Origin: Microthyrium microscopicum
Lineage: Eukaryota
DNA length: 64,000 nucleotides
Direction: 5' to 3'
Assembly (NCBI GenBank): GCA_010405405.1
Contig: MU004230.1
Span: forward strand, 1,212,627 to 1,276,626
The translations under genes and the position numbers were made by a program. The notes beneath the pieces are model-generated. The model was not told where the DNA came from, searched no databases, and worked only from the letters and a program-made list of their open reading frames with translations. Shown piece by piece: positions 1-64,000 of the stretch (positions are counted from its first letter, which is position 1; every line of letters begins with the position of its first letter).

Positions 1-194
1 TTGTCGCGGGGCAGCACGCCTAGGAGGTCTTCGTTGGGATTCGTTGCGTCATTGGGAAGGTCTTGAGGGATGGTGTCGTAGCCGAGTTGATTGCTGGCTC
101 CAGCGTTGGGAGTGGGGACGTCGTCGAAGGAGCTGGAGGAGTCACTTGCTCTTCGAGGTCCGGATTCGAGCTCTTCGTCGGAGAGAGGATCCAT
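1..194 (-). CDS. 5' part of an unknown protein-coding gene running off the window start (MDPLSDEELESGPRRASDSSSSFDDVPTPN...)
   Basis: ATG at 194 in ACAATGG context, open frame to the window edge, pyrimidine-rich upstream leader; acidic/disordered N-terminus with no recognisable domain. Confidence 0.5.
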   Translation of the reverse strand, partial: MDPLSDEELESGPRRASDSSSSFDDVPTPNAGASNQLGYDTIPQDLPNDATNPNEDLLGVLPRD

Positions 195-774
195 TGTGAG
201 ATGTGTAGAGTGAAGATAGGGAGAGGTGGTAGGAGAGTGGGCGCTGTCTGCAGTCAATTGAGTCAGTGGAAACAAAGAAAGTTGGAGGGATTGGAGATTA
301 TACTTCTGTCCATGGTGGTACACAGCGAGGATCTAGGAAGAGTCTATTGTAGGAGGTGCCAATGGCGGTCAGCGGCTTGCGTCTTGGTGCAAGGCCACAG
401 ACCTCGAAAAGTGAACGCGGAGATGCGGTTGGACGCGGCAGGTGCAAGGCTGAGACAACTTGCCCATCCATCATATGCGCTCCTGCACTTCAATATTGGC
501 TTAGATTAAAGTACACAGCACAACGATATGGAGAAATAATGGGTATTGTAATTGTCTTGAAATTGTATACAGAAACAAATGTCATATACATTCGACCCAC
601 CGATACCAGAAAATGCAGCTCATTCATCCATCAACCATTCTTCCGCTTCAGCAATCTTTCTTATACAGTCCTTCGTACTATTCACTAGGCTAAAATGCCA
701 ATATCTAAGGTTTCGCCCCTAAGCACCTATGGTATGCAAAGCCACAAAAGAATCCAACTCCCAAGAAAAGCATT

Positions 775-2999
775 TTAGTAAGTTCTCTTGAAAGGAGGTA
801 CAGGCTTGCACTCGGCCTCGTCGAGGGTAGTTGCGATCACAGAGCGGTATCCAATGTCCACCTTGCCATGTGGTTCTTTTTGCCATGTTAGTGTGTGCTT
901 CATCCAGTTCTTGTCGTCACGATCAGGGAAGTCTTCACGGGCGTGAGCTCCACGAGATTCCTTGCGGTTGGATGCAGCCTGGGCTGTTTGTGTACTATAT
1001 AGGATTAGCATGCTGTGTTGATAGAAGATGAAGGTTCACTTACGCGCAGGTTAAAAGGTTTCGAAGTTCGAGGGTTTCAACCAAATCCGAGTTCCAGATC
1101 ATGCTGCGATCCTTGGTGCCAACTTGGGAGAACATCTGGTCAACCTTGTCGATACCTTTGACACCCTCATCCAAGCTCTCTTGAGTTCGGAAAACGCTGA
1201 CGTCTGTTTGCATGACCTTTTGCATGGCAGAACGAATCTCAGCAGTGCTCTTGGGACCATCTGCAACACGAGCCTTGTCAATGACCGAAATGCTGTCTGC
1301 ACCGGCATCAGGCGCAACCTCTTTTTGTGCCTGGCCAGGCTTGAAGTTGTCGCGGATAGTGTGTGAAACAGCACGGCCGAAGACAATGAGATCGAGTAGA
1401 GAGTTTGCACCAAGACGGTTAGCACCGTGGACGGACACACATGCAGCTTCACCACACGCGAAGAGTCCGGGTACGACTTCATCGTCACCCTTGGCATTTT
1501 GGGTGAGAACTTCTCCGGTATATTTGGTTGGGATACCACCCATGTTATAATGGACGGTTGGAAGGACAGGAATTGGTTGTTTAGTGACATCGACACCGGC
1601 GAAAATGGCAGCAGTTTCGGAGATACCTGGTAGACGCTCGTGAAGAATATCCGGAGGAAGATGGCTGAGTTGGAGGAAAATGTGATCTTTCTCGGCGCCC
1701 ACACCACGTCCTTCACGGATTTCCATGGTCATTGATCGAGATACGACGTCACGACTGGCGAGATCCTTTGCAGTTGGGGCATAACGTTCCATGAACCGTT
1801 CTCCCTCGGAGTTGAGTAGATATCCACCCTCACCTCGAGAACCTTCGGTGATGAGGCAGCCAGCGCCGTAGATACCAGTAGGATGAAATTGCACAAACTC
1901 GAGATCCTGGTTAGGAAGACCAGCACGAGCAACCATAGCCATACCGTCTCCAGTGCAAGTATGGGCTGATGTGCAACTGAAGTACGCACGACCGTAACCA
2001 CCTGTAGCCAAAACAGTGTTTAGAGCCTTGAATCGATGGATGGTTCCATCCTCTTGGTTATAAGCAATGACACCCTTGCAGACGCCATCTTCCATGATTA
2101 GATCGGTGGCGAAAAACTCGATGAAGTATTTGGTGTTGTGTCGTAGCGATTGGCCATAAAGAGTATGTAGAAGAGCGTGTCCAGTACGATCAGCGGCAGC
2201 GCAGCATCTGTAGGCTTGGCCACCCTTTCCGAAATCTTGAGATTGACCTCCGAAAGCACGTTGATAACTGTCTTTGTTAGTTCTGAGTAGAAAAATCAAA
2301 AAGCGTTGCCTTACATGCGACCATCTTCCGTTCTCGAAAATGGACAACCGTAGTTTTCGAGTTCAATAACACTTTGAGGAGCTTCACGTGTCATGTAGTG
2401 GATAGCGTCTTGATCTCCCAACCAATCTGAACCTTTGACGGTATCGTACATATGCCACCTCCAGTCATCTTTGTGCATGCTACAAAACCAGTTAGCCATG
2501 CCAATCAATCAGTGCTTGATATAGTAGACACTCACTTTCCGAGAGCTGCATTAATACCGCCCTGTGCGGCTACAGTGTGGGACCGCGTAGGGAAGAGCTT
2601 AGAGATACAGGCAGTGTTGAATCCGGCTTCAGCAAGACCAAAGGCGGCTCTGAGACCGGCACCACCGGCACCGACCACAATAGCGTCGTATTCATGGTCA
2701 ATGATCGGGTATGAATGTGTTGTGGGTGATGGCGCCTCTTTGGCACGGAGGGGTTGCGTGGAGATGATGCGGGCGACGGGTTTGGTAGAGGAGAATTGAC
2801 GAGTCTGCGATCGCACAGCTCGTGAGAGCTAATTAGGTTTGAAAAGTCAGCATTTGATCGAAATTGAGCTTGATAGAGAAGAGCACGAGTGGCTTTCTTG
2901 GAGACCAAGAGACCTTGAACTCGAAGCAAGCGAGCAGGATTGGAAAAGGAAGCTTACCAGGCGTGGTACAGCGACACGACGCAATGCTAAAGGACTCAT
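775..2999 (-). CDS. SDH1: Succinate dehydrogenase flavoprotein subunit, mitochondrial (multi-exon)
   Basis: GAGGAG dinucleotide-binding motif, covalent-FAD His motif [50 protein letters not shown]-terminal [10 protein letters not shown]...PPFKRTY; Arg-rich presequence [32 protein letters not shown] introns join ORFs 2532-2816, 2311-2508, 1040-2347 and 775-1011. Confidence 0.97.
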
Positions 3000-3745
3000 G
3001 GTGCCGGCGTTGTAGAGTAAAACGCGCAACGAGAGCAATTGACAGGTGTTGAGTGGAGAGTGTACAATGCAGTGGTGATGCTGTCTTTTTGGTGTATGCC
3101 CTGTCGCAGTTTGTCGCCTCCAATGGGATTCAGGTGCCGGCCACTTTCGGCCAAATCAAGCCGAGGAACTCTTTCTCGAAACAATCCAAAACGCCGACAA
3201 TTCGACAACGATCATATATTTAAGTATGAAAAGTTTACTACATCGAAGATAAAATACTCAACTTGAATCCATCGCTATTTTCATTTTCATATCATGCATG
3301 CTGCGTGTTATCCTAGCTGTTGCATGGCATTCTCGTGGCTCGGGATTGTCCGCTTCTCACTATTATCTGCGCCCTGATTGGTTGTCATCCTCTATATAAT
3401 ACCATCATCGATTGCCTCAATAATTTCTACATCATGTGGAGAGTGGAATGCTATAGAATGCGTTGCGAGTTGCTTGTGTTATTCAGCATATACACTTTCA
3501 CTAGAGCATCAAATCTTATCATCAGAGTATTCATTTTTTGACTATCTCTTACACAGCCGGATGAGCTGCCAATGCTCCTCCGATCAACGCCATTGCAGAA
3601 AAGAACCCAATGCATCAAGCAAGCACTTAAGCCGCTACCAAGTCCTTCTTCAGAGTGCCCACTATCTGTCGCTTTTCTTGTGCGGTCTGGTAAGCTCCAT
3701 GTCCGAACTTGGACGATGTATCGATCCATTTCAACTCAACCTTCT

Positions 3746-5329
<1,584 letters not shown>

Positions 5330-5808
5330 TTACTAACACACCTACTACTACGCTGCATCTACTCTACTACTAACCACCATTGCTCGACTCTACTTCAACT
5401 TCTATCATAAATTCCATATCGCGGCTTAACTCTTTAAACCCCTCCGCCGCCGTCCTCTATTCCATCCAACCCGCCCTCGTCATCTTTCCTCCACCCCCTT
5501 GCGCTGTTATTTAAAGCGCACCTAGCCCAACAACAGCTCATCCGCTAGTGTACGTTCCCCCAAACCTGAGGTCCATCATCAATTTCGTCACCGACACCTC
5601 CCGCAAGCAACACCTCAACACTTTCATCCTGCATAACCTATCGCCCTACCCTTCTCCATTGGTCTCTATTTGGTCTCCATCGATCTTTTGGCTAAATACC
5701 TTATTTCTCTAGACAGCCTCATCATCGTACCCACCCTGCCCCCTCTCACAAACATATTTCAAATCCAATCACCTCTACATCCGGTGATCGGTGCCAGCTC
5801 TATAAGCC

Positions 5809-7564
5809 ATGGTGGATGCGCTAGAAGGGAACCCAGTGACTTGGAAGTTTACACAGTAAGATCTTGTTGCCACACCGCATCTTTGTTGCTGGTGTGTGGG
5901 TTAAGCACAACGGAGACTGACTTGCTGCGACAGATGTTTTGGTGATAAAGGAGATGTTGAAGACATTACGGAAGGTGAGAAACAACTTTTTGTTTGACCA
6001 AAAGCATTGTCAAGAGACGCTAAACATATTCAAGCCGACATCATCTCTACCGTTGAGTTTGATCAGACAGGAAACTACCTCGCGACCGGTGACAAAGGTG
6101 GACGTGTTGTTCTGTTTGAGCGCAATGAAACGGTTAGCCATATCCCCATCTGATCATTCCTTAGCTGTGGCCCAAGAAATTGACCAACACATCGCAGAAG
6201 AAGACCTGTGAATACAAGTTCCACACCGAATTCCAATCCCACGAGCCTGAGTTTGATTACCTAAAATCGTTAGAAATTGAAGAGAAGATCAACAAAATAA
6301 AATGGTGTCGTCGACAAAATGCATCTCACTACCTTCTCTCAACGAACGACAAAACAATCAAGCTCTGGAAGGTTTACGAAAAGTCATTGAAAGTTGTGGC
6401 AGAAAATAACCTGTCCCATGAACTGACTCCTGGAGGTGGTGTTCCTGGAGGCGGCCCACCTGTTCGAAATGCTCAACATAGATTCCGGCAAGCCGCCGAC
6501 TTGAAGCTACCTCGACTCACTCACCATGACACCGTTGTCGCCGCGGTACCGAGAAAAACATATGCCAATGCCCATGCCTATCACATCAATAGCATATCTG
6601 TCAATAGTGACGGGGAGACTTTTATCAGCAGTGATGATCTTCGAATCAACCTTTGGAATCTTAACATCCAAGATCAAAGCTTCAACATTGTGGATATCAA
6701 GCCAGCAAATATGGAAGAGCTTACCGAAGTCATAACTGCCGCGGAATTTCACCCTACTAGCTGCAATTGGTTCATGTATGCCAGCTCCAAGGGAACTATA
6801 AAACTGGCAGACATGCGAGAGAATGCACTCTGCGATGTGCACGCAAAACGTGCGTTCTTCCACTTCACCTTGTGTACTAAATTACTAACAACCAAGCAGA
6901 ATTCGAACAGGAAGAAGATCCACAGGCGCGCTCATTCTTTTCAGAAATCATCTCATCCATATCCGACGTTCGCTTCTCTCATGATGGCCGCTATCTCCTT
7001 TCCCGCGATTATTTGACCGTCAAAATATGGGATGTAAATATGGAACGCGCGCCGATAAAGGTTATCCCAATCCATGAGCACCTACGACCTCGTCTTTGTG
7101 ACACATACGAAAACGATAGCATCTTTGACAAATTTGAGGTTGTGTTCTCAGGCGATGCCAAGAACGTAATGACAGGAAGTTACAACAACAACTTTATGAT
7201 CTACCCAACGGATCCAGAGAAAGATACTGAAGTGGTCCTTCAAGCGGATAAGTCGGCATTCAAGGCCAAGAAGGTGGGCATTCCTACGCCAATGAACGCC
7301 ACGAGTCCCACTGGATCGAACAAGAAGGGAGGTTCGCGGGCAGGTAGTCCCTCTGCTGGCGGGGTTGCTCCCGGACAACGAATGCGAAAGGAGACCGACG
7401 CTGATCAGATTGATTTTAACAAAAAAATCCTGCATATGAGTTGGCATCCATTCGAAGACAGCATAGCAATTGCAGCGACAAATAATGTAAGTACAACTGG
7501 TTCAGCACATTTTCAACTGACTGTACTAACATCATGGCAGCTTTTTGTCTTCTCAGCTTTGTAG
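5809..7564 (+). CDS. CDC55: Protein phosphatase 2A regulatory subunit B55 (WD40), multi-exon
   Basis: Spliced N-terminus WKFTQCFGDKG...[101 protein letters not shown]. Confidence 0.96.
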
Positions 7565-8449
7565 ACGATGAACGTCTTGGGGTAATGCACGTTTAGAGTT
7601 GAATTGAATGCACACATATCAGGAGGCCTATCTCTCGTGGCAAAGGGTTGGGTTTCTGATTATTGGCATGCTAGGAGAGGTTTGATTCTTTCTAAGATGT
7701 CACATATATGTGTGTAGGACTTTGCAGACTGAGATAATTTGGCTTCGCAAGAGGCTTATATCAGTAAGAGGCAAAGGTAAAGAGAAGAATGTCAAAAATA
7801 ATGACGAATCATTCATTGCATTGTAAACTTTCAGACCTCAAAACGTGCATTAATGATATAGCAGAGCAGCGGTATTTGAAGAAGTTAAAACAATACCGGT
7901 ACTCTCAGAGCCCATCTCGATTTGAGATATGGTCCTGGAGATTTACTTGATAAGCATATCCAACCATTGAGATATTGTTCACCACGTTTTCCCCTATGAT
8001 GTGTCAAACAGTATTTATACATGATCTGAAGCGTAATTAAATGAATGGTCAAACAGGTCGAGTTGGAGATGCTGTATGCTGATTGGTTAACTAGGGCCAT
8101 TAGCTCTCATCAGATCCATCATCATTGAATTGACGGTTGACATTTGAGCCTCCAACTTTCTCCATCACAACTACATTCCACGCTGGCCGTTTGCTTTGAT
8201 ATTCATCCGGGATCGTCTCAATGTCCATGCAATTACACCGAAGATAGACTCGCTCGCTAGTGTCGCTCCTTACGCGCCTCTCTCGTTAATCTGGACCCGT
8301 TGCGCACGTCGCAGTGCACAGAACATTGAACGTGGCCCCAACCTCTACCACGCACCGTCAAACAAACCTCTGGACTTGTATATAGCTACCACATTTAATT
8401 GGACTCCATCGACTTCTACTTCATAGCATTTTCAGACTCTCAAAACATC

Positions 8450-9722
8450 ATGTCTGAGCTTCTCGCACCATTGCTCATTTTTGGGGGTTGTTGCTCCAAC
8501 GTAAGCATCAGAATCGAGCACGCCCAGCATCGCATTGTACTAATCGGAAAATAGGTGTATGCATTAGAAACAATATTGAAGTAAGTATAGACTCAGATAA
8601 AAGAATATGTCCACTAACAATTCACAGACATGACATGGACAGCGGTAAAGTTCCACTCATCGCCTATCAGATTCACCATTAATTCTAACGTCCTATTAAG
8701 GTCTCCTCATCACATTAATGCAATTCATCCTCGTTGCCTTAGCAGTCTATCCATCTCAATCATCATCTTCGCCGCCAACCTTTCTCAAAAAGACCAAGAT
8801 CCCCATGCGCGTTCTCTTCACCAGCGCCGCCATGTTCTACGCCGTCAACATGCTCAACAACTGGGCCTTTGCCTTCAACATCAGCGTGCCCGTGCACATC
8901 ATCCTACGCTCTTTTGGCAGTGTCACCACCATGGTCGCTGGTTACCTAAAGGGCAAATCCTACTCGCGGCTGCAAATTGTCGCTGTCATAACGCTGACCG
9001 TTGGCGTGATGCTGTCCGCCTGGGCCGACGCGATTGCCAAAGTATGGAACCTCACATTTGCTGACCCACCAAGCTCCATACTAATCCAACCCCAGGGGAA
9101 AACTGCTCACGTAGAGAAGACGGAGAACGACAATTCGTCGGCGCTGGGTCTACTGATATTGTTGGTAGCCCAGATCCTCTCATCGTACATGGGCATTTAT
9201 GTACAAGACACGTACGCGCAATATGGAACGCATTGGCGCGAAAATCTCTTTTACAGCCATCTTTGGTCTCTCCCACTTTTCTTGCCGCTTCAACCCACAC
9301 TCTCCCGGCAATTTACACGCCTCGCCTCATCACCACCACCGCATCTACCACAGTCTCTAGTGCCGTACATTCCCCTCGCTATTCAACGACTCATTCTACG
9401 CACGCCAACTTCATTGTACCACTTGGCACTTAACTCGGCCACGCAACTAGTCTGTATCACAGGCGTAAACTTGCTCGGTGCGAGAAGCAGTGCAGTAACG
9501 GTAACGATTGTCCTGAATGTGCGAAAGCTGGTGAGCTTTCTGCTTAGTATCTGGATCTTTGGAAACCCGATGAGTGGATTGATGGCGCTGGGTGCTGGGC
9601 TGGTGTTTGGAGCGGGCGCATTGTATGGATGGGAGACGAGCGTGGGTATTAAGCGGCGGAAGGCGTTGGAAGGCAAGGAGAACGGAGTCGCGAAGAAGGA
9701 GGAGCTGAAAAAAGAATTGTGA
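8450..9722 (+). CDS. YEA4: UAA-family nucleotide-sugar transporter (UDP-GlcNAc, Yea4/SLC35B4-like), multi-exon
   Basis: Spliced start MSELLAPLLIFGGCCSNVYALE (IFGGCCSN hallmark), LNNWAFAFNISVPVHIILRS, WRENLFYSH, TQLVCITGVN, VTIVLNVRKLVS; C-terminal KKEL fits a KKxx ER-retrieval signal; includes two micro-exons and an in-frame intron near 9042-9095. Confidence 0.88.
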
Positions 9723-10601
9723 TGAGCCCGGTTTTGCGTTGGTTGGCTTGTTAGTATATTTGCTGTTTGATATGGGTGGCGCTGGCGTTCAGTGGTGGTA
9801 TTTTGACATTGGAACTGTTTATGTAAATTATTGGCGATAGACTTGTTGAGAATAGAGTTGTATATGCACTTTGTTTTGAGAATTGGTGGTTTGGTTGGCA
9901 TTGAAGTCGTTGAGTTTGGAAATAGGGGTATTGTTGACATTATCGACATTTTTCACGTAAAACTGCCACATCATTAAGCAATCTCCACGCCAACATTTCT
10001 GGAGGTAGAATCGGATTTAACATTTAGACTTAGCTGTGTTCGAGTTGTATATGCCAGAAAACGGGTTGGAAGAATATAAAATCGCTAGTAGCGGTCTCTG
10101 ATCAAAGCTCTGATATCTCTGAAGTATCACGACAGAGCCGTCAGGACATCTCGAATTTGAAATAATGAGCTTAAAATCGTAACAAAGGTAACAGGTACTA
10201 TTATCGAAATTGCGGGCGCTTTAAATATGCCAGTGACTGCTGATGTGACCACAGTATAAAATTCGGTCAGTCAAAGAGTCATCTTAAGTAAAACCAAGTA
10301 ACTGCGCAATACCAATGATTTCTTGCTCGTCAGCGTTCAATGGTATCTCTAGTGGCAGACACATCACTCTATCGGCTAGAGCTGGCGTGAGATACTGTTG
10401 ATCATAGACGATACAAGGCTCGTTTGAAAAGGACGCTGAGAAAGACACATTGAACGAACCGGGACAGATGTGAAATCAAACTACTTTTTTTGTCTTTTTG
10501 TGTCTGTTTTGTATGCTAAATGGGTACAAGAAGTGTCATTACAAGATAGCAGAAATCAATGATTGCAAAGCATATGTCTCCTTCTGTGGCCTACACCTCA
10601 G

Positions 10602-10853
10602 TCACTTCTTCCAGGCAGGTGGGTTTGCCACCCGATTTTCTCGAGCTTTCTTAGCTTCCTCCCATTCCTCATCCGTCCAACCTGATCCTGTATCGATGTA
10701 TGGTTTGATGGCGTCTTCGTCCAGGCCCCGTTGGAAGTCTCCCCGCCACTCAAGGTATTGAACTATCTCTTCAATAGTATACCAATACCCTGTCCTACTG
10801 AGATCTCCGATCTCCACTGCTTCTTTTTTCTTCGGGCTAATAGTCTTGACCAT
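10602..10853 (-). CDS. Small hypothetical protein (~83 aa)
   Basis: ATG in AAAATGG context; single exon; charged, Trp-rich protein-like composition (GWTDEEWEEAKKARENR). No family recognised. Confidence 0.5.
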   Translation of the reverse strand: MVKTISPKKKEAVEIGDLSRTGYWYTIEEIVQYLEWRGDFQRGLDEDAIKPYIDTGSGWTDEEWEEAKKARENRVANPPAWKK

Positions 10854-11961
10854 TTTGGTGTTGGTTGAGGTATCGTTAGGCAAATTAGCACGAAACTTTG
10901 AAGTATAAAGGGTAGGTACCTTTGTCTCGAGTCTGAGAGTTGCTAGGACTGTAGCTCCAGTCGGCGTGAGGTGCTTGTTTCTTGATGAGGAGCAGGCTTA
11001 TGCTTGGTTGTGTATTTTGCAATCGATTGATAAATTTTTGACTCCTACTTGACCAGAAGTAGTAGCTTGAATGAAGGAAGCAAAGGGGTTTAGTGTATTA
11101 ATTGTGTTTGTTCCCACGAGAGCCGTTGGACGTCTGGGCTGGGAAAGGTTGTATGAAGTTGTCTTGTTCTTGATATAAGGTAGAGAATTGAAGAATGCTT
11201 TGGTCTACTCAGCCAGAAGTAGTATGTCTAATGTCTTGAGAAGTCTTTTTGATGTCTGCTTTTCATCTATCATTGTCCACGGCTATATACCATTTCTTTC
11301 CCACTGAGCAAACAAGCTTCAATCAAAGCCTAGACTTTGGTTCACATACGATACCAACAGGAACTTCTCAAACGATCTGCCAAAGGCTTCTAGAAGGACA
11401 AAACACGCACTGCTGTGATGGAAGCCAACAGTAACGTTCAGCAATCCTAGCTCTCTACAAACAGCTACTCAAGAAGAAATGAGACAAGTAACGGATCACA
11501 AACGTCTAGTGGGATTTGAAGCTGTCTTTTCAACCATGTGTGGATGATTTAGTGTATAGAAGATATTGTCCTGTGATATCTCATGGTCGTTCTTTAAGTC
11601 AGGGCTCACTTCTACGATCTAATTCTTCTGGCTCCCATAAGATCTCATGGGCTTAGTTTCCTTATGTTCATACCCGACATTTACATTATTAGAGTCGGCT
11701 TGATAGTCCGTTGTTGGTTCTTTTCGGATTTATGCATCTTGGTGTTCAATTCTTCACATACATAGGGACACGATATCGTCGTTCAAAGGTCGAAATCAAA
11801 TAAACTCTTTAATTAATATCAGATGAATGACAGATGAAGCAAAGCACTGTTACCCCTACATATAAAAGCAGTTCAAACACTTCTGCTAGACCTCCCCTAG
11901 GTCAAAAACTTCAAGCAATTCGATCATTACAAAGTTAACTAGTCGCCGCTCCTCAACTCAT

Positions 11962-12687
11962 TCAAGGCTCTCCTAACTGCTCCAATCGTTTGTGGATCGC
12001 TGACCAGAGCTCTTTACTTCCCACTTTCTCATCTTGCTGAAAGTCATTCCCAATAGTTGTCTCAATGCTAGACTGTGGGTCACGTTCTTGCCATTTCTTG
12101 TATGTTTTACCAGAGAACAGCTTCAGACCCCAATCCACTGTCAGGTTGTTGGTTTGTATGTGAAAGATGACCTTATTGATTTCAAGGCCTCGAAGATGAA
12201 AGTCCAGCATTGGCTCAAACTTGGGAAACCAGATCGACTTATGAAGTTTGTTCGTGTTCGTACAGGTGTTTGCATAGTAAGTCTGAAATTTTGGCTGTAG
12301 CCAGAATTGAACTTCAGGGCCATTTTGTCCTGGAAAGCGACATGTGGTTACTGTGTTGTTTCCGGTGAACTTCACACCCATTCCTGGAAATAGGTAGGTA
12401 ATCTCTTCCTTTATCTTATGCATTTGAGGTTCACGTACAAGTACACACCATGCCTGAAAAGAAGTCAATGTCTCAATATGGAGAAGCATAATCAGGAACT
12501 CTGGCCGAGAACTTACGACTGTGCCTTGAAAAGGCTCCGATGTGGGCCCCCAAACAAGTGATGCTGCTTGTCCGTGTACACAATACTGGATGCCACGCCG
12601 ATCCAATCTTGTCAACAAAATTTTCACCTGTTCCCACCCTTCGGTCTCATCAAAAATGCTGAGAGGTTGCGGTTCGGCTGGTATCAT
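11962..12687 (-). CDS. Hypothetical protein, paralogue 1 of a tandem nucleotidyltransferase-like family (~220 aa after removing intron 12454-12516)
   Basis: L-x3-L-x4-I-x-Y-C-V-x-G-x2-A-x3-W-G motif; phase-0 intron GTAAGT...TTGAC...CAG just before xW-x-V-L-V; later SIWFPKFEPML. Confidence 0.65.
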   Translation of the reverse strand: MIPAEPQPLSIFDETEGWEQVKILLTRLDRRGIQYCVHGQAASLVWGPTSEPFQGTVVSSRPEFLIMLLHIETLTSFQAWCVLVREPQMHKIKEEITYLFPGMGVKFTGNNTVTTCRFPGQNGPEVQFWLQPKFQTYYANTCTNTNKLHKSIWFPKFEPMLDFHLRGLEINKVIFHIQTNNLTVDWGLKLFSGKTYKKWQERDPQSSIETTIGNDFQQDEKVGSKELWSAIHKRLEQLGEP

Positions 12688-13823
12688 GATGACAGAAGTG
12701 TAGGGAATGATATGTATTATCCTGTGAGACGAGGTAGGGACCGATGATTGCCAACGTGCTACTAAGCCAGAAGTAGAAGCTTGCCTGAAAGCAAGCAGTT
12801 GTTGGATTGAAGGATGCGAGTAATAGCTTTGGATATTCCGAGATAAGAATATTGTACTGCCTGCAGATGCTGTGATGAATGGATAATCTGATATGTGCTA
12901 CCTGACCAGAAGTAGCAGCCTTGTCACGAGAAGAAAATAATCCGAGACAATTGTTTTTGATTCTTGGCTTTCGCCTAGCAGCATTCTCATACATATACCT
13001 TTTCAATGTGTTTCGCGAACAGACGTCAGTGAAGAGTTATTGCTTGTGAGTGGCTTTTTGCAAAACGAGGCCTCCCATGCAATCCATCGAAGTGTTTGCA
13101 GTGATGAAAAGACGACGTGCGATGACTAGAAGTATCAAGCAGTCAATCGACATCTTCCCTCAAACAGCTACTTCGGTATGTATGTAAGCAGAAGGCGGTG
13201 TGTCAATCAAAAAGACATGGGGCTTGCCGCAAGGAATTGATATGCCTGTGTTCCTGTTTGCTTTCCGCGAAGGCTTGTGCTTAGTATGAAGCCGAAGTAT
13301 CCATTGCGAACGAGTGTCATCTGAGCCATGATTTGCGATGGAAGCCAACAGGAGTCTTGGATCTCAAATTATGAGGCCAACACATGTGTTTGCATACCAA
13401 CGATCTCAGCCTCGCTGAATTTTGGATTTAGCTTCTGTACTGTATCATCGTGGGAGAACGATCAGGAAATGATCGGGCTCCAGGGCAGATCATTATGATC
13501 GTGAACTCGATCGTGAACTCAGCTAGGCTAGAACATTATTGAATGACTGACAGGGTATCATCTCATAAAACCGCCATCATAACGCAAAGAAAAGCTACCG
13601 TGTTACCAAAAACATTGGTTCAAATCAATAGTAATCGAAGCACGAGATTGAAATCACCTCCCAGCCTGCCATTAGTTTCAAATGATATCTGTGCATTATT
13701 GAATTCACTACATACAGGAGGGTTCTTGCTTCCCATGGGTACAACCAGTCCACCACGATCAAAGAATAGCTGATCTCAACGGCCACGTCAAGTCATGCTT
13801 CCCGAGAGGCGCTCTATGAGGCA

Positions 13824-14380
13824 TCAAGGGCGGAAGCTCGGTCGAGGGTACTGAAGGAATCTGTTCTGCTGCAAAATCCCTTGCTCAGGATATGGAATCT
13901 TTCGATTGCTCAAGACAATGGTCTTAGATTTAAGAGTGACGAGATCCAGTACAGACTTTAAATCTTGCCAATCGCTACTTATGATCTTCATATCGCGGTA
14001 CAGTGTGATCATATTCAATTTGGCTTTTGATCGATTGTCGGTCGCACCGCGGAGGTCTTGTTCCTTCTTTTTCAATTTGCCCTCATAGTAATAGTCCCGC
14101 AGGTTAGTGGAATATCCGACATCGTCATGTTTCACAAGTAATACCCATTGCTATAGTAGAACATGTTAGCATACGCAGATGGTGGATCTTAGCAATTTAC
14201 AGAGTCAAGTTCACTTACACTGTCCTCGGTTGACATCCCATAATACCGCATTGCTCCAGCTCCAATCACACAACAGGGAGTGCTTCTCGATCGAAGTAAT
14301 TTGACGAGCTTCTCAATGTGCTCTATTCCGTATTCCTCGTCGAATGACCTTGAACCAAGGCTTGATGTCGAAGAACCCAT
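13824..14380 (-). CDS. Hypothetical protein, paralogue 2 of the tandem family (162 aa; intron 14151-14218), predicted N-myristoylated
   Basis: MGSSTS start; YGIEHIEKLVKLLRSRSTPCCVIGAGAMRYYG; GTAAGT...GCTAAC...TAG intron joins ORFs 14189-14380 and 13824-14135 in frame; VLDL...RKIPYPEQGIL. Confidence 0.75.
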
Positions 14381-15172
14381 GGTGTCTTGTACTTGAGGTA
14401 AGTGGATACAAAAAGTAAGTGTCGAGAGTTGTGTTTTGTTTATACTTCTGGTTTTGTGTAAGATGGGATGTGGCTAAGGAGGAATTTATGGTTGGCGTTA
14501 TATACTGGGGTATGGAAATCGTATGTGAGTTTGTGGTGTCGTTGTTGTTGTATCGTAAAATACCAGTGAATTGCCACAGGCGACTTATCGCCAAGGTCGG
14601 GGCAGTGTCTGGAGAGTTCTGAGATATATAATATCTGTGACTATCCTCCGGCTCACCTACCTAATATACTATGCTGCAATTCGCTCTACAAACAAGGGTT
14701 AATAATAAAAGCACGTCTCCGAGCAAACGCAGTACTCTCCAACGACCTTCAGGCACCATAGCTGGCCAAAACTTCGTTTTCTAGACGGAAGGGCCATCAA
14801 GCGTGAACGCCCATGCACAAGCCCCACAAACAGTGTATCTTAAGACATAGGATAACTAAGAGTGAAGGAGTGGTGTCGAACAAGACGATTGTCTACCAAA
14901 CTCATTTTTGACTCGGTCAATCGTCACAACATGGGGTACAGCTTGAAAGCCTGGTGGGTTGTTAGAGATAACTCATATTATTGAGAGTACGTAGAGCATA
15001 TCAGATGGCAGACACGTGAGTAGGTAAAATATCTAATGTATAAGGATTTGGACTAATAGTCAATGGAAATCGTTATGTCAGGTAGTTCATCCACTCATCA
15101 ATATAGCCTAGTACGCCGCCTAAACGGATGACGGAGAAGCTGTGTATTATGTTGGATCAATCGGTATGTTGC

Positions 15173-15742
15173 TCATACGCCACTCATACCACAAAGTGCA
15201 GGGTTTGCCTCCAGGATAACCTTCTTCGGATATGGGATTCCTCGCTCAGGACTGACTTCACAATGTGCATACCCAGCTTCATCGAGATCCAATACACGAG
15301 CTCCGGGCGCGGCCGTCGAAATAAGCTGCGTCCCCTGGCATAACTCCATCATCTTCTCGTGTTGCTTCAGTTGACTGTGGTTCACAAGTCTGATTCTTTC
15401 GGGCCGCATGTTTTTCACAAACTCGCGATACGTTTCTGTTCGGATACGTTTTGCGGTTGCCAAGTCTATATGTCTCACAACCAGTTGCCAATGCTATGAG
15501 TGACATATATTAGCATTGACTGATGATGTTTTGAGTTTCTATGTCGTTTTACTTACGTCGAATCTGCTTCTGATTCCATGGTATCTCATTGCACCTGGAC
15601 CGACTACGCAGCATATAATATTACTCTTATCGAGCGCTTGAACGAGCATTTCGATGTATTCTATTCCATATGGTAGATCGAAGGTCTTGCTATGAGCGGA
15701 AGGAGTCGCTCGGGAAGTCTCTTTAGACCCTCCGCATCCCAT
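15173..15742 (-). CDS. Hypothetical protein, paralogue 3 of the tandem family (168 aa; intron 15494-15556), predicted myristoylated and palmitoylated
   Basis: MGCGGSK start; YGIEYIEMLVQALDKSNIICCVVGPGAMRYHGIRSRFD|HWQLVV; GTAAGT...GCTAAT...TAG intron; VLDL...RGIPYPKKVIL. Confidence 0.75.
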
Positions 15743-16865
15743 GGTGCCTTTACTGTCAATGGGATTATTGATGAGTGAGTATGACAACCCGATCTAGAGC
15801 TGAATGATCTGAGTCGAACTGGACAAGTTTTCTGTAGATGGTTGTGGTGGACGGAAATTATGAAAGTGCAAATCGATACATGATTTGCATGCTTTGAATT
15901 CCATATTCTTATACTGCTTCAGATGTATCACGAAAGAATATCAGGCGAACCTGGGAATCATGTCCGCATGAACAAATTGCTTCCAGCTGACTGATAGAGA
16001 CTCCCCAGCTGGCATACTCTTCCGTTCGTGACTTGGGACTTCTGCATTAACCTTCCTGTTGCAAAGGACATTGTCAAATGATTGTCCGTTATGGAGTGCC
16101 ATGCTTCAGTGACACCCTAGAGCTGAAGTCTATTCGAGGCCAGATGATTAATGCCAAATCGCAGTCTGGAAGAAGGCGGATATATTTGATCTGCTAGATT
16201 TGCCCATTTATAGGTGCCTGTAGCCTATAGACATGACATAAGTGCAATGATGCTACTTACTTCGGCAGAAGTTATTGAGCAGCTATATGACTTTTCTATG
16301 AATATTTTATTTGTTGTTGAAGATTGAATGATGTTTTGGGCCCCTGAATGCTCCGATATGATCGACAGGGATGTAGTTGCAGGAGCGAGCCTACTTTGTT
16401 GGATTTGTCATGATCCAGTCACCCTCTTTCAACTGCCAATCTTCTCAATTCTCGAGAATAATTTATCGACGATCATTGCAGGGCTTGCATTTTTTTGCTC
16501 CAGATCACTACGAGTTCAGCTGCTGCCTAGACTTGTAACTCTCTCGCCAATAATCTGTTACCGCAATTCCCCAAAAGAGAACCAAAAAAATCACGTGCAA
16601 GGAACTGTTGAGATCTTGGTATCCACTTTCTCGGCGATAACAAAGGCTGAAGCCGTCAGCCCCAAAGCCCCTCTACTTCTCCAGTCTACTTCTTTCCCTC
16701 GTCACTCTCAACACCTTTATCTCGACTCCCTTGCGCCCTATCCATTTGTCCTCCAATCCACTGCAAAATCCTTCCAGACCTTACTGCTATCCTCAACCAT
16801 TGTGCTTATCTACCTGCGCACACCAGTATTGGATCCCTTTCGCGCCTCCAACCTCCTGCGCAGCC

Positions 16866-19524
16866 ATGACGCCAACACCCTCCTCAACAACTTCCTCAAG
16901 CAACCATAATTCACCTAATGAGCAGTTTCGAGTCGTGAGACGGCGCAATCGTGTTCCACTCTCTTGCGGACCATGTCGCCAAAGAAAGCTAAAATGCGAT
17001 CGATCGCAACCATGTGATAATTGCCGTAAAAGAGGAGATCTGGACTCCTGCGCCTATGCAACTCCAGTCGCGCGCAAGAAGAACTCGCTGAGCTCAACTT
17101 CATCCAATACTCCCGATGAAATGCAAAATCGTATCGACCGTCTGGAAGGCTTGGTCTTGTCCTTGATGACCAATGGACCTACGGCTGCTGGACCCGCCGC
17201 TGCTGTGGCTGCAATTGCGCAAACTAGCTCGATGCCTGCTAGTAGCGTGAGCGGCAGTTCGAGTGAGTTCCCTGTTGACACGGATGATACGATACATGAA
17301 GAAATGGACGAAGGAGAAGATATGACAGATGTAGATGTTGATAAGCTTTCCAAGAATATCGGCGTTATGAAGGTCGATTCTGGCAAGAATATTTTCATTT
17401 CAGAGGCGCATTGGTATTCTATCTTGGCAGAGATATCGGAAGTCAAGAATTATTTCAACGATAACAAAAAGTCATTCGAGGATTTAGGGAAAAAGATCAG
17501 CGCAAATAAAGAAGGTAGCAGCTCTACGACAGGTCTTTTCTTTCTCAATGCAGGTCCCGCAACAAAAGGGGAAATCCTACGGTCATTTCCGTCCAAGGGG
17601 ACTACAGATGTGCTCATTGCCCGATTTTTCGAAGTCTACAACTTTGACCCATCATTTCAAATTGTTCATGGACCCACATATCAAAAACAGTACGACCGGC
17701 ACTGGGCTGCCCCTCAAGAATCCGAGGCCATTTGGCTTGGGTTGACCTATGCAATGATGATGGTTGCACTAGTCTCATATCAACGCAATGGGGATGAACC
17801 ACCTGACTACCGAGGACGTACCGAGGATATGTTCCGCGACTACAAACGACTTTCAGCGCAATGTATGGTTTTGGTAGATCTATACTCTCCTGCAAATCTA
17901 CTGCTTGAAACAGCAGTGTTGTATATTGTTGCGGAACTTGGAAAGTCGAAAGACGCCGAAATGGGCACCATGCTTGGAATCACCACTATTGTACGACTGG
18001 CTATGAAAATGGGCTACCATCGGGATCCGAGATACTTCCCATCCATCACACCATTTGCTGGTGAGATGCGAAGACGAGTCTGGGCCTTGATCAAGCATGC
18101 AGATTTACGGATATCATCGCAATTCGGAATGCCGCCAATCATTCGAAGCGATGTTACGAATACTGAAACACCAAAGAACCTTTACGACGATGAACTGTCA
18201 GAGGATTTGAAAGAACTACCTCCATCTAGACCACTTCAAGAAGCAACGCCAATCTCTTACATAATATACAAGGCGCAGGTCACCGATATTGGCTACCAAA
18301 TTATTGAAGAAACCCAGAAACTGAACGACTCTTCGTATGAGGTTGTGATGGATCTTGATCGAGAGCTGCGAAGAGTTCATGAGGCTATTCCTCCACATCT
18401 CAAAATGCGCGCCGTCGATGAATCGATACGTGACCCACCGAACGCAATTTTGAAACGGTACATTATGGAGATTATGTATCTCAAGTTCATATGCCTGTTA
18501 CATCGCAAGTACAGTGGATGTCCACGATACCCATTTTCGAAACGAACATGTGTGGAAAGCGCCATGGAAATATTGGCTTACCAGGCCACTATTTTCACAG
18601 AGCAGCGCCCTGGTGGTCGTTTGGCGGATGCGAAGTTCTTTGTCACATCTCTCACTAGCCATGATTTCCTCTTAGCCGCCATGATCGTTAGTGTCGATTT
18701 ACATCGCGCGGCTGAGACGGAACGTAGTGGACGCAGTCCAACAGACGTCTACGATGCCAATACACGAGCAAATAAGATCGCTGCTCTGGAGCAATCGTTA
18801 CGAATGTGGGATAGTGTCAAGGAAGAAAGCATGGAGGCCTTCAAGGCTGTTGCTGCTCTAACAGCCATGTTGACCTTGCTAAGAGAACAAGACTCCAAAC
18901 TGCGCAACAAGCTCCAACCTTATGCTGCCCAAGCATTTGCATCTAATAGTGCGACTCCAGAAGACTCTAAACTAGCACCAGAACACTCAGCAGCAATGAC
19001 TCTTGGTCTTCTCAGCTCAGGTCAACCACTCGGCACGCCTGCCAACACCTTCTCTCCAAACCCGTACGACTTGTCCAGCACATCAGCCTCAATGGCACCC
19101 CAACAATTCATGACTACCGGCATCGCAGACAACATCCCCACTAACGCTGCTGCTCCGTTCACAAATCTCTTTGGCGCTGCCGGTAATTTCCCAGCCCTTG
19201 ACATCCCACAGAATCTTGACTGGGTAAGTTATGTATATATCTCTACTATCATTACCAACTGACGTCTAACAATAGGATGCCTGGGACTCGTACATTCAAG
19301 GGGGCAATCCCATGGATCCCACGATGGCCGCAACCATGTGGCCTATGAACCTGGATCCCGCCATGGACCCGTCTGCCAGCTCGCCATCGAGTCCAAATGC
19401 GCAAGCAACGAGTGGCGCAGGCAGCTTACCGCCTAATGGCTCAATGACCCAGCCGCTGACTGGATTCGGAGCAGTATTTAACGCGAATACAGTGTCAGAG
19501 CAAGCGCGCAACGGGCTGATGTGA
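16866..19524 (+). CDS. Zn(II)2Cys6 transcription factor with fungal-specific middle homology region (intron 19224-19275)
   Basis: RRRNRVPLSCGPCRQRKLKCDRSQPCDNCRKRGDLDSCAY cluster, coiled coil MQNRIDRLEGLV, MHR signature RLAMKMGYHRDP...GEMRRRVW, spliced C-terminal LDW|DAWDSYIQ motif. Confidence 0.92.
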
Positions 19525-21180
19525 AAACCAAAAGCAGTAACGGGAGTTGCACACTCGTTTGAGTCTGCTAGCAGCGAAACTGGTGAAGCTGGAAACGACA
19601 ACACGAAGCCAAATAACAACCAGCTGTGATAGTATATCGCGTCTCATCAGATCAGGTTGCCCCCACTGGCGGAACCTACGCTATATATGTGGCTAGGAGA
19701 TATTGAACATATCCATGGAAGATGGAGATTGGAATGAAAGGAATGAACATGACGGCCAGGAGGTGACTCGATCTGGGAATGAATGGGAGACTATAGAAGG
19801 ACGGAACGGACCTGGGTAGGTAGAGTATTGTATGATAAATGATGTGCTATGGCCTAAAAAGTCTTTTGATAGAGGTGGCGAGTTTCCAACGCGTGTTGGC
19901 TTATGATATCAAAATTCTCCACTCCGTTACGGGGGGCGTTTGGGGAGTGTTTGGGGAGCTGTATATTTGATTGAAGAGCTGGATTGCATAGACATGGCTA
20001 TTGGAACAAAATACCACGCAATTGAATACTCCTTTGCTGTCAAGATTTACTACACCTCAAACTCGAGACCAAGCTTTGCGAAGTATTTGAAAATTGTGTC
20101 AAGTCTTACGTATCAGTGAGGGACAGGATGGACATAATTTGATATACAAAAGAATAGAATTGTCTCGCTACCGAAAAAGGGTTGTCTGTTGCCAGTCCAT
20201 TTCTAAGAATTCCTAACAAAGTGCCAATTCCACTGCCAGAAAACCCATTGGTGTTTATGAAATGCCTACTCCTCCGTCACACGCCGGTAGAAAAGAGTTC
20301 TCAGACTAAGATTTAAAGCAAACGACAAAAACAAAGCCCAATGGTGAGTAAACAAGGTTTGGTATGCATAGATAGAGGGAATTTTCTTTGGAATCGATAC
20401 ATATAGAGCCAGATTGAGCAGAAAAGTCCAGGATCTCAAGCTATTCTGCTAGAAGAAGAAACCCAAGCAATTTCTTCCTTTGCTGCTTCACTCTCAAAGT
20501 GTTCTTCTTTTCCTGGTCGTCTGCGTAACTTCGATTTTCCTCCCATAGCGGTAGCGAAAGCCTCGTGTCTTCCTCCAACCCTATTACGGCGCAAATCATG
20601 ACAGCCACTGGGGCATGTATCCGGTAATATGCGCTCTTCTTCGCATAAAAGTATATGTAGCTAAAGGCTACAAGGTAAGAATGGTTCCCATAATGGGAAG
20701 GGTATCTTTCCCAGCGCCTCGCTTTTGGTTTTCCAGAAAAGCCCCCTGCAACATGGTCCAAACCGTCAGGACCCAGAAATCGCTACATGAAACCGTGCTT
20801 CAAATGGAGGCGAGTAAGATACATAAGAAATGTTGAAGATGTCCAGAGAAAGCCGGGGTAGAGAAACAAGTTGTACTAAAAGGTGTATTGGTCATGGAGA
20901 TAATTTGAAGTTAAAGAAAAAGCTCTGGCCATCATCAAAATGAGAACAGACCAAAGCGAGTGTTTTAAAGAACCCAAGACGCAATCCCGTTCAGTGGTAT
21001 CAAGCGGGTCAAGCAAGAAAATTCAAGTCGTCGAAAAGGGAATAAACCAGCAGGAAACGACTGATGCTTCGTAACTTCATGAAGTAATTTTTGGGGTATA
21101 GAAATCGATCGATACAAAGAAAGGTTGAGGTGACAGAAAAAGAAGCAATCAATCGTGACGATCAAACGTTCGAAGATCGA

Positions 21181-22116
21181 TCATCCCTCCTCGTCTTCTT
21201 CAGCGTCTTCATCTTCATCATCTTCGACATTGGCCGCAGCGATGGGCTTAACATCCAAATTGTGCCCTCTCGGCTTTTTTGCGGAAGAGCCACCGGATGC
21301 GCCAGCCTTGCGCTTGGAGCCTGGTGCAGGCATAGATGGCGCATCTGCTCCAGTGTTGGGATCGCCCATTGGCTCAAGTTTTCCATCCTTTTCCATCTGA
21401 GCAACTTCATCAGCAGTAAGGAAGCGGCCTCCTGGGCCACGAGGTCGGCGCATAGCGTGGTTATGACGACTCTCGTGGAGGTATGGCTTGCGAGCTTTAG
21501 AAGTGAGGCGAAGAGCTTCTTCAAGCTTTTGTCGCGCAATTCTTCGTTTGAGTATTCGGTGGAATTGCTTCGCATTAACATATAGTGGCGCATCCTCTAC
21601 GGTGGCAGCATCTTGCGCTTGTGGAGGTAATTGTCCTTGCTGAGGCATGGCCGATCCCGCACGAGCGCTGAGCCCCTGAGGTTGTTGCTGGACGACTGGT
21701 GGAGAGCCCATATGGCTCATGCGACGTTGAGGGAGTGCTTGCTGCATTTGGGCCGGAGGTGTTCTACGCGATCGACCATCACCCTTGTCGTGAACCATAT
21801 TTTGGTTCGGCATAGGGTAGTAGTGAGGACCGGCGGCGGCAGCGGCAGCCATCGCAGTTGCCTGCGTGAGGCCCGGATAGGGTTGCATTCCATATTGACC
21901 AGCAGTGTTATACGGCAATTGTTGGTGTTGTTGTTGATGACCCTGAGGATAAGGGTGACCGGCTTGTGCCATGAGGGGTGAGGTTTGAGGTGGAGCCTGG
22001 TGGATGGTTTGCTGATTGGGAGAGGTTATGGAAGGGTTGCCGTTATTCGCGTAATTCTGATGGTGGGAGTTGTGGGGTTGTTGAGGCTGCTGAAAAGTCG
22101 CGAATGAGGCTTCCAT
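21181..22116 (-). CDS. HAP2: CCAAT-binding complex subunit HapB/Hap2 (NF-YA)
   Basis: [24 protein letters not shown] and [26 protein letters not shown] core; Q-rich N-terminus; first ATG at 22116 ([10 protein letters not shown]). Confidence 0.95.
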
Positions 22117-25100
22117 TGCGGCGCAAATGGGCGCTTCTTGTTGGCGTGACGAGTTAGACACGCGAAGGTGTTGGTAGTGAAGTAGGGATTGGAAGGCCTA
22201 TTCAGGCTTTTGACTGGTTGGCGAATTGCAGGTGGTTATTCGCGGCGGGGGAAGGCTGAGTAAACTGCGCCCCAAGCACCTGGAGCTAAAATGGAGGGAC
22301 AGGGAAAGGAAGGAGGATGGATGGTTGGAAGAGCTGGGAGGCTGGAGCTTCAGGGCCAGTTATGTTAGTTTCTGTTGGGCAAAACCGGATTTGATTGGGC
22401 GGCAACAAGATGGGTGGTGCTAATGCGCTGGCGGCAAAAAGAACAACTCATCGGCACGGAAGATCAGACATACCTATTTTGACAGTTCTGTTCGCAGCCA
22501 GTCTGAGTGGTCGATTTGAGGTGAAGGTGGGGTTGCTGTGCGCTTCAATGTCGCATCTACCCAGTTTGGTCAGACAGCGCAGCGCAGTCAAATTGCGTGC
22601 AGACTCACCAGACAGTAAAGGACCAGGCAATTAAGTCGAGGCCGTCAATGTTCGGGGGTGGGCGAAGATTGTAAAGATGAAACCTGCTGGGGTTGCGGGT
22701 TAGCTTACTGGATATTGCATCGACCGCAAACAGGGAGAAAAGAAGGATCGGTGAGCGCACAGGGTAATAGAGCATGCGGGTGAGTAAGACCAGTCCAATA
22801 AAAGCAATATCAAGACATGCAAAACCAATACAAGCGTTATTATATCATAACATATAGCAAATGAACAGACAGTAAGCCTAGTATTACAATTGCGATGCGT
22901 AAATAATAGTGAATTTGCAGCAAGACCAACAGACCGCTGGATGCAGCAAAATGATGCTGAAGCGCAGGTGGACTCGATCTTGAAGGCAGCAAGTAGTAAC
23001 AGGCGGAATGGCCGGCGAAGGAAGCTAGGCTGACCACGTCGACCTTGTTGGCCATGGTGCGGTGAGGTCCCAAAAATGGGAACGCTCGTGCGTCAGATGC
23101 AGGCTTGCAGACATACAGGACTTGGCCAGCATCAACTGGTCAAAAAGGCCGAGCGCGACAGCGACAGCCATCTCATAGAGTTGCGGATACAAGCGTGATC
23201 TGGTGCCATGGTGGGACAGGAAAGCAATGTGTTTGGGAATATGGTTTGGGGGAGTAGAGACCATTGATCCAATTGCAAGCGCGTTTGCGACGCGTTCAAT
23301 GGATTGACAGATGCGACCACAGGACCGAAAAAAATAGCGGCCTGGGGAAAAACAGGGGAGCGCAAGTGGATTGAGATGGTAATGATGGAAAGTAAAGCGA
23401 TAGAAACATACCAATGGGTGTGATGCAGGTGGATTGGTTTGTGAGTTGTCAAAGTCTTGTACACACACGTCAAAGTGGAGTGGTGGAGAGGCGAAAACGC
23501 GAAGAATTTCTCGCAGCGGTGACAACAAGACGAGATGTTTGCTTGAGCAAGGTAGGGATGAAGTTGAAATAAGGTGTGTTGAGCTGGGTACGCGGAGCAA
23601 ATCAGAATGGAATTGCTTGGGCGCTGGGGCGGGGGATAGTAGACGAATAAAAGAGTCGAGCAAGAATTGAGAGTACGGTCTGGGAGACTGGGAGTAGGCA
23701 AAGAATAAGTTACGGATAGCAGGAACCTATGAGAGGAGTTTAGGCAGTCGCTGCTTGCACTTTGGGATGATTGGGAGCAGAAGTTGGGGAAAGAACGATG
23801 GGCAAATGAGCAAATGATTTGGGGCCTTGCAAAAATGAGAAGAGACCGTTTATTGGGCAGAAAGAGCCAGGGCGGACCGTCCTTCTTTATGCGCTGCCGT
23901 GTCATCGAATCAATCCTGCCCGGTCCACCTCCAAGACAAGTCACGTGCTCTGCGCCTTCCCTGTTGGCATTTATCCAAGCTTCATTTCGGATGGCTCCTG
24001 CCCTCCAAGTCCTCCTCTGCTCAAGCTCTTGCCGCTCTCACCCATTTCTAGCTTGGAGCTTCCACGAGCTTGGGAAGGAATAGTGGGCCCTGCCTAGCCT
24101 GATGGCTGCTCCTTCCTTCTCAAAATTCAATTGCCTCTCCATATCGCATTTCTTTTGATCAATTCAACATGAAACCTTCAGCCTTGAAGTTATGATGAGC
24201 ATTGAGCAGTCAGACTGTCAGTCACGCTCATTGCATGGCTAAAACTTCCCGTCTGGTCTTTGATTATGCTTCTTTTACATATACCCTGCAGAAGACGCGC
24301 TGACCAGCTGAAGGTCAAGGGGGAGGCTCTTTTCTTCTGCTCTACGGCTTAACGCTGCAATATCATCATATATTTACATGCACTATCAAATAACACTTAG
24401 TCGTATATACTCTCTTCAATATCTCAAATCCACAATCAATAAATCTCACCTACCACCAACATTCTTCACTATCAAACACAGCAATCTGCTACCCGTCTCC
24501 CGTATCAAAAGAAGTAGTATGTACTCCATAATTTGGCCAGGAGCTTGCCTTCCCGGTCCATCCGTCAGATCCTGTCTCAACTCTGCCCGTCGCATCTCCA
24601 TAATTACCATACTTTGTACTAAATGCCCACTATCGCCGATATTGAACTTGTTTACTGCCCCGCTCCCCCCATTTCTGCTTGTAACGCGCCGACAAGGCCG
24701 ACTGCGTGACCTCGCTTCCAGCTGATGTCTCCCAGTTGCTAACCATTCCCCATCGCGAGCGTAGGGCCAGCTCAACTTCTCAAGTGTCCACAACGCCTCG
24801 TAACTTGATCTCCACTGCTCGCTTGTTCCCGTCATAACCTGCAAGCGTCAACCAGGGCTCCTCGCTCTCCATTGGCCAGGTCAGGCGAACCTCTAATGAT
24901 GATCATTGATCCGATCCTGGCGCAAGATCACTCTTGCCACGGACCTCCGCTTTCTTTTTCGCTGCGCTGAGCTGTGAAGAAAAAGCACTGACGACAAGAC
25001 AACGGGAGACCTGCGCAATAATGAACAGAGCGGGGGTCAATCAAACGCCCTCTCGCTCGTCCCCTTTTCATTTTCTCATTTTCTCTCTGGCTGCTTCCCA

Positions 25101-27113
25101 TCGCCCGGCAATTAGATACTCTGCGCAATAACCTTCCCCTTCTAATCTCATCAACCCATCATACCGCCTTGCTCGCCTTGCTAACCAAACGCGATGCGGA
25201 CTTGGGGTTGTCGGAGATGATGCTGTTCTCGATCCCTTCATGACATTGATCGCTTCCAGACTCCAAAACCCCCGTATACTCTCCTACCTTTAGAGTTTCT
25301 TCATGCATGTTTTGAGAGGTAAGCGGATCGATTTCAAGTTCCCTACCTATTGCGCGAATATCAAGCACACCGTGAATTGAGTCCTTGTTGCCTCGGCTTC
25401 TTTGCAAAGAAATGCCTCCCAGCCTCGTGTTTGTTCATTCCCCCTCTTACAATTCATTCTGGCTGCCGACTCCGTGCCGACGCCGTCTCGTCATAATTCA
25501 TCTCCTCTTTTTATGAGCGACACAAGATATCACTGACAGGTGGTGTCATGAACTAATCAAGGATTCCAAAAAGTTACTGGTTGCACCTGTATCCGCTACA
25601 ACCTCTAAGCGCCGTGAATTTCATTCGACTGTCGAATGGCATGCAAGTTCATCGCCATGATTGTTTTATTGGCTAGATGCTCATGTCTCACCCGGCGCCG
25701 TGCTGGCCCGCCCCTTCCCACGGTCCGCTGGAAAGCTGACTCTGCTTCAATGCTTCAAGATGGCTTGGAGGTTGCATCTGACAATCTGTCCAACCCTCTT
25801 CGCTCGCGTCCTTGTCACTTTGCCCACAGCTGGCCCTGATTCGCCCGAAATGAAGGACCAACTGCAAGCACTTTGCATGGGAAAGTGCTCAAATGGCAAG
25901 GCTCAAAGCGTCTGACATTCTGGACCCATTGACGGTTTGTGCTTTTCTGTTTTGCTGCACGCAATCACACCTCGTCTTCGCGCACGGTGTGTACTGTACC
26001 TCCTAGTTCTGGGAGATATCATTTGACTCGCTGGCTGAAGAAATCCCCCGCGATTTTCGGTAGGGCTCAAGCAAGCTCAGATAGCCCACCAAATTGGCGA
26101 TTGGATACCGACCTCGACGCTTAACATCGCTGCTCCTAGTTTCGCTCCCGCCGTGCGTTGAGCAGATCTGGAGTGAGCTTAGTTAATCAATTGACCACTC
26201 CCAGAAGGCCATCTATCGTCTTAGCGACTTTTGAACGGCATGGGCATTCGTTTCCTGCCACGTGCCATCCCGCGAACTGATGCATATGAGATTCATTCGT
26301 GCGGAATATGCCAGACACCATTTGAACGTCCAACGCCTTCTCTGCAACGGCTCAAAGCTGCCTACGATTCATACCCGTTCTTCGTGCTGTACTGCGGCAG
26401 GTTCATGTCTCATTGGTTCAATGCATCAAGCTTTAGAATCATGCTTCCAGAGCTTGGCCATACACGATGCTACAACTGTTGTATCTAAATCCATTGGCTG
26501 ATACATCAAAACAATCGCATCAATGCATCCTATTGGACGAATGGTTATTTTTAAAATAGCTGTCAAGGCTGTGATATGCGCTTTTCTCATGCAGGTCTAG
26601 CAGCAAAGGTCCTTGGGACCGAACGTGTGGTGCGATGCCAACTTCACAGCAAACACCAGATACTACTAACACGTTGAAATTGGCATGAAATGAAGCTCAC
26701 GATAGTTTATATCACTATATTTCTTGTTGTCATTACTTATCGTAATTGCTTGAATAACTTTATAATGAGACCGAACACAATGCTAACTTCATTTGCTTTA
26801 GTTTGGCTTGAACCATGTGTCTGACCAAGGCGGCCATTTCCACGGTCCTCTAAAGCTTCCCGTAACACCACTAGAAGCTGTGATACTAGCTACTATCAAA
26901 ATATTGAACTAGCCTCTTGGAAGCTTCTTCTTGCTGGTAACAACGTCGTCATGCCTAGCCCAATACCCATAAGCTCAACAAAATCCCTTGTGACTTGCAT
27001 GGCCCTTACTACATGTCCATGTCTTGCTGTATCTAGCTCACATTACATTGCAAGTAGCGTTCTCATATACCCAATGATGAACTCAAACCCTGTATAGACC
27101 TCTCTCGCTGATC

Positions 27114-28014
27114 ATGTAAGACACATACCCCTCTGCACAGCATAAACATCAACCTAAACTCCCGATTCCAGGTTCACCAGTCCACGCCGCAACTCCTCCA
27201 TCAGCGATCTTTCTGGCAGTGAGCTCTACTCCTCGAGCATCAGTAACCCACGCTCTGCCATCCAGTCTTGGACTCCACGGCGACACTCCACAGACCAGCA
27301 ATCCCCCAACCAACAATCCGCCGCTCAATTCAAATGTCATCAACCCGCCGAGCAATCTACAGAGCACAAAGATAGCTATGGCGGCTGGTGGGTCTACCCC
27401 AGCTCGTCTCATGGCCGCCGCTCCCTACCGCCCAGCCAAATGACTTCGAGACGCGGAAGCATGGATGCATGGAATGAGTTCTACAAGACACAGCACGATG
27501 AGGGTATGGGCGAAAGACTAGTCAGGCGGGCGGAACAAAGGCGGACTGCACGGATTATGGCGATGGATACGAAGGGCGCTGGTGACACGGGTAGGTGCTT
27601 ATAGCTGCAAGGCGTATATATTTAGATCACTGACGTGTAGTAGATCGAGGCGGCTCAGAAGCTCAGGGGAATGACGCAGAACGGACTGAAGACCCGACGT
27701 CGATGGTGGGTGGAGAGCAGGAGGGTAGTGTGGTGGTAACGATGCAGTTGGATGCTCACACGGTGCCGTATGAGGATATGCAGAGTGTAATAGAAGAGAA
27801 CGGTGGAGTGGACTTTGATGTGCAGAAGGTGTGGCCGCCGCCGCCGTCGCTGGGCCCTCGGAAGAGTTCGTTGGCGGTCAATTTACAAAGGGACTCCCGA
27901 GAGGTGCACCAGGATTCGGGTGATGTTGAGGATGGAGATGTTGTGGCTCATGCTCTGGGGGATGAGAATGAGCTTGTTGAAATGGGTCAGTGGAGACACG
28001 ACCCTGCAACATAG
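27114..28014 (+). CDS. Hypothetical low-complexity protein, three exons (introns 27116-27171 and 27591-27640/27643)
   Basis: Stop-free frame from 27172 (FTSPRRNSSISDLSG...) continues across GTAGGT...CTGAC...TAG into ORF 27703-28014; the start codon would be formed by splicing AT|G. Confidence 0.55.
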
Positions 28015-28531
28015 TGGCTTGTTATAGGGTTATTCATTCTTGTCAAGTTGTGCTGTTGTGGATTCGGTTGAGAGATTGCCTTTTGTTCTACATATGTTGG
28101 CGATGGAGTGGAGGTGTTTCCCAGGTGTGTCGGGCCTCTTTGCTTACTATGCGCATCGAATATAGACTGATTCGACACGAACCCAAGTGACGTTGTCACT
28201 AAGGCTTGAAGTGTTGTGGCCCTATGTTTATTGGTCTTGGACATGTTACCTATTACGCGCGACATATGGGGCTACTGGGCTGTTTGTAGCCACCTTATCA
28301 GTGTCGATATTGCAGTAATCCTCGATACTTATAGCCGAGCAAGAAACAAAACATGTTCATACTCATATAGCTTCTAAACAGAACAGAGCCGCCATTCCGA
28401 TATATCAAGTAGCTAAAACTCTACAGTTGAGCTATTCGTCGTAGCAATACGTAACCAAATCCTGCCAAGTCAGAGGCATCCCATGCAACTAGAGCTAATT
28501 CTTTCTCTCGCCCAGTATAAACTAGGGAAAG

Positions 28532-30854
28532 TCAGAAATCATCATGCGCTCCATCTCCAGCATCTCCGTTGCTTTGTGGATGACCAGAGATATCGTCCCC
28601 TAAGTGATCTATGCTCGAACTAGTCTCGTCACTCAAATTCGCGTAACTGTTCCAGCGCCTTTTGACGAAGCTGCACGCGATCATGATCTTTACAGCTAGC
28701 CAAATAATGGTATTGAAGACACACATGCCAAGTTCTCGAAATTCAACAACAATGCAAGCCTTCCACAATATCCACGCCCAAAGCTGGTCATGATAGCCGC
28801 CTTCATTTGTTCTTTCAATGAGCTCTTTGCGTCTCTCAGATGTAGAAAACCTGCGACTGCCTACAAATAAGATGATGCATACTGCAATTATGGCCCAGAA
28901 GCCAATAGCAGAGACGTTCTGATATGCACTGTTCCTAAACTTGAACATCTTTGATATTTCAATTCCGGCATTGAGGTTGCTTGCGCCTTTGAGGGAAGAT
29001 GGTGTACTGTCAATGACGTTTTCATGAGATCGATATGTGCCACGAGCGTAATCGAAAATCCGTATCTGCATGGCAGCAAGAGTGGCATTGAATATGCCGT
29101 CGACTTCAATTTTCCATTGCTCAGGGTGTAGTCTGATACCAACGAAACGGCGTGCCCTTCGAGTGGCATCAAGCACACTAGCCTGAGGATATTGTACGAC
29201 TTTCCAGGCATAGAAATCCTCTAAAGCCACAATCAGTAAATAAAATGCTCGCCTTCTTGCTAGATCGTCCTGGAACTTTTCATCGAAAGCCCGCTGAATA
29301 TCGAAAGGGCCCCAGCAACCTTTGCCTGTCGAATCTGGGCATATTTCGTGCGAGTCAACACATCCAAGAACTCCAGCTCTGGTGCTATTGTTGTACCAAA
29401 AAAGACTTCTTTTGTCTGGTTGGAATCGATATGGTATTGACTTGTGCGCTGGAAAGATGGGATCATGACTTTCGAGAACATGGAAGTATTCTCCCGCGGT
29501 TGAAATAAAGAACAGTGTTACAACCTTGTTGCCAGCCGTCACTTCTCGTAAAGGGTAAAAATTGCTTCTCGCCGGAGCTCCAGGGACGTAAACAACAGGC
29601 CTGTCCTCTTGTTAGCAGTGATTGACAATGTATCAGAAGTAATAAAAGCTTACCAGAGAGTATAAGGAGTGATATCATCAAAGTCAGGCTTCCATTCCAT
29701 CGGATTACGATACGTATTGGGGTCAGTAAAGTCCCCTATAAGCTGAGGACCATAATCGTAAAGGTACTGATTTGGAAATACTGGTGGACCTCCCGGAGTG
29801 ATGTAGGGACTATCCATGCGCAAAGGAGAACAATCCATGGTTTTTCGAAAATGAAATATTTTGGAGGCTGGGGCGTTGATACCAAGAATATTGGAATCCA
29901 GAAGTCCAGTGGTGCGTCGATAAGCCCCGAACTTGCCATAAAGACAGATATCTCCATCGAACGGACATGATATGTTTACTTCTGATGTTGAGGGGATTAG
30001 AGTGCGATAAAAGGTTTCGCAGCTAAGATCTGACTGATCGCCATTATAGCAGGCGTCTTTATAAGCCCATACTCTTCTTTGACGATCCTCATCGATCACA
30101 AAACGGTCTCCAAGCAGAAAATCGGGACTGTCAGGATTGGACTTCCAGGCGCCCGCCTTTTGTGAAGATGTACATACAACTGAATCATCAGCAATGTCTG
30201 AATACCTTACTGTAGCATATATGCCACCGACAAACAGGACCATGAAAAACAAGATTGACAACCATAAGGCGAGGGTTTCACGCTTCTTACGATACCCCGG
30301 CACGCCTGAGAGAAATGCGCGCCCTGTTGTATTCAAATCTTCGCGAAAATTTGGCCATATGTCAGACGTTGGCGGTGGTTCTTCATTAGCGAGTTCCCCG
30401 TTATGTCCATCTTCATCAGGCAATGCTATAGGGCCATGACGGCTAGGAGGTCTTCCTGCCTTCTCCCCGATCTTTTTGATGGACTTCAATGGATTCTCCT
30501 CATCTCCAGGAAGCGAAAGATACATCGCCAATGTCTTCCGGACTCCAGGCTCCCGGTCCTCCTCGCCGTCGGGTGGTGTTTCACGTAGCGTGGCATGGAT
30601 TATGGCAAGGACCATTCGACGTAGCCAGATATATAGGCATGGTAGAGTAAGAGTGAGGAGTATAGCAAGCCAAGTGATCATATGTCGAGAAGTTCTTCCG
30701 GTGACAAGAATTTGCGGTCCTACAAGTACAAAGGGCGCGCTGTCAGCCTGGTTCCACAGTATGCGTTGTCCTCATACATACCACGTAGAACATTACGATC
30801 ATAATCGTAGAAAATGGACCAAAGTCCGCTCTGAATGTCGTCGTTGGTAGGCAT
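28532..30854 (-). CDS. Hypothetical multi-pass membrane protein with a large Cys-containing luminal/extracellular region (three exons)
   Basis: MPTNDDIQSGLWSIF... splices (intron ~30720-30781) into ORF 29650-30681 and (intron ~29601-29652) into ORF 28532-29542; TM segments at both ends; SCPFDGDIC, LGINAP, DCSPL, LGCVD, EQWKIEV and QIRIFDYA resemble an uncharacterised Pezizomycotina family. Confidence 0.75.
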
Positions 30855-31598
30855 GGATGTTACACACGATAGCTGATAGGCGCTGGCGTTGTTGGAAAAG
30901 ACCAATAAACATAGGGTGATACGTGAAGCAAATCAAAGAACGTTGATTCACCCAAAAATGACGCCCCGCTGCAGCATTTGCACCGAATTGCGGTGTTGCA
31001 GAGTAGGCTGAATATTGCCTTGTTTCTATTATTAGATTCAGCCTGATCGGATTTTTGCCCCCAGTCAACAGATAAAGTAACTGGAAATGCTCACGTTCAA
31101 CTTTCTACCATCGCACTGTTCTGAGAGACAGACAATAAAATTGCACCCTTCAAGTGTGCGGGTAAAAAGATTGATTCTGGTTTCGAGGCACCGAATCGAC
31201 AAAATAAATGGTTACCCTCCTATCGAGTGAATTTTTACCACCACACCTTATATAAAGCACCCTTTCTAATACCTATCGTATTGACTATTTCACCTACCTG
31301 ACTTTACAAGAGATCAAGCAGTCGATAACAGGAGTGATTTGATCCATATCATGAATTACAAAGGGGCAATACACAATAACCACAACACCATATCCATTGA
31401 ATTCTCAGCCTTGCGCTAAAATAGCTCAGCCTCGTCAGCCATGCCAACCATCGCCCTGTCACTTTGTCATACAAGGTTCCCCCTCCTTCTCATCTCGAGC
31501 AAGGCTGACCATTCTCACCATCGTGAACTCTCAACACCATATCGCATATACCAATCAAGAAAAATATAAGCAACCTCCAAACTCTCCCCACAGTCACA

Positions 31599-32253
31599 AT
31601 GACCTCTCCAATCGAGCGCCACCGAATCCCAGTCGGCAAGGTGACACACCCCCTATTCCCAACCAACCCAACTTCTCACTAACAACACCAAGGGTGTCTC
31701 TATGCGCTTCATGTTCGACACCAGCACACCACCAACCTCACCAGGCCACAACTGGGCCGAAATGCGCTACGACGGCGCCCCAGACTCCTGGGTCCCCGAA
31801 ATAGGAGCGCACTGGCACGCCCACCACGATGAACACATGGAATGTCTAGAAGGCCGCGCCAGCTTCACTCTCGGATCATATCCCAGTAGCCAAACGACAA
31901 TCCTAAGCGCTGGCGACCCACCGCTCCTAATCCCACGCTACACAACGCATAGCTTCAAATTCTTCAAAGGCGAGGCAGCCACGCTAAAAGAATCTGCGAG
32001 CCCGGCGGGCACGTATAAGCAAGAGTTTTTCGAAGATTTGTTTTATACGGGGTCGGTTGAGAAGTTGGGGTTTTTGCAGGTGGTGAGGGTTTTTCATGAT
32101 GGGGATGCGTTTATTGCGCTGCCGGGTGGGATTGGGGTGCTGGATCGGGCGTTTACGTATGTTGTGGGGTGGTTGGCAAGTTGGCTGGTGCAGGGGAAGA
32201 TGGTGAAGATTGATGGGGAAGGGAATTATGTAGAGGGTGCGAAGGATAAGTAG
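31599..32253 (+). CDS. Cupin-fold protein with a C-terminal hydrophobic segment (one intron ~31641-31692)
   Basis: Cupin motif 1 GAHWHAHHDEHMECLEG and motif 2 LLIPRYTTHSF; FFEDL and DGDAFIALPG; exon 1 MTSPIERHRIPVGK spliced via GTGACA...CTAAC...AAG. Confidence 0.8.
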
Positions 32254-33412
32254 ATGGGAGTCTGAGTTTGGTCGTGAGAGAGCGATTTGACGCGTTGGTG
32301 CCGTGCTTTTGTCAGAGCGGTGGCGTATGAATCACAGGTTTATGGGAAACTGAATATCAATGGAACAGTGACCTATATTCGGATGGTGATCTACGTGAGG
32401 CACCGCAGTTGGAATGATCAAAGTCTTTTACGGGTGGAGAAACATCATCGAGGCGTTCGTTACTTGGATAGCACAAAACTTAGGACGGACAGTAGTGTCC
32501 TAATAACGATGCAGTCTATAATAGTTTCAAAACTAGAAGCAATGAAAGAGGAGGGTTATATGAGGGTGTTATATTCATGTAAGACAACAAATCGCTTCTA
32601 TATACGCGCTGTTCCAGCTCGAACTCTAATATCGTAAGACTGGGCCTCAGCAAAGATTAGAAACAAAACAAAGGTCCAGGAAAGACGCTTGGGTACTTGG
32701 AAATGAGCTAAGAAAAGAAAAGGTAAATGCAAAAGCCAACAAACAGATTCTGCAGTCTGGGATCTCGTTAAATAGAGCAAAAGAGATGAAGAAAAGGGGG
32801 TATTGTAACGGTTTTGCGACAAGCAAATACAAGAATACTCAGAGAACCAACGCCTCCGGAACCCAGCTGAAGTGGAGGGTTTTGCTTTTCTAAGACTGAT
32901 TCCAATGAAAATGGTTTGCTTTAACGAGCGACAACAAGGTGTGTAATTATAGCAGGAATATTACTCCTACACTGCTCCGCAGCTGATATCAGTGTGAAGT
33001 TTTCAGAGGGTATTTGGAAGTTTGATGACAGAGTTTGTGGTGTGGGAGCCGGATTGGAATGTGTAGGTCGATCAGGAATCCATGTAGGCGAGAAATGAGC
33101 CTATTAAGCGCAGACGTTCAGAAAACTGGCAGGCCATTCCTTGACGCCGGAGAGAACACGCAAACTCGACTTCAATTTGAAACAGTCATTGATGTCGTAT
33201 ATTCCTGTCGTGAAATCATGTGGTATAGAGGAATAGAGGCACGTCCCGTGGTCGATGAAAAGAGAAGTTGGGTATATTGATGGCCAGGCAAAAGTAGCCC
33301 GGAAAATAGACAATCAAGATCGCAATGTTCAGCTAGTGACGAGGTCTAATGAACGCGGGGAGCAGTGGTGCTAGCATCCATGTTGCCTAGTAACATGTTA
33401 GATAATAGAGCT

Positions 33413-36400
33413 TTACAGATGAGGATCGTCTTTACCTGTCAATTCGGCAACTCGAGCTTTGATTCTGGCCACTCTCGATTCGATGGTCTCTTCACCACTA
33501 GTGTCACCATCATCGGAACGGGCACTGGCACTTGGATTGCGACCATGATGCTGGGCATCACTAGCATCATTCAGTCGCTGAGCACGTTCTGCAGCATTCT
33601 TGCGGATTTGTGCCCATCTATCAGAAGGTGAGCTTGTGTCAGCCCCAGTCGGTTGATCTACACTCGTCTCTGACATGTTATGGCTATGGACGGGTTTCTT
33701 GCCCAATGCCTGCGATGTTGGAGAAGAGTAGTCCGGCTCACGATGCACTTTGACAGGAATGCGATTATTAGCCGCACGTTTGATGACTGGTGGAGGTGCT
33801 GCCGCATCATCATCGCCGTCATCATAAGGTTCGTCTTCAGGGACAAATGCAGGAACGTCCTCTATAGGGCCTTGATCGAATCGTGAGAATTCTCGGTCTG
33901 CTTCCAGACGTTCTAAAGCTTCACGTCGAGCCTCATCGCGTTCCTGCTGGTCATCATGGCTATCATGTTGCATAGGTGGAGCATTGAATGTTGGCTCTTC
34001 GTGCACACTACGTGGTGGCGAGTCTGGAACTCTATCTGGTATGGGCTCTGGAGCTCGAGAAACCTCGGGAACAATGATAGGTCTGGATATAGGAGCCTTG
34101 GCTGCTGGCTTGCCTTCAAGCAGCGGATTTTGTCGTGGTTGTTTCTCCATGACTGACTTTTTACGGCCAAATAGCTTCTTAAACCCGCCGCCGGCTGGAT
34201 CCTTCTTTTGTAACTTCTTATGTTCCTTGGGAGGACTCAACTTCTTCACTTCTGGACTAGGGGCTATCAACGGCTTGCTCTTGGCAGGGGGTGGTGAGTC
34301 ATCTGGAGTCCGCAGAGCAGGGTGTTGGCCCTCTGGGGGCATTTTGTCATCCGCAAGTACATGTACTGGAGAGGCTGAAGATGGCACAGGGGCAGGGGGA
34401 GGTGTGACTGGACGAGTGGGAGTTCTCTCAATCTTGTCAGGCTCCTCTTCGGTTGGCAGTGCTGGAAGATCGCGGTTAGACAGTTCTCGCTGAACAGGTG
34501 TACGAGCACCATTTGAGGTGAGATCAATAGCACTCGTGCTGTTGCCATATCCCTTTCCTGTGCCTGCGTGCGGATCTTGCAGATATTGTTGTCTAATGTC
34601 ATCTTTCAAGTTTCCACTGTCATAATGATTGGTCCACTTAAGAGCCGCGCCAGCTTCGTTCAAAAAGTTACCCACAGTCATGGTACTGTTGGTTTTGGAT
34701 GCTGAATCAGCATCCAATCGAGATCTACGTTGCACAGAATTCTCCATATCGGCAGGTGTTTCTCCCTTTGCAAGTCTAATTGCGGCAGCTTGCAGTTTTT
34801 GATGCTTCTCCGGAGAAATTCTGCTCGATGGTGTGGCTGCTAAGTCTCGATCCAAGGATTCTTGGGACGACTTTTCCTTCTTCTTCATAGTCGTCTTTTT
34901 ACGGCTCAGTCGACCACGTCTGGTGAATGAAAATCGACTTTTCTTTTCGGCGATATAAGCGCCTTCTTCTTGACCTGGCGATGCACCTTTGACCTGTTCT
35001 TCCATAAGAAGCCAATGGGCACCGCGGATATGAGTTTCAATGAGCGCGCATCTTCCAAACACGGCCTTTCGCTCTGCTGGCTCCTCCGCCGCGAGACTCG
35101 TCATCCAGACCCACCAAAAGGTTTCGTCCAAATCAAAATGAGCGATGCTAGCCAACTCACCGGGCTCAAGATCAGCAATGCCACCCATGGGACGATGTGA
35201 TTGAGAGCTATGTGCCCGTGGCCCTCCCATCATTGGTATCTGCTTGTCCGGGGGAAGGAGTGTTGGAGATCGATCAGCCGGGAAACCTGTAGACAAGAAG
35301 TCCGCCCATGATGGAGTCGTTGGTCGTCCCAGATCGTTTGTCACACTGCCAGGCCCTGAGCGTATACCAGTACTACCAGGATTTGCCAGATCACCAGGGC
35401 TAGCCATCGAGTCGGAGAAATTGCCAAAGCCCATGTCTTCAAAACGAGACCATGATGGGTCTTGCACAGCAGTTCCGTTAGAAGGAACGGCAGACTGGTT
35501 TGTTGCTGAAATGCAATCTAGAACTCGGCGGCATTCGTCCGTAAGTGCGCGAATCGGGTCTTCATAGTCCGAGAACTCTTGTAAAGCGTGGTCATCGTCG
35601 CGATATTCAAAATTCCTCGCTCTACGTAGAAGTGCAAATGGGGTTGGTGAAACATCCTGCACAATCATGACAACTTTAGTTGTAGCTGATTGCATTAAGC
35701 TAGGTGCTTCTGGAGGGTACTCGGTTTGCGAAAGGAGAGCTTGTAAGGACCGGGGTAGCTTCGAGATTCCGCTCACAGTTGGTCCCTGATCTGGAGCTAG
35801 AGAGCGCAGATATGCGAAAAACAAATGGCTAGTCGCATCGGCAGCACTATAATATGTTAGACTTGATATTTATTTTGCGCGTGGAAAGCGTACTTAGCCC
35901 ATGATTTATAGCCTCCGTCAAAGCCTTTGCCTTGGTCAGAATGTTGAAAAGCCCACCATCCGGCATATCGTGAGAGTTTGCGGCCACCAAGGCCATTTGT
36001 CTTGCCTCGGGCAGACACTGCGGCTAAGAGGTCGAAAAAGTCGTAGATGATCTCCTTTCGTGCATCAGAGTCTGTGCTTAGAGGAATGAAGACGTCAAAG
36101 GCATTCTTGGACATTTTTGAATCTTCACCTGTTAGTCCCTTTCCATTAGCGTGTAGATTTCCAACTCACCAACTTCTGCTGACTTGAAAAGTTCATATGT
36201 TTCCCATGTTACGACTCCGCCAGGGAGACGAGCCCAACACCACTTCATTATACTACAGAGGACCTGCAAAGCCATTAGCGTGGACCAACAATGATTTGAA
36301 AATAACCTACGATTGGTTCCATGAGTCGCAATTCACGACGGGCGAATGATTCGGAGCGCTTAGAGTCTGGCTCTCGATATTCTCCTTCATCATATCTGAC

Positions 36401-36717
36401 TTTGAAATATTGACGAACAAAGTTCTTGGAGCCTATTGGATCGAGACCGGGGCGGAAAGGAAGTAGGAGAAAGGGCATGTCGAGTGCTGCTCAGAGTCAG
36501 GAAAGATACCAGTAAAGTGGATAGAGCACACACCTCGAGATTTCATCTCATGCGTACAGACACTGATCAGCTTTTGAATTTCTTCAGGCTGAACCTCTGT
36601 CCGCGACCATGCTTCCTCCCAATTGGGTTTTGGTGGTGCCACAACATTGTTGGCCTCGAGGTTTTTCTTAGATCTCGAGTTTCCGTCGCGTCGAAAGACG
36701 CGGAAGATTGAAGGCAT
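33413..36717 (-). CDS. Msb1/Mug8 (DUF1708)-type morphogenesis-related protein, multi-exon
   Basis: CTHEMKSRG.LDMPFLLLPFRP, KWCWARLPGGVVTWETY, FFDLLAAVSARGKTNGLGGRKLSRYAGWWAF, HLFFAYLRSL, DETFWWVWMTSLA, FGRCALIE, C-terminal EETIESRVARIKARVAELTG. Confidence 0.8.
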
Positions 36718-38671
36718 CGTCGACTCTTGGTAGAGAAAAAGTTGAAAGGGGTTATGGTCAACTTTTGGATGCAAGAGGTGAAACTTGAAACAGCATTCGG
36801 AGAGAGATTTGGTAGGGCGACGGACAAAGTATAGGTAAATGAGGAAGAATTAAGCGCAAAGAGGGATGACGCGCACAGCACAATTGATGGAGGACAAGAG
36901 AATTAGAGAGTGGTGAGAGAGATTCTAGAGAGAGCGTGGTATTCGGCGAGGTTGTAGGAGTATTGAGAGTTGCAGCCCGTGGACATGGCAGTAGCGATGC
37001 AGGTGGATCATGGCCTGAGATGGAACGAAGCCTAAATTCGCTGGCACTGGCTCGCACCTGCATCAATCCAGAGACGCGACCTCCCAAAGTAGCGGCGACA
37101 GCACTAGGGGCTTGGTCCATGCACCAGCCGAGCTAAAAGATTGGAAAGAACAACCCATGAACAGTTAACGTATTCGGTAACTGCACCTGCCCATAACTAG
37201 CATCGCGACTGCCGCAATTGCTGCGCTTTCTAATGATTTGGGATATGTTAGGGTGCATCAATACCTAGGTAGAGAAAGAGCCGCCTGAGCCACATAGTTA
37301 CCCCGGATATCGTGGCAATTGCATGATGTAGTTGCCCTCATTAGGGAGTCAAGGCAGTATATATACATCCACCAAACTGCTTTTCATATACATTGCTGTC
37401 GCACAACACCAACTACAAAAGTAACAATGCGCTATCTTCACCTGTCAATCTGTCAATCATTGACAACTTCTTCTCCTTTCGACAATGGCTGCGCTGGGCT
37501 GTCTCCCGCTCGTCAAAAACAGGAAATGAACAGGCTGTGAGGCGTCCAGCCCGCTGTCCCTCAATCACAAATCCACGCTGCTGCCCCTGATTTGTCCCTG
37601 CATTGACAACTCACTCTTTGCTGGCCTATCACCACTCTTTGTTCCATTTCCACCTAATTTTACTTGACCAAGTCTTTGCATTATCATTGATCATTCGCGA
37701 CAACCCAACTACACTCTACGCCTCACCAGACAGGAAGAGTTTTCTTGTGAGACCTGCAAGACAAGCTGTCATATGCACTCCAGCCATGCGCGTTGTTTGT
37801 ATTTGGTACCTGAGGTCCTCTTCAATAGGCCAATGCGGGCACTAGACTATTCGGTACCAGTTCCACGCTATTCGAAGCTATCAAACAAAACCCGCGGTTA
37901 AATTCTCCAGCCTCTAAGAAAAAAGCCAAGATTTTTTCTTGCACGGAGTGACGGAGTGCGCCATACCCGCGAAGGTGTAACAGCCAATACTTTGAAATCG
38001 CCGAATCGGACCGTTAAAGACTTCAAAGGCGTCGCCAATTCTAGATGCTTTCAACTACTTGTACTTTTGGATCTTGGTAAAATGCAATTGATAATCTCCT
38101 ACTAAAATCCTGGTGGTTCAAAACCTACATATTTAATTATTCATGATGCAGACGGTAGGACGATAAACCAGATATCCAGCACACATACTATCATTTGCGA
38201 CTGCCAAAGTCAATATCTACTAGTAGTTGCAAATTCTTGGAGCCTGCTCGGATCAACGGATAAGGCTCCGATCGTTCACTCCAACGTTACTCTATCTGGC
38301 GAAAATGAACCTTGGCCAAAATACAAACCTGGTTCAATCATTTCAATCATTGATCTTCGCCAGGGTTACCTACACATACCTTGACATCCCAGTATCGCGG
38401 ATCTCGAAGTGGGTGGAAGACTTGAGATGAAGAACTGGACCATGAGGTCTTTTTCTCCTTCTATTCTCCATTGCAACATGAGTCGACTTTTTCGCACTTC
38501 AATCTCCTCACTACCTGGGATTCAATGGACTTGAAAGATATATGATCAATCAGCGAGTGTAAGATTAGATATGTAAGTGCTGCAGCATCAGAACAGTTCC
38601 ATCGTCTGGACTGGAACCACAACCAAGTTACCTGGAAAGACGACCACGAACAAATTTTCTGCGCTTGCAAC

Positions 38672-40394
38672 CTATATAATGTATCTAAAGCCTGGTGCTC
38701 TCCTCTCCTGAAAATGGTCCTCCACAACTTCCGGATGCCCAGCGGCCGCAGCCTCCTCTTCAGACAGCGCGAGCTTTGTATTCTCCCGAATGTGGACCCA
38801 TCGCAAAATAGCAGCCATAGTCGCGGTAAGCAGACAGACTATTGTGTTTGCAGTGCCTCCAGGAATGAACCGCGGACTATCTGTTGACGGGTACATATAC
38901 GGACCATAAATACTTGCAGCGGTGCCCAGCATGTTGGCGATGGCGATGCATGCCGCTCGCTTGACAAGAGGACGAGGGAATGAGCTCACGGTCCATGATA
39001 CCAGGATGGTGTCTAAATATTGTTAGATTCATGACGAGAGTCAAGTTGGGAGGGCTGATGGTGTTGAACTCACAAGCAGATACGGAGCCTATTGGCATCA
39101 AGAACATGGCGAAGAATCGTGCCCCAGTATGAGTGGTTCCCGTGGCAATGGCGTTGCCGACGGCAGAGATGAGCATTAGGACGATGATGTGGATCGATCG
39201 ATCTTCAAATTTCGCTGATGTCCATGTCACGAGCAAAGACACCAAGAGAGTAGCGAACTTGAAGTTGTCAGCAATTGCGCAAAACCATCAATCGCTTGAC
39301 TCACCCATGGTGGGACTGTCAGCAGCAGTGTAGTAATCGGACCATATCCGAGTGTGTTCACAATCGCTGGAAAGAAGTACTGAAATGTCAGACTGAGAAG
39401 ACTGAAATGCTGGCAAAGCACAAAGAGTGGAAGCCGATAATCCTTGAGCGCGAGCTTTAAACCAATCCAGACAGATTCTGCGTGCCTGGTGTCATCCTCT
39501 TTGATGTCTTCTTTTAGTCTCCATGCTGCAAAGGCCTTTTCTTCTTCGTTCAGCCAGCGAGTCGTATGAGGATAGTCTGGTAGCACTACAGCAGCAGTTA
39601 TAGCAACGACAATGGTTATGGCTCCGTCCTGTCACTTGTTAGCACCGCGGAAGAAAGCTTTGCAATGGCAAGCTCACGATGATGAAAAGCCACCGCCAGC
39701 CTGCAATACCTCTGTGACCGTTCAGATTCCCAAGAATACCAGCGCTGATCAATCCCCCAAACATCTGCGCGAGCGCGTTGCCCGCGTACAGATATGAAAT
39801 TCGACGAGTCAGCTCCGGGCGTGTATACCAGGAACTCATGAGGAAGACAGCGCCAGGGAAGAACGGCGCCTCTACAAAGCCCAAGAGAAAGCGCACAACA
39901 ACGAGCGAAGGAAAGCTGTGGACAGCCGCGTTGCAAGTCGACACCACGCCCCAGAGTGTCATGACGGTCCCAAGGTACAGCGACGGACGCTTGACGCGCG
40001 TGATGAGAAGATTGGATGGCAACTGCATGAGTAGGTAGCCCACAAAGAGGACTGATGTCGCGATGTTGTAGTCGTCGCCTTTCATCTTGAGGTCTTTCTG
40101 CAAAGTTCCCTGACGTGCTTGTGAAAGATTAGAGCGGTCGAGGTAGTTGAGCAAGTACATGAGGACCAGGAACGGGAGTAGGTGAATGTCGATGCTCCTG
40201 ACAAGCTTTCGATGCATTAGATCGCGAACACCAGTGTCGAGGTTTTCGAATTTGGTGGCCCATTCAGCAGTGGTGTCGCCATCGTAGACTGGCGTCACGG
40301 TGCCTTTGTGTGTCTCAGTGATGGGCTTTCCGTTGTCTCTATCGGAGGATATGGCCTCCTCAAACTTCTCATTGGTGTCCTTGAGTGTTTCCAT
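38672..40394 (-). CDS. MFS transporter, anion:cation symporter / allantoate permease (Dal5/Tna1-like) family, multi-exon
   Basis: IDIHLLPFLVLMYLLNYLDRSNLSQAR, QLPSNLL, RFLLGFVEAPFFPG, SWYTRPEL, GWRWLFII, LPDYPHTTRWL, terminal FRYII. Confidence 0.92.
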
Positions 40395-40760
40395 CTTTGT
40401 ATGTACGTGTCGGCAGGAGGAAGTACAGTGAAGGCGGAAGACTGGAAAACTTCTCAAGGGAGTGAAGTATGCTATGTGACAAGGACAATGTTCAATCCCC
40501 GAGCTCTCTTATATGGTCATGCCACTCCCTCCCAGAAAATGGTGTTCATATCCAGCGTCGATCATCGACTCGCAGTTCACCCTTGCCGGCCAGATAGGCG
40601 TTTTTGCTATCGTGTGCTTCCCATGGGGACATTCGCTCATGTAGCTGCTGATATGATATAGATACGAAGCATTCGCACCCGCACACCTTGTTTAGTTCGA
40701 AGAGTTATTCGCTTATGCAGAAGACGAATTGAGTTATGCCAAATGCTGTCAGATTCAGAA

Positions 40761-41253
40761 CTTATCGAATTCTAGGTCGCGGAGGCCGGATAAGTCATGG
40801 ACGCTAGGCTGTCGTTCTCGCGCACCATATCCGGTGAACGGGAACATCCGCCCATTATGCCTACTTGTCAGTGGTAAGGATGAGATTTCATAACAAATAT
40901 CGCGATCATCCAAGAATAGTAGCGAAGTCTAGGTGGAAGAGCCCTGTAGTCAAGGATGTGTGGTTGACATTAGGTTGTCGCACCCGCTCACCACATCCGG
41001 TAAGGCTTCTTTTTCCATTCTATCATTCTAATTGTGGGCCTGACTTTTGATTTCTTTGACATCTCATTTGACATGACTGTTGAGATCAATTGTTTGAAAC
41101 ACTGATTCGATGACCCAATTTATCGTCATCAGGTCGTTTTACCAGTGGCACTAGGCGTGCATCCTGGCAGCATTTTGGTCCTATAAGGTGCGTTACACAG
41201 TCGCTTGCATTCTTCCAAAGATAAAGCAATTCCAAGATATATCTAACTTTATC
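40761..41253. promoter_or_regulatory. Divergent promoter between the MFS permease and the Dsd1-like gene, with repeated ATCCGG-core motifs and HGATAR sites
   Basis: CACCATATCCGGTGA (40823-40837), CACCACATCCGGTAA (40989-41003), CCGGAT (40786-40791); GATA sites at 40761, 40789, 41119, 41220 and 41248. Confidence 0.4.
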
Positions 41254-41270
41254 GATCAGAAGCAATCGCT

Positions 41271-42702
41271 ATGGTTTCACACGCCATACTCGAGAACGGG
41301 ACCAACTCGCTACGCCACTATGTTGGCAGATACATCACTGACCTGCCGAAACCGGCGGTGATAATTGACAGATCAAAGATGCGTCGACACTGTCAATCTC
41401 TCGACAAAGCCGTCAATTTCCTGGGAGTGGATTTCAGGTTCCATGTGAAGACGCACAAGGTACCGGTACTTGACATGATTCCAAGCGTTGCTGACTATTG
41501 GTCAATAGACACGGGAAGGTGTGCGCCTTCAAGCTGGAGAATCGAAAGATGTTCGACTGATAGCATCAACCATGTCAGAAATCGACTTTCTCCAACCCGT
41601 CCTTCGTGGATTTCTCGATGCTGGTCGCAAAGTCAACATGCTGTACGGTATGCCACTGCCACCTTCGCAAGTTGAACCGTTGGCAGACAAGGCCCAGCAG
41701 CTGGGTCCAGGCACTATATCCGTACTCATCGATCACGCATCACAGCTCCAGCATTTGATCCGCTTCTTCGAAAAGGCAGGAACCCCAGCAGGTGTCTATC
41801 TGAAAGTGGACACTGGCTACCACCGCGCTGGTCTCCCGCCATCCGGCATCAATAAGGATGGACTAGTCACTAGATTGATGGACTTGGAGAAGGAAGGCAA
41901 GATTGACTTTATCGGGCTATATTCACACAGCAGTCTTAGCTACAACGACTCGACGACGAAACAGGCGATGGCGAACCTAGAGGGTGAGATCCTTGGTTGC
42001 CTTGAGACACTTGATAAGAACGCGAGTCTTTTTCCAAGGGACAAGAATCTCACAATCAGCGTTGGCGCTTCACCCCAAGTGACTGCAGTGGAGAATCTAG
42101 TTGGACCAGAAAATACCTTATCTGAAGGCGCCAACAGTCTGCGACAGACAATGCAAAAGGCCATCACGGAAAGACCAAGCGGATTTTGCACAAGGCTTGA
42201 GCTTCACGCTGGCGTGTACCCATTACTTGACGTTCAACAGCTTTCCACCCATTCTCGCGCCGACTTTGGCGATTACGAAGAAGAAATAGCCATCTGCGTC
42301 CTGGCAGAAGTGGTCAGTGTCTACAACGATGGCGAGCGAGCGCAGCCCGAAGCATTATTGGCAGTGGGCGTCACTGGCCTAGGACGAGAGCCGTGTGCTG
42401 CTTATGAAGGCTGGGGTATACTTGATCGTGAGGCATACTCGCCTGATAGTGCTAAGCCAGAACGTCGCTTGGTCTTGAGTCGCATCAGCCAAGAGCATAG
42501 TATTGTTGCATGGAGCCAGATCAAGGGTCTTGGTGTAGAGGAGCAACTGTCTCCGATTCCTCTTGAAGTGGGCCAGACTGTTCGCATCTATCCTAATCAT
42601 GCCTGCATTGCAGGTGCCATGTTTGACTCGTACTTTGTAGTGGATTCATCGGAAGATGGGAAACGAATTGTGGATATATGGGAAAGGGCGAGCAGGCGAT
42701 AG
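41271..42702 (+). CDS. DSD1: Fold-type III PLP / Zn-dependent D-serine dehydratase (Dsd1)-like enzyme (intron 41460-41508)
   Basis: LPKPAVIID, FRFHVKTHK|T PLP-lysine motif, YLKVDTGYHRAG, LELHAGVY..LDVQQ, LGREP, RISQEH, IYPNHACI (Zn His/Cys). Confidence 0.85.
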
Positions 42703-42863
42703 TTCCATCACGTAACTCACGAAGTCCATGGGCGGGTATAATATAATGAGAATCGTATGTAAAAACTTAATGCTTTTATAACCTGACATATCTGCCTCAG
42801 ACCAGAGCAGTCGTTAACACAAGACGAAAAGACATCAAGGATTTTGTATCAACATGAACAGTC

Positions 42864-44894
42864 TCAAAGCACCGCGATATGCCTCTCAATCTGTTCCCTC
42901 GAAACTCCAGGCGTAACTTGATATGAATACAAATTTCCAGTCTCATTACATCTCGCATAAACCAAAAACGACTGAATATGCTGGCTGGAATATGAGCCAA
43001 ATTTCCCACTACCACCTTCATCATCCACTGTCTGAAACAGTGAAATTACGTCGCGCCCGTTCACGCGCTCATGGTTAATAACCTGCACTGCGTCCAAGAT
43101 TTGAAAGACGGGAAAGTTTCCTTCTTCCAGAGCATCTTCTTTCAAGCGTTCTTCCAACCATTCCTGAATCCAGAGGCCTGTGGCCAGCTTGCGAGAGCGA
43201 AGAGCGCAGGCAAGTAAGAGCCCGGCAAAGCCAATTGTGTAGACGTTGAGTCGAATACAGTCGTTCCAATTGATTCCTGCAGCTATGCGGAGAAGTATTT
43301 GAATCCAATCTTCCATTTCTTCGTACAGGTCATCCGTGTCATCAAGAGATTTGCTACGTAAACTCTCCAGGGGTCCTGTGCATTGCATGGCTCGGGCAGT
43401 CACGTAGTAAGCAAAGTTGATCGCCAGACCATGTGACTGGAAGATTATCGGTGCGTTCTTTGGTTTTTGCACACTGTTGACATACCAAAGATTCAAGTCT
43501 TCCATGATCTCAGGCAATTCGTGGTCTTGGAGAGAGGCATGCCACTCATCCAATTTCTCAGACTGATCGCTCATCAAAGCCATGAGCTCTTGATCCGATG
43601 TGGCGAGATAGGTTTCTTTGCTTGTGGTGTTTTTCAGAAGTGATGCTTCATAGGACGTAATGATTGCTGCGGTGCTGAGACGATGTGACTCGCAAAGTGT
43701 CCAAAGAACAGACGCTCTTCGATACGCCGACGTTTCCGACATGTTGTTGAACATCGGATCAAGCAATGGCGTTGACCACCTTCTATAGAAGTCCGGGACG
43801 CCGAAGTGGGCTCTGCGCCACCAGTTCTGCATCTTGACCTCCACCCATGCCGCGAGTAATCCAGCACCATCAGACATCAATTGATCGGAGTAGCTGATTA
43901 GTAGCTTTTCGATAGCTTGAGAATGAACCTGAAACTCTTTGAAGTTGCCCATTGACGATTCCAAGTAGCAGAACAGGACCAATGCTGTTAGGGCCACTGT
44001 TGGTTGTGAATGCAGTTCTTGATGTCCCCATGCAGATATCTGTCGCATCGCTGAACCGTAAAGCTCTCCACTCAAGCTCTCATGTCCAGCTTCTGGTCGA
44101 TAACAGACACTTGAAGGAGCCGAAATCTTGGTAATCTTTCTTTGCGGTAGTGTGCGACTGAGACGACAAGCTGAAAGAGTGGCCATGGTGTCTCTGATGA
44201 GTCGTGACTGTCCACCAAGCGCCTCGATTTGGTTAAATGAGATATGCATTGCTGGCAAGCAGTAATGTCTCCATATGTTCATGTAGAACTTCATGAGATA
44301 ACTGTAGTCGTGGCGTGGTACAAGTGTCGGTGGCATACGAATGCAGAGGTCGCTCGTACGCTTGCTATCCAACTGTGTCTCCTGAGAAGATAAATCCATG
44401 GGAGCATATGGCTCAGTCGACGTTTCGAAGTCATGATTATTTATATCATTCGAGTGCCAGTTAAAATCGTTATCTTCAAAATCTATTATCCTCGGATCGT
44501 CAGCATCGAGTGACCCTGTTGGACAAGGGGATGCTGTCGAGATAGTGAGAACTGTTGCTGAGCATGGTGGAGTACTTTGACTTTGTGAACCCTCACGGCT
44601 CAACGAAGCGATATCAAATGAAGTCGAAATGGGCTTAGGGCGTGGTCTCTCAGTCTCACTCGGCCGAACGCTGCGAAATTCAAACGCCGGCGAGACTTGC
44701 TCACAAGGCTTCTCAAGCTTCAGACAGCTGCCACAGGTCGGTTTCTGTTCATCACACTTTTGATCTAATCAGCCAGGAAGCGAAAAAGTCTCAGCCATGG
44801 TCACCTTTTTTCGTCTTTTCCTGCAACTGACACAGCCCGCACGAGAGCGACAGATATTGGTCTTTTTCCGACGAGTCGGGGCGGGCCCATACAT
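42864..44894 (-). CDS. Zn(II)2Cys6 transcription factor (Fungal_trans_2-like body; intron 44757-44804 inside the Zn cluster)
   Basis: Spliced RSRAGCVSCRKRRKK|CDEQKPTCGSCLKLEKPC continues in frame into ORF 42864-44603. Confidence 0.88.
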
Positions 44895-45413
44895 GATGCA
44901 TTGATGAGGAATGCCTGTTGAAAGGTAGCCATCATATCAAAAAGGAATTGTCGACGCGGTCATGTATGTATGGGCTAGTTTACCTTGCTGTCGGAAGACC
45001 GACGTCAATTTAAAGTTGTCGCAGTCGCGCACCTCATTCGGTATAGCCCTTCTTTTCCCAGACTCTATATTTGGCCTCCTCGCTTGCAAGTCGAGACACT
45101 GACTCGACACTATATGGGCCGATAGTGAGATTAATCATGCTTTCTAGCAACTTTTGAAAAAATTACCTTTCAAGTATCTACCCGGTTCGGAAACTGGCAG
45201 GGGTCTTACTACGCCAGCAAATTGATCATGGTCCATCATCAACACGCGAGCGTTGTCGCTCTCGCGCACTTCATTCGAGATAATGCCTCGAGAGGCACGT
45301 CAAGGTCATGAGGATATAAATGATAGCTTTATCATCGATGTCGTCAGCTCGCCAACACATTCAACGGGGAGTTTCAATAATATAACCGCCTTAACCAAGT
45401 CTCCACCGTCATC

Positions 45414-46139
45414 ATGGCACCACAAAGCAAGATAAAAGCAGTTTTCTTTGATTTCATGGGCACATGTGTCGACTGGCACAGCTCTGCTCTCGGTGCAATG
45501 CCACCAGCAGTTCCAAAAGACATCGCATCCAAAATGGCCATCGACTGGCACCAGCGATACTTCTGGGAAAACAGCCAACTCTCCGCCAAAGGCTTAGGAC
45601 CGGAAGACATTGACCTAACTCTCGCGCGCGCCCTCGGCGCAATAATCGATCAGAACCCAGAACAAGCCGGTCATTTCGACGACGCAGCCAGAAGAAAGCT
45701 GGTGGAGAAATGGCACTTCCAGTCTGCCTGGCCCGACGTCATAAAAGCCATCAATAGTCTCCGCGAAGATCTTGGTCTGGACGTGCTTGTGCATGGCAAC
45801 GGCACTCCAAGGATGCAGATGGATCTTTGTCGCTCGTCTGGAGTGCAGTTTAGCATGCTGTTTTCGAGCCTGCTGCTAGGCTTTTACAAGCCTGATCCGA
45901 GATCATACAAGAAGGCATTGGAGCTTGTCAATTTTGGGCCAGATGAGGTGGTGATGGTTGCGGCGCATGCTTATGATTTGCGAGGAGCGCAGAAGGCTGG
46001 GATGAGAACTATTTATATTCATCGATGGTCGGACGATACTGACGAGGATATGGAGAAGGTGAAGACAGAGTTTGATGTCTTCTTGGAGGATATGGTTGAG
46101 CTTCCTGCGACTATAGAGAAGTGGAATGCTGCTGTGTAG
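45414..46139 (+). CDS. HAD-superfamily hydrolase, type II haloacid dehalogenase-like
   Basis: Motif I FFDFMGTCVDW, W(H)..AWPDV, motif II HGNG, motif III YKPDP.SY, motif IV MVAAHAYDL.GA...GMRTIYI.R. Confidence 0.88.
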   Translation: MAPQSKIKAVFFDFMGTCVDWHSSALGAMPPAVPKDIASKMAIDWHQRYFWENSQLSAKGLGPEDIDLTLARALGAIIDQNPEQAGHFDDAARRKLVEKWHFQSAWPDVIKAINSLREDLGLDVLVHGNGTPRMQMDLCRSSGVQFSMLFSSLLLGFYKPDPRSYKKALELVNFGPDEVVMVAAHAYDLRGAQKAGMRTIYIHRWSDDTDEDMEKVKTEFDVFLEDMVELPATIEKWNAAV

Positions 46140-46645
46140 TGATTCAGAAGAGCAAATCTGGGGACTGTACATAATAGTAGACATCAAAATCTCCACTATC
46201 AAAAAGCCAAGTCTCAAGAGCTTAACTGCAGATGTTCAGTGAAACTATAATTCGCTGTGGTATATGCAAAGTTGACCAATCAGCTTGGATACAATACAGC
46301 CTTGTTGTGGAACAATTCAATACCCAGGAGATTATAATGATGTTGCGGTTGGAGCATTAATTGAGCCTCGTTGAAGTGTTTGTCCCTGAGACTGGCCGGC
46401 TGATATTGTCTAAAACAATCTGCATTCTCGCTCTATCAGACACACTGTGGAAAGGTGGGTGATGATGAGTATTGTCTTCGGTACATAAATTATGCATTGA
46501 CGAGGAGCAGCAACAGCTATATACGCTATTTCGCATGCTTCTGAACATCGATCTATTCGAATCCGCTATGCAAAATGCAATGGTATCTTTGGTATTCATG
46601 CATCATCGCTAATCGCACACAATGCACGGTTCTGTCTCAAAAATT

Positions 46646-48388
46646 TCACGAGGCGTTCTTCATGTTCCCACAAATATCACAAGTCCACCACTGATGTTCC
46701 ATAAAATTGCCGCAGTAATCACAATTCCAACCCGCAGCACGCAAGTTCGACAGGTGTGAGTTCGCAGCGGGCGGTCCTGGATGTGCTTGCGGCACAGATG
46801 AACGTTCTGGCCGCTCAACTTCACATGCGCCGCACACTATAGCGTCTGCCTGGTTGATGAGCGTGCAGATTTCGCACTGCCAAGTAGTGCTGGGCGATGA
46901 CGTGCTAGCTAAGGAGGGTGTGTTGGAGCGTGAGGAGGAGCCTCCTTGGAGGGACTTTTTAATGATCTTCTGCTTCTTTTCGCTTTCTTTGACTAGGCGG
47001 GACATGGGCTTGCCGAAGCGATTGATTTCGGGCACTTTCTTTCCCGGCTTGTTGGGTGGTACTAGTGGAGCTCTGGACGAAGATGGTCGCGATTTGGGGT
47101 TGGGTATGGGAGGGGACGGACCGTAAGATATAGGTGGTGGTGCTGGGCGAGATGCTGCAGGCACAGGATGCGGAGGTCGTGAGGTTATCGGAGCAGCGCT
47201 GGTTGGTGCTTCCTGAAGACCATTGATGGGATCCCAGGTTAGGCCTTCCGATACGGGCGGAGCGACAAGGTTTGTGTGGTATTCTTGATCCAGCTGACGT
47301 TCTTCGTCTGTAGCCATGAGCTCTATAGTGGCTTGTTGAATGGCCATGGCATTTGCTTGGTCCATATCTTCCTTCGTTCTGAAGCCATTGAGCAAGGCGT
47401 CATGCGCAGCTTGCTCAGCACCCTTGGATCCAGTAGCACATCCAGTTGTAACAGCTCGAGTAGTCTCTGTGGTTCTCCGAATCGTAGCATCAGCAATAAC
47501 TTCGTTGATTCTAGTGCCCGGCGTTGGTCTAGCGCCTCCTAGTCGATGTCCTTGGCTTTGTTGGGCCTTGCGCTCCTTGTCACGTTTCACAGCTTCTGCT
47601 CGAGCGCGACGTCTCATCTCTTCTCGAGGCATATGAGCGCCGCCTAGTTGGCGACCTTGGCCCAAGAAGCCTTCTCCAGTATATCCCTTGATGGTGAGAG
47701 TCTCCCACTCGTCTCTCAACTCGTTCCAAAGCTTATGAAAATCATCGTTATGAGGACCTATTGCGTTATGACACAATTCATGAAGCATTGTGTCTAACGC
47801 GTGTTCGAATGGGAGAAATGACCGAGAGTTATGTGCGTATCTTAACCGAATGTGTATTGTTTCGCCGCGATTCACGTTAAGACCTTGTTTTAGTTAGCCT
47901 GCAAGGCCTCATTTTCTTCAACCAAGTGGTGTAAATACCTAAGAGATTTTGCTGTTGAGGAAAGAATTCGCTCAGTGTACCAACACGCCAGCCTCGCTTG
48001 CGCATAATGGGTTTGACGCAGGACGCGATCTTGCGAAGCATTGTGAGCGCGCTCGCAGAGTCGGACATCTCCTGCATATGCACATATTGTTGAATCAAAG
48101 GGTCTATTTCCCGCATCTTGGACAAGCGCTTCCTCGCTGAGCGGTAGAGATCTGAGAAGTCTTCAAGCACTGAGCCTGGTGGTAGTTCGGTTTGAGCGTA
48201 TTGAGGTTGAGGTTGAGGAGGGCGGCGAGGGGACTTGGAGGAACGACGGCTGGAAGGATTTGAATCTGGCACTCTGGAGAAACTATGAGAAGCTCAACGA
48301 ATTAGTGAATGTGAAGACCTTCCAGTTGCAGCTCGGTGAGGTGGTTAGAGTCTTACAAATCCGTGGCAACACTCTTGAGTGGACGCAT
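46646..48388 (-). CDS. WSS1: WLM-domain metalloprotease (Wss1-like) with two C-terminal RanBP2-type zinc fingers
   Basis: LRKIASCVKPIMRKRGWRVGTLSEFFP, LLG|LNVNRG, TMLHELCHN..GPH zincin motif, GYTGEGF, WQCEICTLIN..CGACE and WNCDYC...WWTCDIC. The conserved start is ATG 48116; an upstream in-frame exon starts at 48388. Confidence 0.9.
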
Positions 48389-49241
48389 CGCTGCAGAAGT
48401 TGAGGCTGCACTATGCCGCGTCAGCCTAATGGCCACTAGAACCTTTTACTCTACTGAGTAGAGCTACAATTCAACAGTGAATGTAACAGAAGATGAAGGT
48501 ACTGCAGCTACCAACATCCAGCAAGATAGTTAATTTGAGACCTTTTGTAGGTTACAGCGTTTAGTAACAGCAGCAGAGGGCTCTAGTTTTGAACATTGCG
48601 GATTTGTTTTCAAGGGTCTCTCTTGTCCACGTAATTCGAAGGGCTAGTTTCTTTACAAGTGCCTGGGCGGTCGATTGGGCTGGATCTCGATTATGCAGGC
48701 ACTTACAGCACTGCAGGTAAAAGAGCAGTCTTGAGAGGCGAAGAGTCGGCATTTCAACAAACCCCTTTTGAGATATGGATGCAACTGGTCAGCGGTTAAG
48801 CATGGATTGTCGGATGACGGGTGATGGCACATTGTAGGGATATTTTTAGATTATCGAAACGGCTAGAGCAAGCCGCCAGATCTACCTTCCATATCCACAC
48901 AAATGGATGAAAATCAAGGTCTAGGCCACGATAAAGGGATAATCAGGCCAGTAGTAGGAGAATTATCGGGACTATTGAGCTGACCAAAAGGCCATAGATT
49001 GCCGTGTGGGGATAGATACAACAGGCTGTGACTGCGTACTCACTGCTGCTACTGGGGGCCTTTGTAAATACAGGGTAGTAGGAAGTATCTTTAGGTATAT
49101 ACAGTAGTAGTAATCGTGAATGGTAACACAAGTTACATCCGTAGGGAAACTCTATCATTATTGAAGCCTTTTCTGATCTTGTTCTGATCTTAATCTAATC
49201 TCAATCAAGATTCCCATTAAGATAAGATAAGATGCTAGGTA

Positions 49242-49283
49242 AACGCGGGGCGCGTCTGAGTAGTGCCTTAGCAACGAACGCGT
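49242..49283. promoter_or_regulatory. Cluster of MCB-like (ACGCGT / CGCG) elements upstream of the checkpoint kinase
   Basis: AACGCG (49242-49247), GCGCGTC (49250-49256) and perfect ACGCGT (49278-49283), followed by a pyrimidine-rich TSS region. Confidence 0.5.
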
Positions 49284-49743
49284 CTGTGCCTTCCTTTCCA
49301 ATGTTCTTAGATCTTTCCTCGACAACTTCGACTCCCACTACCTATCTCTACTATTACACCACCTCACCACCTTACATCCTTCACTCCCTCAACATCTCCC
49401 TTGGCATTTGGTTCCCGCGTTGTTTTGTTTACTTGTTTCCATATCTGTCGTAATCTGGTTCCCGTTGTTACTCACGTCCCTCAACTGCTTCCCATTTCCC
49501 ACACGTTCCTAAAAGTTCTCCAGCCATTTTACGTCACGCTCTCCAGTTTCTCAATAAGATCAATCAGGTTTAGTTGGACTACTCGAATTGCCTACTCAGT
49601 CTCCTCCATCAAAATCATTATCAAGGCCGATAATTTTCGTTTCGTTTTGAGGCGACGGATCGATCAAAAGGAGGATACACCCATACCTTTGCATGGCCCT
49701 GAGCCAAGAGAGCTCCGGCAGCTACTCTTAGGCTCCAGCTATC

Positions 49744-52614
49744 ATGGCGGACGAAGCTACTCAGCCGGCGACGCAGCAAATGCTCGATCCTCGAAGACTG
49801 GGCCGCAACAACTCAGGTCTCTCAGAAGAAGATGTATCCGATGTGCTGTGCATATTACATCCTGGGTCACCAGCGGCTTTCGATATATGTCGTCGAACAG
49901 CTCAAGAGAATCCCCAACATGTCTTGCAAGGCCACGACACATTTGAAGAAGGTCTGGAAGATACTTTCGACTTGGACTTGGACAATGTCAAAGGACTTGC
50001 TCTTCGCTTTTCCTCACGTCTTAAACTCCCTCCTATGGGCTTTACCTTCGGACGACATCCAGACAAATGCGATATCGTTCTGAATGATGGCGATGAAAAG
50101 TCTAGACGAATCAGCAACGTCCATTTTCGCATATACATTAATGAGCATGGAGTACTGCTGTTGGAAGACGAGTCCACAAATGGCACAGTCGTTGACGATG
50201 TTCATCTCAAACGACGGGAAAATAATGGTAAACCTACCACTCGAACTCTTTCGAACATGACTCGAATTGTCATTCCTTGTGTTTCGCAAAAGCACAACAT
50301 TTTCTTCCACGTCCACATACCTCCCCGAGACGGCCACGAAGCCAAGTATCGACAAAAATTCGAGAACTATATGGCTATGCTTGCAAAATATCCCAAAGGC
50401 GCCACCGATCTCACCCGACGACGACCTGTTATGAATACAGGGAACTCATCTCGAGCCCCTTATATTCAGACCAATCGATTTGGCATGGTGTGGGACGGGA
50501 GCCCCGACTATAGAGTGTCTGGATTCCTTGGAAAAGGAGCTTTTGCCAATGTTTATCATTTGACTACTTGCATGGATGGTCGGGTGCTTGCAGTGAAAGA
50601 ACTCGAAAAACGGCGTTTCATCAAAGACGGAGTCCTCGATCGACGCCTCAGCAACGAAATACAAATAATGCGAGCAATCAAGCATCCTCACATTGTTCAA
50701 TACGAAGACTTTCGAGACGTCAACGATCACCTTTATATCATGATGGAATACGTTCCATGTGGAGATCTTCAGAAGTATCTCAAGCAGGGATTGCTTACTG
50801 AAGATAATGGGATGTTGTTGGCACGACAAGTCTTGCAAGCCCTGGCATATCTCCATGAGAGTAAAATCACTCATCGGGATATCAAACCCGATAATATTCT
50901 TATAGCGAGCGAGGACCCTCTTTTTGTCAAGCTATCTGATTTTGGGCTTTCCAAAGCTACCACGAATGATACTTTCACAAAGACGTTCTGTGGGACTTTG
51001 CTCTACTGTGCTCCTGAAGTGTTCCCACACTACCACAACGAAAAGCAAGGAACCAAGCGACGACACGGTAGGAAATCACACTCCTATGATTATGCTGTCG
51101 ATATCTGGTCTCTTGGAGGTGTTCTTTGGTTTGGTCTATCTGGACTCCCACCCTTCGAAGGCGTCGTCGATCAGAATGGTCGAGGAATGTACGACAAGAT
51201 CACCAAGACAAATCTAGATACCAGTCCATTGGATAACGTTGGTCTTTCAGCCAACGTCAAAGATTTACTCAACCAGATGCTCACAGTTCAACCCGATAAT
51301 CGACCTAGCGCTGTTGAGTGCTTGAACCATCCCTGGCTCTTTACAGGAGAGATTATTACCGAGCCAAACAGAGGGCTCAAACCAATCGCAGAAGAGGTGG
51401 AGGAGCAGAAATTTTCGCAGCTTTCCATTGATGATTTACCAGCCGCGGCAGGTGCAGAACATGATTTCGATAACATGTTCGACGAGCATGACCTTGACGA
51501 CTTGGTCTTCGCCGACGAGCTAAATAGATCAAAGCGTGTAAAAAAGGATGAGCGCTTTCCACGTATGCAGACTCGCGATATCTCAGACAAGGAATCTTCA
51601 GATGACCAGTGGGTTCCCGATCCATCTGCTCCCGAAGGACAACTGATCCTGCCTTTTGTCTCTCCCGGCCCACGCCGACTGTTTGGGGAAATTGGTGCAT
51701 CGGCCCTGGCTAATTCGAAAGTCTTGGGCCAACAAACTAAGCAAGCACTGGAGGTTTATTCACCCTCACTTTCACAACCCCAACACGATCCGTCTCAGCC
51801 TGCTGCGAGCCTACTTGGAGCAGAGTCACTACTTAATGCCATTAAGATGGTTGAATCGGACTCACATTCTTCAGGCCTAGAATCATCTGCCAACTCTATC
51901 GCTAGTGCCACTGCCGGTGCAGAATTTCAAAACCATCAAACCGACTTTTCGGACTCACAGGCTACCCCACGCGCGAATCAAAATATCTCTAAATTCGACA
52001 GCCAGGCCGATTCTACGCCTACACGACGACCAGCCATGCCGGATACAATCTATCAGCCTGATCCTCCTACCATGGCATCTGCTACAAACCCATTTCAGCA
52101 ACATAGTTTGACAGCAGAAGTCGCACAATCGTTCTCGGAGAATCGGCCTCGCATCGGTACTCTCATCACTACAAACGACTCAGTTGAACAAATCTTCTTA
52201 CCACTCAATAAGCGATACGAAAATTGGGGCCGAGCCCCACAAAACACCAACGTCTATCCAAACAAACTTGACACCCGCATCCCGAAACGCGCCTTTGCTA
52301 TATTATTTCAAAGCCGCAATCTCGATGAGGTGATCAAAAATGATGGAGATTGGTCTACTCTTACCGACCTCTTTGTCCAAATCAGCGCATTCTCCAAGCA
52401 GGGCATCTGGATCAATGGTACTCGTCTGCCTGAGAAGAATGCAGAAGGTCGAGGTCTCTTTGGCGTTGTCTATACTGGAGATGTGATCACAGTCGTTCCG
52501 CCAAATGGTAATGGTGATGGACCAATTCGATTCGTCTGCACCTTCAACCATGGTCTCGCCAAGGAACCTCGCAAGGATCCATTTGAAATTCAACTTATGC
52601 CACCTAGATTGTGA
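49744..52614 (+). CDS. RAD53: Rad53/Chk2-family checkpoint kinase (FHA-kinase-FHA), intronless
   Basis: N-terminal TQ cluster (ATQPATQQ); FHA1 FGRH...ISNVHF...DESTNGT; kinase GKGAFA/AVK/HRDIKPDN/DFG/FCGTLLYCAPE; second FHA WGRAPQNT...TRIPK...GIWING. Confidence 0.9.
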   Translation: MADEATQPATQQMLDPRRLGRNNSGLSEEDVSDVLCILHPGSPAAFDICRRTAQENPQHVLQGHDTFEEGLEDTFDLDLDNVKGLALRFSSRLKLPPMGFTFGRHPDKCDIVLNDGDEKSRRISNVHFRIYINEHGVLLLEDESTNGTVVDDVHLKRRENNGKPTTRTLSNMTRIVIPCVSQKHNIFFHVHIPPRDGHEAKYRQKFENYMAMLAKYPKGATDLTRRRPVMNTGNSSRAPYIQTNRFGMVWDGSPDYRVSGFLGKGAFANVYHLTTCMDGRVLAVKELEKRRFIKDGVLDRRLSNEIQIMRAIKHPHIVQYEDFRDVNDHLYIMMEYVPCGDLQKYLKQGLLTEDNGMLLARQVLQALAYLHESKITHRDIKPDNILIASEDPLFVKLSDFGLSKATTNDTFTKTFCGTLLYCAPEVFPHYHNEKQGTKRRHGRKSHSYDYAVDIWSLGGVLWFGLSGLPPFEGVVDQNGRGMYDKITKTNLDTSPLDNVGLSANVKDLLNQMLTVQPDNRPSAVECLNHPWLFTGEIITEPNRGLKPIAEEVEEQKFSQLSIDDLPAAAGAEHDFDNMFDEHDLDDLVFADELNRSKRVKKDERFPRMQTRDISDKESSDDQWVPDPSAPEGQLILPFVSPGPRRLFGEIGASALANSKVLGQQTKQALEVYSPSLSQPQHDPSQPAASLLGAESLLNAIKMVESDSHSSGLESSANSIASATAGAEFQNHQTDFSDSQATPRANQNISKFDSQADSTPTRRPAMPDTIYQPDPPTMASATNPFQQHSLTAEVAQSFSENRPRIGTLITTNDSVEQIFLPLNKRYENWGRAPQNTNVYPNKLDTRIPKRAFAILFQSRNLDEVIKNDGDWSTLTDLFVQISAFSKQGIWINGTRLPEKNAEGRGLFGVVYTGDVITVVPPNGNGDGPIRFVCTFNHGLAKEPRKDPFEIQLMPPRL

Positions 52615-54033
52615 GCAAATTATTGAATATCATCATGGCTCTGGTCAAATAGTGGATCAGCGAGAATCGGTTGGCCTCTGTCCTTAGGGCGTCTTTAAGA
52701 CATGAAGACACGCTCTGATACATCTTGACATCAACAAAGCCAGAATTTCTTGTTTGTATTTTTTCCATTGCGGGTGGCATGGCGTTGGCATGGCTTTGGG
52801 CGGTCCTCTCTCCTTTAATGTTTGAGCGATTGTTGTGTATATAGATGTTACATAGTAGATGCGTTCATTGTAGAACGTGTGGATAATCTACATCATGATC
52901 ATATCTCCTCTTCTTACTCGCCATGAATCGTGATGTCTTACTACCGAGGTATACTACCTCATTAGCCTCTCTATCCAAAGCTTCCTAGGACCTTCTTTTC
53001 ATGAGCCTGTTTGATTGCCAGTGGAGGTGATGGAACGTGAACAAATCGAAGCTTCGGATCGTTGTTGGTAGTACTAACGTTAGGTCTTCAGGATCACTTG
53101 CATGATAATCAAGCATTTTAGCTTTATAGGGGACTTATATGGATGAATCTGAGTTTTGCTCACCAAACTACCAGTCGCTGTGGAAAGTTAAACATGCCTT
53201 CTATCTTCCTTACGCGTTGAGTACCTACTTCTTACTTTAGTGAAATGAAGCTGACTCAACTTGAGCCTGTGAGATCTGACAAAAGTATTGCTTACGAAAT
53301 CTCCGATGATATACTTCAACCGCCCTTCAAGGACGTCTCCCTTGAAGCTTTTAGGTCAGAACACGTAACAATTCTTGAAAATGTCTAGAGAGCTTGAAGT
53401 AGATGTGTTTGTGGCACAACCGCGACTCGTTGACCATTGCGGACGCTATGATTAAAATACTTGGATAATTCGGAGGTGATTAAACGACTTCCGGTCGCCA
53501 CACAAAATTACTACAGATGGGCGAGATTAGAAAAATTTCTTAAGCCAAAGATTACACGTTTGTCGTGACTAGGACTTGATCATTCTAGGTTTGGATCTTC
53601 AGCCTTGTGTTAGGCGCCAAGCCTTTCAGCCTTATCAGAGGCCGCTATTGTTCTGGGCATTCAAATACCGCTTGATTTTACCATTGAGAATAGGCAAAAG
53701 CTCAATTCATGAATCAATACCGAGCGCCGCACTAGAGCTCTAGTCTTGGTGAAGTAAAGTCGGCCCAAGTGAAGGCTATGAAACCCGAGGAGAGTGTTGC
53801 AAGCGAAAGCTCAATTGAGAATGAGTGAGCATTGACTTACAGTCAAGGAAAACATCCTTTGAAGCCATTGAGTTCATAGAATGAGCTTCCCAGTTACATC
53901 CAACGCACAGAGCTGCTGAATTTGGAGCTATAAAGCATTTACTTGCTCATCTTCCAATCTCTTTGACTATCGCCACATCTTTCCTCCATCTTTCCAATTC
54001 ATGCAGCCAACCATCACTCATCTATCACCCGCA

Positions 54034-54682
54034 ATGTCTTCCATTCCGTTCGAGTATGTTGACATATGTCCTTACGACGATTGTATTAACGCAAATCCAG
54101 AGTTCGCTTCCAGCCCTCACGAGTCATCATCGGTCATGTCGGTCTCAATCCCAAGAACCCAGAATTGAAAGCCGGTGAATTGATCTATACCCGCATCGAA
54201 AAGGAGGTGGCAGGCGAAACTATTTTCGGCACTGTCGAGCGCGAACTGCAATCCGGTATTCCTACTGACGAAGAGCTATTGGAGCGTGCAAAGAATCGCC
54301 CACAGGCCCACCGGTAAGAATACTTAAATCTCAACGCAATTTCCATCATTTTGATTAACCCTTTTTTAGACCAATGTACCAGCCAGATCGTATTATCATG
54401 GCTCGCGTCCGTCTCGACTGCGCCGACCCGGCCTACCGCAAAGGCGCAGAGGTCTACTTCAGCGTCGAAGATGACGGAGATGGTGGCCAGATGCTCGGTC
54501 GCCAGGTTGGCTATGAGGATGGCAGCATTGGTGGGTTAAATCCGGAAAAGGTCTTGGAGAATCCAGATGTGTATGAGCTGGCAGTCGACTTGTCCGTCTC
54601 GGACCTGGGAACATTTCAGACCATGGAGGAGCTCAAGCAGGCTGCCGCGGAAGAACAGAAGAAACTCTGTGAGACCCATTAG
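54034..54682 (+). CDS. Small hypothetical protein (181 aa) with an internal tandem duplication; exons 54034-54053, 54101-54313, 54370-54682
   Basis: Two phase-2 GT-AG introns (GTATGT...TTAAC...CAG; GTAAGA...TTAAC...TAG) give one continuous ORF; TATAAA lies ~100 nt upstream; the two halves align. Confidence 0.8.
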
Positions 54683-55114
54683 CTAAGGCGCATATCAGGC
54701 ATGAGCTAGATTTGACACTTGGGCTTTGGTTTATACAACTGAGAAGACTTGATATCCTTCTCTATCATGCTTTCTGTAGCCTTCAGCTAACAGGTAGCTC
54801 AGGCATTTTGTGCTGACAATCAATATATACACTTCAAGTCGTGCAGTTTCTGGTACATGAAGACGTTTTGGAAGTGGAGGATATGTTTCGAGGTAAATCA
54901 TTCCAATTCGGAGCATTTTTGGAAAAAACATTGCATTCATAATGATTTGGGTATCGTAGCTACACTGAAATAACCGATGACAAGCTGAATATTACGCTTG
55001 GGGAGATAACGCAAAAAACAATCTTTAGCGACAACTTGACTCCGTGAAGAGAGAAAATCGAAAGGTCGACCTCAGAGAATATCGACCTCAGAGGATGATT
55101 CCAATTGCAAATTT

Positions 55115-55835
55115 TTAGACTCTATTATCAACGGTCATGGCAGGATCCGCCTTGTTAGAGTGATGGTTCCGCGTGCGGTGGACGTGGAGTGCAGCCATGG
55201 CAGTTGTAGCGGTGAATAGAAGCCTGTAATTCATTAGTTGATGTCCAAACAACATATAGATGAGCGATATGCTTCCAGCTTGCGCATATCAGACCGGACA
55301 ACGAAGTCAGTAGAGCAGCAAAAAGCTCCTCATCCCGCTTCACGTCCTCTTTCCGACAATCACGCAAGCCAGAGGCAGACCTTAATCTCAACAAAAGGAC
55401 AAACTTACCACTCAATAGCGCCAAAAGCAGTCGCTGCAGCCGCAACTTGCGCAGGTGTCCAGTATCTAACACCAATATCTCCCAAAAGTACAGCGAGCGC
55501 AATCCAGCCAGCGAACCAGAAGATACATGTCACAGCCTCAACGCCGAGAATCGCATACTTGTGAGCCGCAGTCTCGAAATGGACAGGCGCAAGTACTAAG
55601 AAGGCAACGGCGAGTAGAGTCCAAGCGGAGCAGAAGATCATGAAATTGACTTCGGAAGGCGAAATGCCAGCATAGCGATAGCCGTTGGCCCAGTGGTTCG
55701 ATGCTGAAGATGCGTTAGTATAGTTTTGTAGTGGATTGCCAGAGTGTGAAGCCTACAGTAAGAGAGGAGAATGAGATCTAGAAGGGCGAAAAAGCCTTGC
55801 GCGATGCGCAGAGGGAGAGCGAATCCGTATGCCAT
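55115..55835 (-). CDS. MARVEL-domain (membrane-associating) four-TM protein, three exons
   Basis: LRIAQGFFALLDLILLSY, SPSEVNFMIFCSAW, GVEAVTCIFWFAGWIALA, AATAFGAIEW|LLFTAT; four hydrophobic helices. Confidence 0.85.
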
Positions 55836-57105
55836 TTTTTCGGATATGCGATGCGTAGTGAAATGAGAATGAGGATGGACGACAAGAGGCTATTCGAATT
55901 GAGATAGCTTAAGCTGTTGCCTGTGGCGGATGTGATGAGAGCCGGGCGTTTGCTAAGAAGAGGGTTTGGGAGATTATGACTGGGGAGAGAAAGGGCAAAT
56001 GGGGACAAGAGATATAAGAAACAGATTTGGGTGAGCACTGAGCAGGCAGTGGTGAAAATCTTGGTCGTGAGCCTATGGAGTTGATGGGGGTTAGACAGCG
56101 TGCGAACAGACGTTAAAGCCCGGCTAAGTAGTGGGTGGTTAATATCTGATCATGTTGACGAGAGCGGTGGTTCAGTGGTCGTTACTCGCTGTTGGACGAC
56201 GACTGGACGATTGCGGTTGCATCCCTGGTCCTGCGGTCCCATGGATAAACCCGTTGACTACGTCAGATGTTTCTGGCAACATCCTGTCACTGAAGAAGCT
56301 TGTTGTACGCCCTGTCAACCCCGAAACAGCTCGAGTTCGATGGAGATCCGTCTAGCCTATGCTAAGCGCCTTATAAGAACAAAGGACATTGCGACTAAAA
56401 GATGCTACTACAACTTCACTTGAACAAAGAAAGAACTCCTTGCCCTCCATTCTACGAGCGAGCTTTATGTGCTATTCCGCGGCTTCTTCTTGAGCCTCAT
56501 ATCTTTATACTAGGCCATGGATTATACCCTACGGCGCGTCAGACCGCAAAATGCTTAGAGGAGCGCGAATATATGGCAACAGGCATCCCCTCTACTCCAA
56601 GCTCCTTGCATAAATTGCTTGAGCAAGAAATCAAGCAAATCTCGACAAGAGGGACAATGCGTCTGAAAGCATCTGACCAGCCACCCTAGTTTACATCCGT
56701 GAAATGCGCTGTTTCCGTCCAATAGGTGGGCAAGAAAATGGGAGCATTCTTTTCCAAGTCATGATGTGTGACGTCAATTACTGCCAGATGCCGTACTTTT
56801 AGCGTGATGCTAAGGTGCCACGCGGAGAATATCTGTACGCCACGCGGGTCGCTAGTTAGCTCGCTTGCCCACGCCCCTCTAAGCTCTAGCGTGTTTAGTC
56901 AACCGTTGAGTCGATCTCGAATCGGATATTTCTCCGATCTCTTGATTCTGTGCTGGTTATTTCTTTCAAACATTAAATTATCAACATCTTCAAGCAAAAA
57001 GCTGTACATTACTGCTCAAGATAAAACCAGTCATGTCGTAAAAGACTAGAATCTGTGCTATTGATTACTGATATACCTAGTAACGCGAAAACAATGATTC
57101 TTCGA

Positions 57106-58149
57106 TCAATGAAATCCATTAGCTGCTCCGCTAGCAGTCTTCCTCTTTCTAGTAGGAAACTTGATGCGTTGGTCTTTGCCAGTGTCCTTGACGACAGCGG
57201 CCTTCCTAGAGCTGGGCTTGGTTTGAAGATCAACCGGAGCGAACAAGGACTCCTGTTGAGGTTCATCTCTATCATCGTTCCACTGATCTTCTACAGTTTC
57301 GCCCTCTGGATCGTAGTTGATTCGCTTGTCATGGCCATATTTGAACTGGAGCTTAATCGGATTCGAACTATCTTCTGCGTCAAGTCCTTCGGTGGTGGTG
57401 TCCTGGTCTTCACTATGGAACCAGGCGGAGACTGTATCGGCGCCTGGAATCTTCAAGCTTCCCTTTCCTGGAAGCCAGACGTTCTTGGCCCTGGACACTG
57501 CCTCCCATCTGATCTCGACAGTTCCATCTTCTGTAGTAACTTCCTTCTTCCTAAACAGAATGGGCTGGGCTGGTATGCTGTTGACGAAACCAACCGCTCC
57601 GGTAGAAGGAGCGCTCTTTTTCGAGAGTTTCAGGTCCCAACCATCCTCACCGGTCAATACGAGCTCATAGGCTTTTCCTGGGTCGATGGGTACTGCATCC
57701 GAAACGTATGGATTGTCAGCCTTCAAGTCTACGAGCAAGTTGTTAGCCAAGTCCTCCATAGGAGACATCTTTCTTTGCGGTCACAAAACGTACCGACGCC
57801 AAAGTCTGTAAATAGTTGCTCCTCCTCTTGTAGGAATGCCCAACCCAGCATGTAGATTGATGACTCCTCGCTCGTCCAAGAGGCTTCAATGTCAACTCCA
57901 TTGAAGGCCGCAGTGCTACCCTCCTCGGAGTCCGGGTCAGGAAGCTCTGAGACGATTGTCAGATATACCAATGTTATAGGAAGTTTTCTCAGAGGCTCAA
58001 ATACCTGGCAGGTCTACCGGATCCCAATGTGGGAGCTGGGTCAAGACTCCATTCTTTTCATTTCCAAGAATGAGTTTATAATTTCCGTCCACGAGCGTTT
58101 GTAGTGTGTCGAGAGTGACAGTGACAGAGAGTGTATAGTCACGAGACAT
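57106..58149 (-). CDS. Hypothetical acidic, probably beta-rich protein, three exons (introns 57947-58004 and 57729-57793)
   Basis: Two phase-1 introns with CTGAC/GCTAAC branch points join ORFs 57997-58314, 57729-57971 and 57106-57768 in frame; no signal peptide; basic tail RKRK. Confidence 0.7.
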
Positions 58150-60111
58150 CCTGGAAGATGCTTTGGAATTCATTTTGGAAGATGTTGAGAGGCTTTGCCA
58201 GTGGCCTTCTCCAAGATGTAAAGGCAAGTCTGAGAATTCTTCATATACATGTTCATCTGGCCGATTCTTGGCGTCAACCAGCCTGGCCAGTGTCGCCTCT
58301 ATGAGTCTATGCACAGTCTAGACGCACAGAAGTCTTCAGCTTTGCTGCATAACGCAAGTATGAAGTCCCCCTCGCGTCTAGTAGTCTTCATTATCTATGA
58401 TCATGTTGCTGTTATCAACTCTGCAGGCTTCGGGTGCAGGAGAGCGGGCTAGCTGAGAAACAGCCAGTGCGCGGGCGCTTCTTATTTTCGGCTGCCATTG
58501 TGCATACGGTGTCATTGAGAAGCTGCGACACTTCCTTGCAAGTCACATCTGAGATATATTTTCGGTGTTCTAGCCCTCCAGCTGAAAGTCCCAGCCTTCA
58601 GCCTCCAGATAGACCAGTGAACTGAGCCGACGAATCATGCAGAGTGGGTGCAAAAGAGCAATGATGCAGCTAGAAAAGTTGCTTATTTTGGATGGCACTG
58701 CTGAAAGAGGAGGCGATGCGTTGTGCATGAACGAAATCCAATCTTGATGGCAATTACCAAAGGGTTCTAGAACTGGGGTTGTCAGCCTTATGGCAGGATG
58801 ATGTGGCTCTTCATGCAAAGATCACGCCACAACTACCCAGATTAATCTGTCGAGATCGGTGATGAATCTGCATTGTAGCTCTACAGGGTCAATCATATCT
58901 TATGCATGTCAGTAGATAGCGAAGACATTCTTCAGTGCGAATGTGGCCAGAAAAGATGAATGACCCGCATCACTATATTGCACCGAAAATGATAGGCAAG
59001 CTTTTTCAAGCTTCACTCTTGTTCTAAGCAAGATATCTTGATAAAAGCTTGAACAACTTGGCCAAAGTCTTCACTGACTTGGGCAATTGTAGAATCACCG
59101 GGGAATGCTTACAATAGGATGATATGCCATGCGCGGTCCAGATCACATTGCTCTAGACCGTCCAGCTTCAGCCCTATATCTCCGCCCTACGGGACGTCCC
59201 GTGGTTGTTCAATCAGAATTCAGCTCAGATTGTTCAGCTGCTGCACCTGCATATCATCACATCCAATGAAGATAGCGTTTGGAGCTAACCACGGCACAAC
59301 CAAAACACTGGGTACGCTTTCGATCCATATTGGGATGAGGGCTATGTACGATGCCTTCAGCTCGCTTAATTGCATCGAACTATCACCTTGGACGATATCA
59401 GCAGGATGCAGACCAGGCGAGGTAAATGAATTTGCATGATCAGGCCTTCGAGAAATCATGTGGTGTATTGTAGAATGTCGTTGTAGAACTGTCTTGACCA
59501 AACGAATACACTGAGAAGAACCTGCAGCTTAATCTGGACAAGATTCTCGCAAAAAAAGTTCTATATCAGATGAGATTTCGTTCAGATCTTGTACAGAATG
59601 ATTGTAAGTCTTCGCTGATTGGTTGCTTCGATTTGTTCCATTGATCTGATTGGTGGTCAGGTCAGATCTACAAGGCTGAAAATCACACTCATAGGTGTTA
59701 CTTGAGAACTTTGTCCAGCCCCCGTGAAGTATGTTTGTCTTGAGACGCAAACTAAAGCGATAGACAGAAATGATATCCAGTGAGCATTTTAGCTTTAACA
59801 GTTCAAGCCTTTTGCAAAGGTTCAGCATGATCCATGGATGATGGACGGGCATAAGTAATGCCCACGCTTCCTGATTTTCTAAAACCAAGGTTCCAACACA
59901 TGGTCTACAGCGAAATACCTGATCAGGTTAAAATCGCGATCCAAGTGTTTCCATCGCTCTCTCAGCAAGAAATCGCCAGTCCACAGAGCGCACGCAAGAA
60001 TTTGGGCCAACTCAATTGAATTCAGACTACTACTCCCCGCGTAGTATTGATGAAGGATATTTTATATACAAAAAGCCCAAAGCGGCCGCACAGGCATGTC
60101 GCTACATCCGC

Positions 60112-60991
60112 CTAGGAGCTTCCAGCAGGACACAATCCAAAGCTTGGATTGCAACCTGTCGAGCAAGCTCTCTTCTTTCCACATACTCCACGGCGCGAAC
60201 AGCAGTTGCCGAATTGGCTGCCATTACAGGTTGCGCCAGTGGATCCGCCACACTTTCCATCGGTGCTAACCTTCAACTCGCCCTTGTGGCTTGAGGCAGG
60301 CGCAGCGGGTACTGTGGCCGTCGGCGCTTTGGAAGTAGGGACTTTGGGGACGAGGGTCGTGGGTGCGGCGGGCGCGGCGGATACAGATGGGGCGGCTGAT
60401 ACGGCTGGAGCAGCGGGGGATGAGCCGCCTGCACATGCGTTTGCGAGAACATTTGTTGGGAAGGTATGCTGGGTGTTGCACTGTCCGCTGGAGAACAGAT
60501 CGGCGGCTGTAGACTGTTAGTTTGGGAAAGATATGTGGCAAGGTGCGATACATACAATTGACTTCGAGGTTGTTGGGAGGGTTGATGACGAGTGGATGGT
60601 CGGCTTTATCACCACCGGTAAGACTCAATTCGCACTCGGAGAGTCCTGCGCCAGCATCTCCATTGTTTGGGCCAGTCCAGACATCGACCCAGTCACCCGT
60701 GCAAGCAGCGCAGGTATCCTCGAGTCGTAGGTATTTCTTCAAATATGGAGCATACACTACTTGGCAGTTTGTGAATCGTCCCTTTTCAGCAGCCATGGTA
60801 AGAGGGTCGTCGAAAGTACCAGTACCTCCAGCAACGTTGTTGCGTCCTCCGCAGTTCATCGCAGTGTCTGCGCTGGGTGGGTCATTATCTGGCCAGGCAT
60901 AGAACGTCATTTGGAAGTTTGATGCTGCTTGGCATTGGGCATAGGCTGAAAACGCAAAAGAGGCTGCGGCGATGGCAAGAGTTCTGATCAT
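60112..60991 (-). CDS. Secreted protein (276 aa): DPBB/3D-like domain, Ala/Pro/Ser/Thr linker, C-terminal hevein (CBM18)-like domain; intron 60507-60555
   Basis: Signal peptide MIRTLAIAAASFAFSAYA; TFYAWPDNDPP, AGGTGTFDDPLTMA, YAPYLKKY..LEDTC..C...WVDVW; eight-Cys STDGKCGG...TC...GNCCSRRGVCG...C..GC...FGLC. Confidence 0.85.
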
Positions 60992-62794
60992 TGTGGCGAG
61001 TTTCGTGCTGGGTGTTCGTAGTAAGCGAGTGTTATGTAACTTGTTCAAGTCAAAAGTTTCAAAGCCAAAGGAGGAGTTGATATCAAATCAAGTTTGATTG
61101 AAATAGAAGTGAAAGAATGTATCAAATGAATGTGAGTGCCTTCAAGGTCAACGAACTAGAATTTCAAAAATGGGGCAGAAGCATAGTCTTATTTACATCT
61201 TCGTAGATCGTATGTGCCAAGGTGTGCATCGATCAGGGGCCAACATACGGAGTGATGGCGTTGGCATAATTAGCTAACATTTATGTGGCTTTATCTTTTT
61301 CTCAAAACTTACGAGGGGGTTGACATGCACTGCTTGCGGAGTACACAAGTCAGCTCCACATAGTGCTGTTGCGAGACATAATATCGGATGTTTCCGTATA
61401 TGTATGTTCGTATGCTTATGTTGTACGTTTCATAAAACGATTTCACTATGCCACAGGTGAGTCTCATTATTGAACGACACTTTGCGAACAGTTCTAAGCT
61501 TCAGTCTAGAAAAGCTGTCGTGACACAACTTTCAGTAAAGGAACTTAAAAGCTCCGAGTATTCAATTAGCGCCCAAGCTCCATCTGAAGTAGGATAATTT
61601 CCTCCAACAAGTTGGTTGAATCACCCAAGCTCTTTGGCTGTCAAAAAGCTAGGACGATTTCAAGGTTAAAAAAGCAGGCCTGTAGAAGTAAGGCTGTAAC
61701 CGCTGTATCAACAAATCCAACATAATGCGAATTTTTCGACTTCTGTGTCCCTTGCATACAGTTCATTGCAAAACAACCCGAATTACCATCTTCGTCGCAA
61801 ATGCTTGCATCTAAATCCTCAACAAATATCACACTTGGCACACAAGACAGCCAAATCACGATTCCCTAGCCAACGCTTTGCCAATACCTGCTCATCCCCT
61901 CCTTAAAAACCACATCGTGAAAATTAGCTCAGAAAGTATGCTTGATGGCTGGAATAGTGGGGTCTGGATCTTACAAGCCAGCAACTTGGCAGACGTAGGG
62001 AGGATGATGAGGCGTAGCGTCGCTTGGGCCTGAATGTTGGGGAAATTATCCACCCCTGAGGCGAGATGCAGTGATGGACCGTTTTGGCTTTTTGCCTTCC
62101 CTGTTGGGCGAAGAATATTCGGGGAAATTTAATGCACGTGTGGAGGCTCAGACAAACCCTTGGGTTGCGATTATTTGTGACACATTTTATGATGAACCAG
62201 TTTGCGAGGATGAAGTTTAGTAACAATAATGATCGAGGGTCAAACATGAAGTTCTTAGAAGGTGTACTGCCCTTGCATGTTACATGACAGTACAGATATA
62301 TCTGGGATATGTATTTTCGGCGATTCATGGCATGATAGTCTTGACGTCTGTGGCTATAAAACTATAAAATGGTTCAGGTGGCAATCACTATTTTATACCA
62401 CGTACGGAGCACTCTGTTACCTTTGTGCTACCTATTTCAAAGCCAATCAAGCTTGATTCAGAACATGTCGTAAAGCTGCTCGAAGTCGATTCGGATGACA
62501 GGAATTTAATACATGGACACACAGCATATGAAAACTTATACCGAACACCCATGGATTATCCCCACATGTGATCGAAGATGTTTCGAAACAAGTTAATTAT
62601 GGCGATGGTTCGTAGATCTCATCGATTTCATTGATGGAAAAAAAGTCTAAAAGTAATCAAGTAGTCATTGAATCAAGCATGAAGAAACCTTGATATAAGC
62701 ATATTCAAAGCCCCAAAAAAAACACAAAAAAAAATCTCGAAACACATCATCGAAAACCAACCAAAAAAAATCACACACATCAAAAAGGATATTC

Positions 62795-62866
62795 TAGCGA
62801 TGAGTGGTTTCGATCCACTGACCTCCGGGTTATGAGCCCGGCGCTCTTCCCCTGAGCTACATCGCT
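62795..62866 (-). tRNA. Initiator tRNA-Met (CAT), intronless
   Basis: AGCGATG...CATCGCTA acceptor stem with A1:U72; CCGGG/CCCGG anticodon stem around CTCATAA; initiator-type T loop GATCGAAAC; oligo-T Pol III terminator ~10 nt downstream. Confidence 0.96.
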
Positions 62867-63771
62867 TTAAGCCTAGTGCAAGACCTTTTGGTGATAAATT
62901 TGAACTTCAAATTAACACAATTATCCACAAAGCAGATGTCAAAAATTGCTTGATTTGCGAATATATAATGTACCCTGGCTTCTGCCCAAATTCGCCCAGT
63001 CTACCTGCTTTAACGATCTTGATTCTATTTTCACGTTTTGTTTCTAGCCAGCCATCTTTCTACAGTAATAAATCTATAACATAATAATTGGTACTTTCTG
63101 AAAGATCAACTATTCATATCGCGGTCATACTACTTGTCATCACGAACCGATGCAAGCGTTTATATGATGAGAAAATAATGAAGCAATATTTCTGCAGATA
63201 TTGTTCATACATCTGCACATTCAAAATGTTTGGAAAGAGTAACATGGATTATGCTGATAAGATGTGACTCAGAGATAGAAATTGCTGCGCTTGCCCGTTG
63301 GCTATTTCGGCAGGGTGAGGTATTATGCCTGGGACCGCGGGTAATTAATCTATTACCCGACCACGTTCTAACTTCCTACTATCAACTTCACCTCCAACGA
63401 TAAAGACTTGCCGACCAAATGTCTTATTTTGTTCAGAAACCTCAAGCTGTTGTACTGGTTGTTGAGCCTGTCGGAAGTGTAAAGTACACGCATCCAAGAC
63501 CAACAATGTTAGACTAGCAGATAACTTTCCAAGGTTGAAGAACATCATGAATGGTATTGGGGAGAAGTCGGTATAGCCGCAACTCTAAATAGACACTATT
63601 GACACAAATAATCATCAAAGCTCGAGGTATGTTCTCACAGGAAGAAATACCAAACAAGCAAATGATCCAAAAAACTCCTGACAATGAACCCTGAATGCAC
63701 ATCTGGACTACTAATACACTAGATCCGCTCTCCCATAGCAGGGTAACGATATCAGCACCCCTTTTGGAGCA

Positions 63772-64000
63772 TTACATTACAATGTTCTCAATGCAACCAA
63801 AATTCTGGTCGACACCAGCTGGCTTCCACATATCATTTCCGAAGCTGAAGATGACAGTCTTGTCACCGACCTTGTTGATAATATCGGCAATGGCAGCGTT
63901 CTGAGCTTCTGGGCTAGCGACTGAAGCACCGTTGGATGGACCACCCATAGGCCAGCCAGATTCCAAGTTGTAGGCAGTCTTTCCGGGGCAGAATCCGGAC
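63772..64000 (-). CDS. 3' end of a GH17 cell-wall beta-1,3-glucanase/transglucosylase (Scw4/Scw11/BtgE-like), truncated by the window end
   Basis: CPGKTAYNLESGWP (nucleophile Glu), NGASVAS.EAQ..AI, FSFGNDMWK, VDQNFG. Confidence 0.82.
   Translation of the reverse strand, partial: SGFCPGKTAYNLESGWPMGGPSNGASVASPEAQNAAIADIINKVGDKTVIFSFGNDMWKPAGVDQNFGCIENIVM

What the first reader, a model, noticed from the sequence alone, without database searches (positions are those of the whole stretch)
11962..15742. Tandem trio of diverged nucleotidyltransferase-like paralogues hidden by splicing
Seen: three co-oriented two-exon genes share (i) an N-terminal block L-x3-L-x5/6-CC/YC-V-x-G-x-(G/A)A-x3-(Y/H/W)G, (ii) a phase-0 intron at the same position, just before x-W-x-(L/V)-(L/V)-V, and (iii) a later (R/K)-x-I-(P/W)-(Y/F)-P-x4-L motif; paralogues 2 and 3 also share YGIE.IE.LV and VLDL. 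Identity elsewhere is low, so the duplications are old or fast-evolving. Knowledge: hhG-x-x-A-x3-G...R-x-x-D-h is the signature of minimal Pol-beta-superfamily nucleotidyltransferases, including AbiEii/MenT-like toxins. Inference: a fungal NTase-fold family, with the canonical DxD degenerate (D-x-W or lost), locally expanded in an accessory island between YEA4 and the Zn2Cys6 gene. Possible roles are toxin, defence/non-self signalling or pseudo-enzyme.
Basis: partly seen in the sequence, partly recalled or inferred. Interest (0 to 1): 0.75.

Follow-up and report, generated by a model that had tools for sequence, protein, structure and literature searches.

The report
Disarmed fungal toxin-fold enzyme trio
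Three neighbouring fungal genes are catalytically dead copies of an unnamed nucleotide-transfer-enzyme family whose intact members often sit beside a bacterial-toxin-like gene, which hints at a fungal toxin-antitoxin-like pair with spare decoys.

Summary
The three genes are real. They share a phase-0 intron (g3 splice seen in an RNA-like contig) and belong to an unnamed, widespread ascomycete family with the MenT/AbiEii (DUF1814) nucleotidyltransferase fold. Intact family members carry R-x3-D-W-E just after that intron and a later DxxD. All three window copies lack both acids (A-W-C, Q-W-V, H-W-Q). g2 and g3 also lack the C-terminal helical domain and begin with myristoylation-type ends (MGSSTS, MGCGGSK). 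The g2/g3 codons show protein-level purifying selection, so these look like kept pseudo-enzymes rather than toxins or plain decay.

New: the intact family gene is linked to a canonical AbiEii-like gene. In this genome the only intact copy sits about 170 bp from the only PF08843 match. 21 of 60 metagenome loci (14 distinct, all four orientations) have such a neighbour, against about 0.6 expected. A 2014 paper says fungal DUF1814 proteins lack linked antitoxins.

Best reading: a two-gene fungal NTase module, possibly toxin plus regulator, with the trio as orphan, partly membrane-anchored decoys. Binding and function are untested. The scan's notes held no earlier match.

The parts
12517..12687 (-). 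g1 exon 1 (57 codons): N-terminal helix and C-V-H-G-Q-A-A..W-G block
12454..12516 (-). g1 putative phase-0 intron, 63 nt, in frame and stop-free; not confirmed, left unspliced by the public annotation
11962..12453 (-). g1 exon 2: starts A-W-C (family D-W-E); keeps the outline of the helical domain (..VDWG.., ..ELW..KRL) without the QS and DxxD residues
14219..14380 (-). g2 exon 1; begins M-G-S-S-T-S (N-myristoylation-type pattern)
14151..14218 (-). g2 phase-0 intron, 68 nt (GTAAGT..GCTAAC..TAG)
   Evidence: spliced length equals annotated P0094
13824..14150 (-). g2 exon 2: starts Q-W-V, ends 20 residues after IPYP; C-terminal helical domain absent
15557..15742 (-). g3 exon 1; begins M-G-C-G-G-S-K (myristoylation plus palmitoylation-type pattern)
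15494..15556 (-). g3 phase-0 intron, 63 nt, skipped in an RNA-like contig
15173..15493 (-). g3 exon 2: starts H-W-Q, ends 17 residues after IPYP; the contig runs on unspliced to 14992
12759..12915 (+). two copies (12759, 12898) of CTAC-N4-CCAGAAGTAG upstream of g1
11045..11222 (+). two more copies (11045, 11205) of the same element, upstream of the 83-codon ORF
10602..10853 (-). 83-codon co-oriented ORF of uncertain status; shares the upstream element with g1; only a marginal likeness to the trio's first helix

Best explanation
g1-g3 are kept pseudo-nucleotidyltransferases. They derive from an ascomycete family ('DWE family', my label) that has the MenT/AbiEii fold and is often encoded next to a canonical AbiEii-like NTase. 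I infer that the intact DWE protein is the partner that regulates or neutralises that NTase, as in AbiE/MenAT pairs. The trio would then be orphan copies that can no longer bind metal or NTP and work by binding only, as decoys or inhibitors of an AbiEii-like enzyme (own or incoming) or of its substrate. g2 and g3 would do so from a membrane through an N-terminal lipid. Shown: gene models, family membership (clear for g2/g3, weaker for g1), fold, loss of motifs, selection in g2/g3, linkage of the intact family. Inferred: lipidation, toxicity of the neighbour, any binding, the decoy role.
For: Fold: the family model (pLDDT 90.9) matches MenT1 at Z 10.8 (rmsd 3.9, 167 aligned), TM1012 9.9, ANT(2'') 9.5, fungal 5UVD 8.5. 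The g3 model (pLDDT 83) matches TM1012 at Z 9.0 (rmsd 3.1, 112 aligned) and MenT1 at 7.4. The Atlas model of g1 matches AbiEii/DUF2204/DUF6036 clusters (TM 0.49-0.56 by query). Motifs (hand count): of 37 family rows, 24 have D-[WF]-E, 11 keep one acid, 2 are not alignable there, none lacks both; DxxD in 33 of 37; the trio has none of these acids. The equivalent residues are essential in AbiEii and MenT1 (PMC3985639, PMC11375011, passages). Selection (hand count): in 36 core codons of g2/g3, identity is 24, 27 and 13 at codon positions 1, 2 and 3; 15 of 20 shared degenerate residues use different codons. Linkage: the single intact copy and the single PF08843 match of the 37-Mb genome are adjacent; the R-x-T-x-D-[IV]-D pattern lies in 21 of 60 family loci, a permuted pattern in 1 of 88 loci, background 55 per 37.1 Mb. 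Precedent: the AbiEi C-terminal domain has an NTase-like fold (PMC7319586, passages) and binds AbiEii (10.64898/2026.01.19.700257, section 7).
Against: The trio is not linked to any AbiEii-like gene (0 pattern matches in the window; the pair is on contig C8). 39 of 60 family loci show no strict pattern, including 7 of the 15 loci of 12 kb or more; in L052 and L063 I saw no partner among ORFs of 90 aa or more. The family is structurally closer to the toxin MenT1 (Z 10.8) than to AbiEi (6.8) or Rv2827c (4.2), so the pair may simply be two enzymes of one pathway. No fungal AbiEii-like protein was shown toxic in the papers I saw (PMC13468701 calls the function unclear). g1 membership is marginal by profile (8.0 bits; hhalign E 0.01). 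The g3 fold was predicted with a family alignment, which leans it towards that fold, and Foldseek gave it no hit at E <= 0.001. No relatives of the trio were found in other species, so conservation of the pseudo-enzyme state across species is not shown.
Confidence: 0.45

Rival explanations
1. The trio are kept pseudo-enzymes, but their job has nothing to do with restraining a toxin. They are membrane-anchored scaffolds or sensors (for example of a nucleotide, an RNA end or a foreign protein), and the intact two-gene module is a two-enzyme pathway, such as small-molecule adenylylation like ANT(2'')/LnuA.
For: ANT(2'') and LnuA are among the top structural matches (Z 9.5 and 8.2). The intact family keeps R..D-W-E and DxxD, so it may be an active enzyme. 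OAS2 is a precedent for a myristoylated NTase-fold protein with a catalytically deficient sensing domain (10.1101/2025.01.28.635220, abstract only). The trio lies away from the pair.
Against: The neighbour has the full AbiEii motif set, including the T of R-x-T-x-D-h-D that is the phosphoacceptor in MenT1/AbiEii regulation, and the linkage survives all four gene orientations.
Confidence: 0.3
2. The trio are decaying duplicates: real, partly transcribed genes on their way to pseudogenes, with no present function.
For: All catalytic residues are lost, two copies are truncated, no orthologues were found, the region is AT-richer, and the 83-codon ORF may be a fourth, more eroded relic (marginal).
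Against: All three frames are open, with intact splice signals, at only 34% g2/g3 identity. Third codon positions are far more diverged than first and second. g2 and g3 end at nearly the same point and still share IPYP..IL..N, so selection continued after the truncation. Both keep Gly2 and Ser6 although the residues between differ.
Confidence: 0.15
3. The trio are active NTase toxins or signalling enzymes with an unusual active site.
For: The fold is that of MenT/AbiEii toxins; 11 of 37 family rows already tolerate the loss of one acid.
Against: Both metal-binding acids, the upstream Arg in family register and DxxD are gone in all three, and g2/g3 lack the whole helical domain that carries motifs III-IV. 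Single changes of these residues abolish AbiEii and MenT1 activity (PMC3985639, PMC11375011, passages).
Confidence: 0.05

Closest known systems
DUF1814 NTase toxins: MenT1 (Rv0078A, PDB 8AN4) and AbiEii (PF08843)
   Same: Same fold (family Z 10.8; g3 Z 7.4). The intact family has R-x3-D-h-E and a late DxxD, spaced like MenT1 R37/D41xD43 and D149/D152 (matched by spacing, not by a residue-level superposition).
   Different: The family has G-x-S-A for GG, Glu for the second Asp, no phosphoacceptor Thr and an invariant Q-S where motif III Lys is expected. The trio lacks all the acids, and g2/g3 lack the helical domain. No PF08843 hit.
AbiEi / Rv2827c (MenA4) antitoxin C-terminal domains
   Same: NTase-like fold used to neutralise a linked DUF1814 toxin; weak structural match to g3 (Z 5.9 and 5.2) and to the family (6.8 and 4.2); the intact family gene is linked to an AbiEii-like gene.
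   Different: No winged-helix domain; scores are lower than for the toxins and in the range where chance matches are common; the trio is unlinked; neutralisation is untested.
Pb27 of Paracoccidioides brasiliensis (PDB 5UVD)
   Same: The one solved fungal protein with this fold among the matches (family Z 8.5; g3 Z 7.4).
   Different: 10-14% identity and no sequence match to the family profile. Its function is unsettled; I did not read the structure paper.
ANT(2'')-Ia, LnuA, TM1012 (small NTases)
   Same: Short NTase cores of 156-175 aa, similar in extent to g2/g3 (TM1012 is the top match of g3, Z 9.0).
   Different: ANT(2'') and LnuA are active enzymes; g2/g3 have no metal-binding acids and carry MG..S N-termini.
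OAS2 (animal innate immunity)
   Same: Analogy only: an NTase-fold protein with a catalytically deficient domain and N-myristoylation (abstract seen).
   Different: Different NTase subfamily and architecture; OAS2 did not appear among the listed structural matches.

Membership tests
DUF1814/AbiEii/MenT toxins | Pol-beta-type NTase fold | tested here: met
   weaker for g3 alone (Z 9.0; no Foldseek hit at E <= 0.001)
DUF1814/AbiEii/MenT toxins | Motif I hG[G/S] | tested here: not met
   trio has H-G-Q, I-G-A, V-G-P; motif as defined in PMC3985639
DUF1814/AbiEii/MenT toxins | Motif II R..D-h-D | tested here: not met
   A-W-C, Q-W-V, H-W-Q where the family has D-W-E
DUF1814/AbiEii/MenT toxins | Motifs III (Lys) and IV (+DxxD) | tested here: not met
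   region absent in g2/g3; g1 aligns F-H-I-Q to D-L-I-D
DUF1814/AbiEii/MenT toxins | NTP binding, nucleotide transfer, toxicity | not testable with these tools
   needs bench assays
Unnamed ascomycete DWE family (alignment A1) | Match to the family profile: g2 and g3 | tested here: met
   33.3 and 34.0 bits; hhalign probability 95.5 and 92.2
Unnamed ascomycete DWE family (alignment A1) | Match to the family profile: g1 | tested here: inconclusive
   8.0 bits; hhalign E 0.01 but collinear over 196 columns; Atlas features 0.94-0.95 to unnamed Ascomycota clusters; significant pairwise match to g2
Unnamed ascomycete DWE family (alignment A1) | Phase-0 intron before x-W | tested here: met
   g3 by contig, g2 by annotation, g1 by signals only; profile breaks at positions 65/66 in 46 of 60 loci, 2 run through, 12 partial or unclear
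Unnamed ascomycete DWE family (alignment A1) | D-W-E, Q-S and DxxD residues and C-terminal helical domain | tested here: not met
   hence degenerate derivatives, not typical members
AbiEi/MenA4-type antitoxins | NTase-like antitoxin domain | tested here: inconclusive
   Z 5.9 and 5.2 for g3, below the toxin matches
AbiEi/MenA4-type antitoxins | N-terminal winged helix DNA-binding domain | tested here: not met
   only 12-25 residues precede the NTase core; no Pfam hit
AbiEi/MenA4-type antitoxins | Gene linked to a DUF1814 toxin gene (the trio itself) | tested here: not met
   met only for the intact family gene
AbiEi/MenA4-type antitoxins | Neutralises the cognate toxin | not testable with these tools
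   needs co-expression
N-myristoylated proteins | Met-Gly-x-x-x-Ser start (consensus recalled, not from a call) | tested here: met
   g2 and g3 yes, g1 no; 1 of 37 family rows has it
N-myristoylated proteins | Lipid attached, membrane location | not testable with these tools
   needs labelling and a G2A control

The most novel reading that the evidence does not exclude
Ascomycetes carry an undescribed AbiE/MenAT-like toxin-antitoxin module made of two NTase-fold genes: a canonical AbiEii-like toxin and a DWE-type antitoxin. This fungus adds a separately regulated array of orphan, catalytically dead, partly membrane-anchored antitoxin decoys against such toxins, for example those met on hyphal fusion.
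Probability: 0.22. Interest if true: 0.87.

Novelty: new variant of a known kind. Interest (0 to 1): 0.62.

Why it matters
Fungal DUF1814/AbiEii-like proteins are widespread, unexplained, and described as having no linked antitoxin (PMC3985639). A recurrent NTase-fold neighbour gives a direct test: one toxin candidate, one partner and three dead decoys from a single genome can be co-expressed in yeast. If the pair behaves as toxin and antitoxin, it would be a eukaryotic counterpart of bacterial AbiE/MenAT systems and a new candidate for fungal cell-death, non-self or selfish-element biology. Even if not, the work puts a Pfam-less ascomycete family into the NTase superfamily and shows a route from enzyme to lipid-anchored pseudo-enzyme.

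Tried and rejected
Direct homologue searches with the trio found only the genes themselves: g1, 1 of 413 candidates and 1 hit among 1.84 billion representatives; g2/g3 profile, 2 of 384 candidates. Pfam, NCBIfam and PADLOC name neither the trio nor the family (the NF005458 hit of g3 at 16.8 bits against a cut-off of 250 was dismissed). No solved structure matches the family by sequence.

Complex prediction of the intact family protein with g3 gave no verdict (score 0.00; my alignments were not used). It is no evidence either way, and the more telling pair (intact DWE protein with the AbiEii-like neighbour) was not run.

RNA: no listed holder is on record as RNA. Run X1 has no contig over g1, g2 or the 83-codon ORF; this is no evidence on their expression, and contig depth cannot rank genes.

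A hidden third exon restoring the helical domain of g2/g3 was rejected: the X1 contig is unspliced over 14992-15493, and one downstream frame of g2 gave no profile match; the other frames were read by eye only.

A genome-wide regulon for the CCAGAAGTAG element was rejected: 13 further one-mismatch sites against 19 for the control, none in the contig-C8 pair.

The 83-codon ORF as a fourth paralogue is not established: no BLASTP alignment, hhalign E 0.024 and 0.22, no Atlas hit, not in the protein collection.

A bacterial or viral branch of the family was not found: the one prokaryote-bin hit is identical over 754 nt to fungal locus L039 and has the intron, so I take it as contamination; no viral hit. 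A relaxed partner pattern added hits in L051 and L065 that proved spurious; L067 mirrors L051 and L072 was not read.

No tree, formal dN/dS or RIP index was computed because the script machine was lost; codon and motif counts are by hand. Earlier scan notes held nothing relevant.
Full report
Observation. The three co-oriented minus-strand genes are as described: g1 12687-11962, g2 14380-13824, g3 15742-15173. They lie between a UAA-family transporter gene (PF08449, 246.8 bits) and a Zn2Cys6 factor gene (PF00172, PF04082). The stretch at 10-16 kb has GC 0.41-0.45, lower than most of the window. Each gene has a phase-0 GTAAGT..AG intron before x-W, of 63, 68 and 63 nt. One contig of run X1 (RNA status is the tool's guess) skips exactly the g3 intron and runs on unspliced to 14992, so g3 ends at its stop at 15173. 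The annotated g2 and g3 proteins (P0094, 162 aa; P0093, 168 aa; labelled Microthyrium microscopicum by the source) have my spliced lengths. The g1 intron is in frame, and the annotation keeps it (P0001, 241 aa). Splicing it out gives 220 aa and a slightly better family fit, but it is unconfirmed. The proteins are related beyond chance: g2-g3 34% over 149 aa; g1-g2 0 of 2000 shuffles; g1-g3 2 of 2000.

Family. The trio has no relatives by direct search. g3 exon 1, however, found a fourth gene on contig C8 of the same genome with the same intron before D-W-E-I-C-V. Its second exon retrieved 90 proteins among 189 candidates; those with names are ascomycete hypothetical proteins and none has a Pfam domain. 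I aligned 41 of the 90, chosen as near full length (A1). The profile scores g3 34.0, g2 33.3 and g1 8.0 bits. hhalign gives 92% and 96% for g3 and g2, and for g1 only E 0.01 but collinear over 196 columns. The Atlas places g1 with unnamed Ascomycota clusters of 222-256 aa (0.94-0.95) and, by structure, with AbiEii/DUF2204/DUF6036 clusters. In 60 metagenome loci of the family, the profile breaks at the D-W-E boundary in 46, runs through in 2, and 12 are partial or unclear; none shows a second family copy at that profile's sensitivity. So the intron is family-wide and tandem arrays are not the rule. The family looks fungal: the one prokaryote-bin hit is a copy of a fungal locus, and there was no viral hit.

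Fold and active site. The family model (pLDDT 90.9, pTM 0.88) matches MenT1 best (Foldseek E 8.6e-5; Z 10.8, rmsd 3.9, 167 aligned), then TM1012, ANT(2'')-Ia, the fungal protein 5UVD, MenT3 and LnuA. The g3 model (pLDDT 83, made with a family alignment) returns the same set (TM1012 Z 9.0, MenT1 7.4, AbiEi 5.9), though Foldseek gave no hit at E <= 0.001. AbiEii is defined by hG[G/S], R..DhD, a motif III Lys and +DxxD, and changing any of them abolishes toxicity (PMC3985639, passages). MenT1 uses R37, D41xD43, K137 and D149/D152 (PMC11375011, passages). By spacing, the family's R-x3-D-W-E and D-L-I-D are motifs II and IV; it has G-x-S-A and an invariant Q-S in place of GG and the Lys, so even the intact family is atypical. 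Counting by hand: of 37 family rows, 24 have D-[WF]-E, 11 keep one acid, 2 cannot be aligned there, and none lacks both; 33 of 37 have DxxD. The trio has A-W-C, Q-W-V and H-W-Q. The Asp of g3's D-H-W lies one place too early. g1 keeps the outline of the helical domain but not its polar residues, and g2/g3 stop 20 and 17 residues after IPYP. They cannot work like MenT or AbiEii.

Kept, not just decaying. In the 36-codon core of g2/g3 exon 1 (hand count), 21 residues are identical, 15 of the 20 degenerate ones use different codons, and identity at codon positions 1, 2 and 3 is 24, 27 and 13 of 36. Both genes end at nearly the same place and still share IPYP..IL..N, so the truncation probably predates the duplication and selection continued after it (inference). 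Both begin Met-Gly-x-x-x-Ser, g3 with Cys3. That is the N-myristoylation and palmitoylation pattern as I recall it; only 1 of 37 family rows has it. A 14-base element, CTAC-N4-CCAGAAGTAG, occurs exactly four times in the 37-Mb genome (control 0): twice upstream of g1 and twice upstream of a co-oriented 83-codon ORF. It looks like a private regulatory site or a duplicated promoter.

The linked gene. About 170 bp downstream of the intact C8 gene, co-oriented, lies a four-exon gene with L-M-G-G, R-R-T-V-D-I-D, K-L-E-A-Y-R-Q-R and K-D-F-E-D; its last exon passes the PF08843 cut-off (25.6 vs 22.5 bits). It is the only PF08843 match in the genome, next to the only intact family gene found (these are lower bounds). 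A DNA pattern for R-x-T-x-D-[IV]-D hits 21 of the 60 metagenome loci, 0.6-2.5 kb from the family gene. The background of 55 per 37.1 Mb predicts about 0.6 in their 0.43 Mb, and a permuted pattern hits 1 of 88 loci. Merging apparent duplicates leaves 14 loci: 3 tandem downstream, 2 tandem upstream, 6 divergent, 3 convergent. All 14 show the canonical context. In the 5 that I read in full, motif I and the C-terminal K and D..D motifs are present; 4 of the 5 hit NTase Pfam families at E <= 0.1, 1 over its cut-off. The link is partial: 8 of the 15 loci of 12 kb or more have it, and many loci are too short to tell. The trio itself has no such neighbour.

Mechanism. PMC3985639 states that fungal DUF1814 homologues are not linked to putative antitoxins. 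In bacteria the AbiEi C-terminal domain has an NTase-like fold (PMC7319586, passages), binds AbiEii and blocks it (10.64898/2026.01.19.700257, abstract and section 7). I therefore read the fungal pair as an AbiEii-like effector with an NTase-fold partner, and the trio as orphan, binding-only derivatives of the partner, two of them membrane-anchored (0.45). Rivals: kept scaffolds or sensors beside a two-enzyme pathway (0.3), decay (0.15), active toxins (0.05). That the trio are catalytically dead members or derivatives of this NTase-fold family I put near 0.9. Against the antitoxin reading, the family resembles MenT1 more than AbiEi, the trio is unlinked, and no binding or toxicity has been shown.

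Novelty. Eight paper searches listed no paper whose title or opening abstract describes this family, the gene pair or such pseudo-enzymes. The library lacks most subscription journals, I opened eight papers in part, and I read no supplements; family tables in comparative-genomics supplements could already list it. PMC13468701 (passages) notes expanded AbiEii-domain proteins in a fungus with unclear function. PMC2794190 (passages) has no fungal entry under the terms searched. PMC7913102 (passages) only names Pb27, whose structure paper I did not see. 10.1101/2025.01.28.635220 (abstract) gives the OAS2 analogy. Verdict: a new variant of a known kind, interest 0.62, most of it owed to the testable gene pair rather than to the trio alone.

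Noticed in passing
L087:7541-8396 (-), G000:C8 about 1748540-1749395: Four-exon canonical AbiEii-like gene (PF08843 over cut-off) about 170 bp downstream of the intact DWE-family gene; the only PF08843 match in the genome.
   Followed up: yes
L013, L015, L026, L027, L035, L037, L039, L043, L045, L047, L050, L054, L057, L061: The same two-gene NTase pair recurs in 14 distinct fungal metagenome loci in all four orientations.
   Followed up: partly
window 11045-11222 and 12759-12915: Four exact copies of CTAC-N4-CCAGAAGTAG (ends are inverted repeats), unique to this locus in 37 Mb; a one-mismatch half (CCAGAAGTAT) lies reversed at 14442-14451, upstream of g2.
   Followed up: partly
window 10602-10853 (-): 83-codon ORF, not in the protein collection, with W-x9-L-E-W-R-G in the same spacing as g1's W-x9-L-D-R-R-G; possibly an eroded fourth copy or a small partner gene.
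   Followed up: partly
window 11860-11960 (+): A TATAAAAG followed by a CT-rich stretch on the plus strand just past the g1 stop; could drive a transcript antisense to g1.
   Followed up: no
window 15743-16414: The X1 contig that carries spliced g3 extends 670 nt upstream of the ATG over many upstream ATGs, towards the divergent Zn2Cys6 gene: a long leader or a merged divergent transcript.
   Followed up: no
window about 13715-13780 and 15085-15145 (-): The regions past the g2 and g3 stops show a patch of DNA likeness (reading S-Y-S-L-I and S-F-S-V-I); may be a duplication remnant or an alignment artefact.
   Followed up: partly
P0053, P0057, P0058, P0061, P0062; P0027, P0028, P0032: Subfamilies of the DWE family have already lost one acid (D-W-H/V, E-W-I, N-W-E), so partial degeneration recurs.
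   Followed up: partly
P0034: One otherwise intact family member also starts M-G-A-N-S-S, a myristoylation-type end.
   Followed up: no
L088:4232-8893 (-): Tandem array of two or three related, unnamed long ORFs (two end in RVFF.EHARTLDL) a few kb from the C8 pair.
   Followed up: no
L096: A contig in a bacterial genome bin is identical over 754 nt to fungal locus L039, intron included: likely fungal contamination of that bin.
   Followed up: yes
L052:4216-5438 (-): A protein-kinase-like gene (SRPK-like by eye) lies divergently next to a family gene that shows no AbiEii-like neighbour.
   Followed up: no
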